Positions 1-64,000 of a stretch of DNA of 64,000 nucleotides are shown here, one piece after another. The notes under the pieces were generated by a model. That model searched no databases, had not been told where the DNA came from, and saw only the letters and a program-made list of their open reading frames with translations. Numbering within the stretch: position 1 is the first letter of the stretch; each line of letters begins with the position of its first letter. Source of the stretch: Thermoplasmatota archaeon (GTDB lineage Archaea; Thermoplasmatota; Penumbrarchaeia; Penumbrarchaeales; Penumbrarchaeaceae). The translations under genes and the position numbers were made by a program. The DNA lies in the NCBI GenBank assembly GCA_025457865.1, contig JALOTP010000001.1, positions 14,616 through 78,615 on the forward strand, read 5' to 3'.

Positions 1-121
1 AGATCGAATCACATGTTACTATTGTACGTTGGTGATAGTTGAATTTTCCGGTTCATTGTCTGAAATTCGGACCAATATCCGCACCAAAAGGTATTTTTTC
101 CGGGGAGCCTCTAGAGCGGTC

Positions 122-2533
122 ATGGGAGATCTCCGCTCTGATAGGAGCCTGCTAGCGTTCGCACTATTGGCAGGGATAGTATTGATATTACCAGTCCAGC
201 TCGCGGCCGACCATGGGACGAGAGGAGAGGTGGGTGGTTACATGAAAGGTGAGCTGATATACAATTCCACAAGGTCGCTCTCCGGGGGTTTGGGCGTCGG
301 TGATGTTGACGATGACGGTGAGGTCGAGGTCATATTCTGTGATTTCGAGGGCAACGTGGTCATGCTGGAAGCATCGCAGGACGGGTCATTCAGGGCAGGT
401 AAGATCTGGCAGGAAGGTGGGGAGCCCGGAACGGACAAAGGGCTCTTCGACCTGGTCATAATGGATGCCCTGAGCACGAGCGATGGACCTGAGATATTGG
501 TGGGCGGGTATTCCGGGAAGCTGTATGCGGTCCATAAGAACGGCGAGGATTGGACCTCGACCGTTCTTGTGAGGTCCCCGTTCAGGATCTTTGAGATAGA
601 GCTTGGCGACATCGACCCAGCCGTAGGCGAAGAGGTTCTTTACGGTTCCATGCAGAACGACCAGGTGACCCCGGACCGGTACCTCCGGTACGTAAGGAGG
701 ACGGCCGGTGACAATTACGAACAGGTCGAGGTCCCTGTCCCGGAGGCGGTAAAGGCCATAGATGTGGCCGATGCCGACCCGGATGTCGAGGGGGAGGAGA
801 TATGGATCACCACCTCTGCCTGGAATGACAAAGGGGGGACCGAATCGACCCTCGTCGAGCTATGGAACGAGGGCGGGACTTGGAAGAACAGAGTGATGTT
901 CACGGACCCCAACAATCTCCTTACCAACGTCAAGGTCGGCGAGCTCTGGTCAGGGCATGATGGGAACGAGATGGTCATAACATCACTTGGTGGTTGGTGC
1001 TACCTAGGCTATATGGAAGGGGGCATCCTGAAGGTCAAACCCATCTTCGAGGCCAAGACCGAAACGGGTTCCAACTTTGGTCTGGAAGGCCTGGCCATGG
1101 GTGATATCAATCCAAGGCACCCTGGGGACGAAGCACTGGTGACGGGGTATTACAATAGGGTGTATCAGGTCGTTGAGGTCTCGGGCGAGGTCATAGCCGA
1201 TCTGGCCTGGGAGAAGGACAGCGAGGAGATGAAGCTTGAGCTATCCGGGGTGGAGATAGCCGATGTCACCGCTGTCCATCCAGGGAACGAGGGGCTCATT
1301 GCATCCCTCCAGGGCTGGATAGAGATGCTCAATTATGAACAGGACGGGCTCTCCGTATCGATCCCGGGACAAAGGTTCGAACTCGTCCAGGGAGGTGAGG
1401 TGAGGGTCCCTCTCAGGATAGTTCCAAGCGGTCTCCTCAGAGGTCCCCTGGTCCTTGAGATCGAGACCGACCCTTCGATCAATGTAATGTACCCCACCGG
1501 TCTCAACATAGATGACCATGACCCGCTGGACCTCATGGTCGTTATCGAGGCTAAAGGTCCCTTGAGCAACAGGGACATTGACATAGGGGTGCAGGCCAAG
1601 GTCGGAACGTACACTGACCAAGGCACCATCCGCCTAAGCCTTGAAGGTTCAGGAAGCTCATTGACCCTGTTCACCGAACCTGCATCTGGCGTCGTTTATA
1701 CCGCACTTGGGTCCCACCTTCGAGTGAGGGTGGGAATACTAGGTGGAGAGGAGTATGATGCCCTGGACCTCGAGGTCAGCGATTCAGAAGGGCTGCTGAC
1801 CAGTGTGAACACCCCTATCGTTCCCGGAGAGGATGAGTACATGACCATCCTGCCGATAAAAGGGGTATCTTTGGGCATGCGTTCCGTGACAGTGACAGCC
1901 AGCTATGCGGGGGTAGCGGTCTCCGAGGCTGATTTCATCATAGAGGTCAGGAAGCTCTCCGACGATCTGGACGCGGTGGTCACCAGGATAGATGACCAAC
2001 GGTTCATCGCTAGATTGCTCTATAACGGTTCGGTCCCTGTCAACCATGTGTCTGTGGAGTTCATGTTGGGTTCCAAGAAGGTCGGTTCCTTCGATGATGT
2101 AACCCTTGGCCCAAGGTCCAACCTTTCCATCGATATACTGCTCGATAAGGGTGAGACCGGGATATTGACCGTCTTTATCGACGATTTAGGGCAAGAGGAG
2201 ATAGCGACCTACAATCTTGGCCTTATTGGACGGTCCTCAGATGGTAAAAGTGGGAAAATGGACATGTTCTGGGTGATAGTCGGGGTGTTGCTGGTGCTTA
2301 TTGCCCTGGTCTTCGTTGGGGTGGCCCTTATGTATTCCAGAGGGACCAGCGATTCGGATGCCCGGATAGACCGGATCGGAGATTACAGAGGTAGTAGGGT
2401 CAATCATCCTATGAACCGTGAGAGGACCATTGCTCGGGGGCAGATGGGCAGGATGCCGCCCGAGAGACAAGCCCCCAGAAGGGCACCCCCTCCTCCCTTC
2501 AGAACCCAGGGAAGGGGCCCAGGCGGACGGTAG
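122..2533 (+). CDS. Type I membrane surface protein: 7 FG-GAP-like repeats (beta-propeller), about 3 Ig-like domains, TM helix, Arg/Pro-rich tail
   Basis: Signal-like N-terminus from ATG 122 (the ORF track start at 29 is probably an overcall); seven 'hhhGD(h)D..xxGxEhhh' repeats; C-terminal hydrophobic helix FWVIVGVLLVLIALVFVGVALMY. Confidence 0.75.
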   Translation: MGDLRSDRSLLAFALLAGIVLILPVQLAADHGTRGEVGGYMKGELIYNSTRSLSGGLGVGDVDDDGEVEVIFCDFEGNVVMLEASQDGSFRAGKIWQEGGEPGTDKGLFDLVIMDALSTSDGPEILVGGYSGKLYAVHKNGEDWTSTVLVRSPFRIFEIELGDIDPAVGEEVLYGSMQNDQVTPDRYLRYVRRTAGDNYEQVEVPVPEAVKAIDVADADPDVEGEEIWITTSAWNDKGGTESTLVELWNEGGTWKNRVMFTDPNNLLTNVKVGELWSGHDGNEMVITSLGGWCYLGYMEGGILKVKPIFEAKTETGSNFGLEGLAMGDINPRHPGDEALVTGYYNRVYQVVEVSGEVIADLAWEKDSEEMKLELSGVEIADVTAVHPGNEGLIASLQGWIEMLNYEQDGLSVSIPGQRFELVQGGEVRVPLRIVPSGLLRGPLVLEIETDPSINVMYPTGLNIDDHDPLDLMVVIEAKGPLSNRDIDIGVQAKVGTYTDQGTIRLSLEGSGSSLTLFTEPASGVVYTALGSHLRVRVGILGGEEYDALDLEVSDSEGLLTSVNTPIVPGEDEYMTILPIKGVSLGMRSVTVTASYAGVAVSEADFIIEVRKLSDDLDAVVTRIDDQRFIARLLYNGSVPVNHVSVEFMLGSKKVGSFDDVTLGPRSNLSIDILLDKGETGILTVFIDDLGQEEIATYNLGLIGRSSDGKSGKMDMFWVIVGVLLVLIALVFVGVALMYSRGTSDSDARIDRIGDYRGSRVNHPMNRERTIARGQMGRMPPERQAPRRAPPPPFRTQGRGPGGR

Positions 2534-2594
2534 CTCTGCGGCCCGGTGCCCGGAGCCGGTTATGAGGCTTCAGAATGACATATCCATTTTATCC

Positions 2595-2610
2595 GACAAA
2601 GGTTAAATAA
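2595..2610 (+). promoter_or_regulatory. BRE/TATA promoter of tRNA-Met
   Basis: GACAAAGG-TTAAATAA about 37 nt upstream of the mature tRNA 5' end. Confidence 0.6.
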
Positions 2611-2646
2611 AAACAGTTCATAGAGGCGGACCGCACCTGAGCATCT

Positions 2647-2766
2647 GTCGGGGTGGCTCAGCCTGGTGGAGCGTCGGACTCATAGGGGCCCAAGGGGCAA
2701 TAATCAATGCTCCCAGGATCCGGAGAAATCCGGAGGTCGCGGGTTCGAACCCCGCCCCCGACACCA
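2647..2766 (+). tRNA. Elongator tRNA-Met(CAU) with 43-nt intron at 37/38 (2685-2727), CCA encoded
   Basis: Acceptor stem GTCGGGG/CCCCGAC+A+CCA; D-stem GCTC/GAGC; anticodon stem TCGGA/TCCGG; CAT at 2681-2683; T-arm GCGGG-TTCGAAC-CCCGC; the intron folds into a hairpin. It lacks initiator hallmarks. Confidence 0.92.
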
Positions 2767-2819
2767 ATGTTGATGTTATCAATAAGAATATTAGAACGGT
2801 ATAATTACACTTGACGTTA

Positions 2820-2833
2820 GGGGTTCGAACCCC
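2820..2833. repeat. 14-bp perfect palindrome GGGGTTCGAACCCC; 13 bp are identical to the tRNA-Met T-arm (2741-2753)
   Basis: Direct sequence comparison; separated from the tRNA by an AT-rich spacer of about 53 nt. Confidence 0.8.
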
Positions 2834-2838
2834 ACTCA

Positions 2839-4539
2839 TCATTTAACATCATCTTTTTTCGTCCTTCTAATCTTCCTCGACCAGAGATAATACGCTCCGG
2901 CACCGACGGCAATTAAAGCGACCGGTATGAGGATGAGGACCATTCCACCTGCCCCCTCCTTTGGCTCAGTGACCCTGATCTGACCCGTTGTCCATCCTAT
3001 CATACCCAGCTTGTTCTTGACCCTGAGGGTTATCTCATAGGTCCCTGCCTTCCCATAGGTATGTTCGGACCTGGTCCCTGTCGAGTTCTCTCCGTCCCCC
3101 CACTCCCAGCTGTATTCGACAATCCCCTCCCCGCTCATGTCATAGGACCTTGAGCCGTCCACCTTGACCTTGAGGCCGCTGGTCCAGTTCTCGAACATGG
3201 CCACGGGTCCCGTGTTCTTGAAGAGGAAAGGCCCCTCTTCCTGTCTAGCGAACATAACGGCCGATAGCCTTGCATTGGGCCCGTCATCACCGTCCTTCCC
3301 GTATGTCAGGATCAACCTTCCGTACTCGTCCACATCGCATGTGAAGAAATCCCCCAGGTCCCTGTCGGAGTCGCCACCTGTCCCGGTGGTGCGGATGGCC
3401 CCGGTATGTACGTTCGGTTCTATGGTCGTGATAAGGAAGGAGACGTTATCAGAGAACGAATCCGTCGAGATAGCACCCTGAACGGACCAAACAGCATCGG
3501 TCTTCTCATCCGAGGAACCGTTGACATCGGGTGTATCGTACCATGTGAGCGCTATCCTTCCAGGATCTCCTGCAACGACCCAAGGGAAGACCCTAGTTCC
3601 ATCGGTGTCCGTCACCTGGAACACATCCCAGGTGACCCCTTTGTCCTGGGACCTTGCAAGGAAGATATGAGCTTGAGTGGACCAGGTCAGATAGACGTTG
3701 CCGAGCATGTCAACATCAGCGGCAATGAAGATATTATTGGCATCATCGCCCGATGATATGACCTGATGTCTAGAGAAGGTGTCCGCCCCATCTGTAGAGA
3801 CATAGACCGCTATCCCGCCCCCGTCCTTGTTCGGAAGGTATATCGTCCCATCGACCGGGTCAACGGCAAAGTGGTCCCTGGACTGAACGCTTCCCGTGAC
3901 CGCCTGCCTTCTGTTCCCCATGGTCCAGAACATGCCCCGGCTGGACCATTGCGCCCTCTGTATGACCAATCCCAAAGGGATGTCGTTGTAGATCATGTAG
4001 AGCGTTTCGGTCTGGGCTCCAGGAGGTGTCCCCACCGTCGGTCCCATGGCGAGCCACTGTCTGTCGCCCATCCTGGTCTTTGTAGCCAGAGGGTTCCTGA
4101 TCCAGGTCTCACCCCCATCCTTGGATGTATCTATGGTCGAACTCCAGAGGTATAGGTCAGTATAGTAGATCGTGCCGTCCTTCGCTATGGCTGTGTAAGA
4201 GTCGCCGGACCCTCCAGCGTTCCTACCGTAAGGATGGGGCTCCCAGGTCTCCCCGTGGTCCTTGGATATCCAAAGGTTCCCGCTCTGACCACCGAGCCAT
4301 CCTGTAGGGGAATCTATGTAGATCCATTCCGTACCATCGATTCCGGGACCGGCTGCGATATGGGGTTCGAACCCACCTCCTTCGGAACCCGGGACCTGGC
4401 TTACGAAGAACTTGATATCCTTGTGAACGGTGGGACCAAAGGAGCCATCGGCGGCTTGGGCGCCAGCATCGTTCGGGGTTTGGATCACCGTTGGAATGGA
4501 CATCAACAAGAGCAGGAAGAAGGGCAGTAAATTTTTCAA
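2839..4539 (-). CDS. Membrane-anchored BNR/Asp-box (sialidase-like) beta-propeller protein with PKD domain
   Basis: Signal peptide; Asp-boxes SKDHGETW, SKDGGETW, STDGADTF, SQDKGVTW; PKD motif 'YSWEWGDG...HTYGKAGTYEITLRV'; C-terminal TM followed by basic residues; TTG start. Confidence 0.75.
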   Translation of the reverse strand: MKNLLPFFLLLLMSIPTVIQTPNDAGAQAADGSFGPTVHKDIKFFVSQVPGSEGGGFEPHIAAGPGIDGTEWIYIDSPTGWLGGQSGNLWISKDHGETWEPHPYGRNAGGSGDSYTAIAKDGTIYYTDLYLWSSTIDTSKDGGETWIRNPLATKTRMGDRQWLAMGPTVGTPPGAQTETLYMIYNDIPLGLVIQRAQWSSRGMFWTMGNRRQAVTGSVQSRDHFAVDPVDGTIYLPNKDGGGIAVYVSTDGADTFSRHQVISSGDDANNIFIAADVDMLGNVYLTWSTQAHIFLARSQDKGVTWDVFQVTDTDGTRVFPWVVAGDPGRIALTWYDTPDVNGSSDEKTDAVWSVQGAISTDSFSDNVSFLITTIEPNVHTGAIRTTGTGGDSDRDLGDFFTCDVDEYGRLILTYGKDGDDGPNARLSAVMFARQEEGPFLFKNTGPVAMFENWTSGLKVKVDGSRSYDMSGEGIVEYSWEWGDGENSTGTRSEHTYGKAGTYEITLRVKNKLGMIGWTTGQIRVTEPKEGAGGMVLILIPVALIAVGAGAYYLWSRKIRRTKKDDVK

Positions 4540-4781
4540 GTGAGGTTCTCCCGGAGAACTGTCCAGGAGCGGAATCGATCATCGCTCTTAAATAATTTGG
4601 CAGACAAACCCACATCATCAAGCGAAAGGCGGTCCTGTAGCCAAAAGACCCCCCCAATTGATGAATGATCTGGTTTTCACCTCAGGGAAAACCGACCTCC
4701 GGGATAGAGGGGCAGATCAGGGGCGCAAATGGATATGGCTTTGAACTTTCCATGGATGGAGGATAGGTTCGACCAGACGGG

Positions 4782-5333
4782 TCAGCGCTCCTTTCTGTAT
4801 GTCTCCAACCGGTCTACCATCTCATTCAGGGAATCCCTATCTATCTCTCCGTCCAGGAACCGGTTCACAAGGGATAGGAACACCTCATCGGCTATCCTTT
4901 CACGGGTGACCACTTCGTAACCTAGACCCTCCTCTCCCCTTCTCCGCCATATCAGTCTCCGCTCCTTGAGGCGGTTCAGGTTGTAGACGAATGTCCCGTT
5001 TCCCAATCCTGACCTCTTCTTCAGTACCGAGAATTGGACCCCTGGGGATGTCGCAATTATATCGAGCAGTCTCTGCTGCTCTTCGTTCAATTCGATGCTT
5101 CCCTCCGAATAGGGGTAACATTTCCTTATGAACGGATAATAGCATCTCTTTCCTCCATGTTTCTCCAGGGCGATCCTCCTCTTCTTCTGGAGGTAGTCAA
5201 GGTGGTACCTCAATGTCCCATCGGTCATCTTGAAGACATCCTTGAGAAGGACGAAGGATGCTCCTGGATTGTCACTAATATATTTTAGGAGCAGTCCTCT
5301 GGACTTGTGGTCTTTGTATCCTTGGACGTTCAT
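4782..5333 (-). CDS. Tandem winged-HTH transcriptional regulator (ArsR/MarR-like, COG3398-type)
   Basis: Two wHTH units ('ISDNPG...GTLRYHLDYL' and 'IATSPG...GTFVYNLNRL'); ATG 5333 preceded by GGTGG. Confidence 0.75.
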   Translation of the reverse strand: MNVQGYKDHKSRGLLLKYISDNPGASFVLLKDVFKMTDGTLRYHLDYLQKKRRIALEKHGGKRCYYPFIRKCYPYSEGSIELNEEQQRLLDIIATSPGVQFSVLKKRSGLGNGTFVYNLNRLKERRLIWRRRGEEGLGYEVVTRERIADEVFLSLVNRFLDGEIDRDSLNEMVDRLETYRKER

Positions 5334-5352
5334 CCAACCACCTTTGGGAAGT

Positions 5353-8300
5353 TCATTCCTCCCTGATCCTCTCAAGGACCGATATGTACCTCCTGAAATC
5401 CTCTTCGGATAGGTCGCCCCCTTCCATCCTCTTCCTCAGCCTGGAACCGATCCGGTCGAGGTTGTGCCGCTCTGGAAGGTCCCGTCCATCAGCGAGCAGG
5501 TCATCCAGATACGGAGATAGTTGCGATCCCAACCCGTAGTTCCATGGAGATGGGGCCGCTACGATCGGCCTCTCATCATCATCTGTACGATCGTTATTTA
5601 ATCCTTTCTCGTCCCCGTAGCTACCCATCATCCCCCTCCAACGCATGAACAGGAGGGAAATGACGATGAACAGAGCCAGGACAATTATCATTAAAAGGAT
5701 TAAAACGATAGACACCATAGGGAAACTTTGGGACCTTTCAGGTTCGGAAGATGAGATATCCACATCAACGTCCGTTGGATCAGGTAGATAGAGGAAGACC
5801 TTGTACGAACCACCAGTATCGATCAGGTAGAAGAGCGGTTCGGAACCGTTCGCAGTAAGGACCTCTTCGAGCGAACTTGCCATCTTGACCTTGATACCGT
5901 CCACCTCTACGACGACCGAACCGTCCTCCGAGACCTCTAGTAGCTCCTTGGAGACCTCGAAAACGACCACCTTAGGGTCAGGATCGGGGCTCTCCACATG
6001 CAATGAAACGGACCCATCCTCGATACCTTCGACCGTTACTTTGAAGCCGGTCTCGTTCATGAGAACCTTGCCGTTGCCGTTCCCATCGATGTAGATCGAG
6101 GCCCCCACATCCGTGATATCTGAAGGGGGCTCGGCATCCTCCGAAAACACCCAGAAACCGCTACTGGTCGTATCAGAGAGACCATCATTGTCCACTACGG
6201 TCAGAGTTGCCTTGTAGTATCCAATAAGATCGAACTCTATTGAGATCTGCACCTCAGAGTACAACTGCCCGTCTATCACCCAACTGAAGAAAGTGATGTT
6301 CCCATCTGGATCTGTAGAGCCCTTACCGCTGAATGTCACCTTAGACCCGGAATAGGTTATGGCTATGTTCGCGATGGGGGCCTTCTTTTCAATAATGGTC
6401 CCCCCATCCTCTCCTGTCACTTTTAAGGTGTATGTATCTTTTACAGGCAGTCTGCCGCTCCGACCTGTCACATCTTCGGTCTCGAAGAAGTAGGCATGGG
6501 TACCAATGGAAAGCTTTGTGGAATAATGATACCTCACACCTGTCTTGATGTCTGTGCCGTTCCCTGCCTCCATTTCGAACGATGCGCCGTCTATGTAGAC
6601 GACCATATTCTCAGGGTCATCACCATCCAAGTCCCTGTAAGTGCAGGAGAAGTTGAATTCGGTCGATACGTTCCCTGCGCCTGGGGAGACAAGGGCATCT
6701 AGCAGCATCGGAGGATGCGGCTCAAGGACCGTTAGTGTATGATATTGACCCTTTCCCGGGTCCCTCAGGGTCCCGTGGTCGTTCTCTGCAAGGAAGTAAT
6801 AGGTGTGGTTCCCCTTCGAGAGCATCGTCTTGAAAAAGTATTGCATCCCGGTCAGTGTGTTCCCGCCGACCATTGCCATTTCGTGGACATCGTTATCGAT
6901 GAAGACCTGAACGTAATCCGGGTCCATTCCCGATGTGTCCCTGAACGTCACGGTGAAGTTCAGGGCCGTATCGGTGTAGGCGACCTTTGGATTTACATCA
7001 ATGCCGTAGAGGGAGGAATGGCCGTCCACAGTCAATCTCAATTCCCCCTCATAGGGGTAGATGTTGTAGGCACCACCTTGTATTGTCGCCTTGAAATGGT
7101 ATGTATGCTCGCCGGGGGTAAGGACCATCTTCTTCTTGCAGACACGGTAGGTCTCGTTCGAATAATTCCCATATCCTGTATTGATCTTTGGACCGATCTC
7201 CATGCTGTAGGGGTCACCATCCATTATCATCTGAACGGATGTTGGGTCATTGCCCTTCCAGTCCGTATAGTTGATCCTGAACTCGAACTCCGTAAGGTCG
7301 TTCCCTTCCTTTGGTGTGATGGAAGGATTGTAGAGGTCAGGTATGTGATCGAAGACATCGAAGGACAGTTCCCCGCTCAAGGGGTATCTGAGCGGATAGA
7401 GCTGGCTGTCAATGAACTCGAAATGGTACTTGAATGTCCCGGTATAGCCGCTCGTGTTGGAGTAATACATTGGGTTCCACCAGTTGTAGAACCTTCTGGT
7501 ATTGTTCTCCAACCAATAATAGTCCCATAGACCGTATCTTTCACCGTTCACCACAACATAGTATTCTTGAGGCCAATCACCGGTTTTATCGGTGTAATCG
7601 ACAAAGAACTGGACCTCCCTATACTTCTCCGAGACGCGAGGGCTCACATGGCCGTTGGACAGCGATGTGAGACCCGGTGTACCCATCACTGTGATGTTCG
7701 TATCGTTGGTCTGCGAGTAGGCCTCCAATCCGGTCCTGTCGTGACCGTAGAAGTAAACATAGTGATTGCCCGGGTTCCTGACCGTGGACTTCAGCTCGCA
7801 GAGGACACCGTTCTTGTAATCTGTCCCCTTTATGGTCATCGATCCGTTCCCGTTCTGCAGTCCCATCCCATAATCCTCTATTCGGACGTAGGATGGAGGG
7901 TCCCCGTTCTCGTCCTTGTACCATACCCTGAATGTGAACTCTGTTGAAGCGTTCCCTTCCTTTGGGGTCACAGAGGAGTTGTAAAGGAAAGGTGGAGTGT
8001 AATTCCCACCAGCGGTCATAGTAAGGAAACCTGTCTCGGGAAAACGCACCTCTGTCCATTCATATGACCAGTTGGTGTAGGTCCGGTGGTATGTATTGAA
8101 GTAATATTCATGGGTCCCCGTATAGAGCGAAAGGGAACCACTGAAATTCAGACCGGTTTTAATATCCTCCTCATCATTCCAATATGCATATAGCTCAATA
8201 TAATTATTATAATACCCATCATTGTGGTTTATGACCAATGCAGGGTTGTTATAAGGAAAATCCCCATCGATGTCCTTGTACCAGATGCTGAAAGTAAAAG

Positions 8301-9093
8301 TTGTATTTCGTGCATCCCCGGTCTTCGGGGTCAAGCCAGGATCGTAGAGTTCCGGTGGGTGGTCGGGGACATAGAAATAAGAAAAAGGGGTCATGGAGAA
8401 TAACCTGGTGGTATCGTTCGCATAGAAGTAATATCCCCAATGGTTCCTGTAAGGGACCGTCCAGTTGCATTTTAGCAGGACTCCGTTCTTATAATCCGAC
8501 CCTGAAGGGACCATGGTGACCTTATCTGAGTATTCGATCAATAGGTACGCATTTTTCAAAGGGCTGCCATCCTGGTCCTTATACCAGACCGAGAACTCAA
8601 TTACCTCATCCACCTCAGGTTCAGAGTTGGATATGCTCCAATTAAAGAGCTGGGGTTTATTGTAGCCTGCATCGACGGTGAAGCTGAGCGTCCCAGTTGA
8701 TGGATACCTGAAGGTCCTATTGAAATAATCATCATAGACCTGGAAATAGAACTGATGGGTCCCTGATCCGAAATTGAAGCTGTAATAGCTGAATACCATG
8801 TCGGACCCCGACCAGGTCATGTTGCTCATCGAATAGAACTGGTCATCGACGATAACGGTCAGATTGTTAGGCCAATCCCCATCGGCATCATAGTACGTCA
8901 CATAAAACACGAACGTATCGTTCTTGGGATCCCCTGATGTAGGTGTGACGCCGCCTTTCGAGAGGACCGGATCGCTCCTGCCGGGAGGCTCGGGACCTGC
9001 AACAGCGGGAACCACCGAGGCCATGATCATCACGGTCATGAGCTGGACCAACATCAATCCGCAAACAAGCATTGTTCTCGCATTGAACCTCAT
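5353..9093 (-). CDS. Large glycosylated surface protein: 8 tandem beta-sandwich repeats, PKD domain, TM helix, short cytoplasmic domain
   Basis: Signal peptide from ATG 9093; repeats 'PxLxxxxVTPxxG...FxFxVxYxDxDGDxP'; many N-x-S/T sequons; PKD-like 'FSGKGSTDPDGNITFFSW'; C-terminal TM. Confidence 0.75.
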   Translation of the reverse strand: MRFNARTMLVCGLMLVQLMTVMIMASVVPAVAGPEPPGRSDPVLSKGGVTPTSGDPKNDTFVFYVTYYDADGDWPNNLTVIVDDQFYSMSNMTWSGSDMVFSYYSFNFGSGTHQFYFQVYDDYFNRTFRYPSTGTLSFTVDAGYNKPQLFNWSISNSEPEVDEVIEFSVWYKDQDGSPLKNAYLLIEYSDKVTMVPSGSDYKNGVLLKCNWTVPYRNHWGYYFYANDTTRLFSMTPFSYFYVPDHPPELYDPGLTPKTGDARNTTFTFSIWYKDIDGDFPYNNPALVINHNDGYYNNYIELYAYWNDEEDIKTGLNFSGSLSLYTGTHEYYFNTYHRTYTNWSYEWTEVRFPETGFLTMTAGGNYTPPFLYNSSVTPKEGNASTEFTFRVWYKDENGDPPSYVRIEDYGMGLQNGNGSMTIKGTDYKNGVLCELKSTVRNPGNHYVYFYGHDRTGLEAYSQTNDTNITVMGTPGLTSLSNGHVSPRVSEKYREVQFFVDYTDKTGDWPQEYYVVVNGERYGLWDYYWLENNTRRFYNWWNPMYYSNTSGYTGTFKYHFEFIDSQLYPLRYPLSGELSFDVFDHIPDLYNPSITPKEGNDLTEFEFRINYTDWKGNDPTSVQMIMDGDPYSMEIGPKINTGYGNYSNETYRVCKKKMVLTPGEHTYHFKATIQGGAYNIYPYEGELRLTVDGHSSLYGIDVNPKVAYTDTALNFTVTFRDTSGMDPDYVQVFIDNDVHEMAMVGGNTLTGMQYFFKTMLSKGNHTYYFLAENDHGTLRDPGKGQYHTLTVLEPHPPMLLDALVSPGAGNVSTEFNFSCTYRDLDGDDPENMVVYIDGASFEMEAGNGTDIKTGVRYHYSTKLSIGTHAYFFETEDVTGRSGRLPVKDTYTLKVTGEDGGTIIEKKAPIANIAITYSGSKVTFSGKGSTDPDGNITFFSWVIDGQLYSEVQISIEFDLIGYYKATLTVVDNDGLSDTTSSGFWVFSEDAEPPSDITDVGASIYIDGNGNGKVLMNETGFKVTVEGIEDGSVSLHVESPDPDPKVVVFEVSKELLEVSEDGSVVVEVDGIKVKMASSLEEVLTANGSEPLFYLIDTGGSYKVFLYLPDPTDVDVDISSSEPERSQSFPMVSIVLILLMIIVLALFIVISLLFMRWRGMMGSYGDEKGLNNDRTDDDERPIVAAPSPWNYGLGSQLSPYLDDLLADGRDLPERHNLDRIGSRLRKRMEGGDLSEEDFRRYISVLERIREE

Positions 9094-9278
9094 ATCCGAA
9101 TTCCTCCATGGGGGCCTTTTTCCGAAAAGCCCTAACATATGAGGTCTTATCAATAGGATATTAAAAGAGATTTATGGCCGATCAGTACATACGGGACTGG
9201 ACCTTTTCAGGTATTAATATTTTCTGACCGAATTCCTGTCCATCCGCTTTGGTACAGAAAATATGGAAAGGATCATTG

Positions 9279-9584
9279 TTAGGTCCTTTGTGACCTGTTG
9301 TATCTAGGAGGCATCCCAAGGATAAGGTTATAATCCTCGATGAGGCTCTTTCGGCGGATCTCGACATCCTCATAGCTTCCCGATGAGAACGTCCTGTAAT
9401 ACCTTGCACCTTGGATGGGGAAGTTACCTTCCGGGAAATGCTGGGAGAGCATAGGTTGGAGAGGTCCTGCCCCCACATAAAGCACGTCGAGGTCGTTATC
9501 CAGCACCTCATAGAGGCCAAGCCCCTTCTCCTCTTCGACTATTATGTCCCTTTCGAAATCCTTGACGAGCTTCGATCCGACCAT
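9279..9584 (-). CDS. Small GIY-YIG-fold-like protein, probably catalytically degenerate
   Basis: 'GLYEVLDNDLDVLYVG' matches GIY-x-YIG; C-terminal 'PPRYN'; SD GAGGTG upstream of ATG 9584. Confidence 0.6.
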   Translation of the reverse strand: MVGSKLVKDFERDIIVEEEKGLGLYEVLDNDLDVLYVGAGPLQPMLSQHFPEGNFPIQGARYYRTFSSGSYEDVEIRRKSLIEDYNLILGMPPRYNRSQRT

Positions 9585-9726
9585 GTTCACACCTCAGACC
9601 TATCTGAGGAAAGAGCGGGTCAAGGGGGTTAATAAGCTAACATCAGAGGTCCCACGGACATCCCAAGACCTCGTTGTCCCCAAAATGGATACAGCCCCTC
9701 TTTGAGGACCGATCATAGGATGCCCA

Positions 9727-11484
9727 TCAATGTACCAGGAAGTGTTCCCTGACCGAAAGCAAAAGGTCCAGGTCCAGTTCGAACGCTGAAGCGGGGGAGG
9801 CAAGCTCCATCTCAGCTATAAGGGACGGATGGAGCTCTCCCATATGCCCCAACGGGATACCCTCCGTCCCGCTCAGCTCCGGGAAAGGACCATCGTACTT
9901 CTGACGTTTCCCGAGGACGTCCTTGTGGACCGTGATGCTCGCAGCCCTGCCCCGGATGTAGCATCCTAGGTCAGCAGGTGCCACATCAAATACGACCTGA
10001 AGGTCCTGAAGGAGCCTCTGGACCTTGCCCTTCACCTCGGTGAAAGAGGCCTTCGTATCGACAGATACCACCCCAAGGACCTTACGGTCCAGGTTCCCGA
10101 CCTGCACATCTGCGACCTCGAAAAGGTTCTGGGGCAGGTCCCTGTGCTTGTTGGACCTGAGGACCTGGAGTATGGAAGGAACGGCGGATACCCTCAGCAT
10201 CGTATGTTCGACAGATATGGGGTTCTGGACCTTTGGCAGTGTTCTTTCGGCCCTTCCCATCATCCTGAACTGCGCATCCTCGTTGGTGAGCGACAGGGTC
10301 ATGATCTCCAGGTAGCCCATGCCAATGAGCGATTCCCTTACCATCGAGGAAAGGGTCCGGATCGCCCTCTCCCTTCCGGTCGTCTGTACCCTGGAACCTA
10401 CGCCCTCGAACCTACCGTAGCCGTACCCTATGGCCACATCCTCGATGATATCGGTCTGGTGAAGGATATCGCCCCTCCATGGAGGCGACTGGCATCGGAG
10501 CAAGCTCCCTTCCGATACCATCCCTTCATATCCCATTCTGAACAATGCCTCGGAAGCCTCCTCAGGCGAGATGTCCTTTCCAAGCCATCTCCTTGTGAGC
10601 CCCAGGTCGAGCACCCTTTCTTTCCATCTGAAGTCCGGCCAGAGACCTCCGGAGAGCCCTAGGGCCTCCCACTCACTTCCCTTGGGACGAACGACCTTGA
10701 CCGAACGGAGCAAGCCCCCTCTTTCGAGGAGCTGGGAGCTTATGATATTGACGCATTGTGAAACGGCCCGGACATCGAGGCCTGTGCAATCGATGAAGAT
10801 GTTTTCCGTATCCTCGGTCACTTTGGTGAGCTCACCGTTGATTATAGGGGGAAACGACAGCACCTGGTCCTGGGAGTCCATGATGACCGGGTATCTGTCC
10901 AGGTTGTCAAGCACCCAGGCGTAGTCCTTTCCCTTCTCATGGTATCTGAGTATCCTCTCCAGGTCCCAATCACCTTGTTTCTGGAGGGGGACGAACTCCA
11001 CTTCCTTGGGGTGGACCGCCCTGTATCGGAAAGGAGGGACCAGCGGAGAGACATCATGGATGCCTATGGCCACCTTCTTCCTTTTCCTGCCTATGGTCAG
11101 GTGGAGCTTCTCCTGCAGGTTCATGATGGATATTAGGGCGTTCTGGTCCAGCTTCACGTTCTCGACCAGAGCACAACCTATGACCGGTCTTATCCCGATA
11201 AGACCTGGGTCCACATCCACGGTTATTTTCGAAGGCCCCTCCACTTTCATCCTTTCGAGCATTGGTGACCTATCGATGCCCGAGAAGCGTCTGTAGGCCC
11301 TTGCGATGCCCTCAACACAGAAGAGGTCGGGTCGGGAGGGGAAGAACTCTATGCCAACCTCCCTGCCCTCGACCTTTTCAACGCTGGCCCCGATCATGGG
11401 GACCTCTTCCTTGAACGCTTCCAGGTCGAAACCTGGTCCAGCGAGCGACTTGAGATCGTCGATATCCATGGTGATGACAGGCAA
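9727..11484 (-). CDS. pheT: Phenylalanine--tRNA ligase beta subunit
   Basis: 'RPDLFCVEGIARA', 'QEKLHLTIGRKRKKVAIGIHD', 'DIIEDVAIGYGY', 'QNPISVEHTMLR'; TTG start with GGTGA SD. Confidence 0.95.
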   Translation of the reverse strand: MPVITMDIDDLKSLAGPGFDLEAFKEEVPMIGASVEKVEGREVGIEFFPSRPDLFCVEGIARAYRRFSGIDRSPMLERMKVEGPSKITVDVDPGLIGIRPVIGCALVENVKLDQNALISIMNLQEKLHLTIGRKRKKVAIGIHDVSPLVPPFRYRAVHPKEVEFVPLQKQGDWDLERILRYHEKGKDYAWVLDNLDRYPVIMDSQDQVLSFPPIINGELTKVTEDTENIFIDCTGLDVRAVSQCVNIISSQLLERGGLLRSVKVVRPKGSEWEALGLSGGLWPDFRWKERVLDLGLTRRWLGKDISPEEASEALFRMGYEGMVSEGSLLRCQSPPWRGDILHQTDIIEDVAIGYGYGRFEGVGSRVQTTGRERAIRTLSSMVRESLIGMGYLEIMTLSLTNEDAQFRMMGRAERTLPKVQNPISVEHTMLRVSAVPSILQVLRSNKHRDLPQNLFEVADVQVGNLDRKVLGVVSVDTKASFTEVKGKVQRLLQDLQVVFDVAPADLGCYIRGRAASITVHKDVLGKRQKYDGPFPELSGTEGIPLGHMGELHPSLIAEMELASPASAFELDLDLLLSVREHFLVH

Positions 11485-11584
11485 TGGCTCACCTGGGCAT
11501 CGGAGAGGATACCGTCGTTATTAACCTTTTTTGGGGGGCAATATTTATATCCGATCCCGCTCTCGAAGTGGCGGTGTTCCAGAT

Positions 11585-11812
11585 ATGACCGACCTAATCA
11601 CCAAGAAAATGGGGATCATGGAAACGATACAGAAGTACCCTCAGACCCTGGGCGTCTTCATCGAGCACGGGATGGGCTGTATCGGGTGCGCTATGGCGCA
11701 TTACGAGAACATCGAGGAAGGGGCAACGGCCCACGGTATGGATGTGGAGGCCTTGATGAGAGCCCTCAACGATGTGGCCAGTGAACAGAAGGGGAAGAAA
11801 GCTAGCCACTGA
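11585..11812 (+). CDS. DUF1858 (hybrid-cluster-protein-associated redox disulfide) domain protein
   Basis: 'GMGCIGCAMAHYENIEEGATAHGMDVEALMRALN'. Confidence 0.85.
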   Translation: MTDLITKKMGIMETIQKYPQTLGVFIEHGMGCIGCAMAHYENIEEGATAHGMDVEALMRALNDVASEQKGKKASH

Positions 11813-11832
11813 CGGCCGAGAGCTTGTTCCTT

Positions 11833-11847
11833 CAGAAGGTTAATATA
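11833..11847 (+). promoter_or_regulatory. BRE/TATA promoter of the ribosomal superoperon
   Basis: CAGAAGG-TTAATATA about 220 nt upstream of the rpl3 ATG. Confidence 0.6.
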
Positions 11848-11867
11848 CCCCATCCGGTATGGGCGGT

Positions 11868-12065
11868 CGCCATACGCTGGCAGAGGCCCTCCGGCCAATC
11901 GAACAAGGGCAACCCGAAAGGACCCTGCTTCGGGGGAACAAGCGTTCATACGCATTCTGTCCCCCAACATCGTAACGGCCGGATTGGCGAAGGAGCGTTC
12001 ACCATGACGGAACTCTCTGTCCTGGTAGCATCCGCTCCGTTGCATGACGTACTTGGAGGAATAAG
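11868..12065 (+). promoter_or_regulatory. Long structured 5' leader of rpl3, candidate ribosomal-protein leader
   Basis: Several helices, GAAA/GCAA/UUCG tetraloops and mutually exclusive pairings (see findings). Confidence 0.5.
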
Positions 12066-13061
12066 ATGGGCAAGACAAGCAAGCCAAGGAGAGGTTCATT
12101 GGCCTATAACCCTAGGAAGAGGGCCAAGAGGGAGACCCCTATCCTCAAGCACTGGCCCGAAGGGGATGGCGAACCGAAATTGCAGGGCTTCGCAGGCTAC
12201 AAAGCGGGAATGACTCACCTATTCGTCATAGACGGCAGCGCATTCTCGACCACATCTGGGCAGGAGATAGTCGTCCCTGCCACCGTGGTGGAAGTACCAC
12301 CGCTGAAGGTTGTGGGCATAAGGCTCTACTCCGAAGGTCCATATGGGTTGACCGTTCTGAAGGAGATATGGACGGAGAAGTATGACAAGGAGCTTCACAG
12401 GAGGGTCACCCTACCGGAAAAGATGGAAAAGCCCGATATCAAGGCCTTCAAGACATTGGACCCAGACGAGGTCCGTGTCATAGTCCATACACAACCCTAT
12501 ACCATGTCAGGTGTCCCTAAGAAATCGCCCGAGGTCATGGAGATACGTGTTGGCGGCGGTTCGGTCGTCAAGAGGAGGGACTATGCACTTTCGCTCCTGG
12601 GCAAGGAGATAAACTTCAACGATTTCCAGGCCGAGGGGGCCATGGTCGATGTCATAGCCATTACCAAGGGAAAGGGTTTCCAGGGCAGGGTCAAAAGGTT
12701 CGGACTGAAGCTTCTGACCCACAAGAACTCCAAGCACAGGAGGATGATAGGGACCCAGGGACCCTGGCATCCGAGCTGGATCATGCCCCAGATTCCCAAT
12801 TCCGGTCAGATGGGCTATCAAAAGAGGACGGAGTACAACAAACAGGTCCTGAAGATCAGCAAGGACCCGGCCGAGATCAACCCCAAAGGCGGGTTCGTCA
12901 ACTACGGACAGGTCAAGGGCAGTTACGTCCTGATCCACGGTTCCATACCTGGAGTGACCAAGAGGCTCATAAGGTTCAGGGACCCGGTAAGAAAACCGTC
13001 AAAGGATTCCAATATCCACGAAGTGACATACGTCAGCACTTCGTCAAAGCAGGGTAGGTGA
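12066..13061 (+). CDS. rpl3: 50S ribosomal protein uL3
   Basis: 'PRRGSLAYNPRKRA', 'GFAGYKAGMTH', 'DVIAITKGKGFQG'. Confidence 0.98.
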   Translation: MGKTSKPRRGSLAYNPRKRAKRETPILKHWPEGDGEPKLQGFAGYKAGMTHLFVIDGSAFSTTSGQEIVVPATVVEVPPLKVVGIRLYSEGPYGLTVLKEIWTEKYDKELHRRVTLPEKMEKPDIKAFKTLDPDEVRVIVHTQPYTMSGVPKKSPEVMEIRVGGGSVVKRRDYALSLLGKEINFNDFQAEGAMVDVIAITKGKGFQGRVKRFGLKLLTHKNSKHRRMIGTQGPWHPSWIMPQIPNSGQMGYQKRTEYNKQVLKISKDPAEINPKGGFVNYGQVKGSYVLIHGSIPGVTKRLIRFRDPVRKPSKDSNIHEVTYVSTSSKQGR

Positions 13062-13072
13062 GGTGGTAGGAG

Positions 13073-13885
13073 ATGGTCGAGAAGAAGCAACCAGTAAAAC
13101 GAGCGAAGAAGACCGAGCAGGCATCTTCGAACGTTAACGTCTACGGCACCGACGGGAGCGTGAAGGGACATGTCGGACTTCCGGTGGTCTTCTCCACGCC
13201 TTACAGGCCTGACCTGATAAGGAGAGCGGTCCTGACCGCTCGGGCCAATAGAAGACAGCGCTATGGCCCTTCCAAGGTGGCAGGGTTGAGGCATTCGGTC
13301 TCAACATGGGGCAAGGGCAGGGGGGTCTCAAGGGTCCAGAGGATGGTTGGGTCCAAGACCGCAGCCGAATCCCCCAACAATGTCGGTGGCAGGAGGGCGC
13401 ATCCTCCCAGGGTCGAGCATTATTTCACACAGAAGATGAACAAGAAGGAGAGGTCCATGGCCAAGGCTTCCGCCCTTGCCGCGACCTCCGACCATTCAAA
13501 GGTCATGGGAAGGGGTCACAAGTTGAAGGAAGGGATAACCCTCCCGGTCGTGGTCGAGGACGATATTGAAGCATATTCCAGAACAGGGGATATTGTCACC
13601 CTGCTCAGGTCCCTGGGGCTCGAAGCCGATATCCAGAGGGCAAAGGAGGGTACCCATATCCGGGCTGGAAGGGGCAAGATGAGGGGTAGGAAGTACAGGA
13701 CCCCCCGCTCGGTCCTCTTCGTGGCCTCGCCGGGGTCCCCCATTCTTATCGGTGCTAGGAACATCCCAGGGGTGTCCACTGCGACACCGAAGGGATTGAA
13801 CACCGAAGCATTGGCACCTGGGGGCGACCCCGGGAGGCTCATGGTCCTATCGAAGAAGGCCCTGGCAACTTTGGGAGGTGAGTAG
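13073..13885 (+). CDS. rpl4: 50S ribosomal protein uL4
   Basis: 'RPDLIRRAV', 'WGKGRGVSRV', 'RAGRGKMRGRKY', 'LAPGGDPGRL'. Confidence 0.98.
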   Translation: MVEKKQPVKRAKKTEQASSNVNVYGTDGSVKGHVGLPVVFSTPYRPDLIRRAVLTARANRRQRYGPSKVAGLRHSVSTWGKGRGVSRVQRMVGSKTAAESPNNVGGRRAHPPRVEHYFTQKMNKKERSMAKASALAATSDHSKVMGRGHKLKEGITLPVVVEDDIEAYSRTGDIVTLLRSLGLEADIQRAKEGTHIRAGRGKMRGRKYRTPRSVLFVASPGSPILIGARNIPGVSTATPKGLNTEALAPGGDPGRLMVLSKKALATLGGE

Positions 13886-13886
13886 G

Positions 13887-14201
13887 ATGGTAGGGATCTC
13901 ACCCTATGATATCCTCATGCATCCCCTAGTGACGGAGAAGGCCTTGAACCTAATGGAGAAGAAGGTCGTCAGGGAGAAGACAAAGAAGAGACCTGAGATA
14001 GCCATAGAAAACAACTCGCTGATCTTCATCGTTCGGGAGAGCGCGACCCGGACACAGGTGAAGAGGGCCTTCGAGGAGCTCTTCGAGGTCAAGGTCGAGA
14101 GCGTGAAGGTGTTGAACACCAAGGCCGGGAAACAGGCCATAATTAAGTTAGCACAGGGATTCAAGGCCGAGGACGTCGGCATGAGAATAGGAATATTCTA
14201 A
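13887..14201 (+). CDS. rpl23: 50S ribosomal protein uL23 (with basic internal insertion)
   Basis: 'HPLVTEKA', 'VKRAFEELFEVKVESV', 'AEDVGMRIGIF'; operon position. Confidence 0.95.
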   Translation: MVGISPYDILMHPLVTEKALNLMEKKVVREKTKKRPEIAIENNSLIFIVRESATRTQVKRAFEELFEVKVESVKVLNTKAGKQAIIKLAQGFKAEDVGMRIGIF

Positions 14202-14213
14202 AGGGGTGTGAAC

Positions 14214-14915
14214 ATGGGAAAGCGTATTGTCACACGAAGAAGGGGAAAGGGGACGAGCGTTTACACGTCCCCGAGCCACAGACATCTGGCCCCGGCAGAG
14301 CTACCAAAGCTCAGATCAGGTAGGGGCAGGGTCCTGGACCTCATGCACGATCCCGGCCACTCGGCGCCTATGGCAAGACTCCTATGGGACGATGGCAGGG
14401 TACGTTATATGCTGGCCCCCGAGGGCCTCAAGGTGGGTCAGGAGGTCCTTATGGGGTCCGACGCGCCGCTCTCGAACGGGAACATCCTGCCTCTGAGGGA
14501 GATCCCCGAGGGGACGCCTATCTACCATATCGAGGGCCTTCCGATGGACGGCGGTAAGTTCGTCAGGGCAGGTGGCGCTTCGGCAACCATTGTCTCTCGG
14601 GCCAAGGATGTCACTGTCCAGCTCCCATCGGGTTCCTTCAAGAACCTGAACGGCGAGTGCAGGGCGATAATCGGGATCGTTGCCGGTGGTGGAAGGACCG
14701 AGCAGCCATGGGGAAAGGCCGGAAGGAGGGTCAGGTCCCTCCGGAGCAAGGCTAGGATATACCCCAAGGTTTCCGGTGTGGCCATGAGCCCTGTGAACCA
14801 CCCTCACGGTGGCGGGAGCCATCAGCATGTTGGTAAGCCGAGCACGGTAGGAAGGAACACTCCCCCCGGCAGAAAGGTTGGGAGATTGAGCCCCAAGAAA
14901 AAGAAGAGGACCTGA
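14214..14915 (+). CDS. rpl2: 50S ribosomal protein uL2
   Basis: 'HDPGHSAP', 'GVAMSPVNHPHGGG', 'PPGRKVG'. Confidence 0.98.
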   Translation: MGKRIVTRRRGKGTSVYTSPSHRHLAPAELPKLRSGRGRVLDLMHDPGHSAPMARLLWDDGRVRYMLAPEGLKVGQEVLMGSDAPLSNGNILPLREIPEGTPIYHIEGLPMDGGKFVRAGGASATIVSRAKDVTVQLPSGSFKNLNGECRAIIGIVAGGGRTEQPWGKAGRRVRSLRSKARIYPKVSGVAMSPVNHPHGGGSHQHVGKPSTVGRNTPPGRKVGRLSPKKKKRT

Positions 14916-14924
14916 GGTGATGAT

Positions 14925-15380
14925 ATGACAAGGGGAAAGACCACACCAAAGGCGGCAAGAAGGAAGTCAAGGAAGCTCAAGGGCCGCATACTAGCAAAGA
15001 AGAAGAAGGAGTTCCTCTACAGGGGGAAGACCATAGAGGAGATGCAGAACCTGTCCCTCGAGGAGGTAATGGAGATCCTCCCTGCAAGGGCAAGGCGTTC
15101 CCTCCGGAGGGGAATGGTGATGAAGAACAAGAAGTTCTTCAAGCACGTAACCGACGGAGACCAGGTCATAAGGACGCATTCCAGGGAGCTCGTCATACTC
15201 CCGAGCATGGTGAACAGGAAGCTTTCCATCTATGATGGAAAGGCCTTCCAGGAGGTCATGGTCACCTCGGAGATGATAGGCCATCTTACCGGAGAGTTCG
15301 TCCAGACCAGGAAAGTGGTCAAGCACACCGGTGTTGGTGTGGGTGCGACCAGGTCGTCCAAGTACATGCCGTTGAAGTGA
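14925..15380 (+). CDS. rps19: 30S ribosomal protein uS19
   Basis: 'EFLYRGKT', 'IRTHSRELVILP', 'EMIGHLTGEF', 'GVGATRSSKYMPLK'. Confidence 0.97.
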   Translation: MTRGKTTPKAARRKSRKLKGRILAKKKKEFLYRGKTIEEMQNLSLEEVMEILPARARRSLRRGMVMKNKKFFKHVTDGDQVIRTHSRELVILPSMVNRKLSIYDGKAFQEVMVTSEMIGHLTGEFVQTRKVVKHTGVGVGATRSSKYMPLK

Positions 15381-15394
15381 TAGGAGGTATTGAA

Positions 15395-15859
15395 ATGAGA
15401 TATTCGGTTGAATCGGACCCGGAGTCCATGGCAAGGGCACAGGCCATAGAGCTCAACGTCTCCCCAAAGCATTCCATAGAGATATGCAGGGAGCTGAGGG
15501 GGATGGAGCTCAAGATGGCCAAACAATACCTCGAGGACGTCATCGATCTCAAGAGACCCGTCCCTTTCAAGAGGTTCAAGAGGTGCGTCAGTCACAGGAA
15601 GGGGAAGGGCTTTGGCCCTGGAAGGTACCCGCAAAAAGCGGCCAAGTCCATACTCAAACTGCTCAATGATTGCGAATCCAATGCAGAGTACAGCGGTATG
15701 AACACCGATGCGCTTTGGATCAGGCACCTTAGAGCCCACAGAGGCCGTATAAATCGAGGATCTATGCCCCGGGCCCACGGCAGGGCGACGGATTGGGACC
15801 ATTACACGGTGAACATAGAGATCATACTGGAAGAGAGGGAGGGAAAGAATGGCCAGTGA
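15395..15859 (+). CDS. rpl22: 50S ribosomal protein uL22
   Basis: 'VSPKHSIEICR', 'GRYPQKAA', 'PRAHGRAT'; SD GGAGG before ATG 15395. Confidence 0.97.
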   Translation: MRYSVESDPESMARAQAIELNVSPKHSIEICRELRGMELKMAKQYLEDVIDLKRPVPFKRFKRCVSHRKGKGFGPGRYPQKAAKSILKLLNDCESNAEYSGMNTDALWIRHLRAHRGRINRGSMPRAHGRATDWDHYTVNIEIILEEREGKNGQ

Positions 15860-16769
15860 AAGGAAGTTCGTTGCCGAGAACATAAGGCGTGTCCTCCTGA
15901 AGGAATACTTCATGAAGGAGACCGAGACGGCCGGGTTCGGAGGTATCGATATCCAGAGGACCCCTATGGGGACCAGGGTCACGCTCATAGTAGAGAGGCC
16001 CGGGATGGTCATAGGCAGGAAAGGGACCAAGATCAAGGACCTGACAAGGACAGTTTCCGAGGTCTATGGTTTCGATAACCCACAGATAGAGGTCCAAGAA
16101 TGCAAGGATGCCTCCACCAACCCTCAGATCATGGCCCAGAAGCTCGCCCTGGCCTTGGAAAGGGGGTGGCACTTCAGGAGGGCTGGTCACTCCACCCTTC
16201 GCAGGATCATAGATGCGAACGTAAAGGGTGCCCAGGTCAAGCTGGCCGGAAAGCTCTCCGGACAGAGGCACCGGACCGAGAAGTTCAAGTGGGGTCATAT
16301 CAAGTTCTGCGGCGAGCCAGCCATCATCTCCATGGAACGGGGCTTCGCCGTCTGCAAGAAGAAGCTGGGCGTCATAGGGGTATCCGTCGATATCATGAGA
16401 CGCGATGCTCATCTGCCGGACGAGATCATCTACAGGGAAATGCCCGATCTGGGAGATGTCGCTAAGATCGAAGGGGAACTACCTTCTGAACTGACCTCTG
16501 AGGTAGTGGTGGTACAGAACGGCTCGATCCAGTCAGCAGAGGTCGTTACGGACGCTCCCGAGGGCCAGGGGCTAACGGACGATGACCCTAAGCACAGGTC
16601 AAAGAGGAAGCAGAAGCGTGATGAGAGAAGGAAGACGACGGAAGACCTAGTAGAGGACGGTCAGGAACCCTCGTCCGACGGTCCTAGACCTGACGATGGA
16701 ACCAAAGGCGCGGATGATGCGATAACTGACAGCGGGTCACCGACACCCGAGGCCAAAGGGGGTGAGTGA
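15849..16769 (+). CDS. rps3: 30S ribosomal protein uS3 with long C-terminal extension
   Basis: KH domain 'RPGMVIGRKG', 'RGWHFRRAGH', 'KKLGVIGVSV'. Confidence 0.97.
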   Translation: MASERKFVAENIRRVLLKEYFMKETETAGFGGIDIQRTPMGTRVTLIVERPGMVIGRKGTKIKDLTRTVSEVYGFDNPQIEVQECKDASTNPQIMAQKLALALERGWHFRRAGHSTLRRIIDANVKGAQVKLAGKLSGQRHRTEKFKWGHIKFCGEPAIISMERGFAVCKKKLGVIGVSVDIMRRDAHLPDEIIYREMPDLGDVAKIEGELPSELTSEVVVVQNGSIQSAEVVTDAPEGQGLTDDDPKHRSKRKQKRDERRKTTEDLVEDGQEPSSDGPRPDDGTKGADDAITDSGSPTPEAKGGE

Positions 16770-16975
16770 AGGTGGCATTGCTCAGGATGCCCGAGATCAG
16801 GGGAATGGGTCCGGACGACCGCTCATCCAAATTGAAAGAGCTTCGTGACGAGCTCATGAGAGAGAGAGGGGTGGCCGCCATGGGCGGTGCACCGCCTAGC
16901 CCTGGAAGGATCAGGTCCCTCAGGACGAATATTGCAAGGATTCTCACGGTCATGAGGGAGGAGGGAGAGGCTTAA
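16766..16975 (+). CDS. rpl29: 50S ribosomal protein uL29
   Basis: '[12 protein letters not shown]', '[16 protein letters not shown]'. Confidence 0.95.
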
Positions 16976-17274
16976 TGGCAGAGATCTGCAGCGTCTGTGG
17001 ACTACCGAAGGAACTGTGCGTCTGTGAGGACATAGCCCGGGAACAGCAGGAGATAAAGATCACCACGGCCAAGAGACGATACGGAAAGATGGTGACGATA
17101 ATCGAGGGCATAGATCCCACCGACATAGACCTGGAAGAGCTTGCACGGTTCCTTAAGAACAGGTGCGCGGCAGGTGGAACGGTCAAGGATGGTATAATAG
17201 AGCTCCAGGGAGACCACAAGAAGAAGTGCTTAGAGGCTCTCAAGGAGAAGGGGTACACGAACATAAACGAGTGA
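16975..17274 (+). CDS. sui1: Translation initiation factor aIF1/SUI1
   Basis: '[14 protein letters not shown]', 'CAAGGTVK...IELQGDH'. Confidence 0.95.
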
Positions 17275-17277
17275 GAT

Positions 17278-17646
17278 ATGATGAGGAAAGGCCAGCTGGA
17301 CCCTGGCAGGAACCTGCTGATGATGGAGCTCATCGGGTCCCTAGTCCGGGTCGACGAACACCCTGATACGACGTTAAGAGGTCTGGAAGGAACGGTAATG
17401 GACGAGACCAGGAACATGCTGATGATCGCCAACGGCCCGAGGAGGCGATGGGTCCAGAAGAAGGATGGACACTTCTCTTTCCGCATGGCCGGACAAGGCA
17501 ACGATGCATGGACCAAGGTCGAGGGCGGCAATATGCTGTTCCGTCCCGAGGATAGAACCAGGAAGTGCGAACGGATGATAACGGTCAATGGAAGGGCAAA
17601 GCTGAGCGAGAAAGACGGAAAGCAAGATGATTACAAGGATGGATGA
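17278..17646 (+). CDS. rnp1: Ribonuclease P protein component 1 (Rpp29/Pop4)
   Basis: 'ELIGSLVRV', 'GLEGTVMDETRNML', 'RPEDR'; canonical position. Confidence 0.9.
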   Translation: MMRKGQLDPGRNLLMMELIGSLVRVDEHPDTTLRGLEGTVMDETRNMLMIANGPRRRWVQKKDGHFSFRMAGQGNDAWTKVEGGNMLFRPEDRTRKCERMITVNGRAKLSEKDGKQDDYKDG

Positions 17647-17656
17647 GGTGGTCCAG

Positions 17657-18193
17657 ATGGTCGATGATAAGAAGGCGGAAGCGAACCAGGAGAGCAGGGA
17701 GCGAAAACAACCCTCGACCTCCGCGGCAAAGAAGATCACGAAGAAGACGGAGAGCGCAGCCGAGATAGAGACGGTCCAGATGAAGAAGGCGATCCCGCTG
17801 AGGAAGCCCGAACCGGAGACCGAGACGAAGAAGGGTGCGACCGTCATCAGGGTGAAGAAGGTCAAGAAGGTCGAAGCCAGGGATGTTGGTATAGATATCG
17901 CCCAACCTGTCAGGTCATGCAATGACAAGTTCTGCCCCTACCACGGGAAGCTCTCCGTCCGGGGTATCCAACTGGATGTCCAATTGGTATCTAAGAAGAT
18001 GCAGAACACGGCAGTGGTGAAGCGGGAGAAGCTCCATTACATCCAGAAGTACCAGCGGTTCGAGAAGAGGACCACGAGGATGTTCGCTCATCTACCCCCA
18101 TGCTTGGACGTTAATGTGGGGGATATGGTCAGGATAATGGAATGCAGACCTCTATCGAAGGGCACATACATGGTAGTACTGGGGAGGTTATGA
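17657..18193 (+). CDS. rps17: 30S ribosomal protein uS17 with ~73-aa N-terminal extension
   Basis: Core 'RDVGIDI...[16 protein letters not shown]...HLPPC...ECRPLSK'; SD GAGGTG overlapping the rnp1 stop precedes ATG 17657. Confidence 0.95.
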
Positions 18194-18194
18194 G

Positions 18195-18593
18195 ATGAAG
18201 GGGTTGGCCGGAAGGCAGACGAGGGGGCTTCTCGTAGGTGCGAGGATCGATTGTATCGACAACACCGGCGCCAAGGTGGTCCAGATAGTACAGGTCATGA
18301 AATATCACGGACGAAGGAAAAGGGTCCCATCGGCCGGAATAGGGGATATGATAATAGTCACGGTCAAGAAGGGTACTCCCGAACTTAGGAAACAGCTTTT
18401 CCCGGCCGTGATAGTCCGGCAGAGAAGGCCTTTCAGGAGACCGGACGGTACTATGGTATCGTTCGAGGACAATGCTGTGGTACTTGTCACCAAGACCGGG
18501 GAGACCAAGGGTTCGGATATCAAGGGACCCGTGGCAAGGGAGGCCGCAGAGAGGTATTCCAGGATAGCGGCGACGGCATCGGTCATAGTATAG
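18195..18593 (+). CDS. rpl14: 50S ribosomal protein uL14
   Basis: 'CIDNTGAK', 'FEDNAVV', '[12 protein letters not shown]'. Confidence 0.98.
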
Positions 18594-18604
18594 GGGTGTC
18601 AGAT

Positions 18605-18973
18605 ATGAACACGATTTCGGCAAAACCGAGGAAACAGAGGAAGGCCCAGGCGAACATGCCCTTCCATAGACGGAACAAGAGCATGAAGGTCCCGCTCGAC
18701 AAGAAGAAGTACAGCGATGCTGGTGTCAGGAGGGTCACGGTCAGGAAGGGCGATACGGTCCGTGTGCTGCGAGGCTCCAGGACCGGGCATGAGGGCAAGG
18801 TCGCCAGCGTCAACCTGTCAAAGGGGAAGGTGACCATCGAAAAGGCCCTCCTTAGGAAGGCTGACAACAAGGAGGTCTCTGTTTGGTTCGACCCTTCCAA
18901 TCTAGTGATAACCACCCTCGACCTTTCCGATGCAGTTAGAAAGGAGAGGTTCAAGAACTACGTCAAGGAGTGA
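18605..18973 (+). CDS. rpl24: 50S ribosomal protein uL24
   Basis: 'KPRKQRKA', 'VRKGDTVRVLRG', 'DPSNLVIT'. Confidence 0.97.
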   Translation: MNTISAKPRKQRKAQANMPFHRRNKSMKVPLDKKKYSDAGVRRVTVRKGDTVRVLRGSRTGHEGKVASVNLSKGKVTIEKALLRKADNKEVSVWFDPSNLVITTLDLSDAVRKERFKNYVKE

Positions 18974-18986
18974 AGGAGGAGATCAT

Positions 18987-19706
18987 ATGGCAAAGAATTC
19001 CAAGCATATGAAGAGATACACGATGCCCAGGACATGGTCCATTCCGAAGAAGACCCATACCTGGGCGGTCAACCCGTCCCCTGGCCCCCACCAGAAGGAG
19101 GTGTCCATCCCGCTCATGATCGCCCTTCGCGATATCCTGAAAGTGGGAGAGACATCCTCCGAGGTGAGAAAGGTCCTTTCCAGGAGGGACGTCCTTGTGG
19201 ATATGAGATCACGGATGGACCACAGGTTCCCTGTTGGTCTGATGGATGTGATCACCATACCCAAGCTGAAGGCCAATTACAGGGTACTTTTGAACCCTAG
19301 GGGCAAAGTGGTCCTAAAGAGCATAGGCGAGCAGGAAAAGACATGGAAGCTCGCCAGGATAATGAACAAGTCCATCCAGAAGGGAGGTGTGGTCCAGCTC
19401 AACCTCCACGATGGGAGGAACATCCTCGTTGATAAGGACGAGTTCAAGGCCGGTGATGTCATCAAGATATCCCTGCCCGACCAGAAGGTCATCGCCCGTT
19501 ATCCGATGCAGGAGGAATCGCTTGCGATGTTGACCGGTGGAGCGCACGTTGGTTCCATCTGCAGGATAAAGAAGATCAACAGGACCAGGAACCCGATGTC
19601 CAATACCGTCGAGTTCCACGAGGGGTTCAGCACCCTGATAGATTATGTTTTCATGGTCGGGACAAAGACATCCGAGATAGAGGGTATGGGGGTGGTTGAA
19701 GGATGA
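18987..19706 (+). CDS. rps4e: 30S ribosomal protein eS4
   Basis: 'HMKRYTMPRTW', 'PSPGPH', 'FPVGLMDVI', 'LNLHDGRN'. Confidence 0.97.
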   Translation: MAKNSKHMKRYTMPRTWSIPKKTHTWAVNPSPGPHQKEVSIPLMIALRDILKVGETSSEVRKVLSRRDVLVDMRSRMDHRFPVGLMDVITIPKLKANYRVLLNPRGKVVLKSIGEQEKTWKLARIMNKSIQKGGVVQLNLHDGRNILVDKDEFKAGDVIKISLPDQKVIARYPMQEESLAMLTGGAHVGSICRIKKINRTRNPMSNTVEFHEGFSTLIDYVFMVGTKTSEIEGMGVVEG

Positions 19707-20233
19707 ACGACCACCCAGGTGATAATCCGATGAGGGCCTTAAGGGTCGAGAAGATAGTGATCAACATAGGGGTCGGCGAGGCCGGGGAGAAGCTGAACAG
19801 GGCACAGAAGGCCCTCGAGCTCCTGACTGGTAGGAAGACGACACAGACCCTCTCCCGCTCGACGAACAAGGACCTTGGGATACGGGATGGGATGCCCATA
19901 GGATGCAAGGTCACATTGAGAAAGCAGGAAGCCGTAGAGTTCCTAAAACGGGCACTGGCGGTAAGGGATAACAGGGTCATGGCGTATTCGTTCGATCCTG
20001 ACGGGAACTTCTCCTTTGGGATCTCCGATTATACCGATTTCGAGGGGTTGAGGTACAATCCCGAGATAGGTGTTTTCGGAATGGACGTCTGTGTCGTTCT
20101 TTCCAGACCAGGACATCGTGTAAGGGACCGGACCAAAGCCCCTGGGCATATAAGGGGCCCCCATAGGATCAAGAAGGAAGAGGCCGTGAAATGGATTGCG
20201 GAGACCTTTGAAGTGGAGGTGTTGGAACAATGA
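19703..20233 (+). CDS. rpl5: 50S ribosomal protein uL5
   Basis: '[21 protein letters not shown]', 'GCKVTLR', '[11 protein letters not shown]'. Confidence 0.98.
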
Positions 20234-20385
20234 CCGAGAACAATCCGAAGAAGACCTTCGGGCGGAAGATTGGCTGCCACAGATGCGGAAGGAAGCGGGG
20301 GATCATCCGGAGGAACGGGATGCATATGTGCAGGCAGTGCTTCAGGGAGATAGCCCCCCAGATAGGCTATAAGAAATATTCTTAA
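20230..20385 (+). CDS. rps14: 30S ribosomal protein uS14 (Zn-binding; below the ORF-track length cutoff)
   Basis: Hand translation [51 protein letters not shown]; lies between rpl5 and rps8. Confidence 0.97.
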
Positions 20386-20400
20386 AAAGGAGGCAAAGAT

Positions 20401-20790
20401 ATGATGAACGATCCACTATCGGACGCCCTTTCGGTCATGAAGAACGCAGAGAGGGCTGGGAAGAACGAATGCGTCGTCAAACCCGCCTCCAAGCTCATAG
20501 GACGCGTGTTGAAGGTAATCCAGGAGAACGGGTACATCAAGGAGTTCGAGTACAGCGAGGATGGCAGGGCAGGCTCGTTCAGGGTCCACCTGAACGGCAA
20601 CATCAATGACTGCAACGTCATCAAACCCAGGTTCTCGGTCAGGAGGGAGGAGATGGAGCGGTACGAATCTAGGTTCCTCCCCGCCCAGGACTTCGGGGTG
20701 CTCATACTCACGACGACCCGGGGCGTGATATCGAACGACAAAGCGAAAGACCTCCGCACTGGCGGTAGGCTTCTGGCATATGTATACTGA
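20401..20790 (+). CDS. rps8: 30S ribosomal protein uS8
   Basis: 'DPLSDAL', '[13 protein letters not shown]', 'TTTRGV...GGRLLAYVY'. Confidence 0.98.
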
Positions 20791-20802
20791 GGTGATGAAG
20801 GG

Positions 20803-21345
20803 ATGGCAGAGACAGAGAGGATGGAAGTGAATGTTTCCATCCCGGCAGGGACGAACGTGACCGTCCATGGGTCCCGCCTTACCATCAAGGGTAAGAAGGG
20901 GGAGCTCCAGAGGACATTCGAACATCCAAGGATCGATGTCAAGATCAAGGACGGTTCGATACACATCGTCACAGGGTCCAAGAAGAAAGCGGATAAGGCA
21001 CTGATCGGGACATGGAGCTCGCATATGAGGAACATGATCAATGGCGTCAACAATGGCTATCAGTACAAGATGAGGATCATCTTCTCCCACTTCCCCATCA
21101 AGACCTCCGTCAAAGGGAGCGAGCTGTTGATAGAGAACTTCATAGGAGAGAGGTTCGCCAGGAAGGCGAACATCCTAGAGGGCGTCACGGTCAAGATCTC
21201 CGGGGAGTCGATCACCCTCGAGGGCATCAGCAAGGAAATGGTCGGACAGACAGCCGCGAACATCGAGAAGGCCACACAGATCCGTGATTATGACCCAAGG
21301 GTGTTCCAGGACGGTATCTACCTTGTGAGCAGGGGTGATGAATGA
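20803..21345 (+). CDS. rpl6: 50S ribosomal protein uL6
   Basis: 'HFPI', 'ENFIGER', 'GQTAANIE', 'DPRVFQDGIY'. Confidence 0.98.
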   Translation: MAETERMEVNVSIPAGTNVTVHGSRLTIKGKKGELQRTFEHPRIDVKIKDGSIHIVTGSKKKADKALIGTWSSHMRNMINGVNNGYQYKMRIIFSHFPIKTSVKGSELLIENFIGERFARKANILEGVTVKISGESITLEGISKEMVGQTAANIEKATQIRDYDPRVFQDGIYLVSRGDE

Positions 21346-21857
21346 TGGCACAAAAGAGGACCGCCAAGAAGGCCGATGAGGCACCTGCACCGGAGAAGGA
21401 GGTCGTGACCAAGGAGGCCCCCAAGGAGGCCCCAGTGGAGGTTGCAAGGAAGGCCAAGATCAAACCGCAGCTTTCCAAGGAGACCAGAGAGCTCCTCGAG
21501 AAGAGGAGGATGAGGTACGAGAAACAACCGGCCTTCAGAAGGGGTGAATGGTTCAGGTATCTCAAGCTCGGGACCATGTGGAGGAGACCAAGGGCCACCA
21601 CCAACAAGATGAGGCTCAATAGGAAGTACAGGCCTCCAAAGGTAAGGATAGGTTACGGCAAACCGTCCGCAGTTAGGGGATTGCACCCATCTGGGTTCCG
21701 TGAGGTGCTAGTACATCATATAGACCAGCTCGAATCCATAGACCCCAAGGTCGAGGCCGCCAGGATCGGTTCGACGGTGGGTACAAGGAAGAGACGGATG
21801 ATCGTCCAGGCAGCCGATTCCAAAGGGATAAGGGTGCTTAATAGGGGGCTTATGTGA
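21342..21857 (+). CDS. rpl32e: 50S ribosomal protein eL32 with N-terminal extension
   Basis: 'PAFRRGEWFRY', 'WRRPR', 'GYGKP...RGLHPSG', 'IRVLN'. Confidence 0.96.
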   Translation: MMAQKRTAKKADEAPAPEKEVVTKEAPKEAPVEVARKAKIKPQLSKETRELLEKRRMRYEKQPAFRRGEWFRYLKLGTMWRRPRATTNKMRLNRKYRPPKVRIGYGKPSAVRGLHPSGFREVLVHHIDQLESIDPKVEAARIGSTVGTRKRRMIVQAADSKGIRVLNRGLM

Positions 21858-22327
21858 TGGACCTTACGAACCAGAGAAGAATGGCAGCCGATCTGTTGAA
21901 ATGCGGCCTCCACAGGGTGTACATGAACCCTAACAGCCTTGAGGATATCTCAGAGGCAGTAACAAGGGGAGATGTCAAGAAGCTTATCAAGGATGGTGTG
22001 ATCAAAGCCCGTCAGAAGGCCGGTATCTCGAACGGGAGGCTCAAATATGCCTCTGAACAGAGGGCGGCAGGCAAGAGAAAGGGACACGGCTCAAGGAAGG
22101 GTGCCAAGTTTGCCAGGTACCCCAGGAAGAGGAGGTGGATAAACACCATCCGCCCTATAAGGAGGACACTTATGGAGTACAGGTCCAAGGGAATGATAAC
22201 CCCCGAGACATTCAGGACCTATTATCTCCAGGCCTCGTCTGGGTCTTTCAGGTCCGTGAACCACCTGAAGAACCAGATATTGACGGCCAAGGCGTTCGTG
22301 AAATTGCCAGAGGAAGGGGGAAAGTGA
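21857..22327 (+). CDS. rpl19e: 50S ribosomal protein eL19
   Basis: 'QRRMAADLLKCG', 'RKGHGSRKG', 'WINTIRPIRR'. Confidence 0.97.
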   Translation: MDLTNQRRMAADLLKCGLHRVYMNPNSLEDISEAVTRGDVKKLIKDGVIKARQKAGISNGRLKYASEQRAAGKRKGHGSRKGAKFARYPRKRRWINTIRPIRRTLMEYRSKGMITPETFRTYYLQASSGSFRSVNHLKNQILTAKAFVKLPEEGGK

Positions 22328-22328
22328 C

Positions 22329-22838
22329 ATGGCACAGGGACCCAGATATCACATGCAGTTCCGCAGAAGGCGGGAAGGAAAGACCGATTACAGACAGCGG
22401 CTCACGCTCCTCAGGAGCGGTAAGATCAGAGCTGTCGTCAGGAAGAGCCTGTCGGGGACTATGGTGCAGTTCGTAGAGTACACCGAGACCGGTGACCGTA
22501 TTCTGACCCAGGCCTCCTACAATGACCTGAAGAAGCTCGGGTGGGGCCATTCGCTGAAGGATACCACAGCCTCTTACCTCGTAGGCCTCCTTGCAGGCGT
22601 CAGGGCAAAGAAGCTGGACCTTGAAGAGGCCGTTCTGGACATAGGGCTTCAGGAGCCGAAAAAGGGTACTAGGGTCTTCGCAGCCCTGAAAGGCCTTCTG
22701 GATGCGGGATTGGATGTCCCCCACGGTGATGAGGTACTGCCGTCGGACGAGCGGATCGAGGGTGGGCACAAAGAGGCGAAAGGGTTCAAGGAATCGTTCG
22801 ATAGATTGAAGTCGACCATCATGGAGATGCAAGCATGA
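22329..22838 (+). CDS. rpl18: 50S ribosomal protein uL18
   Basis: 'FRRRREGKTDYRQRL', 'AVLDIGL', 'GLDVPH'. Confidence 0.97.
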   Translation: MAQGPRYHMQFRRRREGKTDYRQRLTLLRSGKIRAVVRKSLSGTMVQFVEYTETGDRILTQASYNDLKKLGWGHSLKDTTASYLVGLLAGVRAKKLDLEEAVLDIGLQEPKKGTRVFAALKGLLDAGLDVPHGDEVLPSDERIEGGHKEAKGFKESFDRLKSTIMEMQA

Positions 22839-23716
22839 CCGAGGAAAAGAAGAAGCATCCAGAGACCAAGGATGAGGAAGAGGCCAAGGAGCAGCCTGTG
22901 GTGGTGGAGGTGGACATTCCGGAGGTCCAGGAAGAGGTCACGGCCTCTGTGGTCGAAGAGGAGACGGTCAGGGGCAAGAAGCCCGACGTCGTTAAGGGCC
23001 GGAGGCTGCCCAAAGAGAAGGAAGCCTTCGATGAGTCGATGTGGACCCCCAAGACGAACCTGGGACTCCTTGTCAAATCAGGGAAGATCGGTTCCCTCCA
23101 CGAGGTCCTCTCAACGGGTATTCCGATCAGGGAACCAGAGATCGTCGATAAGTTCCTCAGGGACACATTGACGGACGAGGTCCTCTACGTCAACATGGTC
23201 CAGAGGATGACGGACTCAGGTAGGAGGACCCGCTTCTCCATAACCGTCGTGGTGGGCAACAGCAACGGCTTTGTCGGCCTGGGAATGGCAAGGGGAAAGG
23301 AGGTCGGACCCACCATTAAAAAGGCCATAGACAATGCCAAGCTGAACATCATAGAGCTCATTAGGGGCTGTGGTTCATGGGAATGCGGGTGCATGAACCC
23401 GCACAGCATCCCGTTCAAGGTCACCGGGAAGTCCGGGTCAACAGAGATGACCATAAGACCGGCCCCAAGGGGTGTGGGTCTGGCCGTCAACGATGTGGCC
23501 AAGAAGATCCTAAAGCTTGCAGGGATCAACGATATCTGGGGATTCTCCCGGGGTCAGACCAAGACGACCGTCAACAATGCAATGGCCGTCATGGACGCTC
23601 TCCACAAGCTCTCCCTGATGAAGGTCCCGAAGGGCCGTTCGGAACAGTTGAAACATGTCCTTGGACCTCTGTCGGTCCAGGGTCCACCGGTGACGATAGG
23701 GGGGAATGAGAGGTGA
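22835..23716 (+). CDS. rps5: 30S ribosomal protein uS5
   Basis: 'WTPKTNLG', 'VQRMTDSGRR', 'RGCGSWEC', 'PAPRGVGL'. Confidence 0.98.
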   Translation: MTEEKKKHPETKDEEEAKEQPVVVEVDIPEVQEEVTASVVEEETVRGKKPDVVKGRRLPKEKEAFDESMWTPKTNLGLLVKSGKIGSLHEVLSTGIPIREPEIVDKFLRDTLTDEVLYVNMVQRMTDSGRRTRFSITVVVGNSNGFVGLGMARGKEVGPTIKKAIDNAKLNIIELIRGCGSWECGCMNPHSIPFKVTGKSGSTEMTIRPAPRGVGLAVNDVAKKILKLAGINDIWGFSRGQTKTTVNNAMAVMDALHKLSLMKVPKGRSEQLKHVLGPLSVQGPPVTIGGNER

Positions 23717-24177
23717 CATACGCGGTCATAAGGGTCAGGGGAACGCTCAATGTCAAGCCAGGTATCAAGGATACGCTCAAGATGCTTAGGCTTACGAGAG
23801 TGAACCACTGTGTCATAGTGCCTAGGACGGATGTGTTCGACGGCATGCTGAAGAAGGCAAAGGACTACATCACCTGGGGCGAGGTGGACCCCGAAACGGT
23901 CGAGGCCCTCCTCAGGAACAGATGTTTTTTGGAGGGTGGCATCAAGCTAAGCGACGACCATGTGAAGAAGAACTCGTCGTACAAGGGGATCAAGGAGCTA
24001 GCGGTCGCCATTGCAGAGGGTAAGGTCGACCACAGGGAACTGGATTGGGCCCAACCCGTGTTCCGGCTCTCTTCCCCACTGAAGGGTTACAAGGGCATCA
24101 AGCGGCCGGTCACAACGGGAGGGTCGCTCGGTTACAGGGGCAAGGATATCAACGAGATCGTGAATAGGATGGTCTGA
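23713..24177 (+). CDS. rpl30: 50S ribosomal protein uL30
   Basis: 'YAVIRVRG', 'LKMLRL', 'DYITWGE', 'GYRGKDINE'; GTG start. Confidence 0.96.
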   Translation: MTYAVIRVRGTLNVKPGIKDTLKMLRLTRVNHCVIVPRTDVFDGMLKKAKDYITWGEVDPETVEALLRNRCFLEGGIKLSDDHVKKNSSYKGIKELAVAIAEGKVDHRELDWAQPVFRLSSPLKGYKGIKRPVTTGGSLGYRGKDINEIVNRMV

Positions 24178-24186
24178 GGTGTTCCA

Positions 24187-24627
24187 ATGACTGACAAGAG
24201 GAATTCGAAGTTCAGGGGGAAGAAGACCCACGGTCACGGGACCAAGGCCAGAAGGGGAGCGGGCAAGAGGGGCGGCAGGGGTATGGCAGGGGGCCACAAG
24301 CACCGACTTTTCCATATTCTCAAGTACTATGGAAAGGAATACTTCGGCAGGCACGGCTTCAAGAGGCCCCAATCGGTCGTCAAGGCGAACATAACCCTGA
24401 ACCTCTCTGACATCCGGGAGAACCTTCCGGTGTTCATGGAAGAGGGTGCCGCCAAGCGAAAAGGGGACAGCTATGATCTGGACCTCGGCGCCCTGGGGGT
24501 GAACAAGCTCCTGGGCGGAGGGACCCTAGGTGACCTAAAAGTGCATGTGTTCGCCCAGGCTGCGTCCCAGAAGGCCATAGAGAAGGTCGAGGCGTCAGGC
24601 GGAAGTGTGACCATCAAGGAGAACTAG
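24187..24627 (+). CDS. rpl15: 50S ribosomal protein uL15
   Basis: 'RGKKTHGHG', 'RGGRGMAG', 'FGRHGF', 'KLLGGG', 'KVEASGG'. Confidence 0.97.
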   Translation: MTDKRNSKFRGKKTHGHGTKARRGAGKRGGRGMAGGHKHRLFHILKYYGKEYFGRHGFKRPQSVVKANITLNLSDIRENLPVFMEEGAAKRKGDSYDLDLGALGVNKLLGGGTLGDLKVHVFAQAASQKAIEKVEASGGSVTIKEN

Positions 24628-24721
24628 GGAAGGGGTCTTACCTGTCATCAAATCAATGTTTTAATAGAAGAACGGTAATCAAGGGGCGCCCCACCAGACC
24701 ATACTGCACGGTGTGAACGAC

Positions 24722-26488
24722 ATGGCCGTAGAGAGAGACTACAGAAAGGCGATATGGGTCGTTATAGCCTACGTCGTAACTATGGTTATCCTCTACTTCT
24801 GGCCTGAGCCGAGGGACCTGAGCGAGTTCAGGGAGCTCTCGCTCTTCATCATCATCGCTCTAGGGGTAGGCATATGTTTCTTCCTCATCGGTATGATGGT
24901 GACCTATAATGGAGAGGAGAGCAAGCTCTACGGGCTGAAGTCCATTGCCAACAAGTGGCCTGCCATCAAGAAGCCAGAGGGTCATGTGAGGTTCCGCACT
25001 AAGATGATATGGACCTTCGGCATCCTCATCGTCTATTACTTCCTAAGCAACGTTTCGCTCTACGGATTGACCGGTGAGAGCCTTGATATATTCTCGGAGT
25101 TCAGGGCGATCCTGGCGGGGGCGAGCGGTTCTCTCATGCACCTTGGTATCGGCCCCATAGTCACAGGGTCCATCATAATGCAGCTCTTCACCGGGGCGAA
25201 GATCATCCAGCTGGACCTCAAGAAGGCCGAGGACAAGGCCATCTACCAGGGTGTCCAGAAGGTCCTGGTCCTCATCATGATATTCGTCGAGGCCATCCCC
25301 CAGGTCTATGGCTATCTGAAACCTTCGACCGACGGTTGGATGGGCGATATAGGCCCCGGATGGGCCGGAATGGTCATCATATTACAGCTTGTCTTCGGGT
25401 CCTACCTTGTGTTCCTCATGGACGAGATAGTCTCGAAATGGGGCATTGGGAGCGGCATTTCGATGTTCATCGCAGCCGGCGTTTCACAGGGGATCTTCCA
25501 GGGAACACTATCATGGCTGCCACTGGGACAGAAAACGGCAGAAAGGTACGGGCTGGATAATGTCGTCGGGGAGAACCTTGCGGGCTCAGTGCCCACAGGC
25601 ACACTTCCCAAGTCATGGTTCATAGTCACTCACCTGGGCAGTGGGCTAAGGGACCTCACAGGGGGTGGGTTCGAGTCCATCTTTCTAAGTCCACCGAACC
25701 CGCTCGTGGCCCTTCTTTCGACCATAGTGATCTTCTTCGTGGTAGCCTATGCAGAATCGACCCAGATAGAACTTCCTCTCTCCCACGCCAAGGCAAGGGG
25801 TGCAAGGGGAAGGTATCCCATAAGGCTCATCTATGCCTCGAACATCCCGGTGATATTGATGTCGGCCCTGCTCGCCAACATCAATATGTTCTCACTGCTC
25901 CTCTGGAGCCACAAGAGGCTTAGCACCATACCGATACTGGGCCACAATTCAAGGCTCGGTTATTTCGACCCTGGCTCCACCTCTCCGACAAAGGGGTTGG
26001 CATGGTACGTTTCCAGGGTGGACGGGCTCCAGAGCTGGCTCCTGCCTCTCATAAATTTCGAGAGGTACAGGGGATATGTCGGCGACCATTCATGGTGGGA
26101 CATCCTCATCCATCTGGTGGTCTATGTAGGATTGATGGTTGTGGGATCGGTCCTATTCGCCAAGTTCTGGATAGAGACCACGAACATGGGTCCTCAGGCG
26201 GTGGCCGAACAGATCGAGAACTCCGGGATGAGGATACCCGGTTTCAGAAGGGACCCGCGCGTCCTTAAAAGGGTCCTTGAGAGGTACATACCGACGGTCA
26301 CTGTCATTTCTGGTGCTTTCGTCGGCCTTCTTGCAGCTTTAGCTGACATGATCGGCACTGTTGGAGATACATCGGGTACGGGCGTCCTGCTCACTGTGGG
26401 CATTATCATAAGGCTCTACGAGGAGATAGGCAAGGAGCAGATGATGGAGATGCACCCGGTCCTCAGGGGCTTCTTCGGCCGCGAATGA
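24722..26488 (+). CDS. secY: Protein translocase subunit SecY with two extra N-terminal TM helices
   Basis: 'KPEGHV', 'LGIGPIVTGSII', 'GIGSGISMFIAAG', 'YASNIPVI', 'IPGFRRDP', 'GTGVLLTVGI'; its own TATA-like TTTTAATA lies upstream at about 24659. Confidence 0.97.
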   Translation: MAVERDYRKAIWVVIAYVVTMVILYFWPEPRDLSEFRELSLFIIIALGVGICFFLIGMMVTYNGEESKLYGLKSIANKWPAIKKPEGHVRFRTKMIWTFGILIVYYFLSNVSLYGLTGESLDIFSEFRAILAGASGSLMHLGIGPIVTGSIIMQLFTGAKIIQLDLKKAEDKAIYQGVQKVLVLIMIFVEAIPQVYGYLKPSTDGWMGDIGPGWAGMVIILQLVFGSYLVFLMDEIVSKWGIGSGISMFIAAGVSQGIFQGTLSWLPLGQKTAERYGLDNVVGENLAGSVPTGTLPKSWFIVTHLGSGLRDLTGGGFESIFLSPPNPLVALLSTIVIFFVVAYAESTQIELPLSHAKARGARGRYPIRLIYASNIPVILMSALLANINMFSLLLWSHKRLSTIPILGHNSRLGYFDPGSTSPTKGLAWYVSRVDGLQSWLLPLINFERYRGYVGDHSWWDILIHLVVYVGLMVVGSVLFAKFWIETTNMGPQAVAEQIENSGMRIPGFRRDPRVLKRVLERYIPTVTVISGAFVGLLAALADMIGTVGDTSGTGVLLTVGIIIRLYEEIGKEQMMEMHPVLRGFFGRE

Positions 26489-26552
26489 ACCCGAAGAGTT
26501 CCGTTCCAGACCCATTCCATATCAGAACGGCTTAAATAACCTTCATCCTATC

Positions 26553-27698
26553 ATGTCCTCGGGAAAAAAGGGGGCTTTTCACCTGTCGGGAAGGACCGTT
26601 TTACCTTTCATTTGCACCATGATGATGGTCCTAACGGGCATATTACTCGTACCGGGCAAAGGAAGGGCCCCCTCCATAGACCCATACGAGATCCCACCGG
26701 GAAACCCCCTTTGGTTCCCGCTCGATGGTCTCGATGCCGAGGGAGAGGTGCTCCATTACACCATAACCTTCAAGAGGTCACAGAAGGATGGGGACCTCCA
26801 GAGGCCGATCGATTTCATCCTTCTAGAGCGCTCCATAGCGGACCAGAACCCCACCATAGAGATAGCTTTGCAGCTGGGTCTGGTCATGAAACCCAACATT
26901 TCCGAGAGGACAGTGGGCGAGTTCAAGAACGACAGGGACAGCCAGATAATGGCCCTCTTCTTCAACCATCTGCGTGAGGGCGATACCAGGGACTGGGACA
27001 ACGCATCTGTCAACATCCGGTTCGATTACTACATCACGGGGGAAAGGAAGGAAGAGAGCTCACCTCTCATTGTGATCGTTCTCGTTGTATTGGCCGTGAT
27101 GATACTAATATTGATGGTCATCCTACTTGTGAGGAGGCTCAAGCGAGGCAAGAAGGATTCGGTGACATTCTTCAGCCCGGAAACAGGTCCCTACTATGCA
27201 GTGAGGGCGCTCGTGGATTCTAGGGTATTCTACCTGGACCCGGACCAGTACTCCAACCTGTACTCGTCAGGCAGGTTGAACGAATTCGAGTTCTTGGGAA
27301 CATCTCCTAGGGTGGGTGGTATGATCATCCCTCCAGAAGGTCAGGAAGCGGTCCTGCTGGAACCCCAGGCCCTCCCGTCCATACCGCTGCAGGAGGCCTT
27401 CGTCACCGATGAACTGCTCATGTCAGATATGACGGCCCAGCCGGTTGCTGTCCCTATGGACTGGGGGGTAGCGGCCCAAGCAGGGTCTGGACCGACCGAT
27501 GCTGAGGGAGGTCAGGGAACGGGAGATACGAGGGATGGTTCAATGGCAGGGACCGTGGATCCGGCGGAGGGGCCTTCGGTCCCGGAAGCCCAGGGCGAAG
27601 GAAGGGCCGCCTTCGACCCCGAAGCCCCATCAGCAATTCCAGTGGATGGGGAAAGAACGGACCCACCATCGAACAGTGAACCATCTAAGACGTCCTGA
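26553..27698 (+). CDS. Hypothetical type I membrane protein with acidic/Pro-rich cytoplasmic tail
   Basis: Signal-like N-terminus, central TM 'PLIVIVLVVLAVMILILMVILLV-RRLKR', TATA CTTAAATA just upstream. Confidence 0.65.
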   Translation: MSSGKKGAFHLSGRTVLPFICTMMMVLTGILLVPGKGRAPSIDPYEIPPGNPLWFPLDGLDAEGEVLHYTITFKRSQKDGDLQRPIDFILLERSIADQNPTIEIALQLGLVMKPNISERTVGEFKNDRDSQIMALFFNHLREGDTRDWDNASVNIRFDYYITGERKEESSPLIVIVLVVLAVMILILMVILLVRRLKRGKKDSVTFFSPETGPYYAVRALVDSRVFYLDPDQYSNLYSSGRLNEFEFLGTSPRVGGMIIPPEGQEAVLLEPQALPSIPLQEAFVTDELLMSDMTAQPVAVPMDWGVAAQAGSGPTDAEGGQGTGDTRDGSMAGTVDPAEGPSVPEAQGEGRAAFDPEAPSAIPVDGERTDPPSNSEPSKTS

Positions 27699-27804
27699 TG
27701 TGGCCCCTACGGCCGATCCCTTCCGAGACATATGGTCCCGTACAATGGTCTCCCCCTCAACTGCGTTCAAAAGGTTTATTAGATGACCCTCCAGTCCAGT
27801 CCCC

Positions 27805-30800
27805 ATGAACCGTCCTCTGGACCAACTGAAGATCTACATGCTGGCAGCCGTCATTCTCACAGGGATGCTTCTGACCGTTCTGACCGATGGACATTCTGGG
27901 ACCAACGGTCGGCCCGAAGCCTCCGGTCCCGAACCGTCGGTGATCGAAAAGGTCGGGGATTGGACCGTGACGACCATAGAGACAATCACGGACGATACTG
28001 TGACCTTGAAAGGTAACCTCACGATCAAAGGGACACTTGTCCTGGACAACACGACATTGGCATTGAACACCACTGTCCAGGATACCAAATGGGTAAGGGT
28101 CGAAGGAGGTGGGAAGCTCCGTTTGAGGAACGGCTCCATCCTTCGGGGCCTTCTCCATAGCAGGTACCATTTCCAGGCCCTGGCCTCTTCATCGGTGCAT
28201 ATCAACGGTTCCCAGGTCATGGACTGCGGGACCGATTCGGTCTCGGACCCCCAGAGGGGCATCTACAGTCTCAGCAACGACCTGATCATATACAACTCCA
28301 TGCTGACCAGGGGCCAAAACGGGATCCTTGTCGATGGGGGCTCCGCGAAGGTCATTGGGTCCTCTATCATTGGCATGGACGGGAACGGGATCGAGGTCGT
28401 GAACGGTGGGGACCTTCTCATTAGAGGGTCCAATATCACCTTTTGCGGCGGTTCGGGGTTGGAACTGGCATCATCATCAGCAAATATTACGAGCTCGACC
28501 CTGAAGGACTCGCAGAAGGCCGTCAGTGCCATGTCCAGCACTCTTCTGATGGAAGGGAGCCGATTCTCATCTAGGGGCATCCAAGCGTTGGTATCATCCT
28601 CATCATGGCTTTTCCTGAGAGACTGCTCACGGTCATCTGGGAGCGACCAGCTCGTACTTGACCTTCCGGTATCGGGCCCCTCCAAGGCCGAACTAGTCAA
28701 CACAACTCTGAACCAGTTCAGCGTACTGGACCCCAATGGCAGGATAACAGAGGCCTACAGGAAGGATGTCCAGATAACGACCAATGGTGGAAAGAGGGCT
28801 GACCAGGCCGAGGTGGAGATACGGGATAGGTACATGAGATTGGAGTTCCACGGGATAACACCACCTTCGGGCGAGCTCTTGGACATCAATGTAGTGTCCC
28901 ATATCACCAATATCTCCGGGAGGTATCCGATGGACCTTCACCAGCTCTGGGTGAGACTGGAGGGTGCAAGGCGGACCATGGATTTCGATTCGATGTCGGG
29001 CCATGTCTTCAATATGACCGTTCTCCTATCCGACCCCGAGGTCCTGATAGACCGACCGCTCAATGGGACCCATATCCCATCAAATGACATAACGGTCAGC
29101 GGCAGGGTCATAGATGTCCGACCGGTCTCGGCACTGTCCTACATCCTTGATGATGGGGACGAGGTCACCATTGCACCACAAAGCACCTTCTCGATCCCTC
29201 TGAACTTCCAGGAAGGCCCTCATGACATACTGATGATATGCATGAACGATGACGGACGTTTCGGAACGGCAAGGGCATCGTTCTTCACTGACACGATTGC
29301 CCCGGTCATAGAACTCTTGAACCCTTTGAACAATTCGGTCGTCAATACGACGACCGTCCTCTTCGCCGGCTCATGCGAACCTGAGGTCCGGTTCCTGATA
29401 GATGACGAGCTAGTACCCCATTCACATAGGACCTTCAGGCATTATGTAAGGCTTGGGGAGGGGTTTAACAGCATAACCTTGGAAGCCTGGGACCTGGCTG
29501 GGAATGGATTGTCAAAGGTGGTCCATGTCACGAGCGATACCACGGCACCGTTCATAGCCGTCATGACCCCACTTGACGGGTACAGGACCAAAGAAACCTC
29601 CATCACGATAAAAGGGACGACGAGCCTTGACACTGTGGGATTGACGGTGAACGGTTTCCAGGCCCAGCTGTCCGAAGGAACGTTCCAGGTTGTGATATCC
29701 GGTCTGATAGAGGGGGAGAACCCCATCCTGCTGACCGCAATTGACAGGGTGGGTTGGAGGACGACCAAGGAGCTAAAGGTCGTTGTCGATTCGACCCCGC
29801 CCATGCTTGTTCTGAGATCGTTCCCGGCCGTGACCAATAAGAGGGATATAGAGCTGAGCGGCATCGTTGACGAGGAGGCATCCGTAACCGTGAACGGTAT
29901 GGCAGTGGTATTGGAGGATGGGGGGTTCAGCATCTTAGTGGAGCTCTATCAGGGTCAGAACAGGGTTCTCGTTAGGGCGACCGATGCCGTCGGTAATACC
30001 GTTGAAAGAACAGCACAGATCGTGCTCGACCTAGAGGCCCCGGTCATAGAGAGGGTCCAACCACCGTCCGGGTCCTCGCTCAGGGGCAACGTGCTGCAGA
30101 TAACTGGTCAGGCTTTCGATGAGAACGGGATATCGAGCATGTCCGGGCGCCGGACAGGTGGTGCCTTTCAGACGCTCGATGGCATAGAGAGCTGGAGCTG
30201 GGTCATCGAGCTTACCTCAGGTCTGAACCAGCTGGAGGTACGGGCGGAGGACAGGGCTGGGAACGTGAGGACACTGGCATTGCAGTACACCCTTGAGGTC
30301 TCGGGTGTGACGGATAGGACCCCGCCAATCGTCACGATAGTGGACCCCAGGATGAACGCCTCACTTCGCAGCGGGGTGGTATGGGTCAAGGGGACCGCAA
30401 CTGACAATGTAGGTATCGGATCGGTCCAGCTTCGGGTCGGTGACGGGGAATGGACGACGGTCGAGGGGATGTTCAGGTGGTCCCTCAATGTCACACTCGC
30501 ACCCGGGTACAGGATAATCGAGGTCAGGGCCCTTGATACATCTGGGAACCAAGGCACCGATACGGTCAAGGTCCTGGTAACTGCCCCGAACGAAGAGGAT
30601 GTCAAGGACGAGGAGAATGGCCCAAAGGCCTGGATGTATGCCGTCCTGGTGTTCCTCCTGATCATGTTCATGGTCATGGCAGTATATCTCGTGTTGAGGC
30701 GGAAGGCCCTCAAACAGGAGATCGATCAGGAGAAAGTGGTTTCCGGAAGCGATAGGCACGGAAGGACGAGACACCCTCCCGTTGTTGGTGCCACAGAGAG

Positions 30801-30915
30801 GCGGCCGGGCCCCAGGGGAGACCCGAATCCCAGAAGGCCCCACCCTCCCGGAAGGACGCATCAAGGAAGTAGCAGACGATCCAAGGTCAGAGGACCGCCC
30901 TTCGATAGGGCTTGA
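27805..30915 (+). CDS. Surface protein: right-handed beta-helix (pectin-lyase/NosD-like), about 6 Ig-like repeats, TM helix, basic tail
   Basis: Beta-helix repeats 'GILVDGGSAKVIGSSI', 'GIEVVNGGDLLIRGSNI'; Ig repeats 'DTxAPxI...G.N.I.L.A.D.AGN'; C-terminal TM. Confidence 0.75.
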   Translation: MNRPLDQLKIYMLAAVILTGMLLTVLTDGHSGTNGRPEASGPEPSVIEKVGDWTVTTIETITDDTVTLKGNLTIKGTLVLDNTTLALNTTVQDTKWVRVEGGGKLRLRNGSILRGLLHSRYHFQALASSSVHINGSQVMDCGTDSVSDPQRGIYSLSNDLIIYNSMLTRGQNGILVDGGSAKVIGSSIIGMDGNGIEVVNGGDLLIRGSNITFCGGSGLELASSSANITSSTLKDSQKAVSAMSSTLLMEGSRFSSRGIQALVSSSSWLFLRDCSRSSGSDQLVLDLPVSGPSKAELVNTTLNQFSVLDPNGRITEAYRKDVQITTNGGKRADQAEVEIRDRYMRLEFHGITPPSGELLDINVVSHITNISGRYPMDLHQLWVRLEGARRTMDFDSMSGHVFNMTVLLSDPEVLIDRPLNGTHIPSNDITVSGRVIDVRPVSALSYILDDGDEVTIAPQSTFSIPLNFQEGPHDILMICMNDDGRFGTARASFFTDTIAPVIELLNPLNNSVVNTTTVLFAGSCEPEVRFLIDDELVPHSHRTFRHYVRLGEGFNSITLEAWDLAGNGLSKVVHVTSDTTAPFIAVMTPLDGYRTKETSITIKGTTSLDTVGLTVNGFQAQLSEGTFQVVISGLIEGENPILLTAIDRVGWRTTKELKVVVDSTPPMLVLRSFPAVTNKRDIELSGIVDEEASVTVNGMAVVLEDGGFSILVELYQGQNRVLVRATDAVGNTVERTAQIVLDLEAPVIERVQPPSGSSLRGNVLQITGQAFDENGISSMSGRRTGGAFQTLDGIESWSWVIELTSGLNQLEVRAEDRAGNVRTLALQYTLEVSGVTDRTPPIVTIVDPRMNASLRSGVVWVKGTATDNVGIGSVQLRVGDGEWTTVEGMFRWSLNVTLAPGYRIIEVRALDTSGNQGTDTVKVLVTAPNEEDVKDEENGPKAWMYAVLVFLLIMFMVMAVYLVLRRKALKQEIDQEKVVSGSDRHGRTRHPPVVGATERRPGPRGDPNPRRPHPPGRTHQGSSRRSKVRGPPFDRA

Positions 30916-30988
30916 TGGCCCGGAACCGTTTCAGGTCTCCGCTCAATTTTAATAAGGAGGCCCCCTTTCCGGCCAAGGACCCACGAAC

Positions 30989-32317
30989 ATGGTGTTTAAG
31001 ATGCCCCAGAGCTACCTAAGTATAGAACAGGCAAAGGAGGCCGGTAGGGAAGGTACGGTCGTGGACCTACGGGGATGGGTCTACAGGACAAGAGGCTCCA
31101 ACAAACTGGTCTTCTTGGTCCTGAGGGATTCGACCGGCATAATCCAATGCGTCGGCTCCAAGGACGACCTCGGTGAGGAGGTTTTCAAACGGTCAAAGGA
31201 GCTGTTCATCGAATCGTCCGTGACCCTGAGCGGCACGGTCCATAAGGACGAAAGGGCCCCAGGCGGGTTCGAGCTCCATCTTAACCGCATAGAAGCGGTC
31301 AAGGCGGCAGAGCCGTTCCCCATCACCAAGGACCAATCGGAGGAGTTCCTCAGGGAGAAGAGGCATCTCTGGCTCAGGTCAAGGAAGATGAACGCCATAC
31401 TGAAGGTCCGTTCAACGGTGACAGGTGCCATACATGAGTTCTTCAGGGGACGGGGCTATTACGAGTTCACACCGCCCATATTCACACCCAACGCATGCGA
31501 AGGGGGGTCCACCCTCTTCGAGGTCAAGTACTATGATGATGTGATATACCTTACCCAATCATGGCAGCTCTACGCCGAGGCGGCGATCTTCTCCCTGGAG
31601 CGGATATACGATGTCTCACCCACATTCAGGGCTGAGAAGAGCAAGACCTCCAGGCATCTGTCGGAGTTCTGGATGGCGGAGATGGAAGCGGCATGGATGG
31701 GTTACAGGGAAGCTGCCAAGGTAGCCATGGATGAGGTCCGCTTCATAACGGAGAGGGTCCTGGAAAGGAACAGGGCCGACCTGGAGCTCCTGGAAGCTGA
31801 CCCATCAAGGCTCGAAAGGGCCCTGTCCAAGGAATGGCCCATGATCACCTACACCGAGGCCTTGGGCTTGCTGAGGGACAGAGGCGGCCTGGAGGTAGAA
31901 TGGGGGAAGGACCTGAGGACCATTGAGGAAGAGAAGCTGATGGAGCATTTCGACACGCCGGTGGTCATCATCCAGTATCCCAAGGAGGTCATGGCCTTCT
32001 ACAAGCCCGTTGAGCCGGACGCAGAGGCTCCGGGACCCGTCGCCAGATGCTTCGATATGCTGGCCCCCGAGGGGTACGGGGAGATAGTAGGCGGGTCCGA
32101 AAGGGACACGGACATGGATTCAATAAAAAAGGCCCTGGAGAAGCAGGGTGAGAAGGTCGAGAACTACGACTGGTACCTTGACCTCCGAAGGTATGGTTCG
32201 GTCCCGCATTCTGGGTATGGTCTCGGGGTGGAAAGGCTCATATCCTGGCTCTGCAAGCTGGACAACATAAAGGATGCCATACCGTTCCCCAGGACCATGA
32301 CCCGGACGTTCCCCTGA
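30989..32317 (+). CDS. asnS: Asparagine--tRNA ligase
   Basis: OB fold 'RGWVYRTR', 'CEGGSTLFEVKYY', 'YLTQSWQLY', 'FRAEKSKTSRHLSEFW', 'GYGLGVERL'. Confidence 0.93.
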   Translation: MVFKMPQSYLSIEQAKEAGREGTVVDLRGWVYRTRGSNKLVFLVLRDSTGIIQCVGSKDDLGEEVFKRSKELFIESSVTLSGTVHKDERAPGGFELHLNRIEAVKAAEPFPITKDQSEEFLREKRHLWLRSRKMNAILKVRSTVTGAIHEFFRGRGYYEFTPPIFTPNACEGGSTLFEVKYYDDVIYLTQSWQLYAEAAIFSLERIYDVSPTFRAEKSKTSRHLSEFWMAEMEAAWMGYREAAKVAMDEVRFITERVLERNRADLELLEADPSRLERALSKEWPMITYTEALGLLRDRGGLEVEWGKDLRTIEEEKLMEHFDTPVVIIQYPKEVMAFYKPVEPDAEAPGPVARCFDMLAPEGYGEIVGGSERDTDMDSIKKALEKQGEKVENYDWYLDLRRYGSVPHSGYGLGVERLISWLCKLDNIKDAIPFPRTMTRTFP

Positions 32318-32425
32318 GCGACCCGCTATCCAGCTATGAACGGGCTTTCCAGCACCATGGTAATTAATATATCGTCCATGACCTATAAGCTGAACAGGGA
32401 CATTCAGCATCCGAGGTGCATCATA

Positions 32426-35400
32426 ATGGCAGCACGGACCATCCTCCTATCATTGCTCGCGTTCGGCCTCCTCATGTCAGGGTCCGTTATAATGATCTCG
32501 GCCGCTGTAGATGGGGATGGTCCCCGACCGAACGGTCCACCGTCCCGGACGATAGTCCAGGAGACAGAGTCCAACAACGGATGGCCAAGTGCCAACAAGC
32601 TACCCAATGACTACGGCACATACGAGCTGCACGGAAACATAACTACCAATAACGATTTCGATTACTTCTACTTCAATCTTCAGGGCGGCAGCGGACCCGT
32701 TGACGAGGTGACGGTCACGCCGACTTTCTTCAACAACACTTACGGGGACTACCTGGTGGGATGGTTCTGGGCCTTCTATCCGGACAATTCGCTCTCCCCA
32801 CCGGACATTGACGATCTTTCCATGAACCTGGAGATGTGGGATAATCTCTACTACTGGAACAGGTTGACCATCCGTGCGACCTATACCGGGAATTACGGGT
32901 TCATCGTCAGACCAGCTTTTGGAACGACCAGTGTTTTCCTCTACAACCTAACGATAACGGTTTCCTCCGTCACACCTTCCGACCCCAGGAACGACCAGGC
33001 CTCCTCCTCGGACCTCTCATCCAACACGGTGGTCTATTCGGATAGATTGGATACGGCGCTAGACATGTTCGATTGGTATCATCTTACCGCCCCTAACACG
33101 CTGCATCCCACTGTTCTGGACCTTACGACAACCCTTACTAACCCTAACCCGGACCAGAACGATGGAACAAGAGATATCGGTGTCGAGGTCGATATCAAAG
33201 TCTTCTTCAACTCCAGATCTGACCAGACAACGTTCAATTCACAAAAGTACAGGGTCTCCACTAGGCCGATATTCCAGCAGTACGGTTGCTCGGCATCACC
33301 TTTCAATCTCAAACTTGAGAAGAACTGCACCGAGATGTATATCGCATATTACATTGAGAGCTATGTCAAGGACAATGGTGGTTCAAAGACCTATATGACA
33401 GGTTCAGGGTCGACGACCTATACTGCCGACTTCAAGGTCAAGGCCAACATCCCCAACAACAGACCTACAATTACTAACGGCGGTGTCTCCCCGCAGAAAG
33501 GTAGGACCCAGGACCCATTCACGTTCTCTGTGACCTATTACGATATGAATAACGAGACCCCCCGCCAGATATGGGTATGGCTCGACGGCAAGCCCTTCAG
33601 GACGTTGAGCCCCGCCCCTGGAGCCGGTTCCGATATGAGGCTGGGGGTCAGATATCAGGTTGAGGTCCCTGGTTCAATAATAGGCAAGGACAAGGTCCAC
33701 AATTTCAATTTCTCGGCCCAGGACCTGAGGGGCGACTGGGCTTTCCAGTATCCAAACGGACTTTCAATGTTCAACGGGCCTGTCGTCGATGATAATCAAG
33801 CCCCCGCCTCCTGGGGGGACCTGAAGACTTTCGACCTCCTTGAGGACCGTGAACCGCTATGGCTCGACCTTGATAAGCTGTTCTCGGACAAGGACCTAGC
33901 GGATGTCCTGACGTTCACGATTCTTGACCAGACGGGGAAATGGTCCTCCGCCCGGACCGATGGAAATCTGACAGCAAGGATAATCGATAATTCGACGGTC
34001 CCTCCATCGGCCTGGAAGTTGAAGGTTACCTTCAAGGAGAACGTGAACGGGAAGGTCAAGGTCAGGCTGAACGCGACCGACAACGCCTTCATCCCCAAGT
34101 ACGCAGAGATGGACCTGATATTCAATATCGCTCCCGTCAACGACCCGCCTATGATAACAAGGATCAATTCCGTCCCCACGGAGGAGTTGGTCCCCATCAG
34201 AAAGTCCCAGGGGGACCGTGTGGAAGTAAGGGTGCAGGCATCGGACCCGGACACGACGGACGTGCTGACCTATGAATGGGACATAGGGGCCGTCCTCAAG
34301 GAGGCAAAGGCAGGGATGAACTACGGAATCGACCCCACGAACGGCGATCTCTGGTTCGTGACCTCGGATGGGGACGTTCCGTCCTTGACGACCACGTTAA
34401 AGGTCACAGACGGCAAAGGAGGAAAGGACGAGGTCGCTGTCGAAGTGCTGCTGGATAACGTCAATGACCCTCCAAAGATCACAGTTCCGGCCTTCAGGTC
34501 CACGATAGAGGGCGAGGTGCTGACCATCGTTCCGACCTATAGCGATCCGGACCTAAGGAGCGGTGACGAGCTCTTGATATTCTTCTACGACGCCGGTGCG
34601 CTGACCACGAACGCACCACCCAACTCCGTGGAGTTCTCGGATTCGACAGGCCGTCTTGTGATAAAGGCCATCTCAGAGAAGATGAACGGCGAATGGGACG
34701 TGAACATCTCTGTCATTGACAGAGCTGGGCTCTCAGCCTTCGGTATATGCAAGGTGAGGATAGACAACATCAACGATGTGCCCCAACTAGGTATGATCAA
34801 CTTCATCCAGCAGGAGAACAATCTGACGGTAACATTCTATACGGACGACCCCAAGGATGAGGACATTGAGGACCTGCACACCTTCATCTGGGAGTTCGGG
34901 GACGGGTCAGTGCCCTTGAGCGGAATCGATATGAAAAGGGTCGAACATAACTTCCCGGATGCGGGGGCCTTCAAGGTGACCTTGACGGTCCACGACGGTA
35001 CCGTGAGCTCCAAGGAGGTGTCTGTCGTCATAACCGTTCAGGCCCCGCCCCCCGACCCGGACCTGGACGATGATATGATCGAGGACTGGTGGGAGGTCCG
35101 GTTCGGCTTCTCCATAACGGATCCCAACGACGCCTTGGAGGACCCGGACAAGGACGGTCTCACGAACCTGCAGGAGTTCGATCATTACATATCAAATGGG
35201 GGCTTGCTGAACCCGAAGAACCCTGACACCGACGGGGACGGGTACAAGGATGGCTACGAGCTTGAATATGGGTCGGACCCGCTTGATATCGAAGATTTTC
35301 CCGTCGATAACGATCTGCCTCTTGGCAACGTACTATGGGTCCTATTCGTCCTTATGGTCGTCCTTTCCCTGCTCATGTTGGTCATCTTCGCGGTGCTGAA

Positions 35401-35878
35401 GCTCAGGAACAGGCAGAAGGCGGTGGCGCTCCCCGCTCTCGATCCCGCTCAAATGCAATACTTCCGTCAGATGGGGATGCAGGAAAGCTATCAGCAGCTA
35501 CCGCCGCCCCAGCTCCAGGCATTGCCACCTGCAGCTCCTCAGTATTCGGGAGAGCAATATTCACCAGGATATCCCGGGACCGATCAGATCGTTCAGAGCG
35601 GCCCTCTGACCTACCCTACGTCCGATTTGGACCCCGTTCCACCGGTCCAGACGGGACCCGAAACCCCTCAGGCCGATCAACAGTACTACTCGTACGATGC
35701 CCCTGTCCCCATCACATCACCCGGCAGTGGTTGGGACGCACAACCTCCCAGCCCGTCCGGGACCCCTGTTCTGGAAGGACCTTCCTTGGTCAGCGGAGGG
35801 GTGGCACCGCCGATCGCAAATGAAGGAGAGGATATGACCGCAGACCTTCCAGAGATCCCTGCCCCACCCGAGATATGA
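32426..35878 (+). CDS. Large surface protein: PPC-like N-terminus, cadherin-like repeats, PKD, TSP3-like Ca-binding motifs, TM helix, Pro/Gln-rich tail
   Basis: SD GAGGTG before ATG 32426; 'ETESNNGWPSAN'; repeated 'PVNDPP/NVNDPP/NINDVP'; PKD 'FIWEFGDG'; 'DLDDDMIEDWWE', 'DTDGDGYKDGYE'; TM. Confidence 0.75.
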   Translation: MAARTILLSLLAFGLLMSGSVIMISAAVDGDGPRPNGPPSRTIVQETESNNGWPSANKLPNDYGTYELHGNITTNNDFDYFYFNLQGGSGPVDEVTVTPTFFNNTYGDYLVGWFWAFYPDNSLSPPDIDDLSMNLEMWDNLYYWNRLTIRATYTGNYGFIVRPAFGTTSVFLYNLTITVSSVTPSDPRNDQASSSDLSSNTVVYSDRLDTALDMFDWYHLTAPNTLHPTVLDLTTTLTNPNPDQNDGTRDIGVEVDIKVFFNSRSDQTTFNSQKYRVSTRPIFQQYGCSASPFNLKLEKNCTEMYIAYYIESYVKDNGGSKTYMTGSGSTTYTADFKVKANIPNNRPTITNGGVSPQKGRTQDPFTFSVTYYDMNNETPRQIWVWLDGKPFRTLSPAPGAGSDMRLGVRYQVEVPGSIIGKDKVHNFNFSAQDLRGDWAFQYPNGLSMFNGPVVDDNQAPASWGDLKTFDLLEDREPLWLDLDKLFSDKDLADVLTFTILDQTGKWSSARTDGNLTARIIDNSTVPPSAWKLKVTFKENVNGKVKVRLNATDNAFIPKYAEMDLIFNIAPVNDPPMITRINSVPTEELVPIRKSQGDRVEVRVQASDPDTTDVLTYEWDIGAVLKEAKAGMNYGIDPTNGDLWFVTSDGDVPSLTTTLKVTDGKGGKDEVAVEVLLDNVNDPPKITVPAFRSTIEGEVLTIVPTYSDPDLRSGDELLIFFYDAGALTTNAPPNSVEFSDSTGRLVIKAISEKMNGEWDVNISVIDRAGLSAFGICKVRIDNINDVPQLGMINFIQQENNLTVTFYTDDPKDEDIEDLHTFIWEFGDGSVPLSGIDMKRVEHNFPDAGAFKVTLTVHDGTVSSKEVSVVITVQAPPPDPDLDDDMIEDWWEVRFGFSITDPNDALEDPDKDGLTNLQEFDHYISNGGLLNPKNPDTDGDGYKDGYELEYGSDPLDIEDFPVDNDLPLGNVLWVLFVLMVVLSLLMLVIFAVLKLRNRQKAVALPALDPAQMQYFRQMGMQESYQQLPPPQLQALPPAAPQYSGEQYSPGYPGTDQIVQSGPLTYPTSDLDPVPPVQTGPETPQADQQYYSYDAPVPITSPGSGWDAQPPSPSGTPVLEGPSLVSGGVAPPIANEGEDMTADLPEIPAPPEI

Positions 35879-36089
35879 CGCTCAGACGGACCTCTATCCT
35901 TGGCATTGTCTGGTTCATGTGTCGATTACCATTAAATATTCGGAAAGGTGAATGGACCTATGGACACGGGATTGGGCCGGGCCCGGGGCAATGGACCTCG
36001 AACACCTGGCCTCCCCCAAAGATTTAATAAAGGGATGGCATTGCCTTTCCAGTTAGGTTCCCGCCCATCCCTTTGTCGGAGGAAGAACG

Positions 36090-39000
36090 ATGGTATCAGC
36101 TACCGGCATTCTTGAGAAAATGGATAAGAAGAAACTGTTGGTTGTCATAGGAGGGATGATAGTCATCCTTCTTCTTGGCGCACTTGCGATTAATGCTATT
36201 GCCGGACCGGGGGTATCCGAAGAGAATCTCGAAGATTCCGGTCTTTGGGTCAATGCTCCGGCCACACCCGGGGGTGTCAAGAAATCCGATTCCGACGTCA
36301 GGCAGATAGGGGATTCCCTGGTACCCTGGCCAGATAAGCTCTCCGACATCGAGGAGAACTACATCTACGGGACGCAGTACAACCAGCCTGATTCTGACGC
36401 GGACGGTATGGAGGATGGTTGGGAGGCCCTTTACAGCAGGCCGAACCCCATTACCGAGAGGCTTACCATAGACCCGAATGTGGCGGACTGGAGCGAGAAC
36501 CCGGACGGGGATGGGTTCGACCTCGACAACAACGGGATCATAGACAAGGACGAGACCCTGTTCAACCTGAGGGAGTACTGCGGCGGGGCCAGGTTCAACT
36601 TCACGACCATGACCTTCGAGGAGAACGAACCTCTCTTCGGCGGGCTCGACCCGAAGGTGGACTGGCAGGAGATAGGTATGAGAGGTGGTTTCCACATATA
36701 TGATGACCCAACTGACAATGCGGTGGGCCAGCCGGATACGGACCTCTCAGATGACTACGATCGTTACAATCCATATTACCCGGAGGTCTATAAACCGGTA
36801 ACGACGAATCCCTCACTTTGGGACACTGACGGAGATAGTATGGACGATGGTTGGGAGGTCCATTACAGGAGGGTATTCCAGACCCAGTTCTTCGATGCAA
36901 AAGGGACCCTTGTCAAGGAAGGGACCATCGATGATCTGCAGGAAGCGTTCCCCACTGGTCAGAAGAGGACCTTGGTGGTCTCATCCGTCATATCAGTAGA
37001 TTGGGCGGATACCCTGATAGACCCATTGAACCCGGCGGACGCCAACTACGATATGGACATACGCGTTGGCATAACGATGGGGGACCTTGGCAAGAGGACG
37101 GAGTACATCTTCTATCCGGACGACCTGAACAATCGCCAGGAGTACGAGTTCCACACATCCCCGCTCCTGTGGGACACTGACGGTGATTCCCACTTCAATG
37201 CCCTGACCAGGGAGTTCCAGCTTTTGCACGACAAGATAGAGGTCAGCGTCACCTACACCAAATCGGCCGTTGACTGGAACAACGACGGTGTGCTGGATTA
37301 CCGGACCTGCCCCTTCCTCTCCGATACCGACGGTGACGGGATGGAGGACGGCTGGGAGCTCCAGAGCGGTCTGGACCCCCTCAACTCGACCGACAGGTTC
37401 AAGGACAATGACAACGACGGACTGCCGAACTATCTGGAGAACGCCTTCCCGAACAAGGAGAACCTCTGGTTCAGGACGGACCCCATGAACCCCGACACGG
37501 ACGGCGACCTTGTGCCGGACGGCTGGGAAGCTTATAATGCCAGGATCATATCCAGACAGCCGGCCCTTAACACCAACGATGACCTCATAGACAGGATCCC
37601 CGATTCCCTGAGGACCGTTTTCACGGTCACACCAATGGTACCGGACGCTGAAGAGGACAATGATGGTGAATGGAACATCACGGAAGGCGGCGCCGAGGTA
37701 TATATCAGGGTCCCCGACGGAATGACCAACCTGGAAGAGTACGTGGGGACCAAACAGTATCCGGTCTCGACAAACCCCAACGAACCAGATACAGATGGTG
37801 ACGGGATAATGGACGGAGAGGAGTTGAAGATGGGATTCTTCGGAGAGCTGATAGGCGGGACATACTTCACCGATCCGGAGGTTGCAAGGGTGTATTATAC
37901 GAACGCTACCCTAGCCGATTCCGACAATGACGCAGGTGGAAGCCTTGTTCTCCTTCAGGTCGGGAACAGGTCCAGGCGCCTTGACGACTGGGAGGAGACC
38001 CGCGGCAGGACCAAATTCATCCTCGAGAACAACGGACTGGACGATGACGGGGACGGATTCACAGATGAGGAGGAGGGGGAATACCTCTTCTTCGAACCCA
38101 CGAACGCCACCAACCCGGACACCGATCTCGATGGTTGGATGGATGTCGATGAGCTGTTCGGAATAGATACCACCATCCTTTGGGAAAGGTCCAAGATGGG
38201 CATCATCAAGACCAGCCCCAACAAAAGGGACACCGACAATGACCAGATGAGCGACTATGATGAGCTCATCAGGATACCCAATTACAGGGAGTGGATAACG
38301 GACCCCAACGACCCGGACACGGACAACGACGGTATGGAGGACGGTCTAGAGAACGAGGTGGACTTCTTCCCGCTCACGGATTGGGACCGAAGGGACAATT
38401 ACGATGCCAATGGCGACGGGGACTTCTCCGATACCGAGCTAGGTGATATCTATTCCACCAAGGATAGGACCAATCCCACAAAGTACGATACCGACGGGGA
38501 CAGGCTCCCTGACGGTTGGGAGTACAGGTGGGGCAAGGTCGTAAAGGGCGACGACACAAAGGCGATGATCCTGGAGTATGACCGGGCCCACAATACCAAT
38601 TATTGGAACCAGCTGCCCAAGAACGGGTTCTTCTGGATAATCAATCCGCTCGTATCTGCCGATGTGTTCGAGGACCCTGACCATGACGGTCTCAATAACT
38701 ACCAGGAGTACGAGAACGGCACGAACCCATTGAAATGGGACACAGACAATGACGGTATGCCAGACGGCTGGGAGCTCAAGGATGAGATAAGGGGAAGCCC
38801 GATCTATAACCCCGAGACCAAGAAGTACGTTTACATACTCAACCCGCTCGATGGGACCGATTGGGCCCTTGATGCAGACCATGATGGGTTCGTCTATTCC
38901 ATATGGACACCCCTCAATCAGCAGAAGTCGGATTTCGAGCTCGTGAAGTACTACTTCCCGTTCATCAACCTATACGAGTACCAGATGGGGATCGATGCGA

Positions 39001-39722
39001 ACAAGGACGGGATAAACGAGCTCACCACGATCCCCGCACCGAGAGTACCCGAGTTCGGTGTCATGGGAGGATATGACTCCGATTCGGACCATATGCCTGA
39101 CGGCTGGGAGGTATGGGTCACGGACTTCATATCGAACCTCTCGGATATTTCCCAGTACGAGGATGCCGACGGCCTGCCAAGGGGCTGGGAAGAGCTTTAC
39201 AACGGTTCGATGTGGGACAAGCCTGCTTGCTATATCTATGAGGATGTGGGCAACAACAGCTGGGACCCCTGGAAGAACTCTGAGGGTATGAAGTCCCTTG
39301 GCCGGAGGGTATTCACACCCGCTGGCTTCAAGGATAACCTCGATTACTACAAGGGAAGGCTCTATGCGGACAGGAAGGACACGAACCTGAACGGTCTGAC
39401 GGACGATGCCGAGGACTACGATTCGGACGGTTCCAACAACAACAACGTCATCGAGTACAGGTATCATACTGACCCGACGGACAGGGACTCCTATCCAGGA
39501 GCGGCCGGAGGCAAGATACCCGCCCCCAAGCAGGGACCGGGGAGGTCCAATATCATGGACGAACCCGTTGAGGTGATAGACCCCATCCTTGTGACCGTTC
39601 CCATGGACTCCCCGGAGGTCATGGTCCAGATCGAGACCGTAAATGAGGTCCTCGCAAAGGTGGGCATCCTCATGACCAGTGAGCCCAGGTACGCTGTGAT
39701 GAACATAGAGAACAAGGCTTGA
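36090..39722 (+). CDS. N-terminally anchored protein with about 20 DxDxDG (TSP3-like) Ca-binding repeats
   Basis: N-terminal TM 'LLVVIGGMIVILLLGALAI'; repeated 'PxxxDTDGDGMxDGWE...DP'. Confidence 0.8.
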   Translation: MVSATGILEKMDKKKLLVVIGGMIVILLLGALAINAIAGPGVSEENLEDSGLWVNAPATPGGVKKSDSDVRQIGDSLVPWPDKLSDIEENYIYGTQYNQPDSDADGMEDGWEALYSRPNPITERLTIDPNVADWSENPDGDGFDLDNNGIIDKDETLFNLREYCGGARFNFTTMTFEENEPLFGGLDPKVDWQEIGMRGGFHIYDDPTDNAVGQPDTDLSDDYDRYNPYYPEVYKPVTTNPSLWDTDGDSMDDGWEVHYRRVFQTQFFDAKGTLVKEGTIDDLQEAFPTGQKRTLVVSSVISVDWADTLIDPLNPADANYDMDIRVGITMGDLGKRTEYIFYPDDLNNRQEYEFHTSPLLWDTDGDSHFNALTREFQLLHDKIEVSVTYTKSAVDWNNDGVLDYRTCPFLSDTDGDGMEDGWELQSGLDPLNSTDRFKDNDNDGLPNYLENAFPNKENLWFRTDPMNPDTDGDLVPDGWEAYNARIISRQPALNTNDDLIDRIPDSLRTVFTVTPMVPDAEEDNDGEWNITEGGAEVYIRVPDGMTNLEEYVGTKQYPVSTNPNEPDTDGDGIMDGEELKMGFFGELIGGTYFTDPEVARVYYTNATLADSDNDAGGSLVLLQVGNRSRRLDDWEETRGRTKFILENNGLDDDGDGFTDEEEGEYLFFEPTNATNPDTDLDGWMDVDELFGIDTTILWERSKMGIIKTSPNKRDTDNDQMSDYDELIRIPNYREWITDPNDPDTDNDGMEDGLENEVDFFPLTDWDRRDNYDANGDGDFSDTELGDIYSTKDRTNPTKYDTDGDRLPDGWEYRWGKVVKGDDTKAMILEYDRAHNTNYWNQLPKNGFFWIINPLVSADVFEDPDHDGLNNYQEYENGTNPLKWDTDNDGMPDGWELKDEIRGSPIYNPETKKYVYILNPLDGTDWALDADHDGFVYSIWTPLNQQKSDFELVKYYFPFINLYEYQMGIDANKDGINELTTIPAPRVPEFGVMGGYDSDSDHMPDGWEVWVTDFISNLSDISQYEDADGLPRGWEELYNGSMWDKPACYIYEDVGNNSWDPWKNSEGMKSLGRRVFTPAGFKDNLDYYKGRLYADRKDTNLNGLTDDAEDYDSDGSNNNNVIEYRYHTDPTDRDSYPGAAGGKIPAPKQGPGRSNIMDEPVEVIDPILVTVPMDSPEVMVQIETVNEVLAKVGILMTSEPRYAVMNIENKA

Positions 39723-39740
39723 GATCGATCAAGCCAGTGA

Positions 39741-39775
39741 AGGGAGGGGTCCGGCAGGACCTCTCCTTCCTTTCT
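39741..39775 (+). terminator. GC hairpin with GGCA loop followed by a pyrimidine tract
   Basis: GGAGGGGTCC-GGCA-GGACCTCTCC then TTCCTTTCT, 19 nt after the stop codon. Confidence 0.55.
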
Positions 39776-39795
39776 AAAGTTATTTAATCGAAGCG

Positions 39796-40569
39796 TTGCA
39801 TTCCAGTTCGATGTTGACCGAGCTCCTGAACCTGTTCTTCTGGTCGGCGGTCCTTTTCCTTATGAGCTTCCTCCTTGACAGGATGTGGTCATACTCCCTG
39901 GCAAGATGGCTGTACATCATCTTCGCAGCTCCCGGTATAATCGTCCACGAGCTCAGCCATCTGGCCGCATGCCTGCTCACCGGTGCGAAGGTCAGCCGTG
40001 TAGTACTGATATCCAAGGAGGGCGGCTCGGTCACGCACGGCCGACCGAAATGGGGGATCCTTGGCCAGACGATCGTTTCCATGGCGCCTTTCCTAGGCAT
40101 CCCCATTCTCCTTGTGCTCGTTGGCCTCGTATTCGACATAGTATCGTTCCTCAACTGCGACATGACCTGGGGGCATAGGCCATCCTGGGATGTGGGGAGC
40201 ATGCTCCTTGGGACCTTTGGTAGTGCGTTCGATCTCATTTGGAAGAACCTTGTCGGGAACAGGTCCCTTTGGTTCCTCATCTACCTCTACCTTGCCGCCT
40301 CCCTGACCGTCGCCCTTGCCCCGTCCAAGCAGGACCTGAAGAACAGCTGGCTCGGGCTTGCTCTGCTCCTAATATCATTGGCAATATGGGCAGTGTTGAA
40401 CGATCATCTTCTCTCGGGAATGGGCTGGACCGCCCCGGCGACAGATTTCATGATGGGCCTTTTGGGGTGGATAGTCGCCCTGGGTCTGGTCATGTCGCTC
40501 TTAGGCCTACTGTTAGGGCTTCCGCTGTTCATTCTGAAGATGGTACTTGACAGGAAGGGCCTCTCATAG
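39796..40569 (+). CDS. Membrane Zn metalloprotease, M50/M50B-like
   Basis: HExxH motif 'HELSH' in a TM, 'SMAPF', 'APSKQD', multiple TMs; overlaps the glyS stop convergently. Confidence 0.75.
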   Translation: MHSSSMLTELLNLFFWSAVLFLMSFLLDRMWSYSLARWLYIIFAAPGIIVHELSHLAACLLTGAKVSRVVLISKEGGSVTHGRPKWGILGQTIVSMAPFLGIPILLVLVGLVFDIVSFLNCDMTWGHRPSWDVGSMLLGTFGSAFDLIWKNLVGNRSLWFLIYLYLAASLTVALAPSKQDLKNSWLGLALLLISLAIWAVLNDHLLSGMGWTAPATDFMMGLLGWIVALGLVMSLLGLLLGLPLFILKMVLDRKGLS

Positions 40570-42351
40570 GTCCGAGAAAGCTGTTGAGCACTGGACAAGG
40601 TCCAGGACCTTGCGGGCTGCGTCGGATGACCGCAACCTCCTCTGCTCACCGGTGTCCCGGTCCCTTATGGTCACGGTCCCGTCCTCGAGGGTTCTATGGT
40701 CAACGGTGAGGGCGAAGGGGGTCCCGACCTCATCCATCCTGGCATACCGCCTGCCTATGGACCCTGAGGGATCATAATGGACGGCCAGCCCCGCCGATCT
40801 GAGCTCGGAGGATAACTTGAGCGCCAGCTCGGGCAAATTGTCCTTGGGGAGGAGCGGGAAGACACCGCACTTGATAGGTGCTACCGATGGCAGGAACCTC
40901 ATCACCCTGTAGGGGCCACCGTCCCCGTCCTCATCCTTATCAGATTCCTTCATAGGTGAGGAGGCGGTCTCAACGTAGGAATGTTCTAGGACAGCTACCA
41001 TAAGCCGGTCTATACCGAAGGATGGTTCCACGACATGGGGTGTGTAGCGTTCACCTTGCACGGTCTCCGTGACGGTTTCGAACGAAAAAGCCGATGCGGG
41101 GACGTTCACGGAGCTGCCGTCCTTCAGGACCAGCTGTATGGTCCCTGATGAACGCATCCGCTCAAGCTCCGCTGATCCGGTCCCGCAGAGCAATTCGTCC
41201 ACTTCCTTGGCCCTGGCCTTGAAAAGAGGGCCAAGGACCTTCTTGTCGGTCCGTACCTTGACGGCCTCCTTTGTCCTGGGGGTGGTGAACCTCCTGAGGG
41301 CCGTTAGGTCGCATCCGGACCCTCTGGCGTGCTGGGACAGGTCATAGGCCGACCTGTCGGCTATTCCGACCATCTCGACCCATCCTGAGGAGGTGAGCAC
41401 CTCCAGGTCCCAGCAGTCATTCGCATAATGGGCCATCTCCTTCCTACCGTGCTGGCGGAACCTCATAGCGGCTCTGGGTATACCTATGGACAGAACGAAA
41501 CGGTGCGTGACCCCCATGAAATGGGCAAGGACCTCCGAACAGATGATGCCATCCTCGACCGCCCTGCCGAGGGGCATTTCGACGGTCCTCTCTGGGTCAG
41601 AGGCCATTAGGAGCGGGACGGACCTGTCCCTATTGGTGGAGAACGGTGGGAACGTTCTCTCGAGGGGGTCGAAGAAGAACTCCCCTTCGGCCATGTGGAA
41701 CTCCCGCTGTCTGAGGAGCCCCTGTCTGGGCGAGATCTCGTTCCTGTATCCCTTTCCGAGCTGTGCGACGCCGAAGGGGACCCTCTCCCGGTTCGACCTG
41801 TAGAGCATGGAGAAGTCCATGAATATCGATTGTGCCGTCTCAGGCCGTAGATATGCAGGACGGTCGGTCCCGGGCCCTATATGGGTCTTGAACATGAGGT
41901 TGAACTCCTCCACCGGCCCTAGTGTCCCTCCGCACGATGGGCACCTCACATCCTTTTCGGTCAGGTAGGTCCCCATGACCTCGGCTGTCAGGTCGACCGC
42001 ATCGATACCTGCATCCGAGAGAAGATGGTCAGCCCTGAACGGAGCGGAGCAGGAAACGCACCTTGTCATGATATCTGAGAACTTCTCGAGGTGCCCCGAG
42101 GACCTGAAGACCGTTTCGGGCGATATCGATGGGCAGTCCACCTGCATGAAACCTTCCTCCACGAGGAAGGTCCTCTTCCAGGCCGATTCTATATTGTCCT
42201 TCAGAACGGAGCCAAGGGGTCCAAGGTCGTAGAAACCGGCGACCCCTCCGTAGATCTCGAACGAAGGCCAGACGAACCCCCTTCTCTTAAGAAGGGCGTA
42301 GAGCTCCTGCTGTTTCCTCCTGTCCCATTCCGCAGCTTGAGCTCCTTCCAT
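40564..42351 (-). CDS. glyS: Glycine--tRNA ligase (alpha2 type)
   Basis: 'IYGGVAGFYDLGPLG', 'YLRPETAQ', 'RNEISPRQGLLRQREF', 'VVEPSFGIDR', anticodon-binding 'SIGRRYARMDEVG'. Confidence 0.97.
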   Translation of the reverse strand: MEGAQAAEWDRRKQQELYALLKRRGFVWPSFEIYGGVAGFYDLGPLGSVLKDNIESAWKRTFLVEEGFMQVDCPSISPETVFRSSGHLEKFSDIMTRCVSCSAPFRADHLLSDAGIDAVDLTAEVMGTYLTEKDVRCPSCGGTLGPVEEFNLMFKTHIGPGTDRPAYLRPETAQSIFMDFSMLYRSNRERVPFGVAQLGKGYRNEISPRQGLLRQREFHMAEGEFFFDPLERTFPPFSTNRDRSVPLLMASDPERTVEMPLGRAVEDGIICSEVLAHFMGVTHRFVLSIGIPRAAMRFRQHGRKEMAHYANDCWDLEVLTSSGWVEMVGIADRSAYDLSQHARGSGCDLTALRRFTTPRTKEAVKVRTDKKVLGPLFKARAKEVDELLCGTGSAELERMRSSGTIQLVLKDGSSVNVPASAFSFETVTETVQGERYTPHVVEPSFGIDRLMVAVLEHSYVETASSPMKESDKDEDGDGGPYRVMRFLPSVAPIKCGVFPLLPKDNLPELALKLSSELRSAGLAVHYDPSGSIGRRYARMDEVGTPFALTVDHRTLEDGTVTIRDRDTGEQRRLRSSDAARKVLDLVQCSTAFSDL

Positions 42352-42374
42352 TCACCGCCCCCAGGGAAAGTGGT

Positions 42375-42569
42375 TCATTTTTCCGCAATGGCCGTCATTA
42401 TCCCTTCCTTCTTCGACATGAGGTTCCTCTTCCTCCTGTCGTGGGAGCATCCCTCGCATCCGATCAAGTCCTTATCCTTGCATTTCGCGCAAACCTTGTT
42501 GACCTCATCGATCAGGTGGTTGACGCTGGTCTTCTGTGCTTTCAGGGTATCCATGTTCTGTGTCTGCAT
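42375..42569 (-). CDS. Small CxxC-x7-CxxC protein (putative Zn-binding micro-protein)
   Basis: 'CAKCKDKDLIGCEGC'; fills the trm56-glyS gap on the same strand; GGGTG SD-like sequence upstream. Confidence 0.45.
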   Translation of the reverse strand: MQTQNMDTLKAQKTSVNHLIDEVNKVCAKCKDKDLIGCEGCSHDRRKRNLMSKKEGIMTAIAEK

Positions 42570-42626
42570 CGATGCACCCGGCCATGGAAGGCCGTATGTG
42601 ATAGATAATCTTTAGGAACGCAAAGC

Positions 42627-43787
42627 TTAGGGTAGGATCGTCCTTCGCTCGGTCCCTTCGGGGACCAGGAGGTCGATATCGATACCGAGGCGTTCCTCCA
42701 GTTCCAGATGGAGCGCCACCATCCTTTCAGCAGCTGCAAGGGCCCCCTTTTCCACCAGTTTTTCTACCGACCTCTTGAGGGGATGCCTGCCCTTGCTGCC
42801 AACAAGGTTGTCGCTATGGCATACGAGCTTCTCCTCCAGGGTCCGGGGGAGGAAATCCTCATCGGGGAGACCAAGGGCCACCGCCTCATGTCTGGGGACG
42901 CCTGCCCCTATGTGATTATGGACCATATCCACAAGCCTGGGGTCCAGAGAGAGTCTTCTGGCTATGACGGTCCCTTGGACCACATGCCTTATGGAATGGG
43001 TCCTGGACCGACCTATGTCATGGAGCAGCAGCCCTGCCTCGATCAGGGGCAGGTCCAAACCCAAAGGTTCGAACCTATCGGCCTTCATGGATGCTTTGAC
43101 CATAACCATCCCCATGCGGTGGACCGCCCTGCAATGCTCTATCACAGCTCTGGAACAACCGACCTCGGCGAGCAGTTCGATGCAATCCCTCGGGTCAGGC
43201 ACAGGAGGCCATTTCCTCGAGAATGGCCCATTTGTGGGGACTGACCGTACATCTCCCGTGTTACGGACCTGCTTGCCCCTAGCCGTTGGAACGACCTCCA
43301 TCATACCTCCCATGTCCCTGGCGCATAGCTCCCTTCCTTCGAAGAGGCGGTCAAGGAACAGGGCAAGGGCCGACACCTCCGAATGGGGCTGGTTCGTGAC
43401 TCCCACATTGAAATGGGCGAGGTCATATATCTCGGCCGGTACCTTCTCGGAACCAACAACGACAAGCAGCTTCTCGTCCTTGGGTATCTCCGTGATGGCA
43501 TCCTGCAGGGGTCTACCGTACATTGTCAGGTGGACTATAGTACCGTCCCATCTTTCCAAGAGCTTCCTGGCCTTGACCCCGGTATGGACCTCGAACCCCC
43601 CTCCGAAGGAGCCCGACATCTTTTCAATGGTGCCTTCGAGGACGGGGTCCGCATTATCTATATGGATGGCACTGGCGAGAAAGGCCCTTGCTACCAGAGC
43701 GACATGGGTTGTGACCCTCTTGTCCCTTAACGGTCTGTGGCCGAGCCGTAGGACCTCAACATGCGGGACGACCGCAACATCCGACAT
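42627..43787 (-). CDS. trm56: tRNA (cytidine56-2'-O)-methyltransferase fused to an HD domain
   Basis: 'LRLGHRPLRDKRVTTHVALVARAF', 'HLTMYG', 'NQPHSEVSALA'; C-terminal 'LLHDIGRS...HNHIGAG...HSDNL'. Confidence 0.93.
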   Translation of the reverse strand: MSDVAVVPHVEVLRLGHRPLRDKRVTTHVALVARAFLASAIHIDNADPVLEGTIEKMSGSFGGGFEVHTGVKARKLLERWDGTIVHLTMYGRPLQDAITEIPKDEKLLVVVGSEKVPAEIYDLAHFNVGVTNQPHSEVSALALFLDRLFEGRELCARDMGGMMEVVPTARGKQVRNTGDVRSVPTNGPFSRKWPPVPDPRDCIELLAEVGCSRAVIEHCRAVHRMGMVMVKASMKADRFEPLGLDLPLIEAGLLLHDIGRSRTHSIRHVVQGTVIARRLSLDPRLVDMVHNHIGAGVPRHEAVALGLPDEDFLPRTLEEKLVCHSDNLVGSKGRHPLKRSVEKLVEKGALAAAERMVALHLELEERLGIDIDLLVPEGTERRTILP

Positions 43788-43801
43788 CGGACCACCCAAT
43801 A

Positions 43802-44305
43802 TCATTGGTCCTGCTTTATGCGTTCGATCCTGTGGCCCTTATAAGCAAGCCTGCCCGACCGCTTGACCAGGCTCTTCAACATGGTCGGAGTGAGCTCCAG
43901 TTCCTTAAGGAAATCACCAGAGAAGGTCCCCTCGTCCTCCACCATATGATAGACCTTCTCTTCCAGGTCGATGTACTTCTTCTCGTCCATCGCCGCAATG
44001 TAGAGGACATCCGATATCTCCGTGATGGAGCAGGAAGTGTTTATGTGGATCGATACATAGTAGGTGTGATAGATCTTCTCCTTGTTGAGCTGGGCATCTA
44101 TCTGCCAAGAGCTCTCGACCAGATGCATCTTCTCAAAGAAATCCAGGGCTTCCACACCCTCATCGCCGTACCTTTCCTCGACCGAGCGCTTTGAGACCCA
44201 TCCGTTGGCAGCCTCCTGGAAAACGGACTTCTTAATGGGTGAATCCATTGCCCTTAGAAGGGATACCATATCGGTCGGGTCATTGATGACCTTGATGCGT
44301 TTCAT
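43802..44305 (-). CDS. Conserved archaeal ArsR-like wHTH protein (COG4860-type)
   Basis: 'KVINDPTDMVSLL', 'LVESSWQ...YHTYY...IN', 'LKSLVKRS'; divergent from dnaG. Confidence 0.7.
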   Translation of the reverse strand: MKRIKVINDPTDMVSLLRAMDSPIKKSVFQEAANGWVSKRSVEERYGDEGVEALDFFEKMHLVESSWQIDAQLNKEKIYHTYYVSIHINTSCSITEISDVLYIAAMDEKKYIDLEEKVYHMVEDEGTFSGDFLKELELTPTMLKSLVKRSGRLAYKGHRIERIKQDQ

Positions 44306-44698
44306 ATACCAGGCCCTATAAAAGTTGTGGATATAATAAGGTTCTCACTTGGAGGGACGGTCCAAGGTGATTATGGAACCCTTTGGAAGTTGATGGGCAA
44401 TTACAGCTCGTCACGGTCATTTCAGGGCCACAAAGGGCCCTTAAAGGCCAATATTTAAATACAAAATCCTTCATGGGACACCGAAAAGGCAGCCTATATC
44501 CCACAGAGGCCGGTTCGGACCGGTAATGGCTCAGATTCACGATCATCTATTGCTTGCCCCTAACGGGGCCCATGGGACCAAAGGGGTCCTCTGAGTGTAG
44601 GTAGGTAGGAAGTGGGTCATCGGTCCCTTGAGCGGATGGATAGCACCTTTTCTATGCCCGATGATTCGGGAGCAATAGGAAAAAAGAAGGTGAGATGA

Positions 44699-46120
44699 AT
44701 GAACCTGGATCCAGCTACAACGAAATATCTGATAGAAGCGAAGCTCTCTGCCGACGGTATCGTGGAGAAACCCGATGTCGTGGGAGCCATCTTCGGACAG
44801 ACCGAAGGGCTCCTGGGCGATGAGCTGGACCTCCGCGACCTCCAGAAGACAGGGAGGATGGGTAGGATAGAGGTGGACATCTCCTCAAAGAAGGGGAAAT
44901 CAGAGGGAACGGTCCTCATACCATCAAGCCTCGATCAGGTGGAGACCGCCATCCTTGCTGCCTCCCTTGAGACCATAGACAGGATAGGTCCGTGCAGGGC
45001 GAAGGTATCCATCGAGAAGATAGAGGATGTGAGGATAACCAAGAAGCAGAAGATCATAGACAGGGCCAAGGAGCTGCTCACCAACATGCTGAGCCAGAGC
45101 AAGATATCTGGTCTTGACCTGTCCGATTCGGTCAGACAGGCAGTACAGGTCGATGAGGTCGCTCTCTACGGGGAGGACAAATGTCCGGCCGGTCCGAACA
45201 TAGACACCTCCGATGCCATAATCCTCGTCGAAGGCCGCTCGGACGTGATAAACCTGCTGAAGTACGGGATAAAGAACGTAATAGCCGTGGGCGGGACCAA
45301 CATCTCCCCCACGATCCAGAAGGTGACAGGCGAGAAGGTCGTTACAGCCTTCGTTGACGGCGACCGCGGCGGGGACCTGATACTCAAGGAGCTCTTCCAG
45401 ATAGCCGAGGTCGATTTCGTGTCAAAGGCCCCAAAATCCCTCGAGGTCGAGGAGCTCACCCAGAAACAGATAATCAAGGCCTTGAGGAACAAGGTACCCG
45501 TGGAGCAGTACATGGAGATGAACGACATAGGGGCCGAGTTCAAGGACAGACCAGACAGCGGTCCTAACGATAAGAAGAACGGTGAGGGCAAGAACTGGCA
45601 GGAGAGAAGGAATGAGAGACGGGAGATGCTCAGGGAGAAGTTCGAGAAGAACAGGCAGCCCAGGCCTCCCAGGGGCCCCGATGCCCCGGACAGGACCGAG
45701 GAACCCAGACCGGCCGTCATTGAGCAGGCTCCCCAGGCTAGCACCGAGGGCGAAGCATCTCATGACGAAACTGCTATGGAAGAGGCCCAGGCACCTCAAA
45801 GGACCGTTCCTACTGCCATGAGCACGGAAGTTACCAGGTACAGGGATATATTGAAGACACTTTCCGGGACTCTCAGGGCTATGCTGATAAATCCCAGCGG
45901 AGAGGTTGTCCAGGAGATAGCCGTCAGACAGCTTGCGGACACGCTCAGGACACCACCTGCGCCCATACACGCTGTGGTCTTCGACGGAATAATATCACAG
46001 AGGCTCCTGGACATCGCCGGGGAGCAGAGCATCAGGTTCCTCGTCGGCTCCAAGAAAGGCAACCTGACTAACGAGCCCGAGGGAGTGACGGTCCTCTCGA
46101 AGCTGGACCTTGATAACTGA
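44699..46120 (+). CDS. dnaG: Archaeal DnaG-like protein (TOPRIM; exosome-associated)
   Basis: 'GIVEKPDVVGAIFGQTEGLLG', 'IILVEGRSDVINL', 'AFVDGDRGG'. Confidence 0.96.
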   Translation: MNLDPATTKYLIEAKLSADGIVEKPDVVGAIFGQTEGLLGDELDLRDLQKTGRMGRIEVDISSKKGKSEGTVLIPSSLDQVETAILAASLETIDRIGPCRAKVSIEKIEDVRITKKQKIIDRAKELLTNMLSQSKISGLDLSDSVRQAVQVDEVALYGEDKCPAGPNIDTSDAIILVEGRSDVINLLKYGIKNVIAVGGTNISPTIQKVTGEKVVTAFVDGDRGGDLILKELFQIAEVDFVSKAPKSLEVEELTQKQIIKALRNKVPVEQYMEMNDIGAEFKDRPDSGPNDKKNGEGKNWQERRNERREMLREKFEKNRQPRPPRGPDAPDRTEEPRPAVIEQAPQASTEGEASHDETAMEEAQAPQRTVPTAMSTEVTRYRDILKTLSGTLRAMLINPSGEVVQEIAVRQLADTLRTPPAPIHAVVFDGIISQRLLDIAGEQSIRFLVGSKKGNLTNEPEGVTVLSKLDLDN

Positions 46121-46154
46121 CGGTGTGAACGGATATTCCACAGGAAGGATAAAG

Positions 46155-47741
46155 ATGGTCAAGGCCAGGAAGCTGGCAGCAAGGTCGCCGGTCCCTGAGA
46201 CGGGGAATCCCGATAGCGCAGCTGTCAATATGTTCCATCTGGAGGATGTGCCAGATACCTCGATGATCCCCTTCTCGCCTGATCCATTGCAGAGGGTGAT
46301 AGGGCAGGACGAAGCTGTCATGCTGGCCCTTATCGCCGCTAGACAGAGGAGGCATCTCCTCCTCGTGGGACCTCCCGGAACTGGCAAATCGATGATAGCC
46401 CAGGCCTTGGCCTATCATCTCCCACCGCCCCGGACCCAGGTCTATGTCGTTTCCAATCCCGAGTACCCGGAGAGACCGTTCGTCCAGGTCAGGACCAGGT
46501 CCGAGGTCGAGGAGGATGAGCTGAGGGAATCCAGGGCCAGGGAGGTCCTGATCTCCCCCGTGGAAGCCCCCGTTGACGTTGCGGAGAAGCTCGGTTACAG
46601 GTGCGCTCGATGCGGTACCTATTCGCCCGAGGACCAGACAATATGCCCTAACTGCGGCGGACCCAAGGCACAAGCATCCAACAAGGTGGCAAGGGTGGAT
46701 ATGTCCAATATGCTCCAGGGCATAGAGGACATTCTAAAGGTCACATTGAACCAGATAGGGGCCCAGAGGCCCAGGGTACAGACCACTAGACTTGTGAACG
46801 GTAAGGAGGAAGTGGTCGTTTATGAACCAGCAGGACCAAAGATAAGGGTCCTGGACCAGAAAGCCCTTGAGGCAAGGAGGGAGAAGGAGAGGTCATCTCC
46901 CAAAAAGGTCCTCCTGCCTCTGAAGAGGAATAACTTCATCATGGCCACCGGAGCCTCGGAAACGGAGCTCCTTGGCGATGTGAGACATGACCCGTACGGC
47001 GGGCACAAGGGTCTTGGGACCCCACCTTACGAGAGGGTGGTCCCGGGCGCCATACACGAGGCCCATGAGGGGGTGCTTTTCATAGACGAGCTCCCTCACC
47101 TCGGCCATCTCCAGAGGTTCATACTGACGGCCATGCAGGAAAGGCAGTTCCCCATTTCAGGGAGGAACCCGCAGAGCGCGGGAGCGAGCGTTAAGGTGGA
47201 CAATGTGCCCTGCGACCTTGTTTTCGTCGGGGCATGCAATATCCAGGACCTGCACCATATAATCTCACCCCTTAGGTCCAGGATAACAGGGAGCGGTTAC
47301 GAGGTCCTTGTGGCGACCGCAATGCCAGACGATGGCCGCGGGAGGTCCGACTTCATCAGGTTCATATCCCAGGAGGTCAGGCTCGATGGCAGGATACCGC
47401 ATGTTGACCGTGGTGGTATAAAGGTGCTTCTCAAGTTCGCAAGGAACAAGGCTTTGATCATGGACAAGAGGAAGAAGGCCCTCACGCTGAGGTTGAGGGA
47501 TATGGGCGGGGTCATAAGGGCCGCTGGCGATATCGCTGTGGCCGAGAGCGCAGACCTTATCGGGGCCAGACATGTTGAGCGGGCCATTAGGAGAGGCCGC
47601 TCGGCCGAGGAACAGGTCAAGGAAAGGTTCGGTCATTACTACGGAGGCCTGGCCGGGGAGATGTCGGAATCCCAGGAGAGGCAGTATTCACCTTACAACT
47701 ATTGGAACGAGAACCCGGACGATATCAAGGGTTACGAGTGA
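46155..47741 (+). CDS. LonB-type AAA+ ATPase lacking the protease domain, with Zn-ribbon insertion
   Basis: Walker A GPPGTGKS; 'LLGDVRHDPYGG'; Walker B VLFIDE; 'LTLRLRDMGG'; CxxC-x10-CxxC in place of the TM insert; no Ser-Lys protease domain; ends in KGYE. Confidence 0.85.
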   Translation: MVKARKLAARSPVPETGNPDSAAVNMFHLEDVPDTSMIPFSPDPLQRVIGQDEAVMLALIAARQRRHLLLVGPPGTGKSMIAQALAYHLPPPRTQVYVVSNPEYPERPFVQVRTRSEVEEDELRESRAREVLISPVEAPVDVAEKLGYRCARCGTYSPEDQTICPNCGGPKAQASNKVARVDMSNMLQGIEDILKVTLNQIGAQRPRVQTTRLVNGKEEVVVYEPAGPKIRVLDQKALEARREKERSSPKKVLLPLKRNNFIMATGASETELLGDVRHDPYGGHKGLGTPPYERVVPGAIHEAHEGVLFIDELPHLGHLQRFILTAMQERQFPISGRNPQSAGASVKVDNVPCDLVFVGACNIQDLHHIISPLRSRITGSGYEVLVATAMPDDGRGRSDFIRFISQEVRLDGRIPHVDRGGIKVLLKFARNKALIMDKRKKALTLRLRDMGGVIRAAGDIAVAESADLIGARHVERAIRRGRSAEEQVKERFGHYYGGLAGEMSESQERQYSPYNYWNENPDDIKGYE

Positions 47742-47766
47742 CGGACATAGGAAAGTAGGTGGTCCC

Positions 47767-49110
47767 ATGACGGGAGAAGAAAGCGTTGATAAGGTGAACG
47801 GTAGCGAGCGACCGGATGGTCCGGTGTCAGGCAATGAGGGGAATGAGGTGGTCAGCGGACCATCCACTGTTATGCCCCCGGCCGATGTACCGGTCGATGA
47901 TGGTTCAAGGACCAGATCGAACGAGGACCAGCCCGTTGGTGATGAACAGGCGGATGCACCGATCGAGGATTCATCCGCTGGTCCTGCGTTGGAAACAACC
48001 TCCGTCGTCCTCCCCCCCATAGATGATTATGGTTCGGACCTGGTCCTACCTCCGCAGGAGCTCTCTCTGCCCACAAGGGTGGATGTCATGGAACAGCTCA
48101 TTCAGAAGCACAGGTCCATGGTCGAAGCGTTCTCAAAGGAGAAAGAGGGCCAGGAGCAGGTCGGCCAGCTCCCCGAGGAAGAGAGCGACGAGGAGAAGGC
48201 AAGGAGGGATGAGGTTAACAAAGCGGTCCAGACCCTCAAGGCGGAACGCGGTTCCCTCCGCGTGAGGAACAAGGCCCTGAGCAAGGAGCTCTTCCAGCTA
48301 CTGGACAAGATGGACAGGCTGAAGGACCGGTCTAGTGAGATTTCTAGCCTTCAGAGGTATGTCTCCGACCTTGAATGGAAGATAGAGACAGAGGATATCA
48401 AGATAGAACAGGAGAGGAAACACCTTGACGAGATCAAGGCGACCATGAGGAAGCTGAGGGAGATCACGGACGGGTTCACACCCGATGAGATAATGCAGAG
48501 GACCTCGGATATCCAGGAGGAGATAGACCAGAACCTCCTACGGATGGAGGAGGCCCACAGGGCGATGCTGGAGAAGGTGGATGAGTCCAACCTCCACCAT
48601 GGAAAGTTCATGGACGCCCAGAAGAAGGCAAGGGAGGTCGAGGCCAGGAAACAATGGCTTACCCGAAGGGTGGAGCTCCACGCTGAGATGGGCAAGTTCT
48701 GGGAAGGACAGATCGATAATGCCAGGAAGCTGGATTCCGAGGAGACGGCAAGGCCCATAGGACCGCTCAGGGACCACCTCCTGTCAAGGATGGGCGAAAG
48801 GTCCGCAGAGAAGGGGCATGAAGGGGACCAGAGGTCCACCGAACAGCAGGCCCCCGGTACAACCGAGGCGGCGGCCAAGGGACAGAGCGATGAGCATGGT
48901 CCAAAGGGCCGGGTCCCTCGTGGCAGACCTCGTAAGAAGGTTGGTCCAGTTGAGACCGATAAAGTTTTTTCCGGGCCGCCGGAGGATACAACCCCAGCGA
49001 AGGAGACCGATCCGCCTGAGGGGGGTGCTGCCCCGGACAGGTCGACAGAACCGGCCCCCGCATTGGAGGAAGCTCCTCATTCTGAGGGCCAGACCGGAGG
49101 TGGGGCCTGA
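47767..49110 (+). CDS. Archaeal coiled-coil protein (COG1340-like) with disordered termini
   Basis: Central heptad-rich E/K/R region 'RRDEVNKAVQTLKAER...H.K..E...K'; SD AGGTGG before ATG 47767. Confidence 0.7.
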   Translation: MTGEESVDKVNGSERPDGPVSGNEGNEVVSGPSTVMPPADVPVDDGSRTRSNEDQPVGDEQADAPIEDSSAGPALETTSVVLPPIDDYGSDLVLPPQELSLPTRVDVMEQLIQKHRSMVEAFSKEKEGQEQVGQLPEEESDEEKARRDEVNKAVQTLKAERGSLRVRNKALSKELFQLLDKMDRLKDRSSEISSLQRYVSDLEWKIETEDIKIEQERKHLDEIKATMRKLREITDGFTPDEIMQRTSDIQEEIDQNLLRMEEAHRAMLEKVDESNLHHGKFMDAQKKAREVEARKQWLTRRVELHAEMGKFWEGQIDNARKLDSEETARPIGPLRDHLLSRMGERSAEKGHEGDQRSTEQQAPGTTEAAAKGQSDEHGPKGRVPRGRPRKKVGPVETDKVFSGPPEDTTPAKETDPPEGGAAPDRSTEPAPALEEAPHSEGQTGGGA

Positions 49111-50009
49111 TGCAGAACTTCGAGATAGCCCAGAAGATAAGGGAGATCAGGGAGAGGATCTCCGAGCTGAGAGAGGAGGAGGACATCCTCAACCTCAAGG
49201 TCCAGAACAAGATCAGGGAGGTCGAGGCCACAAGGGAGCGCAGGGACCAGCTCAACCTCCAGGTCAGGGAGCTCTCTTCAAAGCCCAGGGAGATCCTCGA
49301 AAAGCGCAAGGAGGCCTGGGATAACATCTCCGGCACCAATGATGAGAGGAGACGGATATTCCGGGATATGCAGCCCTATCTCCACAGGATAGGAGAGCTC
49401 AGGAAGATAAGGGACGCTTTCAATGCCGCCAGCAGGGGGACGATGGAGAGGCTTCTGGCGAACCTCTCATCCACCAGGCAGGACCTGCTCAGTTCGGACC
49501 TGTCGCTCAAGAACGAGCTCTACATGTTCGATCTGCTCTTCGAGCTCAGGGACAGGGTGCTTGTCAAGCTCGAAGCAGATAAGGTCCACAAAGAGATAGT
49601 TAGGGTCAAGGAGGTGGACCTTGCCAAATACAACCACTTCCTTGCCGAGATCGAGGGCCGCATAGGTGATATGAAGAACCTATCCCACGAGGGTCTCATG
49701 ACGGCCAAGGAGATATGGTCTAGGAGGGACGAGGTCAGAGAGCAGTCCCAGAAGGAGCATAGGGCCTTTCTCGACGGACAGAAGGAGATATCGCACCTCA
49801 GGAAGAAATGGTACGATAAGCGCAGGGAGATACAGGACCTCTACAGGGAGATAGACCAGTGGAACGCCGAGTTCAAGAAGTCCCCGACCGAGCGCAGGCA
49901 GTCCGATATGTCACGGAAGCAGGCGGAGGCCGTAGAGAAGTTCAAGAGGGGTGAGAAGCTCTCCCTAGAGGAGCTGTCCCTGGTGGTGGAATCAGGCCAG
50001 ATGAAATGA
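49110..50009 (+). CDS. Archaeal coiled-coil protein (COG1340-like)
   Basis: Entirely helical; C-terminal 'EKFKRGEKLSLEEL' motif; stop/start overlap with the upstream gene. Confidence 0.8.
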   Translation: MQNFEIAQKIREIRERISELREEEDILNLKVQNKIREVEATRERRDQLNLQVRELSSKPREILEKRKEAWDNISGTNDERRRIFRDMQPYLHRIGELRKIRDAFNAASRGTMERLLANLSSTRQDLLSSDLSLKNELYMFDLLFELRDRVLVKLEADKVHKEIVRVKEVDLAKYNHFLAEIEGRIGDMKNLSHEGLMTAKEIWSRRDEVREQSQKEHRAFLDGQKEISHLRKKWYDKRREIQDLYREIDQWNAEFKKSPTERRQSDMSRKQAEAVEKFKRGEKLSLEELSLVVESGQMK

Positions 50010-50065
50010 TCCATTGGATGCAGAGCTACCCTCCAATTTAAATCGGTCCTGCGGGATTACCCTTT

Positions 50066-50692
50066 ATGAGGGTCCTGTCCCTGTCAGAACCGAGTCTGGA
50101 AAGTACCATCGATGAGATAGCGAGGGCATTCAAAAGGCATGAACCCGTGATATTGCCGACGGAGACGCTGTACGGACTGGCCTGCCCCTATGATGACAAA
50201 GAATGCATAGCGCGGATCTTCAGTGTCAAGGGCAGACCCGAGGAGATGACCTTGCCCGTGACCGTGCCGAGAAAAGAACTGATAGGTTCGGTCGGTCACC
50301 TTCCCATGGTTCACAGTGGAATAATTGAAAGGTTCGTACCCGGTCCGCTGACCATAGTGATCAAGGCCAGATCGGACCTCCCGGATGGATTGGCCAGGAA
50401 CGGAACCATCGCCGTCAGGGTCCCGGACCATCCGCTCTACCGTCCCTTATGCGAAAGGGTCGGTCCGATGGTAATGACCAGCGCGAACTTGCATGGGATG
50501 GACCCAGTAAGGAACGCGGACGAAGCTCGAGCGCATTTCGGGGATTCTGTCGCGTTGATGGTGGAAGGCGAGACTGGGTCTGATACGATCCCATCGACCA
50601 TCATAGACCTTACGGGAAAAGAGGTCTTGGTCCTAAGGGAGGGAAGGATTAAGTCCATTGAGATTATGAGGGGTTCCGATGGAGGAAGCTGA
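50066..50692 (+). CDS. tsaC: L-threonylcarbamoyladenylate synthase (short TsaC/YrdC form)
   Basis: 'PTETLYGL', 'IFSVKGRP', 'PGPLT', 'TSAN', 'PSTIIDL'; no SUA5 C-terminal domain. Confidence 0.93.
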   Translation: MRVLSLSEPSLESTIDEIARAFKRHEPVILPTETLYGLACPYDDKECIARIFSVKGRPEEMTLPVTVPRKELIGSVGHLPMVHSGIIERFVPGPLTIVIKARSDLPDGLARNGTIAVRVPDHPLYRPLCERVGPMVMTSANLHGMDPVRNADEARAHFGDSVALMVEGETGSDTIPSTIIDLTGKEVLVLREGRIKSIEIMRGSDGGS

Positions 50693-51569
50693 GCTTAGGA
50701 ACTGGGTGACTGCGGGGGAGATCGCCTCCAAGGCCAGGGACCTAGGAGCTAGGATGGTGGAGGAAGATATCTCTTACCTTGAGGTGGCCGATGCCGTTGA
50801 GGACTTCATCGTCGAGAAGGGAGCGTTAGTGGGTTTTCCGGTCAATATTGCGGTGAACGATATCGCGGCCCACTACACACCGAGGCCAGATGAGAGGACG
50901 AAGTTCCGCTACGGTGACCTGGTGAAGATCGATGTCGGCGTCCATCTGGACGGTTGCATAGGCGATACGGCCAGAACGGTGGAGGTCGGCTCCGACACCT
51001 ACAGACAGCTCTCGCTAGCTTCCAAGAGGGCCCTTGAGTCCGCCCTGGAGCTCATCAGGGGCGGAATATCGCTCTCTTCCATTGGTTCGATCGTCGAGAG
51101 GACCATGAACTCCATGGGGTTCAGGCCCATAGTCAATCTGACCGGCCATTCCATAGAGAGGTACAACCTCCATGCCGGTATATCGGTTCCGAACTATGAT
51201 GATAGGGGGAGCGAGTTCCTACCATCCGGTACGATCCTGGCAATAGAACCATTCTCCACGACCGGAGTTGGCGAGGTAGTCTCTTACAAGAGATCGAACA
51301 TCTACCGCTTCGTGAGGCCCAGGTCCAAGCTGAAGGAAGAGCTGGAAAAGGTCTCAAGTATTGTGCAGGAGGGGTACCCCAAGCTCCCGTTCTCCGAGAG
51401 ATGGCTGGAGAAGAGACATCCTTCCTGCGAATCGGCCTTGAACGGACTGGTGAGGTCCGGGTCCGTCTATGCCTATCCCATCCTAAGGGAGACCTCCGGC
51501 GGCATGGTCGCCCAATGGGAGCATACTGTCCATGTTACGGATAAGGGGTGCAGGATACTCACAGCATGA
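50679..51569 (+). CDS. map: Methionine aminopeptidase type II
   Basis: 'FPVNIAVNDIAAHYTP', 'KIDVGVHLDGCIGDTA', 'NLTGH', 'AIEPF', 'QWEHT'. Confidence 0.97.
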   Translation: MEEAELRNWVTAGEIASKARDLGARMVEEDISYLEVADAVEDFIVEKGALVGFPVNIAVNDIAAHYTPRPDERTKFRYGDLVKIDVGVHLDGCIGDTARTVEVGSDTYRQLSLASKRALESALELIRGGISLSSIGSIVERTMNSMGFRPIVNLTGHSIERYNLHAGISVPNYDDRGSEFLPSGTILAIEPFSTTGVGEVVSYKRSNIYRFVRPRSKLKEELEKVSSIVQEGYPKLPFSERWLEKRHPSCESALNGLVRSGSVYAYPILRETSGGMVAQWEHTVHVTDKGCRILTA

Positions 51570-51579
51570 GGTGCTTGAT

Positions 51580-52725
51580 ATGGGTGCGACCAGGAGCGGT
51601 GCAAAAGCAAGGAAGGGCCTGACCTATGCCGGTTCGGGAGTGGATGTCTCTGCCGAGGGCAAAGCGATCAGGTCCCTGATAGATGCCCTTACCTTCCAAA
51701 GGAAGGGGACCGGCAGACCTGTGGACATAGGGGCGCATTTCACTGGACTTATAGACTTCGGCGACCGATACCTATCCCTCTGCACGGACGGGGTCGGTTC
51801 CAAGATGCTCATTGCAGAATCTTTAGGGAAGTGGGATACGGTCGGGATCGATTGTATGGCCATGAACGTCAACGATATGATATGCGTCGGGGCCGAACCA
51901 CTTGCATTCGTCGATTATCTTGCTGCCCATCAGCCTTCAGAAGAGGTCCTGTCGGAGATAGGCCGTGGTCTCAATGAAGGAGCAAGGAGGGCTAATCTAT
52001 CCATCATCGGTGGCGAAACGGCATCGCTCCCCGATATGGTCAAAGGGTACGACCTTGCAGGTACCTGCCTTGGTCATGTGAGGAAGGATGAGGTCATAAC
52101 TGGTGCGTCCATCAGAGAGGGCGATATCCTCATTGGCCTTCGTTCCAGCGGTCTGCATTCCAATGGTTTCTCCCTCGTGAGGAGGATAATTAAGGCCAAC
52201 CGCCTCGGGTACGATCTCACGCTCGAGGGGCTGGTGAATGGCAGCAGGTGGAAGAACCTGGAGGGCGGACCAGGGGACAAGGGATGCGTCGAAGCGTGGG
52301 CCAGCAAAGAGCCAGGTCTGACGATCGGCCAGGCTCTCCTTGAACCGACGAGGATCTATGTCAAGGAGGTCCTTACCATGCTTGGAAAGGTCAAGAAGGG
52401 CAGCGTCCACGGTCTTGCCCATATAACCGGTGGTGGCCTTAGGAACCTTGTCAGGCTCAAGAAGGGAGTGTCGTTCGTGATAGACAGGCCTATAGAGGTG
52501 CCCCCGATCTTCCATATGCTGCAGGTCCTGGGAGATGTCGATGAGGCTGAGATGTACAGCACGTTCAACATGGGCATGGGCTTCTGCCTGGTAGTCGATA
52601 AAAAGGTCTCGAAGGAGGTCAGAACGGCCTTGAAAGGCGCCGGTGCAATGGAGGTGGGGTACATATCCAAGGGGAGCGGTGTGCTTCTGAGGGGTGCCGG
52701 ATTGCATTTCGACGGTTATATCTGA
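51580..52725 (+). CDS. purM: Phosphoribosylformylglycinamidine cyclo-ligase (AIR synthetase)
   Basis: 'TYAGSGVD', 'TDGVGSK', 'GGETA', 'SSGLHSNGFSL', 'HITGGG', 'FNMGMG'. Confidence 0.97.
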   Translation: MGATRSGAKARKGLTYAGSGVDVSAEGKAIRSLIDALTFQRKGTGRPVDIGAHFTGLIDFGDRYLSLCTDGVGSKMLIAESLGKWDTVGIDCMAMNVNDMICVGAEPLAFVDYLAAHQPSEEVLSEIGRGLNEGARRANLSIIGGETASLPDMVKGYDLAGTCLGHVRKDEVITGASIREGDILIGLRSSGLHSNGFSLVRRIIKANRLGYDLTLEGLVNGSRWKNLEGGPGDKGCVEAWASKEPGLTIGQALLEPTRIYVKEVLTMLGKVKKGSVHGLAHITGGGLRNLVRLKKGVSFVIDRPIEVPPIFHMLQVLGDVDEAEMYSTFNMGMGFCLVVDKKVSKEVRTALKGAGAMEVGYISKGSGVLLRGAGLHFDGYI

Positions 52726-52761
52726 AAGAGGTTGGGAATGGATACGGACATAGGTAAAATT

Positions 52762-52825
52762 AAAAAAAAATGCACCAAACAAGGACCGTTCGCTTGAACC
52801 CTCCCTTCTGGTCTTGACCGCTTGC
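52762..52825 (-). ncRNA. Candidate small RNA (about 55-65 nt hairpin ending in a U9 tract)
   Basis: Minus-strand BRE/TATA (AAACC-TTAAAT, about 52848-52859), hairpin ACCAGAAGGGA/TCCTTGTTTGGT, then T9 at 52762-52770. Confidence 0.3.
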
Positions 52826-52952
52826 GACGAACATTGGTCAGAGGACCATTTAAGGTTTGCGAAACCGTGGGCTTCATCCAGCGATCGTGCCATCAGAACA
52901 ACGTCCAAAGGATGTTCTGAGCTTTCCTATTCTGAAAAAGGGCCTAACCATT

Positions 52953-52968
52953 AAAAACCATTATATAT
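52953..52968 (+). promoter_or_regulatory. BRE/TATA promoter for tRNA-Lys, probably also for the rpoH operon
   Basis: AAAAACCA-TTATATAT; no second TATA between the tRNA and rpoH. Confidence 0.65.
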
Positions 52969-53026
52969 GAAATCGAACATGCCGTGTCGGTCTTGACCGC
53001 ATCGGGTAGTGGGAATGGTAAGTTCT

Positions 53027-53143
53027 GGGTCCGTAGCTCAGCTAGGTAGGACGTTAGGCAGCACTTTAGCGGCCTTCTTCCCTAGATAGAGCGTCTGGCT
53101 TTTAACCAGATGGCCGGGGGTTCGAATCCCCCCGGACCCGCCA
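53027..53143 (+). tRNA. tRNA-Lys(UUU) with a 40-nt D-loop intron (53048-53087, position 20/21), CCA encoded
   Basis: GGGTCCG/CGGACCC+G+CCA; anticodon arm TCTGG-CTTTTAA-CCAGA; T-arm GGGGG-TTCGAAT-CCCCC; BHB with central CTAG/CTAG helix and GT^A, AT^A bulges. Confidence 0.92.
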
Positions 53144-53201
53144 ATCGTTCCTTACATCCCTTGATGCGACCCAGGATAGCACACCCGCAGGAGGTCGCCA
53201 C

Positions 53202-53459
53202 ATGCCGCGCTTCAACGTGATGGAGAACTACCTTGTACCCAAGCATACCATATTGACCAGCAAGGAACAGGAAAAGGTCCTTGCGGATTTCAATACAACT
53301 CCTTCGCAGCTACCCCAGATACCTCTCATAGACCCCTGCGCAAAGGCCATTGGGGCCAAGGCCGGGGACATAATAAAGATCGAACGCGAGAGCCCGACCG
53401 CAGGGACGAGCATCTACTACAGATTGGTCGTGGCAGAGTGGTCAACGGTCGATGAGTGA
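53202..53459 (+). CDS. rpoH: RNA polymerase subunit Rpo5 (H)
   Basis: 'LVPKHTIL', 'LPQI...DP', 'GDIIKIERESPTAG...YYRLV'. Confidence 0.97.
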   Translation: MPRFNVMENYLVPKHTILTSKEQEKVLADFNTTPSQLPQIPLIDPCAKAIGAKAGDIIKIERESPTAGTSIYYRLVVAEWSTVDE

Positions 53460-53477
53460 AGGGAAGGAGGGATAGTT

Positions 53478-56400
53478 TTGAAAGAGGTAGTGGAAGCATT
53501 CTTCAAGAGCAGGAACGTGATAAACCATCAGGTGGCGTCGTTCAACGATTTCCTCCCGACCCACGACAACCCCAAATCCAGGATGCAGAGGATAATTGAC
53601 TCCATCAGGATCGGGGAGGTCGACAACGAGCGCGGCCTAATAAGGCTCGACGTGGACAAGCTGGACGAGGAGAGCGTGGATATCAAACTCGGCCGGATCA
53701 CTGTAGGAACTCCCATTGTCAAGGAGGCCAACGGGGCCACGCACGACCTGACCCCTATGGAGGCCAGGCTTAGAGACCTGACATATTCCGCCCCCATATT
53801 CCTTGAGTTCACCATCATAGAGAACGGGGTTGACAGGGAGCCCGAGAAGGTCAAGATCGGCGACCTCCCCATAATGGTCAAGTCCAAGAGGTGCAACCTG
53901 CACCGTGAGATGGTAGGTCAGGACCGTACGCTCACGGACGACCAGTACTACAGGAAGCTGCAGGAACTGGGGGAGGACCCGCTTGACCCAGGCGGTTACT
54001 TCATCATCAATGGAACGGAGAGGTCCCTGATATCCCTCGAGGACCTGTCCCCCAACAGGGTGCTCGTAGAGTGGGAGGAGAAGTACGGGACCCCCGGCGC
54101 GGTAGCAAAGGTCTTCTCGCAGAAGGAAGGGTTCAGGGCCCTTACCTCGGTCGAGCTCAAGAAGGACAACATACTCATGGTGTCGGTACCGGCCGCACCC
54201 ACGCAGATCCCCCTCATCGTCCTCATGAAGGCCCTTGGCATGGATGCTGATGAGGACATCCACAGGGCGATCGTGTCCGATCCCAAGATGGACAACATCG
54301 TATATGCGAACCTTGAGGAATGTGGACTTGCCCACAGCGTTGCAACGATAGAGGATGCGTTGAACTATCTGGAGAAGAAGTTCGCCACGGGGCAGGCAAA
54401 GGAGTTCAGGGAGAAGAAGGTCGAATCCATCATAGACAAATCCCTTCTCCCACATCTTGGCGATCACAGGGACCAACGGATCAAGAAGGCCATATATCTG
54501 GGCAGGATAGCAAGGTCCGTTCTGGAGCTGAAGCTCGGTTATAGGGACCCGGATGACAAGGACCACTATGCCAACAAGAGGATATCCCTTGCAGGTGACC
54601 TGATGGAGGACCTTTTCAGGGTTGCGTTCACATCCCTGATGAAGGACCTAAAATACCAGCTGGAGAGGACCATCACAAGGAAGCGCAAGCTTCGTGTGTC
54701 ATCTTCCATAAGGCCCGACGTCCTGACCCAGAGGATGATACATGCCCTGGCCACCGGAAACTGGGTCGGAGGAAGGGATGGCGTATCACAGCTCCTTGAC
54801 AGGACCTGCAATATGGCCACAATCTCCCATCTTAGGAGGATCACTTCCCCACTTACCAGGTCCCAGCCCCATTTCGAGGCAAGGGACCTGCACCCGACAC
54901 AGTGGGGCAGGTTGTGCCCCAACGAGACCCCGGAAGGTCAGAACTGCGGTCTGGTCAAGAACCTGGCCCTCATAGTGGACATTTCCGAGGGCTATGATGA
55001 GAGGAAGCTAGAATCCACCCTCTTCGATATGGGGGTCAGGAGGATAGAGAAGGAGCTCACGGATGAATCGAAGGTCTATCTCAACGGTAACCTGATAGGG
55101 ATACACCATGACCCGAAGGGTCTGGTCGAGTCCATACGGAAGAGGAGGCGCCAGGGCTTCCTCGCGATGCCTCAGGAGAAGTCCTCGGAAATAAATGTGA
55201 GGTACAACCAGCAGATCAACTCCGTCATAGTCAACTGTGATGATGGCAGGGTTAGGAGACCTTTGTTCGCCCTGGAGAAAGGAGCGACGAAACTGACCGA
55301 GAGGATGAGGCAGTCGCTGGCCGAGTCGAAGATAACATGGGAGGACCTGGTCCAGCAGGGCGTCATCGAATGGATAGACGCCGAAGAGGAAGAAGACCTG
55401 TTCATAGCCATAGATGAGTCGCATCTGACCAACGACCAGACCCATATGGAGATAGACCCCATGGTGATCCTGGGGTCCTGCTCAGGCCTTGTATGCTATC
55501 CTTCCCATAACTCATCGCCCAGGATCACGATGGGTGCTGGAATGGCGAAGCAGTCACTGGGTCTCGGAGCATCCAACTACCGGATAAGGTGCGATACGAG
55601 AGGACATCTTCTCCATTATCCAGAAAGGCCTATGGTCCAGACCAAGACCATGGACTTCGTCAACTTCAATCAGAGACCGGGCGGTCAGAACTTCGTGGTG
55701 GCCGTGATGTCCTACCAGGGCTACAATATGGAGGACGCCCTCATATTCAACAAGGCTTCGATAGAAAGGGGCCTTGGAAGGTCCACGTTCATCAGGACCT
55801 ACCCGGTGGAGGAGAGAAGGTATCCAGGCGGCCAGGAGGACAGGATAGAGACCCCGAGCCCTGATGTGATGGGCGCCAGGGCCGAGGAGGCCTACAACTC
55901 CCTTGACGAGGACGGGATCATATCGCCCGAGTTCCAGGTCATGGGCAAGGACGTCCTGATTGGGAGGACATCCCCACCCAGGTTCCTGGAGGAGCACACG
56001 GACTTCCTCACCCCTCACAGAAGGAGGGAGACGTCCCTTACCGTCAGGCCTAGGGAGGAAGGCTATGTCGATACGGTCATGATCACTGAGTCCGAGAACG
56101 GGCTCAGGTTGGTCAAGGTCACCGTGAGGAGCGAGAAGGTCCCCGAAGTGGGTGACAAGTTCGCATCAAGGCACGGCCAGAAAGGTGTCATCGGTTACAT
56201 AGCCGGGCCAGATGAGATGCCGTTCACATCCGAAGGCATCGTTCCGGACCTCGTCACGAACCCCCACGCCATCCCTTCCAGGATGACCGTCGCCCATGTC
56301 CTTGAGATGATAGGTGGCAAGGTCGGTGCCATGGAGGGCAGGACCATAGACGGGACGGCCTTCTCGGGCGAACCTGAGGAGAGACTGCGTCATGAACTGG

Positions 56401-56891
56401 AGCAGCTCGGGTTCAAACCGACCGGCAAGGAGGTCATGTACGACCCCTTCACAGGAAAGAGGTTCAAGGTCGACCTATTCACCGGGGTCATATACTACCA
56501 GAAGCTCCACCACATGGTCTCCGGTAAGATGCATGTGAGGTCAAGGGGTCCGGTGCAGATCCTCACGAGGCAGCCCACAGAGGGACGTTCAAGACAGGGC
56601 GGTCTGAGGTTCGGTGAGATGGAGAGGGACTGCCTGATAGCCCACGGGGTGTCCATGGTCATCAAGGACAGGTTGCTCGATGAATCGGACGGGACCATCG
56701 AGTACGTCTGCGGAAACCCGAAATGCGGAAATGTGGCAATGCTCGATAAGCGCAACGCATTGAGATGCCCGGTCTGCGGTGAGACCGGAAACATCCATCC
56801 TGTCCAGACGAGCTATGCCTTCAAACTGCTCATGGACGAGCTGAAATCGATGTGCGTGGCCATGAGGTTGCAGTTGGAGGACCTCAAGTAG
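53478..56891 (+). CDS. rpoB: RNA polymerase subunit Rpo2 (unsplit B)
   Basis: 'GGYFIINGTER', 'CPNETPEGQNCGLVKN', 'GDKFASRHGQKG', 'RQPTEGRSRQGGLRFGEMERDC'; TTG start. Confidence 0.99.
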   Translation: MKEVVEAFFKSRNVINHQVASFNDFLPTHDNPKSRMQRIIDSIRIGEVDNERGLIRLDVDKLDEESVDIKLGRITVGTPIVKEANGATHDLTPMEARLRDLTYSAPIFLEFTIIENGVDREPEKVKIGDLPIMVKSKRCNLHREMVGQDRTLTDDQYYRKLQELGEDPLDPGGYFIINGTERSLISLEDLSPNRVLVEWEEKYGTPGAVAKVFSQKEGFRALTSVELKKDNILMVSVPAAPTQIPLIVLMKALGMDADEDIHRAIVSDPKMDNIVYANLEECGLAHSVATIEDALNYLEKKFATGQAKEFREKKVESIIDKSLLPHLGDHRDQRIKKAIYLGRIARSVLELKLGYRDPDDKDHYANKRISLAGDLMEDLFRVAFTSLMKDLKYQLERTITRKRKLRVSSSIRPDVLTQRMIHALATGNWVGGRDGVSQLLDRTCNMATISHLRRITSPLTRSQPHFEARDLHPTQWGRLCPNETPEGQNCGLVKNLALIVDISEGYDERKLESTLFDMGVRRIEKELTDESKVYLNGNLIGIHHDPKGLVESIRKRRRQGFLAMPQEKSSEINVRYNQQINSVIVNCDDGRVRRPLFALEKGATKLTERMRQSLAESKITWEDLVQQGVIEWIDAEEEEDLFIAIDESHLTNDQTHMEIDPMVILGSCSGLVCYPSHNSSPRITMGAGMAKQSLGLGASNYRIRCDTRGHLLHYPERPMVQTKTMDFVNFNQRPGGQNFVVAVMSYQGYNMEDALIFNKASIERGLGRSTFIRTYPVEERRYPGGQEDRIETPSPDVMGARAEEAYNSLDEDGIISPEFQVMGKDVLIGRTSPPRFLEEHTDFLTPHRRRETSLTVRPREEGYVDTVMITESENGLRLVKVTVRSEKVPEVGDKFASRHGQKGVIGYIAGPDEMPFTSEGIVPDLVTNPHAIPSRMTVAHVLEMIGGKVGAMEGRTIDGTAFSGEPEERLRHELEQLGFKPTGKEVMYDPFTGKRFKVDLFTGVIYYQKLHHMVSGKMHVRSRGPVQILTRQPTEGRSRQGGLRFGEMERDCLIAHGVSMVIKDRLLDESDGTIEYVCGNPKCGNVAMLDKRNALRCPVCGETGNIHPVQTSYAFKLLMDELKSMCVAMRLQLEDLK

Positions 56892-56894
56892 GGG

Positions 56895-59564
56895 GTGAAA
56901 AAGATGGTCAGCTATCAATACATTCCAAAGAAGATAAGCAGGATCCAGTTCGCGCTCATCTCCCCTGATGAGGTCAGGAAGATGTCGGCGACGAAGATCA
57001 TCACTGCGGACACCTATGATGATGATGGCTTCCCGATCGAGATGGGTCTCATGGACCCTAGGCTCGGTGTGATCGAGCCGGGTCTGAAGTGCAAGACCTG
57101 CGGAAGGAAGGTCGACGAGTGCCCTGGGCACTTCGGCCATATCGACCTCGCCATGCCCGTGATCCATGAGGGTTATACCAAGCTCATAAAGGAGCTCCTG
57201 CAGTCCATATGCAGGGCATGTGGAAGGGTGAAGCTTCCAAAGGAGAGGATGGACCTGTATCTAGGTAAGATAAGGGAGCTCGGCGACATATCGCTCCATC
57301 CTTTCCAGTTCCAGACCATGACCGACCAGATAAGGGACGAGGCCATGGATTCCATGCAGTGCCCTCACCCTGACTGCGGTGAGAAATGCAAGGCGATATC
57401 CCTTGACAAGCCAACGACCTTCCGGGAGGAGGGGCACAAGCTCACCCCCAAGGAGATAAGGGAGAGGCTCGAACGGATACCCGGTGAACAGCTGCCCCTT
57501 CTGGGCATAAACCCCGAGGTGGCCAGGCCAGAATGGATGATATTGACCAGTCTCCCTGTGCCCCCGGTGACCGTCAGACCCTCCATCACCCTCGAGTCCG
57601 GCGACAGGTCGGAGGACGACCTCACCCACAAGCTGGTAGATGTCCTGAGGATAAACCAGAGGCTCCAGGAGAACAGGGACTCCGGTGCTCCTCAGCTGAT
57701 AGTCGAGGACCTTTGGGAGCTCCTTCAATACCATATAACAACCTATTTCGACAACCAGACATCCGGTATTCCTCCGGCCAGGCACAGGTCCGGCAGGCCC
57801 TTGAAGACGCTCGCCCAGAGGCTCAAGGGCAAGGAGGGCAGGTTCAGGTCCAACCTCTCCGGTAAGAGGGTGAACTTCTCGGCCCGTACCGTCATTTCCC
57901 CTGACCCTTACATCTCGATCAACGAAGTGGGCGTCCCAAAGGAGATTGCCATGGAGCTGACCGTGCCCATAAGGGTCAACGAGTTCAATTTCGAACAGAC
58001 CAAGGAGTTCGTGCTTAGAGGACCAGAGGTCCATCCTGGAGCGAACTACATCATTAGACCGGACGGCCAAAGATTGAGATTGACCGACAAGAACAAGGAA
58101 TCCCTTCTCGAGAAGGTGATGGTCGGTTACGTCGTCGAGAGGCATCTCATGGATGGGGATATTGTCCTATTCAACAGGCAGCCCTCCCTCCACAGGATGT
58201 CCATGATGGCCCACGAGGTCAGGGTGATGGAGGGCAAGACCTTCCGCCTGAACCTTCCCGATTGTCCGCCATACAATGCGGATTTCGACGGTGACGAGAT
58301 GAACCTCCACTGCCTACAGGGGGAGGAAGCCAGGGCAGAGGCGATGATAATCATGAGGGTGCAGGAGCATATACTCTCGCCCAGGTTCGGAGGTCCGGTC
58401 ATAGGGGCTCTCCATGACCACATCTCAGGCAGTTTCAAACTGACATACAAGAACCCGATGTTCACCAAGGACGATGCCTACCACATCCTTTCCAGGACCT
58501 CCTACAAAGGCCCTCTCCCGGAACCAGATTCCGTTGGGGAGGATGGGGTGAAACGCTGGGGCGGGAGGACCATATTCTCCCTGATCCTTCCACCGGGGCT
58601 GCATATGGAATACCCGTCCGCCATCTTCACTGGCGATGAAACCTCCCGCAAGGAGGACACTTATGTCGTCATCGAACCCGATGACTCCGGCAGGTCCCTG
58701 CTGCGTTCCGGTGCGATAGACGAAAAGTCCATAGGCGCATTCAAGGGCAAGCTCCTGGAGAAGATAGTCCGTGACTTCGGTACCGATATCGGGAGGCAGT
58801 TCCTCGATGATGCCACCCGTCTTGCGATAGCGACCATAACCCTCATCGGGTTCTCGACCGGTATCGATGAAGAGGATATCCCAGAGGAGGCTAAGTTGAG
58901 GATCCAGGAGACCCTTGACGATGCGGAGAGGAAGGTCGATGATTATGTCAAGAAGTTCAACTCAGGTTATCTGGACCCTCTACCGGGCAGGGACCTGAAG
59001 GAGACATTAGAGGTCGAGGCCATGAAGACCCTCGGCCGGGCCAGGGACCAGGCTGGACAGATAGCCTCGAGGTACCTGGGTCTGGGCAATTCCGCGGTCA
59101 TAATGGCACGCTCCGGTGCAAGGGGCTCTATGCTCAACCTGTCACAGATGTCAGGTTCCATCGGCCAGCAGGCCGTGAGGGGCGAGAGGATCCAAAGGGG
59201 CTATCAGGGAAGGACCCTGCCCCATTTCAAGGTGAACGACCTCGGGGCAGCGGCCAAAGGTTTCGTCAAATCCTGTTACAAGAAGGGTCTGACCCCGACG
59301 GAGTACTTCTTCCACTCAATGGGAGGAAGGGAGGGCCTGGTGGACACTGCGGTCAGGACGAGCAGGTCCGGCTACATGCAGAGGCGTCTCATAAACGCGC
59401 TCGAGGACCTTAAGGTCCTCCCGGACCTAACCGTTAGGAACACCAGCGAAGTGATCGTTCAGTTCCTGTACGGGGAGGATGGGATAGACCCATCGAGGTC
59501 GGTCCGCTCGGAGCCGTTCGATTATGATGACATCATCATGACGGCCATGAGGGAGGTGGATTGA
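56895..59564 (+). CDS. rpoA1: RNA polymerase subunit Rpo1N (A')
   Basis: 'CPGHFGHI', 'LSGKRVNFSARTVI', catalytic 'YNADFDGDEMN', bridge helix 'DTAVRTSRSGYMQRRL'; start GTG 56895 or ATG 56904. Confidence 0.99.
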   Translation: MKKMVSYQYIPKKISRIQFALISPDEVRKMSATKIITADTYDDDGFPIEMGLMDPRLGVIEPGLKCKTCGRKVDECPGHFGHIDLAMPVIHEGYTKLIKELLQSICRACGRVKLPKERMDLYLGKIRELGDISLHPFQFQTMTDQIRDEAMDSMQCPHPDCGEKCKAISLDKPTTFREEGHKLTPKEIRERLERIPGEQLPLLGINPEVARPEWMILTSLPVPPVTVRPSITLESGDRSEDDLTHKLVDVLRINQRLQENRDSGAPQLIVEDLWELLQYHITTYFDNQTSGIPPARHRSGRPLKTLAQRLKGKEGRFRSNLSGKRVNFSARTVISPDPYISINEVGVPKEIAMELTVPIRVNEFNFEQTKEFVLRGPEVHPGANYIIRPDGQRLRLTDKNKESLLEKVMVGYVVERHLMDGDIVLFNRQPSLHRMSMMAHEVRVMEGKTFRLNLPDCPPYNADFDGDEMNLHCLQGEEARAEAMIIMRVQEHILSPRFGGPVIGALHDHISGSFKLTYKNPMFTKDDAYHILSRTSYKGPLPEPDSVGEDGVKRWGGRTIFSLILPPGLHMEYPSAIFTGDETSRKEDTYVVIEPDDSGRSLLRSGAIDEKSIGAFKGKLLEKIVRDFGTDIGRQFLDDATRLAIATITLIGFSTGIDEEDIPEEAKLRIQETLDDAERKVDDYVKKFNSGYLDPLPGRDLKETLEVEAMKTLGRARDQAGQIASRYLGLGNSAVIMARSGARGSMLNLSQMSGSIGQQAVRGERIQRGYQGRTLPHFKVNDLGAAAKGFVKSCYKKGLTPTEYFFHSMGGREGLVDTAVRTSRSGYMQRRLINALEDLKVLPDLTVRNTSEVIVQFLYGEDGIDPSRSVRSEPFDYDDIIMTAMREVD

Positions 59565-61772
<2,208 letters not shown>

Positions 61773-61776
61773 TCCG

Positions 61777-62067
61777 ATGGACATAAAGAGGGCGCTCAAG
61801 AACGCCAATGAAACGGGTACAGTGACCATTGGTCTCAAAGAGACCATCAAGGAGCTCAAGAAGGGGAAGGTCAAACTCATAATCGTGGCCAGCAACTGCC
61901 CTGAGGAGGATATGAAGGTCCTGAAGGGCTTCAAGGTCCCTCTATACCGGTTCACGGAGAACAACATGGACCTGGGTGCGGCAACAGGAAAACCATTCTC
62001 CATTTCCACACTGGGTGTCATAAATGCGGGCAAATCGGACATTCTAGCCCTCAAGGGAGAGTCTTAA
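61777..62067 (+). CDS. rpl30e: 50S ribosomal protein eL30
   Basis: 'TGTVTIGLKET', 'IIVASNCP', 'LGAATGKPF', 'GKSDIL'. Confidence 0.95.
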   Translation: MDIKRALKNANETGTVTIGLKETIKELKKGKVKLIIVASNCPEEDMKVLKGFKVPLYRFTENNMDLGAATGKPFSISTLGVINAGKSDILALKGES

Positions 62068-62071
62068 GGAT

Positions 62072-62103
62072 AGCAGGGTGGGGACTGGACATCACCCTTT
62101 GCT
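62072..62103 (+). terminator. Hairpin after rpl30e, likely the end of the rpo operon
   Basis: GCAGGGTG...CACCCTTTGC. Confidence 0.4.
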
Positions 62104-62137
62104 GCCTTTGGGTCAGTCGGTTTTCCCAACCATCCTT

Positions 62138-62155
62138 TAAAAACCTTTTTATATA
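62138..62155 (+). promoter_or_regulatory. BRE/TATA promoter of ftsZ
   Basis: TAAAAACC-TTTTTATATA about 70 nt upstream of the ATG. Confidence 0.65.
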
Positions 62156-62224
62156 GAATCGACGGTAGGGGGCTTGTTATTCCCAGCTAGTGTTCTATGA
62201 ACTAGAACGGACGGGGGTAGGAAA

Positions 62225-63442
62225 ATGAAGTCAATAATCAAGGGAGTCCTCGAGCGCGAGGAGCTAAGGACCAAGGGGTTATCCCCTCAGCCAGCGGCCC
62301 CGGCCGCTCCGGCGCGACCAGCCGCCTCTAACGGTGGATTCGTTCAGAGAATGACAAAGGAGACTAGGGTCCAGGCCACTGAGAAGGTCTCTGTGGACGG
62401 ACCGTCGGGTGCCAATCCCGAAGATGAGGAACTGAGGAGGGTCCTTGCAGGCCTCAGGACCAATATCAAGATCGTCGGCTGCGGTGGTGCTGGGAGCAAC
62501 ACCGTTAACAGGGTCGTGGAGGAAGGGGTGGTAGGCGCCGATATCTACGCGATCAATACGGATGCACAGCATTTGCTCACCATCCATTCACCTCACAAGA
62601 TCCTCATAGGCAGGAGGGCTACAAGGGGTCTCGGTGCTGGTTCCGTCCCTCAGATCGGGACAGAGGCCGCCAGGGAGGCAGAGGATGAGATAAGGGCAGC
62701 CCTTGTCAACTCGGATATCGTCTTCGTTACCTGCGGTCTCGGAGGCGGAACGGGTACCGGTTCAGCACCTGAGGTCGCAAGGATCGCCAGGGAGCTTGGG
62801 GCTCTCACCATCGCCATCGTCACCCAGCCCTTCAATGCGGAGGGAGTGGTGAGGATGCAGAACGCAGAGTATGGTCTGGACAAGCTCCAGGAGCACACCG
62901 ACACCGTGATAGTCATCCCCAATGACAAGCTCCTTGAGATAGTCCCCAGACTTCCACTGAACGCTGCCTTCAAGGTGGCCGATGAGATCCTGATGAGGTC
63001 CATAAAGGGCATCACCGAGATAATCACCAAGGTGGGTCTGGTCAACCTTGACTTCGCTGACCTTAAGACCATCATGAAGGGCGGCGGGGTCGCTATGATC
63101 GGAATAGGTGAGTCCGATGACGACGACAGGGCTATGAAGGCTGTGAATGCCGCACTTGACTCCCCCCTTCTCGAAGTTGAGATCCAGGACGCGACCGGCG
63201 CACTGGTCAACGTCTCTGGAGGAGAGAACATGACCGTGTCCGAAGCGGAGCTCGTAGCATCAGAGATCCACAAGAGGGTAAATCCGATGGCAAGGATCAT
63301 CTGGGGTGCCCAGATAGACCCGGAGCTTAGGGATACCATCAGGGTCATGCTGGTCATAACCGGTGTGAAGTCCAAACAGATATTCGGAAAATCGATAAGG
63401 AAGACGGGTGAATCCCGGTTCGGAATCGACTTCATCCGGTAG
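62225..63442 (+). CDS. ftsZ: Cell division protein FtsZ (FtsZ1 type by context)
   Basis: 'VGCGGAGSN', 'GGGTGTG', 'LVNLDFAD'; followed by secE-spt5. Confidence 0.98.
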
Positions 63443-63455
63443 AAGGGTGTTCCCG

Positions 63456-63716
63456 ATGGATATCCTGCGGAGCACATGGTCCAAGAGCTATGAATGGACC
63501 AAGCATTGGCAGATCGTACTGGAAGCCAAGGTCAAGCATGTCGGCCGCGGCCAGTATGGTAGGGTATTGAAGATGGCCAGGAAACCGACCAGCGAGGAAT
63601 ATTCCAAGACTATCATAGTCACAGGGATAGGGATAGCAATCATCGGGGCCCTTGGTTTCATCATATACCTGATCTGGGAGTATCTCCCGGACGTGGTAGA
63701 TTGGTTCGGGGTCTGA
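63456..63716 (+). CDS. secE: Protein translocase subunit SecE/Sec61-gamma
   Basis: '[14 protein letters not shown]...[15 protein letters not shown]'. Confidence 0.93.
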
Positions 63717-63752
63717 GGACCCTGCTTCGAATGTTGATGGAGGACGATCGAG

Positions 63753-64000
63753 ATGTCCACTGAAGAGCAGACGGCCCCTGCAGACACAGGTTCGGAGTTC
63801 CCCCGGACCATCTTTGCGATAAAGACAGCCCTGGGCCACGAGAAGACCGTGGCTGAGAACCTTGGCAACAAGGCCAAGAGGAAGGGGGCGCAGATAACCT
63901 CTATCATCGCACCGACAAAGCTCCGAGGGTATGTTCTCATAGAGGGTGTGAAGAACGAAAAGGCCATTGAGGAGCTCATCAAAGGGATGCAATATGTCCA
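63753..64000 (+). CDS. spt5: Transcription elongation factor Spt5/NusG (5' part; truncated by the window end)
   Basis: Hand translation '...IFAIKTALGHEKTVA...LRGYVLIEG...'; follows secE. Confidence 0.93.
   Translation, partial: MSTEEQTAPADTGSEFPRTIFAIKTALGHEKTVAENLGNKAKRKGAQITSIIAPTKLRGYVLIEGVKNEKAIEELIKGMQYV

Follow-up and report, generated by a model that had tools for sequence, protein, structure and literature searches.

The SecY/Sec61-alpha protein forms a protein-export channel of ten membrane helices and is found in all domains of life. In archaea its gene is usually located after the genes of the ribosomal proteins uL30 and uL15. SecG, a bacterial subunit with two membrane helices peripheral to the N-terminal half of SecY, is dispensable. 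Archaeal SecY has been described as a protein with 10 transmembrane (TM) helices (review PMC6098224), and no description of a 12-helix SecY was found either in this review or in the open-access full-text literature searched.

In the present study, a stretch of 64,000 nucleotides of the genome of a Thermoplasmatota archaeon (hereafter, the window) was analysed. The SecY encoded in it is similar to the canonical SecY/Sec61-alpha proteins (M. jannaschii SecYE-beta, 1RHZ/1RH5; P. furiosus, 3MP7) in possessing the SecY and Plug domains and the clamshell architecture, in the location of the gene after uL30-uL15 and in the presence of the partners SecE and Sec61-beta. It differs from them in that residues 1-63, containing two helices, precede the start of every solved chain and in that the core is about 60-90 residues longer. 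The hairpin-less SecYs of sister lineages (Methanomassiliicoccales and the families labelled f3 and f8) are 58-69% identical to it in the core and are encoded in the same operon context, but have neither the hydrophobic hairpin upstream of the SKLYG motif nor Gly at residue 71. Unlike the hairpin, SecG is a separate polypeptide, is confined to bacteria and has no sequence similarity to it; moreover, the reported topology of SecG is the opposite one, with the termini outside, whereas the hairpin is predicted to have both ends in the cytoplasm (N-in/C-in) and is covalently joined to TM1. Closer by phylum are the Poseidoniales (MGII), where hydrophobic helices have also been added to the N-terminus of SecY, although four of them rather than two.

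Organisation of the secY gene

The secY open reading frame occupies positions 24722-26488 of the forward strand and encodes 588 amino acids (coding part 24722-26485, stop codon 26486-26488). It closes a row of ribosomal genes: Pfam comparison of the upstream ORFs gave the order L19e, L18, S5, L30, L15, SecY, which corresponds to the end of the ribosomal spc cluster, and the last gene before secY is that of uL15 (24187-24627, forward strand, PF00828). An earlier sequence-only reading had noticed 63 in-frame residues with two hydrophobic strings ahead of the usual SecY start. Both observations were accurate: exactly 63 in-frame codons (24722-24910, forward strand) head the ORF before the canonical SecY N-terminus, and the two strings are present; their highest Kyte-Doolittle averages over 19 residues are 2.10 and 2.83. 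The canonical core, comprising the Plug domain, the 10 TM helices and the stop codon, extends from 24911 to 26488 on the same strand. Its SecY domain (PF00344, residues 137-566) scores 244.2 bits at a Pfam gathering cut-off of 32.2, and its Plug domain (PF10559, residues 103-136, 39.5 bits) lies between TM1 and TM2. Residues 1-63 produced no significant Pfam match, the best being 8xMP, whose 15 bits fall short of the cut-off of 30.

Hydropathy, topology and predicted fold of the extension

Helix 1 of the extension (residues 10-27, 24749-24802, forward strand) has its hydropathy maximum at residues 10-28, which equals or exceeds the level of the core helices that are the most hydrophobic; the maximum of helix 2 (residues 40-60, 24839-24901, forward strand), at residues 42-60, exceeds that of every core helix. 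A conserved motif, R5-(N/D)6...A10-x-P/W12, is placed just ahead of helix 1 and at its start, and helix 2 is followed by the conserved pair (S/T)61-Y62. Three K/R residues precede helix 1, the loop between the helices is net acidic, and eight K/R residues follow helix 2. This distribution of charges agrees with an N-in/C-in arrangement, in which the topology of the core would not be altered; helix 1 is predicted to cross from the cytoplasm to the outside and helix 2 to return.

The AlphaFold2 model of SecY, built on a 45-sequence alignment (mean pLDDT 69.5, pTM 0.72), contains helices at residues 8-26 and 36-60 with block-mean pLDDT values of 76-92. Foldseek matched the model to chain 1RH5_A with an E value of 1.8e-20, and VIA-align superposed 407 of 410 residues on the same chain (Z 30.0, rmsd 3.4) over the model range 70-576. 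Residues 1-2 of the solved SecY/Sec61-alpha chains fall on model residues 64-70, and every solved homologue thus starts only after the extension. The ten-helix clamshell fold is present; with two helices upstream, the protein has more than exactly 10 TM helices and does not start at the amphipathic helix before TM1. This departure is a variant, and the protein stays within the SecY/Sec61-alpha family. The proposal of a 12-TM SecY with a two-helix N-terminal module is in line with the hydropathy, the AlphaFold2 helices and the superposition of solved chains only past residue 63, which together support a 12-helix alpha subunit consisting of a predicted N-in/C-in hairpin and the 10-helix core.

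Start codon and translation of the extension

The gene had been said to possess its own TATA element. A TATA-like block, TTTAATAGAAGAAC (24660-24673, forward strand), located about 50-62 nt before the ATG, is indeed present and may function as a promoter element. It recurs nearly letter for letter and at an equal distance in 18 of 18 family relatives, in which the uL15-secY spacer otherwise diverges. A Shine-Dalgarno (SD)-like sequence, CGGTGT (24709-24714, forward strand), ends 7-8 nt before the ATG and would be the putative ribosome-binding site; its CGGTG part is conserved in 17 of the 18 relatives and the full hexamer in 15. A further spacer element, GGGG-N-GC...CTGTCCAG, is conserved among the relatives between the two blocks (24675-24708); it may mark the region of transcription initiation or be an element of the 5' UTR.

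The long SecY form starts with the codon at 24722-24724 (forward strand), which is the first ATG past the upstream in-frame stop both here and in most relatives. The N-terminus MA(V/I)ER(D/N)Y is conserved directly after this ATG, and the reading frame of most loci stays open for only 0-29 codons ahead of the conserved first Met. The GTG at 24713 was rejected as a start codon, since it falls within the conserved SD-like block and the first residue of the homologues is the Met of MA(V/I)ER. An SD-like GGTG (24710-24713) precedes the ATG at 24722, whereas the internal ATGs (24893-24898) are preceded only by a bare GGT (24890-24892); the presence of an SD-like sequence ahead of the upstream ATG can be added to the earlier statement that the internal Mets have none. 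The Met residues 58 and 59 are confined to the archaeon's own family, other lineages having YLGLSY, YLIVSY and similar sequences in this place, and in many hairpin-bearing lineages Met is lacking from the stretch that joins the hairpin to the essential N-terminal region.

In pairwise Nei-Gojobori comparisons (41 unsaturated pairs), the extension has a median omega of 0.16 and an amino-acid identity of 61%, the corresponding values of the core being 0.06 and 86%. The frame is open, and the extension is homologous and under purifying selection across the phylum. This indicates that the extension is real and not a product of chance and, judged from the nucleotide and protein sequences, it is a coding and translated part of SecY.

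Distribution among Thermoplasmatota

In the databases, the 588-aa query has over 100 homologues of 567-589 aa that align along its full length. A profile constructed from 31 extensions (A2), with invariant R5 and Y62 and the motif (E/P)-R-(N/D)-x3-A-(I/V)-P, was compared with 401 Thermoplasmatota genomes and found matches in about 77 of them, with E values of 1e-12 to 1e-23. Apart from two contig-end fragments, the matches always head a SecY frame of 569-616 codons. They belong to families f1, f2, f4-f7, f9, f26, f28, f36 and f41, and a weaker match to a SecY frame was found in f29 (E 1.5e-5). Contrary to the possibility that the extension is not conserved, a homologous hairpin is thus carried by SecY in about 12 sampled families of the phylum. 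The carriers include Thermoplasma acidophilum, T. volcanium and Ferroplasma (f41), marine group III (MGIII) and the soil clade Ca. Lutacidiplasma. For Thermoplasma and Ferroplasma, the long ORF is already annotated in RefSeq (586 aa).

Older database entries start inside the hairpin, namely those of T. acidophilum (CAC12372/Q9HIT0, 535 aa) and T. volcanium (BAB59494/Q97BV3, 565 aa). The starts of Q9HIT0 and Q97BV3 look like mis-called start codons, and both entries can be flagged as cutting the hairpin.

The hairpin is absent from Methanomassiliicoccales and many other families, where SecY starts directly with M-A-E-E-K-K-S-x-L-Y. Upstream of this start, the hairpin-less loci have 1-57 open codons (in many cases fewer than 20) with no hydrophobic segment, a length insufficient for a hairpin, compared with at least 59 in the hairpin forms. 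The lineages with a conserved 12-helix SecY form a group of archaea that includes the cultured Thermoplasma and Ferroplasma and probably Aciduliprofundum-like organisms, and the 12-helix form is relevant to the modelling and purification of archaeal translocons from the carrier organisms.

Gain and loss of the hairpin

A FastTree phylogeny of 134 SecY cores was used to follow the history of the extension, with the hairpin columns excluded, the states defined as 0, 2 or 4 helices and the root not inferred. Seven state changes are needed on this tree, at least four of them forced by well-supported branches, compared with about 47 for shuffled labels. The hairpin-less families f3 and f8 are nested within hairpin-bearing members of their own class (Penumbrarchaeia), and the Methanomassiliicoccales, which lack the hairpin, cluster with Thermoplasmatales and soil clades that carry it. 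As the hairpins are homologous, the simplest reading of the sequences would be a single origin within Thermoplasmatota with several later clean deletions; transfer between lineages may also have shaped the distribution. The repeated clean loss suggests a useful but dispensable built-in accessory and not a replacement of SecE or Sec61-beta, but it also fits a nearly neutral add-on. The carriers and non-carriers make up a natural series of gain and loss in which the contribution of peripheral helices to a translocon can be studied.

Partner subunits and free-standing homologues

The window also contains a gene for SecE (Sec61-gamma), a protein with one TM helix (63456-63716, forward strand), with a PF00584 match at 63564-63686 (26 bits, above the cut-off). 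Its exact start is uncertain, several in-frame candidates being present from 63408 to about 63530. The gene is the middle one of three adjacent genes at 62225-63998, between an ftsZ-like and a nusG/spt5-like gene. Sec61-beta is encoded in the same genome (PF03911 on contig C94, above the cut-off). It was detected above the cut-off in all ten genomes tested, five hairpin-bearing and five hairpin-less.

The sequence-only reading had also suggested that the extension could replace a separate partner subunit and that the 63 residues should be searched for free-standing homologues. A profile search of 1.84 billion representative proteins yielded 17 matches, none of them a free-standing hairpin: 15 are N-terminal SecY fragments or assembly-garbled pieces, one is a full-length SecY (P0049), and one is a marginal, unrelated membrane protein (P0176, E 8.4e-4). 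The garbled or frameshifted pieces continue into SKLYGLKP. In the 401 Thermoplasmatota genomes, hairpin-less ones included, only weak hydrophobic noise was found outside SecY, and the Atlas search with the extension gave no usable match. Residues 1-63 have no detectable homology to SecG, Sec61-beta or the extra helices of SecE that would point to an origin from one of these.

ORFs of 90-98 codons matching the hairpin profile weakly (E 0.006-0.009) occur in three genomes of family f14 (G185:C1:1236523-1236639, G161:C30:6247-6384 and G212:C113:7896-8012). They probably represent hydrophobic noise too, though a recurring one.

Conserved residues of the hairpin and the adjoining core

R5 and Y62 are invariant in the two-helix extensions. 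Conservation specific to the hairpin is found only at its cytoplasmic ends, at R5, N/D6, A10 and P/W12 on one side and at F53, L55, L/M58, S/T61 and Y62 on the other. The outer end of helix 1 carries an aromatic belt (Y/W25, W27). In the buried stretches, only the hydrophobicity is kept, with no conserved helix face (helical conservation moments 0.08 and 0.11). Beyond the hairpin, the surface helix next to it is conserved at G64 and G71.

The strongest difference in the core, by far, concerns residue 71 in the SKLYG-LKP surface helix (codon 24932-24934, forward strand). It is Gly in 62 of 62 hairpin-bearing SecYs and is replaced in 68 of 69 hairpin-less ones, with K, R, A or Y in f3, f8 and Methanomassiliicoccales. 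About 3.9 of 4 independent contrasts agree in the direction of the change (sign test p 0.125), but four are too few for significance. The site belongs to the cytoplasmic N-terminal surface helix and not to a gate helix. In the independent contrasts, G64 and K68 follow the hairpin state in part. G570, another candidate column, was discarded, as it showed no association in these contrasts and carries phylogenetic signal only.

Among the 62 hairpin-bearing and 69 hairpin-less cores, no column on the TM surface of the core tracks the hairpin, which implies either that the hairpin docks loosely or that the test is insensitive.

Proposed role of the hairpin

It is probable that the hairpin is a translated, dispensable built-in accessory which acts as a lipid-exposed peripheral anchor of the N-terminal surface helix of SecY. 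The restriction of conservation to the interface, together with the coupling to G71, points to this role. The two very hydrophobic helices would form the N-in/C-in hairpin with the orientation of the ten-helix core unchanged, and the hairpin, exposed for the most part to lipid, would be placed peripherally to the N-terminal half of SecY. The conserved cytoplasmic-face cluster may pack against the N-terminal surface helix, and in this way the hairpin would pin and shape this conserved amphipathic helix at the cytoplasmic face, with G71 permitting the tight packing or the turn that pinning needs. The mechanism of translocation itself would stay canonical.

Other explanations differ in how much of this pattern they cover. 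The two helices might serve the biogenesis of SecY itself, as a strong N-terminal signal-anchor aiding recognition by SRP and membrane insertion. The own TM1 of SecY is only moderately hydrophobic, and the best 19-residue hydropathy of the extension averages 2.49 over 100 loci, while the means of the core helices are at most 2.0. The hydropathy of TM1 is 1.49 in the two-helix forms, 1.21 in the four-helix forms and 1.68 in the forms with no extra helices, and three of four sister contrasts agree with this trend. However, the differences in TM1 are within one standard deviation, TM2 and TM5 shift similarly, and the trend is too weak to be decisive; the hairpin-less relatives insert SecY without a hairpin, and the invariant R5 and Y62 and the coupling to G71 are left unexplained. 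A leader function of this kind seems unlikely. A position at the lateral gate, or docking of a lineage-specific partner, with an altered exit of membrane proteins as the result, appears quite improbable, and the same applies to the candidates for such a partner (an Oxa1/YidC-like insertase, SecDF or oligosaccharyltransferase). It is true that a 30-residue tether (64-90) would allow the hairpin to reach any face of the channel, that eukaryotic translocons ring Sec61 with helices of other proteins (structure titles 7tm3, 8b5l and 8rjb) and that a partner could bind to the conserved motif at the cytoplasmic face. Nevertheless, no column of TM2, TM3, TM7 or TM8 follows the hairpin state when phylogeny is considered, no partner was identified, and the membrane-embedded residues have no conserved face.

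Two further explanations would remove the hairpin from the translocon or change its origin. If translation started at M58/M59, or if helix 1 were a cleaved signal peptide, the mature protein would have 10 or 11 helices. The internal starts chosen for the older T. acidophilum and T. volcanium entries and the positively charged N-region ahead of helix 1 agree with this. Purifying selection, the invariant R5 and Y62 and the conserved SD-like element before the upstream ATG speak for translation of the whole extension, as does the lack of Met at positions 58/59 in most carrier lineages, where the alternative start fails; the internal ATGs have only the bare GGT, and no small-x-small cleavage motif follows helix 1 when the sequence is read by eye. 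Loss of the extension from the mature protein is very improbable. The idea that the fusion replaced a separate subunit draws on the resemblance of two peripheral helices to bacterial SecG. It is largely refuted and can be given hardly any credence: both SecE and Sec61-beta are encoded here, Sec61-beta is found with either hairpin state, free-standing homologues are missing from the hairpin-less genomes and from the large protein set alike, and no Pfam family was matched significantly.

A bolder reading, which we consider rather doubtful, would make the hairpin a functional module of an eleventh and a twelfth helix, with a lineage-specific docking or gating site formed at the cytoplasmic face by the R5/Y62/G71 cluster. 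If this were true, the repeated clean loss accompanied by the replacement of G71 would amount to a natural experiment in adding accessory helices to the universal channel and removing them. Thermoplasma acidophilum, one of the classic organisms of structural work, would allow a direct test of such a role.

Other features of SecY and its neighbourhood

The SecYs of Poseidoniales (643-648 aa, P0146-P0148) have four hydrophobic helices before the core. Homology of this extension to the two-helix hairpin was not detected by the two-helix profile, and the four-helix form may be an independent, second N-terminal expansion or a strongly diverged acquisition. The extra length of the core in comparison with the solved archaeal SecYs (residues about 264-326 and 397-457) falls mainly in long TM5/TM6 and TM7/TM8 loops, which are conserved across Thermoplasmatota, the hairpin-less forms included. 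Downstream of secY, no adenylate kinase gene is present; instead, the region 26553-27698 encodes a 381-aa single-pass membrane protein with no Pfam family, and the next gene (27805-30915) encodes a probable surface protein of 1036 aa with beta-helix, Glucodextran_B and Big domains and a C-terminal TM helix.

Follow-up and report, generated by a model that had tools for sequence, protein, structure and literature searches.

LonL, a soluble Lon-type ATPase without a protease domain encoded beside dnaG in Thermoplasmatota: a candidate activator of the 20S proteasome

Introduction

A Lon-type motor that carries no protease domain raises the question of which partner it works with and what becomes of the proteins that it might unfold. 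Such a protein is encoded in the window considered here, the whole stretch of 64 000 nucleotides that was analysed from contig JALOTP010000001.1 of a Thermoplasmatota archaeon. A preliminary description, made from the sequence alone, had proposed the product of ORF 46155–47741, a soluble AAA+ ATPase ending in Gly-Tyr-Glu, as a candidate activator of the 20S proteasome. The name LonL is coined here for the family of this protein. The known archaeal proteasome activators, PAN, Cdc48/VAT and AMA, all derive from the classical AAA clade, and a single proteasomal ATPase has been counted in Thermoplasmata (PMC3493965). No description of the LonL family was found in the literature on HbYX ATPases, Lon variants, DnaG and Thermoplasma; database entries for proteins of this type are labelled 'ATP-binding protein' or 'putative Lon protease homolog'.

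Results

Architecture of LonL

The ORF is open throughout and its translation gives a product of 528 residues; a TTG codon at 46110 is an alternative start. The LonB ATPase motifs quoted in the preliminary description were all recovered (Table 1), with DVRHDPYGG occupying residues 275–283. In an alignment of 51 orthologues the sensor and arginine residues, Walker A, Walker B and pore loop-1 (including Tyr281) are invariant, as are Leu445, Leu447, Arg448, Gly451 and Gly452 of the sensor-2 region. The TonLonB segment aligned with pore loop-1 bears the same name in PMC9569914. Judged from its sequence, the AAA+ module of LonL is intact and of the LonB type.

Table 1. Features of the LonL locus, in window coordinates.
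Feature	Positions	Strand	Residues	Remarks
dnaG	44699–46120	+		Archaeal Toprim protein and exosome subunit; Pfam Toprim matches; upstream of LonL
LonL gene	46155–47741	+	1–528	Protease-less soluble LonB-like AAA+ ATPase, 528 residues plus stop
Walker A, GPPGTGKS	46368–46391	+	72–79	Invariant in 51 aligned orthologues
Insertion domain	46488–46895	+	~112–247	Family-specific; in the place of the LonB membrane hairpin
Cys4 zinc ribbon, CARC-x10-CPNC	46602–46655	+	150–167	Cys150, Cys153, Cys164, Cys167
Pore loop-1, GDVRHDPYGG...	46974–47048	+	274–298	Aligns with TonLonB 209–232
Walker B, VLFIDE	47073–47090	+	307–312	Asp311 and Glu312 invariant in 51 orthologues
LRLRDMGG, sensor-2 region of lid domain	47487–47510	+	445–452	Aligned to the TonLonB lid
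C-terminal tail	47625–47738	+	491–528	In place of the S16 protease domain
Aromatic cluster SPYNYWN	47688–47708	+	512–518	
Terminal G-Y-E	47730–47738	+		Partial HbYX-type motif; column entropy over orthologue tails 0.97 bits at −3 and 0.66 bits at −2
Two coiled-coil genes	47767–50009 (47767–49110, 49110–50009)	+		Immediately downstream of LonL; stop/start overlap

The match of LonL to the NCBIfam LonB model (TIGR00764) covers model positions 17–87 and 170–402 of 608 and scores 314.8 bits, below the curated cut-off of 516.6 bits; the canonical LonB of the same genome scores 834 bits. The match is partial and its score lies below the cut-off, so LonL lacks both the membrane insert and the protease portion of LonB. 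The claimed absence of the Ser–Lys protease domain was borne out by the lack of any Lon_C match in LonL and by model positions 403–608, which are unmatched; the polypeptide ends 38 residues past the lid. The closest solved structure is T. onnurineus LonB (PDB entries 3k1j and 4zpx), with E ~1e-72 over the AAA+ module only, and LonB 3k1j/4zpx again ranked first when the AlphaFold model was submitted to Foldseek (E 1e-27). Among family models, LonB and Mg_chelatase match best and the PAN and FtsH models match in the Walker A region only; by these matches LonL lies outside the classical AAA clade.

A zinc ribbon had been proposed to replace the membrane insertion of LonB. The Cys4 motif is indeed present, with all four cysteines invariant in the 51 aligned orthologues, and the hydrophobic segment is absent: the maximum 19-residue hydropathy is 1.09, versus 2.43 for the LonB of the same genome, and LonL therefore has no transmembrane segment. 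The insertion domain does not align to TonLonB; in the AlphaFold model it consists of a helix, the zinc ribbon, a disordered linker and a three-stranded sheet. The ribbon gives weak Pfam matches to DZR and Zn_ribbon_3.

Members of the LonL clade were defined by a LonB-like AAA+ module, a CxxC-x10-CxxC insert, the absence of a transmembrane segment and of a protease domain, and a position on the LonL side of the tree; the protein of ORF 46155–47741 has all of these properties. In the tree a branch with 98% SH-aLRT support divides all 29 LonL sequences from LonB. The clade comprises Thermoplasmatota, Asgard, Altiarchaeales and DPANN members, with the cysteine spacing maintained in the latter three groups, and on this phylogeny LonL is an old archaeal sister clade of LonB.

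The C-terminal tail

The short tail with a penultimate tyrosine that had been noted reads SPYNYWNENPDDIKGYE and ends in ...GYE. Its first residue lies where the alignment to TonLonB breaks off, at the protease linker; this is the exit face of the ring. Residues 511–528 have pLDDT values below 50 in the AlphaFold model and are predicted to be disordered. Within the aromatic cluster, Pro513, Tyr514 and Trp517 are invariant in 51 orthologues; beyond the core of the phylum the cluster is degenerate.

Conservation of the tail was measured on 204 distinct Thermoplasmatota orthologue tails. Tyr or Phe occupies position −2 in 201 of them and its neighbours vary, as the preliminary description had suggested might be seen in an alignment. 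Position −3 is Gly, Met, Ala or Ser, and positions −1, −4 and −5 are free. The column entropies are accordingly low at −2 and −3 (0.66 and 0.97 bits, respectively) and high at −1, −4 and −5 (2.66, 3.38 and 2.92 bits, respectively); the C-termini of DnaG from LonL loci, used as a control, give 2.6–3.7 bits. The relaxed HbYX pattern [LVIMGAPFYW][FY]x>, in which Gly is allowed and which was published in PMC3493965, is matched by 197 of the 204 tails. One G-Y-x terminus taken alone carries little weight, as the preliminary description had warned: among ORFs of at least 300 residues in this genome, 0.4% end in GYx and 3.3% match the relaxed pattern. The signal in the LonL tail is its conservation across orthologues, not the lone ending.

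The type of ending differs between lineages. Most have GY-x, Thermoplasmataceae have SY-x or IY-x, and Methanomassiliicoccales and Methanomethylophilaceae have MF-x or MY-x; the motif thus switches type across lineages without being lost. The M-F-x form makes up ~13% of LonL tails and is also the main ending of PAN across the phylum, so that the two proteins can end alike in one genome (LonL SMFH and PAN VMFA in G164; LonL TMFN and PAN HMFG in G126). Among distant clade members a penultimate Tyr is found in Altiarchaeales-like sequences (GYV, GYG, SYL) and in Jordarchaeales (RYG); the LonL proteins of Micrarchaeota and Anstonellales end in ...KDAV, with no aromatic residue. In the LonL of this genome and in most orthologues the Hb position is occupied by Gly, not by a hydrophobic residue. 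'YX' has been found to support binding and 'Hb' to drive gate opening (PMC12352868); with Gly at Hb, GY-x tails may therefore dock without opening the gate autonomously.

Gene neighbourhood

In 75 of the 78 Thermoplasmatota loci that could be assessed, dnaG directly precedes LonL on the same strand and abuts or overlaps it; a DnaG orthologue also adjoins LonL in two distant lineages, L123 and L126. At L126 the LonL that dnaG overlaps has the non-aromatic end ...EQFGEN. This conserved pair is the strongest contextual signal and had not featured in the preliminary description. Archaeal superoperons in which exosome and proteasome genes are linked have been described (Koonin 2001, as cited in PMC3095777); since exosome genes are already tied to proteasome genes in this way, the dnaG–LonL pair is compatible with a proteasome link.

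The two coiled-coil genes downstream may share the LonL transcript. Their Pfam match is weak and to DUF7121 only. They were rejected as conserved partners on the basis that tblastn matched them in the two closest loci only (L011 and L012), a null result that is not conclusive for such fast-diverging sequences. The neighbours of LonL in other lineages (DnaG, Hjc, UDG, PCNA, XPB and a Clp1-like kinase) point to nucleic-acid metabolism over proteolysis. Hjc and UDG were discarded as general neighbours: they occur at none of 92 Thermoplasmatota loci and in a few distant lineages only.

Proteasome, PAN and LonB

Genes for two α subunits and one β subunit of a 20S proteasome are present in the genome. 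The α pocket residues Pro17, Gly19, Val24, Tyr26, Lys66 and Leu81 (T. acidophilum numbering) are conserved as judged by eye. Two PAN genes, a Cdc48 with a YYG end and a canonical LonB are also carried. A separately encoded Lon protease domain that could pair with LonL was looked for: the sole Lon_C match in the genome is part of the canonical LonB, and a stand-alone protease partner was rejected on this ground.

The original rationale had leaned on the absence of PAN from Thermoplasma, and this part of the argument fails, given the two PANs and Cdc48 found here. PAN occurs in 16 of 18 LonL-positive and 16 of 24 LonL-negative representative genomes, with no inverse relation between the two proteins across the phylum, and LonL was dismissed as a PAN substitute; Thermoplasmataceae have LonL and no PAN. 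LonL itself occurs in no more than about half of the phylum, and every LonL-positive genome that was scanned has a canonical LonB. A missing proteasome does not explain the motif-less LonL of DPANN, as one such genome (G201) has both α and β subunits; the motif is therefore dispensable for the core function of the family.

Discussion

The reading that we tentatively prefer, with a rough probability of 0.45, takes LonL for an unfoldase of Lon origin whose partial HbYX tail anchors it to the 20S proteasome and whose clients have a link to DnaG or nucleic acids. The intact AAA+ module, the position of the tail, the near-invariant aromatic residue at −2, the M-F-x ending that one branch has in common with PAN, the penultimate Tyr of more distant clade members, the 20S proteasome of this genome, the lack of a stand-alone Lon protease domain and the presence of LonL in Thermoplasmataceae, where PAN is missing, speak for this reading. 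The partial motif, the motif-less copies of Micrarchaeota and Anstonellales, the absence of an inverse relation with PAN and the neighbours from nucleic-acid metabolism speak against it. In the working model, LonL would be a soluble hexameric ATP-driven protein unfoldase in which the zinc-ribbon insertion domain, on the entry face where the hairpin of LonB sits, would select clients and the LonB-type pore loop-1 with its invariant Tyr281 would thread them. The flexible tail of ~40 residues would leave the ring at the position of the LonB protease, and its end, [G/M/A/S]-[Y/F]-x-COOH, would plug into the inter-subunit pockets of the 20S α ring, with the proteasome standing in for the lost Lon protease. 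In this genome LonL would be an extra activator beside the two PANs and Cdc48, not their replacement in the case of PAN. The position of the LonL gene right behind dnaG makes it probable that the clients are proteins connected with DnaG, the exosome or nucleic acids. A bolder version, which we hold to be quite unlikely, makes LonL a fourth, Lon-derived class of archaeal proteasomal ATPase that physically joins complexes containing DnaG (the RNA exosome cap or a DnaG primosome) with the 20S proteasome. DnaG itself, or proteins held on nucleic acid to which DnaG is bound, would then be caught by the zinc-ribbon crown, stripped off and unfolded by the Lon motor, and passed into the proteasome by the C-terminal tails.

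The synteny with dnaG could also be taken to mean that LonL acts alongside DnaG as an unfoldase or remodeller in its own right, with a tail that binds a target other than the proteasome, an explanation that we consider possible but doubtful. LonL might then serve the assembly, disassembly or recycling of DnaG–exosome complexes or of nucleic-acid-bound proteins, and the tail might contact DnaG, another partner or the ring itself (in autoregulation or hexamer stabilization). A penultimate Tyr can serve other partners, as in p97, the ...DDLYG tail of which binds PUB and PUL domains. The pairing with dnaG within the phylum and in the two distant lineages, the motif-less LonL in a genome that possesses a 20S proteasome and the DNA/RNA metabolism genes found as neighbours elsewhere all speak for such a remodeller. 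The L126 locus cuts the other way: there the link to DnaG persists with a non-aromatic end, so it is independent of the motif, and the motif can be argued to serve another partner. Moreover, a free position −1, an aromatic −2 and a small or hydrophobic −3 fit docking to the α ring best, the MF-x form of LonL is identical to that of PAN, and DnaG is universal in archaea while LonL is confined to about half of the phylum.

That LonL is instead a motor acting on nucleic acid appears very unlikely. It would form with DnaG a split zinc-finger–Toprim–helicase analogue of a primosome (cf. T7 gp4), or act in branch migration beside Hjc. Archaeal DnaG is without the zinc-binding domain of its bacterial counterpart, which can be counted in favour of this idea together with the universal zinc ribbon of the clade, the presence of DnaG, Hjc, UDG, PCNA and XPB among the neighbours and the fact that RuvB, ComM, RuvBL and MCM are the next fold matches after Lon. 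Against it, pore loop-1 is near-identical to that of the protein translocase LonB (LLGDVRHDPYGG..LGTPPYERV versus LLGDVRHDPFQSGGLGTPAHERV), the Foldseek E value is 1e-27 for LonB against 1e-7 or weaker for RuvB, sequence matches of the RuvB/ComM/MCM type are weak and limited to the Walker A region, and the conserved C-terminal aromatic motif would be left unexplained. We find it scarcely credible that LonL is a partner of membrane LonB, whether in mixed rings or as a soluble adaptor or regulator feeding the LonB protease. The two AAA+ modules are homologous and LonB accompanies LonL in every positive genome scanned, but LonB occurs without LonL in about half of the phylum, the two clades are deeply separated and their genes show no linkage, and the AAA+ ring fused to LonB already closes off its protease chamber.

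If LonL does dock on the 20S proteasome, a proteasomal ATPase would have arisen along a separate evolutionary line, from a self-contained protease that gave up its peptidase for a borrowed one. The view of Thermoplasma, in which the structure of the 20S proteasome has served as a model, would change as well: its LonL ends in S-Y-E or S-Y-Q, an ending that published HbYX pattern searches do not pick up. The tight linkage to dnaG offers a handle on why archaeal exosome and proteasome genes travel together; were the coupling of DnaG to the 20S proteasome real, it would supply a mechanism for this long-noted linkage.

Comparison with known systems

The nearest relative is archaeal LonB (TIGR00764; T. 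onnurineus 3k1j and 4zpx; MEROPS S16), the AAA+ module of which is homologous. Both proteins have the N-terminal helix, Walker A and B, the long pore loop-1, the RKH-loop region, sensor-1, sensor-2, the arginine finger and the lid domain. LonL differs in having a Cys4 zinc-ribbon domain of ~135 residues in place of the transmembrane hairpin and a tail of ~40 residues ending in [G/M/A][Y/F]x in place of the S16 Ser–Lys protease. LonC from Meiothermus taiwanensis (PDB entry 4fw9), in the second group of fold matches, is likewise a Lon variant with altered domains, but it is the reverse of LonL: it retains the protease and has a dead ATPase, whereas in LonL the ATPase is intact and the protease is absent.

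Like PAN, Cdc48/VAT and AMA (PMC3493965), LonL would be a ring-type AAA+ unfoldase, with a C-terminus that is predicted to be flexible and has a small/hydrophobic-[Y/F]-x end, in most members a partial HbYX motif. These ATPases belong to the classical AAA clade, whereas LonL belongs to the Lon branch and has Gly at Hb in most members; it also has no OB, coiled-coil or double-psi-barrel N-domain, and its zinc ribbon lies inside the ATPase. Docking of LonL on the 20S proteasome is putative. In the bacterial unfoldase ClpX a Cys4 zinc module recognizes substrates and adaptors, and short motifs dock the ATPase on a separate peptidase, ClpP. The analogy holds only within the proposed working model: ClpX is of another AAA+ lineage, its zinc domain is N-terminal, it docks through internal IGF loops, and no ClpP is found here. 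A penultimate Tyr without a classical Hb residue before it is used for docking on the 20S proteasome in mycobacteria, where Mpa and Bpa/PafE end in GQYL; these are proteins unrelated to LonL that act on a bacterial proteasome, and their Gly is at −4 rather than −3.

Domain architecture of LonL

The open reading frame of LonL, the protease-less LonB-like AAA+ ATPase of the window, and every motif that the preliminary description had cited, zinc ribbon included, were confirmed at their positions (see table). Translation could also begin at a TTG 45 nt upstream. The assignment as a soluble LonB-type protein without protease was also upheld. The NCBIfam LonB model TIGR00764 (608 positions) matched LonL only at positions 17–87 and 170–402, leaving 403–608 unmatched, with a score of 314.8 bits, below the cut-off of 516.6. 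LonL has no hydrophobic segment, its maximum 19-residue hydropathy being 1.09, whereas the transmembrane hairpin of the LonB encoded by this genome reaches 2.43. The top solved structure was Thermococcus onnurineus LonB (TonLonB; 3k1j, 4zpx; E ~1e-72). Its alignment is confined to the AAA+ module and ends at the protease-domain linker; 38 further LonL residues follow. Foldseek, using an AlphaFold model (mean pLDDT 70), ranked the same two entries first, followed by LonC and then RuvB-like motors. The final 18 residues (511–528; pLDDT <50) are predicted to be disordered and the chain ends in ...SPYNYWNENPDDIKGYE.

Features of the LonL locus, the source genome (contigs C) and comparison loci (L)
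Feature	Location	Strand	Remarks
ArsR-family regulator	43802-44305	-	PF09824, E 1.6e-45; divergent, upstream of dnaG
dnaG	44699-46120		Toprim; stop 34 nt ahead of LonL start codon
LonL ORF	46155-47741	+	Open; 528 residues
GPPGTGKS	residues 72-79
CARC-x10-CPNC	residues 150-167; nt 46602-46655
DVRHDPYGG	residues 275-283
VLFIDE	residues 307-312
LRLRDMGG	residues 445-452
Two coiled-coil genes	47767-50009		25-nt gap from LonL, then stop/start overlap
ORF ending ...DGYI	51532-52725	+	397 aa
PAN paralogues	C76:19697-21235; C26:16254-17579
20S subunit loci	C49:8269-8820; C48:22585-23103
AAA-domain ORF	C52:6379-9582		~1067 aa, stop to stop
Hjc gene overlapping LonL stop codon	L124 1755-2120; L126 2358-2726

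Family and phylogeny

A word-indexed search returned more than 100 Thermoplasmatota relatives (490–550 residues, 57–91% identity). Walker A and B, the four zinc-ribbon cysteines, pore-loop Tyr281, N362, R374, R376, R448, P513, Y514, W517 and Y527 are invariant in an alignment of 51 sequences. Profile searching of 1.8 billion cluster representatives gave a sharp score drop from the LonL family to canonical LonBs (~330 bits, the match split into two separate stretches); between them lie full-length single-stretch relatives of 440–520 residues. Those named from beyond the phylum belong to Jordarchaeales (Asgard), Altiarchaeales, and Micrarchaeota and Anstonellales (DPANN); all keep CxxC-x10-CxxC and lack the protease. 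In a maximum-likelihood tree of 29 protease-less proteins and 31 LonBs, a single branch separates the former from the latter with 98% SH-aLRT support. Judged from this separate branch, LonL is an old sister lineage of LonB, and a recent LonB truncation is ruled out. Scores across 201 genomes of the phylum were bimodal, with ~90 encoding LonL (>520 bits) and LonB and the rest LonB only. A literature search found no description of the family; the 'protease Lon homolog' detected alongside LonB in a Cuniculiplasma proteome study (PMC7285479) is probably a LonL orthologue.

Conservation of the C-terminal tail

For tail analysis, 204 distinct Thermoplasmatota LonL tails were pooled and anchored at the C-terminus. 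Position -2 is Tyr or Phe in 201, the three exceptions ending in ...YIG; the -3/-2 pairs are GY (166), MF (26), AY (4), SY (4) and IY (1). Column entropies are 0.66 bits at -2 and 0.97 at -3, and 2.66, 3.38 and 2.92 at -1, -4 and -5, respectively. The expectation that a penultimate Tyr would persist among variable neighbours was thus borne out, with Phe as a substitute. An acidic pair at -6/-7 is likewise conserved. Control C-termini of DnaG from the same loci gave 2.6–3.7 bits at all positions. The pattern [LVIMGAPFYW][FY]x>, applied by Forouzan et al. to archaeal proteasomal ATPases (PMC3493965), is matched by 197 of the tails. Among long ORFs of the source genome 3.3% match it and 0.4% end in GYx, a background against which the family-wide pattern is beyond chance.

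Tails end in M-F-[HNSRL] or M-Y-x in Methanomassiliicoccales and Methanomethylophilaceae and in SYE, SYQ, IYN or GYR in Thermoplasmataceae; across Thermoplasmatota lineages the motif switches type without loss. Altiarchaeales-like members end in GYV, GYG, GYR or SYL and those of Jordarchaeales in RYG. The textbook PAN end has Tyr; Thermoplasmatota PANs mostly have Phe instead, ending in M-F-[AGTH] (loci L103–L122 and the source genome). LonL and PAN ends are of the same kind within genomes G164 (SMFH, VMFA) and G126 (TMFN, HMFG).

The ORF ending in ...DGYI, presumably the 'PurM' of the preliminary description, is the only other long window ORF ending in G-Y-x. Locus L070 (CAVJRF010000011.1), labelled 'Eggerthellaceae bacterium', has an archaeal dnaG–LonL pair of Methanomethylophilaceae type ending in ...TMFN and is probably a mis-binned archaeal contig.

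Gene neighbourhood

Directly upstream of LonL on the same strand, dnaG was found at 75 of 80 loci from species-representative genomes, each of them from Thermoplasmatota (two others are cut by a contig end, three lack an upstream dnaG), and also in six Thermoplasmataceae genomes. Measured between the dnaG stop and the conserved core of LonL, the median spacing is 98 nt, which means that the two genes abut or overlap. Among distant clade members, LonL overlaps a true DnaG orthologue in L126 and is separated from one by a single gene in L123. Since the L126 protein has no aromatic C-terminal end, the tail motif can be separated from the DnaG link, which argues for a tail partner other than DnaG. 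In other lineages dnaG is not adjacent, and the genes found next to LonL encode Hjc (twice, overlapping), UDG, PCNA, XPB and a Clp1-like kinase. This recurrence of nucleic-acid genes suggests clients located on DNA or RNA. In L125 the uracil-DNA glycosylase gene overlaps the LonL stop codon. The L124 and L126 lineages are distant archaea, probably with small genomes.

The 393 nt between the ArsR-family gene and dnaG probably hold the operon promoter. The first coiled-coil product has long acidic, Pro-rich, disordered ends and the second a weak DUF7121 match and nothing else; tblastn detected the two genes behind LonL only in the two closest loci, L011 and L012.

Proteolytic machinery and proposed function

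The source assembly (2.7 Mb, Thermoplasmatota, 89% complete) encodes a canonical LonB (834 bits, with transmembrane hairpin and protease domain), two PANs (ending in ...SMFA and ...NMFR), Cdc48 (...DYYG) and a 20S proteasome (one beta-type and two alpha-type subunits). The C-terminus of the second alpha subunit is extended by a long charged stretch. Read by eye, the HbYX (hydrophobic-Tyr-any) pocket residues P17, G19, V24, Y26, K66 and L81 (T. acidophilum numbering) are kept in both alpha subunits. The assembly (at 89% completeness) contains no stand-alone Lon protease domain that might pair with LonL. The suggestion that a Lon motor was recruited for want of PAN fails in this organism, which has two. 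Among representative genomes, 16 of the 18 with LonL and 16 of the 24 without it encode PAN, and no inverse relation was seen; Thermoplasmataceae, with LonL and no PAN, are the exception that matches the suggestion. PAN occurs in many Thermoplasmatota lineages and is absent from the classical Thermoplasma group. The C52 ORF has a C-terminal classical AAA domain and a large, extracellular-looking N-terminal region with many transmembrane segments; it may encode a membrane-bound AAA protein and has no HbYX end (...EEVQEES).

Our best, though tentative, reading (probability about 0.45) is that LonL would be a soluble, Lon-derived unfoldase whose zinc-ribbon crown would pick clients associated with DnaG or with nucleic acids and whose [G/M/A/S]-[Y/F]-x tails would dock on the 20S alpha ring, the proteasome substituting for the lost Lon protease. 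The Hb position is Gly in most members. According to recent structural work, 'YX' supports binding and gate opening is driven by 'Hb'; Rpt1, whose penultimate Tyr is not preceded by an Hb residue, is classed there as a partial HbYX (PMC12352868). On this basis GY-x tails are predicted to dock, perhaps without opening the gate alone, and MF-x tails are full HbYX motifs. The tail is ...KDAV in Micrarchaeota and Anstonellales, and one such genome still encodes 20S alpha and beta subunits, so the clade's core function is independent of the motif. LonL might instead be a remodeller, DnaG-coupled or solitary, whose tail binds another target or regulates the ring; we consider this rather unlikely, although it is the main rival.

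Residues 274–298 align with TonLonB 209–232, which is pore loop-1 (PMC9569914), and the two are nearly identical (LLGDVRHDPYGG..LGTPPYERV versus LLGDVRHDPFQSGGLGTPAHERV). This near-unchanged loop, its aromatic residue invariant in the 51 sequences, favours polypeptide translocation. A nucleic-acid motor, for which the zinc ribbon and neighbours leave room, is accordingly a possible but improbable role, and that LonL acts as a partner of LonB is more improbable still.

What would be new is a candidate proteasome-type docking tail borne by a Lon-clade motor. Archaeal DnaG is an exosome subunit (PMC3672285, PMC4227792), and exosome and proteasome subunit genes share a superoperon (Koonin 2001, as cited in PMC3095777). 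Docking of a DnaG neighbour on the proteasome would, if true, match that observation.

What the first reader, a model, noticed from the sequence alone, without database searches (positions are those of the whole stretch)
53027..53143. Non-canonical D-loop (20/21) intron in tRNA-Lys(UUU) of a Thermoplasmata-like archaeon
Seen: a 40-nt insertion in the D-loop forming a BHB. The central helix is CTAG(53042-45)/CTAG(53082-85), the bulges are GT^A and AT^A, and the inner helix is GGA/TCC plus an AGGC/GCCT hairpin. The outer helix is interrupted by unpaired A14-G15, so the motif is relaxed. Removing 53048-53087 gives a normal 77-nt tRNA-Lys. Established: non-37/38 introns are typical of lineages with broad-specificity (alpha-beta)2 or epsilon2 splicing endonucleases (Crenarchaeota, Methanopyrus, Nanoarchaeota, ARMAN), whereas most euryarchaea including Thermoplasma use homomeric EndA and 37/38 introns. 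Inference: this lineage has a broadened EndA or a recently transposed intron.
Basis: partly seen in the sequence, partly recalled or inferred. Interest (0 to 1): 0.62.

Follow-up and report, generated by a model that had tools for sequence, protein, structure and literature searches.

The report
Lysine tRNA gene with D-loop intron
This is a real, apparently essential lysine tRNA gene interrupted in its D-loop by a 40-base archaeal intron. The same intron sits at the same spot in well over a hundred related Thermoplasmata archaea, so it is old and typical of the group, although their splicing enzyme is of a type said to handle such introns poorly.

Summary
Window 53027-53143 (+) is tRNA-Lys(UUU) with a 40-nt insert (53048-53087) between U20 and A21. 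Removing it gives a 77-nt cloverleaf that ARAGORN calls tRNA-Lys(ttt). The unspliced gene is missed, or miscalled as Ala.

The insert has bulge-helix-bulge geometry. The 3' cut site lies opposite unpaired A14-G15, so the motif is relaxed (HBh'-like).

The intron is not recent. It is in 35 of 37 genomes of the organism's class, in 55 of 401 sampled genomes of the phylum, and in at least 119 species titled Thermoplasmata or Methanomassiliicoccales. The inner helix covaries, and intron length ranges from 30 to about 150 nt. Many relatives add T-loop and/or 37/38 introns; this genome has the one-intron form.

This is the only tRNA-Lys(UUU) found. AAA codons are used and RtcB is present. The only EndA is a 339-aa two-unit alpha'2 enzyme without the CSL, ASL or NEQ-type specificity loops, as in all 25 other intron-bearing genomes checked.

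So "recently transposed" is refuted, and "broadened EndA" has no sequence support. It is a new member of a known kind, of moderate interest.

The parts
52961..52968 (+). TATA-box-like TTATATAT, preceded by an A-rich BRE-like stretch; probable promoter of the pre-tRNA
   Evidence: Read from the sequence. It is conserved at the same distance upstream in family relatives. The promoter function is inferred.
52990..53018 (+). Conserved 5' leader block GTCTTGACCGCATCGGGTAGTGGGAATGG, function unknown
   Evidence: Identical or at most 2 changes in 26 of the 28 loci that hold it. Single copy in the genome. No Rfam match.
53027..53047 (+). Exon 1: acceptor 5' strand, U8 A9, D-stem 5' strand, and D-loop A14 to U20
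53036..53039 (+). D-stem 5' strand GCTC. It pairs with 53089-53092 and is the outer helix of the splicing motif, set 2 nt away from the central helix by A14 G15 (53040-41)
   Evidence: 100% paired in 94 sequences.
53042..53045 (+). Central 4-bp helix, 5' strand CTAG (exon; C16 U17 A17a G18)
   Evidence: It is invariant in the 30 relatives found by BLAST.
53046..53048 (+). 5' bulge GTA; predicted cut between 53047 and 53048
   Evidence: Geometry read. Across 94 distinct sequences the bulge is GTA in 71, GTT in 18, GTC in 3, GCA in 1 and GTG in 1. The cut position is inferred from the BHB rule.
53048..53087 (+). 40-nt intron at position 20/21
   Evidence: Homologous introns of 30 to about 150 nt lie at the same site.
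53049..53051 (+). Inner helix h' 5' strand GGA, pairing with TCC 53079-53081
   Evidence: Covariation seen as GGA/TCC, GAA/TTC, GGG/CCC, GGT/ACC, AGA/TCT and AAG/CTT.
53056..53075 (+). Intron hairpin AGGC...GCCT
53082..53085 (+). Central helix 3' strand CTAG (intron)
53086..53088 (+). 3' bulge ATA facing unpaired A14 G15 (a 3x2 internal loop); predicted cut between 53087 and 53088
   Evidence: In relatives found by BLAST the bulge is AAA or ATA.
53088..53143 (+). Exon 2: A21, D-stem 3' strand, anticodon arm (anticodon TTT 53101-53103), variable loop, T arm, acceptor 3' strand, G73 and the encoded CCA
53144..53182 (+). 3' trailer that can pair with the leader 52984-53019; it ends 7 nt before the rpoH Shine-Dalgarno sequence
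   Evidence: Duplex energy -35.6 kcal/mol, z = -2.7. The whole-region MFE is -90.3. Support in relatives is uneven.
53202..53459 (+). rpoH (Rpb5 C-terminal domain), followed by rpoB at 53478-56891. The tRNA sits directly upstream of the RNA polymerase operon

Best explanation
The locus is the functional, single-copy gene for tRNA-Lys(UUU) of a Thermoplasmatota archaeon. It is interrupted between U20 and A21 by an ancient, vertically inherited archaeal intron.

Proposed pathway:
1. Transcription starts at the TATA-like box about 60 nt upstream.
2. The pre-tRNA folds into a cloverleaf whose D-loop carries a helix-bulge-helix module. The module consists of the D-stem, two unpaired nucleotides (A14 G15), the 4-bp helix CUAG/CUAG flanked by the 3-nt bulges GUA and AUA, and the inner helix GGA/UCC.
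3. The genome's only splicing endonuclease is a two-unit alpha'2-type EndA (catalytic triad Y272/H280/K311 in the C-terminal unit). It cuts GU^A and AU^A.
4. RtcB joins the exons.
5. RNase P and tRNase Z trim the ends. CCA is encoded in the gene.

Shown here: gene anatomy, uniqueness, conservation, covariation, and the presence and type of EndA and RtcB. Inferred: the cuts themselves, the cutting enzyme, and how an alpha'2 enzyme tolerates the 3x2 internal loop at the 3' site.

One possibility is that A14 and G15 are held by their normal tertiary partners U8 and C48. That would leave AUA as an effective 3-nt bulge.
For: - Anatomy. The spliced form is called tRNA-Lys(ttt), 77 nt; the unspliced form gives no call.
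- No other tRNA-Lys(UUU) appears among the 40 Rfam or 43 ARAGORN tRNA calls of the genome. Only Lys(CUU) at C47 is found.
- AAA makes up 18 of 105 Lys codons in four neighbouring genes.
- The same intron site occurs in all 30 nearest relatives, with lengths of 30 to about 150 nt.
- It occurs in 35 of 37 genomes of the class, in 55 of 401 genomes of the phylum sample, and in at least 119 GTDB species.
- Inner-helix covariation: 0 of 500 shuffles reach the observed score, and slid-partner controls drop from 90% paired to 31-48%.
- EndA: one ORF with two PF01974 repeats plus PF02778. The model has pLDDT 87 and pTM 0.85. Its best structural matches are the fused M. kandleri beta-alpha EndA (TM 0.78), A. 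fulgidus alpha'2 and T. acidophilum alpha'2.
- All 25 other intron-bearing genomes examined also have a single two-repeat EndA ORF.
- RtcB scores 557.8 bits.
Against:
- Published assays show that A. fulgidus alpha'2 EndA hardly cleaves a BHB placed in the D-loop of A. pernix pre-tRNA-Thr(UGU) (PMC3241643).
- The EndA here has no CSL/ASL-like or NEQ-like insertion.
- The BHB conformation is 3.5 kcal/mol above the MFE, which slips the helix by one base pair.
- The assembly is 89% complete, so a second Lys(UUU) gene or a second EndA subunit in the missing part cannot be formally excluded.
Confidence: 0.85

Rival explanations
1. Splicing of this D-loop intron needs something beyond the ordinary alpha'2 enzyme. 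Candidates are a biochemically broadened EndA whose determinants are not the known loops, an accessory protein, or a second EndA-like subunit encoded in the unassembled part of the genome.
For: - Published in vitro data show that alpha'2 EndA from A. fulgidus cuts D-loop BHBs poorly (PMC3241643, PMC5829648).
- The 3' site here is a 3x2 internal loop, not a clean bulge.
- EndA of this family has lineage-specific features: a 21-aa deletion in the N-subdomain of the catalytic unit, a short insertion before the last strand, and Trp336 where classical euryarchaeal enzymes have Arg.
Against: - No CSL/ASL-type insertion is present. The loop at the CSL site is the 5-residue TDVDG, matching the EKGDL of A. 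fulgidus that was replaced in the chimera.
- The Tyr-to-His spacing is 8 residues, so there is no NEQ-type loop.
- The Trp/Arg alternative and the deletion do not track intron presence. Methanomassiliicoccales-type enzymes with Arg and without the deletion also serve intron-bearing genomes. Trp also occurs in lineages with an uninterrupted gene.
- 25 of 25 intron-bearing genomes show only one EndA ORF.
Confidence: 0.25
2. The insert is not removed, and the tRNA works with a 40-nt extra hairpin in its D-loop. Alternatively it is removed by a mechanism other than EndA.
For: No RNA data could be obtained. G18 and G19 lie in exon 1, so the D-loop/T-loop contact might in principle survive.
Against: - The insert varies from 30 to about 150 nt and is free in sequence.
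- The 4-bp helix, both 3-nt bulges and the adjoining helix are nonetheless kept exactly in BHB register.
- Relatives carry further inserts with the same kind of boundaries at 37/38 and in the T-loop.
- The insert is far too short for a group I or group II intron, and Rfam finds none.
Confidence: 0.04
3. The locus is a decaying tRNA pseudogene, and the working tRNA-Lys(UUU) lies in the unassembled 10% of the genome.
For: The assembly is 89% complete. Five expected anticodons were not found: Ser GCU, Glu CUC, Gln CUG, Val CAC and Arg CCG.
Against: - The exons are perfectly canonical and nearly identical across genera, while the intron interior drifts.
- 12 of 12 high-quality genomes of the class have the interrupted gene.
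- The same synteny next to rpoH is seen in relatives.
- No intron-less Lys(UUU) copy turned up in any of the relatives searched with the full gene.
Confidence: 0.03
4. The intron was recently acquired by transposition into this tRNA.
For: None found.
Against: - The same site is used across 9 families of the class and several families of other classes.
- Intron interiors have diverged with compensatory changes.
- No other copy of the intron exists in the genome at up to 4 mismatches.
Confidence: 0.01

Closest known systems
Methanopyrus kandleri pre-tRNA-Glu(UUC) intron at 20b/21 (HBh' motif in the D-loop; PMC5829648)
   Same: - It occurs in a euryarchaeal-grade lineage.
- The intron lies in the D-loop just before position 21.
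- The motif is relaxed on the D-stem side.
- The endonuclease lacks all three specificity loops. The best sequence and fold match of the EndA here is the fused M. kandleri beta-alpha enzyme 5x89.
   Different: - M. kandleri EndA is a two-gene (alpha-beta)2 heterotetramer. Here the two units are one polypeptide (alpha'2).
- The tRNA is Glu, not Lys.
- The M. kandleri case is a single species. Here the intron is shared by more than 100 species.
- The M. kandleri gene also carries a 37/38 intron, which this window's gene lacks (some relatives have one).
Aeropyrum pernix pre-tRNA-Thr(UGU) D-loop intron and other non-canonical BHB introns of Crenarchaeota and Thermoproteales (PMC3241643; Marck & Grosjean 2003 and Sugahara 2008, both from my own knowledge)
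   Same: It is a BHB-type intron in the D-loop of an expressed tRNA. It is removed by EndA without guide RNA or other factors, and it cleaves more slowly than 37/38 introns because of the tRNA core.
   Different: [quoted passage not shown] No equivalent loop exists here.
Two- and three-intron tRNA-Lys(UUU) genes of Methanomassiliicoccales and other Thermoplasmata
   Same: The gene is orthologous, with the same D-loop site and the same CTAG/CTAG core. I re-derived these forms from 153 genes: 58 have the D-loop intron only, and the rest add T-loop and/or 37/38 inserts. Earlier notes of this scan describe them in other genomes.
   Different: This window has the simplest version, with the D-loop intron only. 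Its EndA belongs to a divergent subgroup, 28-33% identical to the Methanomassiliicoccales-type homologs.
Canonical 37/38 hBHBh' introns of Euryarchaeota
   Same: The central 4-bp helix, the 3-nt bulges and the NN^N cut rule are the same. The same genome has four canonical introns, in Trp, Met, Ser(GGA) and Tyr.
   Different: The position is 20/21 rather than 37/38. The outer helix is separated from the 3' bulge by A14 G15.

Membership tests
Archaeal EndA-dependent (BHB) tRNA intron | 4-bp central helix between the two cut sites | tested here: met
   CTAG 53042-45 pairs with CTAG 53082-85. It is invariant in the 30 relatives found by BLAST.
Archaeal EndA-dependent (BHB) tRNA intron | 3-nt bulge at the 5' splice site, flanked by helices on both sides | tested here: met
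   GTA 53046-48 lies between the central helix and GGA/TCC. The flanking helix covaries.
Archaeal EndA-dependent (BHB) tRNA intron | Removal restores a canonical tRNA | tested here: met
   ARAGORN calls tRNA-Lys(ttt), 77 nt, only after removal of 53048-53087.
Archaeal EndA-dependent (BHB) tRNA intron | Spliced product and excised intron present in RNA | not testable with these tools
Strict hBHBh' motif (the substrate class of alpha4 and alpha'2 enzymes) | 3' splice-site bulge of exactly 3 nt, with the outer helix h directly adjacent and nothing unpaired opposite | tested here: not met
   ATA 53086-88 faces unpaired A14 G15 (53040-41), forming a 3x2 internal loop before the D-stem. The motif is therefore HBh'-like.
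alpha'2-type splicing endonuclease | One polypeptide with two tandem EndA units; catalytic Tyr/His/Lys only in the C-terminal unit | tested here: met
   The protein is 339 aa. PF01974 matches twice (84 and 19 bits in the genome search) and PF02778 also matches. The triad is Y272/H280/K311. The model aligns over its full length with 2GJW/1RLV (TMt 0.75-0.77) and 2OHC (TMt 0.81).
alpha'2-type splicing endonuclease | Forms a homodimer with two active sites | not testable with these tools
   Inferred from family membership only.
Broad-specificity EndA (CSL/L1 or ASL/L2 loop) | Lys-bearing insertion in the N-subdomain of the catalytic unit, at the site equivalent to A. fulgidus 174-178 (EKGDL) | tested here: not met
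   The equivalent beta-beta loop is the 5-residue TDVDG, with no Lys or Arg. The N-subdomain is 21 aa shorter than in Methanomassiliicoccales homologs. The loop site is defined in PMC3241643 and PMC3488258.
Broad-specificity EndA (NEQ/ARMAN-2 loop, L3) | Basic insertion between catalytic Tyr and His (15 residues in ARMAN-2) | tested here: not met
   The Tyr-to-His spacing is 8 residues, as in A. pernix, and it aligns without gaps.
Broad-specificity EndA | Trp instead of the second Arg as the bulge-recognition residue | tested here: met
   W336 (LEWTRP) aligns with the A. pernix alpha W in YLMIDWFRP. It is not diagnostic here, because W and R both occur in lineages with and without the intron.
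Recently transposed or mobile intron | Restricted to close relatives, or present in other copies in the genome | tested here: not met
   It is found in 35 of 37 genomes of the class and in other classes. It is single copy in the genome.

The most novel reading that the evidence does not exclude
[quoted passage not shown] This clade comprises the class of this genome plus Methanomassiliicoccales and allies. Its EndA has none of the three loops known to confer broad specificity.

If the enzyme alone does this, the accepted coupling between EndA architecture or loops and non-canonical introns is incomplete. Recognition may then use the folded tRNA core (U8-A14-A21, G15-C48) to turn the 3x2 internal loop into an effective bulge. 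That would be a mature-domain-assisted mode, otherwise ascribed to eukaryotic enzymes.
Probability: 0.35. Interest if true: 0.65.

Novelty: new member of a known kind. Interest (0 to 1): 0.42.

Why it matters
There are three practical and one conceptual point.

1. Annotation. Standard tRNA finders miss or mislabel this gene. Genomes of this clade will therefore appear to lack tRNA-Lys(UUU), and completeness or codon-capacity estimates will be wrong.

2. Mechanism. [quoted passage not shown] Here a whole clade with loop-less alpha'2 enzymes keeps such an intron in an essential, single-copy tRNA. A direct in vitro test with cloned components is now possible.

3. Evolution. The one-intron form in this genome is the simplest substrate of the family for that test, because relatives carry two or three introns.

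4. Limits. The kind of element is well known, and this instance adds one more member rather than a new principle.

Tried and rejected
- Literature: five full-text searches found no paper describing a D-loop intron in Thermoplasmata or Methanomassiliicoccales tRNA-Lys. The absence of a hit covers open-access text only.
- Other copies of the intron or the leader in the genome: none at up to 4 mismatches.
- Hidden interrupted tRNAs for the five missing anticodons: no further partial Rfam hits at E <= 1. A T-arm/acceptor scan and blastn of all tRNAs against the genome gave no candidates.
- BHB in the leader-trailer stem: none.
- Rfam family for the conserved leader: none.
- EndA features tracking the intron: Trp versus Arg at the recognition site, Tyr-His spacing, tail length and the N-subdomain deletion were compared between 25 intron-bearing genomes and 17 genomes with an uninterrupted gene. 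None discriminates.
- Search-pattern caveat: the exact-pattern scans force CTAG, A-N-A and GAGC. Conservation of those letters in loci L073-L191 is therefore by construction. I relied on the 30 BLAST-derived relatives for them. The pattern also undercounts: G040 and G028 carry the intron but do not match.

Full report
**1. Observation**

Window 53027-53143 (+) reads GGGTCCG TA GCTC AG CTAG GTA GGA...TCC CTAG ATA GAGC, followed by a normal anticodon arm (CTTTTAA), variable loop, T arm, acceptor 3' strand and GCCA.

- ARAGORN with default settings finds no tRNA in the window.
- Rfam's tRNA model matches only 53083-53132, at 30.4 bits, just above its gathering score.
- ARAGORN with introns allowed forces an anticodon-loop intron and miscalls the gene as Ala(ggc).
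- After removal of 53048-53087 the 77-nt product is called tRNA-Lys(ttt) with a regular cloverleaf. The unspliced form gives no call.

The minimum-energy fold of the 117-mer keeps acceptor, D, anticodon and T stems and places the insert as a hairpin in the D-loop (-53.1 kcal/mol, z = -2.9). That fold slips the central helix by one pair. The exact bulge-helix-bulge conformation costs 3.5 kcal/mol more (-49.6).

The mature D-loop is A14 G15 C16 U17 A17a G18 G19 U20 A21, so the insert lies at 20/21.

**2. Geometry**

Read 5' to 3', each strand shows the central helix followed by a 3-nt bulge, as in canonical 37/38 introns.

- The 5' site (GU^A) is a clean bulge between CUAG/CUAG and GGA/UCC.
- The 3' site (AU^A) lies between the central helix and the D-stem, but faces the two unpaired nucleotides A14 G15. 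It is therefore a 3x2 internal loop.
- In the usual nomenclature this is a relaxed HBh'-type motif, not a strict hBHBh'.

**3. Is the gene needed?**

- The genome (2.7 Mb, 108 contigs, 89% complete) yields 40 Rfam and 43 ARAGORN tRNA calls.
- The only other lysine tRNA is Lys(CUU) on C47.
- AAA accounts for 18 of 105 lysine codons in the four genes around the tRNA.
- Four other tRNA genes (Trp, Met, Ser-GGA, Tyr) have introns at the canonical position, so this is the only non-canonical intron detected.
- Five expected anticodons were not found. No further partial tRNA hits exist that would suggest more hidden genes.

**4. Relatives**

A BLAST search with the whole 117-mer over the 40 nearest genomes found full-length or split matches in nearly all. 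Extraction shows the same gene with an insert at the same place in all 30 loci returned. Lengths run from 30 nt in the second family of the order to 147-150 nt in another family of the class. The core CTAG|GTA|GGA...TCC|CTAG|A(A/T)A|GAGC is constant and the interior is free.

Further members of the class carry the D-loop intron plus a 37/38 intron. One genome has a weakened central helix (CTAG/CTGC). Three genomes of other classes have uninterrupted Lys genes.

Results of an exact pattern for the 3' junction plus anticodon:

| Scope searched | Genomes with a match |
|---|---|
| GTDB class of this genome | 35 of 37 (12 of 12 high-quality) |
| Even draw of the phylum | 55 of 401, in at least seven further families |

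The records in the last scan are titled Thermoplasmata, Thermoplasmatales, Methanomassiliicoccales, Methanomassiliicoccaceae, Methanomassiliicoccus sp. or Ca. Saliniplasma. For example, the same-genus genome G002 is an "uncultured Thermoplasmatales archaeon" MAG, and G304 is a Methanomassiliicoccales MAG.

Of 153 genes extracted, 58 have the D-loop intron alone, as here. The others add an insert of about 29-38 nt in the T-loop, an insert after position 37, or both.

In 18 genomes from 18 other families of the phylum, ARAGORN finds a tRNA-Lys(UUU) with no D-loop insert. One of these has a 13-nt canonical intron. Another is a closed 1.5-Mb genome whose EndA open frame is 299 aa, close to the length of the Thermoplasma enzyme.

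The intron is therefore old, vertically inherited in a large part of the phylum, and absent from the rest.

**5. Covariation**

I cut the motif out of 94 distinct genes, anchored at both splice sites, and counted pairs.

- The first three pairs of the inner helix are paired in 100%, 100% and 95% of sequences, with 7, 7 and 15 double-sided changes. Variants seen are GGA/UCC, GAA/UUC, GGG/CCC, GGU/ACC, AGA/UCU and AAG/CUU.
- Over the whole structure, 90% of cells are paired, against 80.5% in shuffles. None of 500 shuffles reach this or the covariation score.
- Paired cells fall to 31-48% when the 3' partners are slid by 1-3 columns.
- The central helix and D-stem never vary. For loci found by pattern this is by construction. 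For the 30 BLAST-derived loci it is an observation.

**6. The enzymes**

PF01974 matches twice in one open frame on contig C44. The protein is 339 aa, with an N-terminal EndA-N domain, a degenerate first catalytic-type domain and a strong second one.

- The catalytic Tyr, His and Lys are Y272, H280 and K311.
- An AlphaFold model built on 38 homologs has pLDDT 87 and pTM 0.85.
- It matches over full length the fused beta-alpha EndA of M. kandleri (5x89, TM 0.78), A. fulgidus alpha'2 EndA with and without RNA (TMt 0.75-0.77), and T. acidophilum alpha'2 EndA (TMt 0.81).

The three known specificity insertions are absent.

- The CSL/ASL site lies in the beta-beta loop before the "LxLSLxE" strand of the catalytic unit. 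This is EKGDL 174-178 in A. fulgidus, which was replaced to make the broad-specificity chimera (PMC3241643). Here that loop is the 5-residue TDVDG.
- The N-subdomain of the catalytic unit is 21 residues shorter than in Methanomassiliicoccales homologs.
- The NEQ/ARMAN-2 loop lies between the catalytic Tyr and His (PMC3488258). The spacing here is 8 residues, and the alignment with the A. pernix, M. kandleri and T. acidophilum enzymes has no gap there.

One crenarchaeal-type feature is present. W336 aligns with the Trp of A. pernix alpha, which replaces the second bulge-binding Arg of classical euryarchaeal enzymes (PMC3488258). It does not explain the intron. Among 25 intron-bearing genomes most have Arg there. 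Trp also occurs in lineages with an uninterrupted gene. Tyr-His spacing and overall architecture are the same in both groups. Every intron-bearing genome examined has a single two-repeat EndA ORF.

RtcB is present (557.8 bits).

**7. Comparison with published work**

[quoted passage not shown] Its loop-less EndA and A. fulgidus EndA remove it inefficiently, whereas A. pernix EndA removes it well (PMC5829648).
- A. pernix pre-tRNA-Thr(UGU) has a BHB in the D-loop. Wild-type A. fulgidus EndA "hardly cleaved" it, and insertion of the CSL cured this. The slow rate was attributed to steric hindrance by the tRNA core (PMC3241643).
- Reviews state that only (alpha-beta)2 and epsilon2 enzymes remove non-canonical introns (PMC6379350, PMC3488258).

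Against this background, a loop-less alpha'2 enzyme serving a D-loop intron of an essential tRNA in more than 100 species is unexpected. The element itself is nonetheless of a well-known kind.

I found no paper describing it in Thermoplasmata. Earlier notes of this scan describe the orthologous two- and three-intron genes in other genomes. I had reached the conservation result before reading them, and I re-derived the multi-intron forms independently.

**8. Mechanism and its status**

Shown:
- the gene, its uniqueness, the motif and its covariation
- the age and spread of the intron
- one alpha'2 EndA without known loops
- RtcB

Inferred:
- cuts at 53047/48 and 53087/88 by that EndA
- ligation by RtcB
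- transcription from the TATA-like box at 52961-68

Speculative: A14 and G15 may be taken out of the helix by their usual partners U8 and C48, with A21 joining U8-A14. The 3' site would then be presented as a 3-nt bulge.

No RNA data could be consulted.

**9. Surroundings**

The tRNA lies between purM (51532-52725) and rpoH-rpoB (53202-56891), with a methionine-aminopeptidase-type M24 peptidase further upstream. No promoter-like gap separates it from rpoH, whose Shine-Dalgarno GGAGG is at 53189-93.

- A 29-nt block of the 5' leader (52990-53018) is almost invariant across five genera of the family. It is far better conserved than the intron or the trailer, and it has no Rfam match.
- In this genome the leader can pair with the trailer over about 30 bp (-35.6 kcal/mol, z = -2.7). 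The cloverleaf then sits on a long stem that ends just before the rpoH ribosome-binding site.
- Support for this pairing in other genera is uneven, and the stem contains no BHB. This remains unexplained.

**10. Verdict**

- The finding is a new member of a known kind and is common in the closest relatives.
- Its interest lies in the mismatch with the accepted EndA-intron coevolution model, and in offering the simplest natural substrate for testing that model.

Noticed in passing
window 52984-53019 and 53144-53182: The 5' leader block GTCTTGACCGCATCGGGTAGTGGGAATGG is nearly invariant across five genera, unlike the intron and trailer. In this genome it can pair with the 3' trailer, forming a stem of about 30 bp under the cloverleaf that ends 7 nt before the rpoH ribosome-binding site. 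It might be a processing stem for a tRNA-rpoH co-transcript. There is no Rfam match and no BHB.
   Followed up: partly
G000 contigs, e.g. C95:18169-18243 (tRNA-Ile, 4 copies), C66:31780-31856, C80:5802-5888, C97:31925-32011, C31:4571-4645, C106:29770-29844: 20 of 43 tRNA genes are followed by 1-4 direct copies of their own last 15-21 nt, spaced about 110-170 nt apart. The 125-165-nt units between the copies are related across different tRNA loci (65-93% identity). They contain antisense T-arm-like strings such as GGATTCGAACCC. This looks like a family of miniature elements that insert at tRNA 3' ends. tRNA-Lys(UUU) has none.
   Followed up: partly
G000 C33:4628-4975, C80:5806-6001, C106:13782-14125: The first 15-25 nt of tRNA-Ser(TGA), tRNA-Leu(TAA) and tRNA-Thr(GGT) are repeated 110-270 nt upstream of the genes. 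Two of the intervening stretches share a CCCTTTT...AGG...AAAAAGCG string.
   Followed up: no
window 2647-2763 (+): A second tRNA gene lies in the window: tRNA-Met(CAU) with a 45-nt intron at the canonical position (Rfam 53.5 bits).
   Followed up: no
G000 C44:4686-5705 (-), EndA; alignment A2: EndA of this family lacks 21 residues (a beta-hairpin plus helix) of the catalytic unit's N-subdomain that Methanomassiliicoccales-type homologs have. It carries a 6-12-residue insertion before the last strand, and a disordered Arg-rich linker of about 25 residues between the two units (pLDDT below 50 at 183-193). The Trp/Arg alternative at the bulge-recognition position is scattered across the phylum.
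   Followed up: partly
L059-L061 and L072 (genomes G030, G034, G036, G032): In one family of the class the D-loop intron is 147-150 nt long and AT-rich, with an extended 7-bp inner helix (AGACGTT/AACGTTT). Whether it encodes anything, such as a small RNA, was not examined.
   Followed up: no
L068 (G028:C98): One genome of the class has a 30-nt D-loop intron whose central helix is weakened to CTAG/CTGC (3 of 4 pairs). It is either a tolerated variant or a decaying gene.
   Followed up: no
G000, whole genome: tRNAs for Ser(GCU), Glu(CUC), Gln(CUG), Val(CAC) and Arg(CCG) were not found in the 89%-complete assembly. ARAGORN's tRNA-Pro(ggg) with a 161-nt intron at C80:725-977 is probably a false call.
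   Followed up: no
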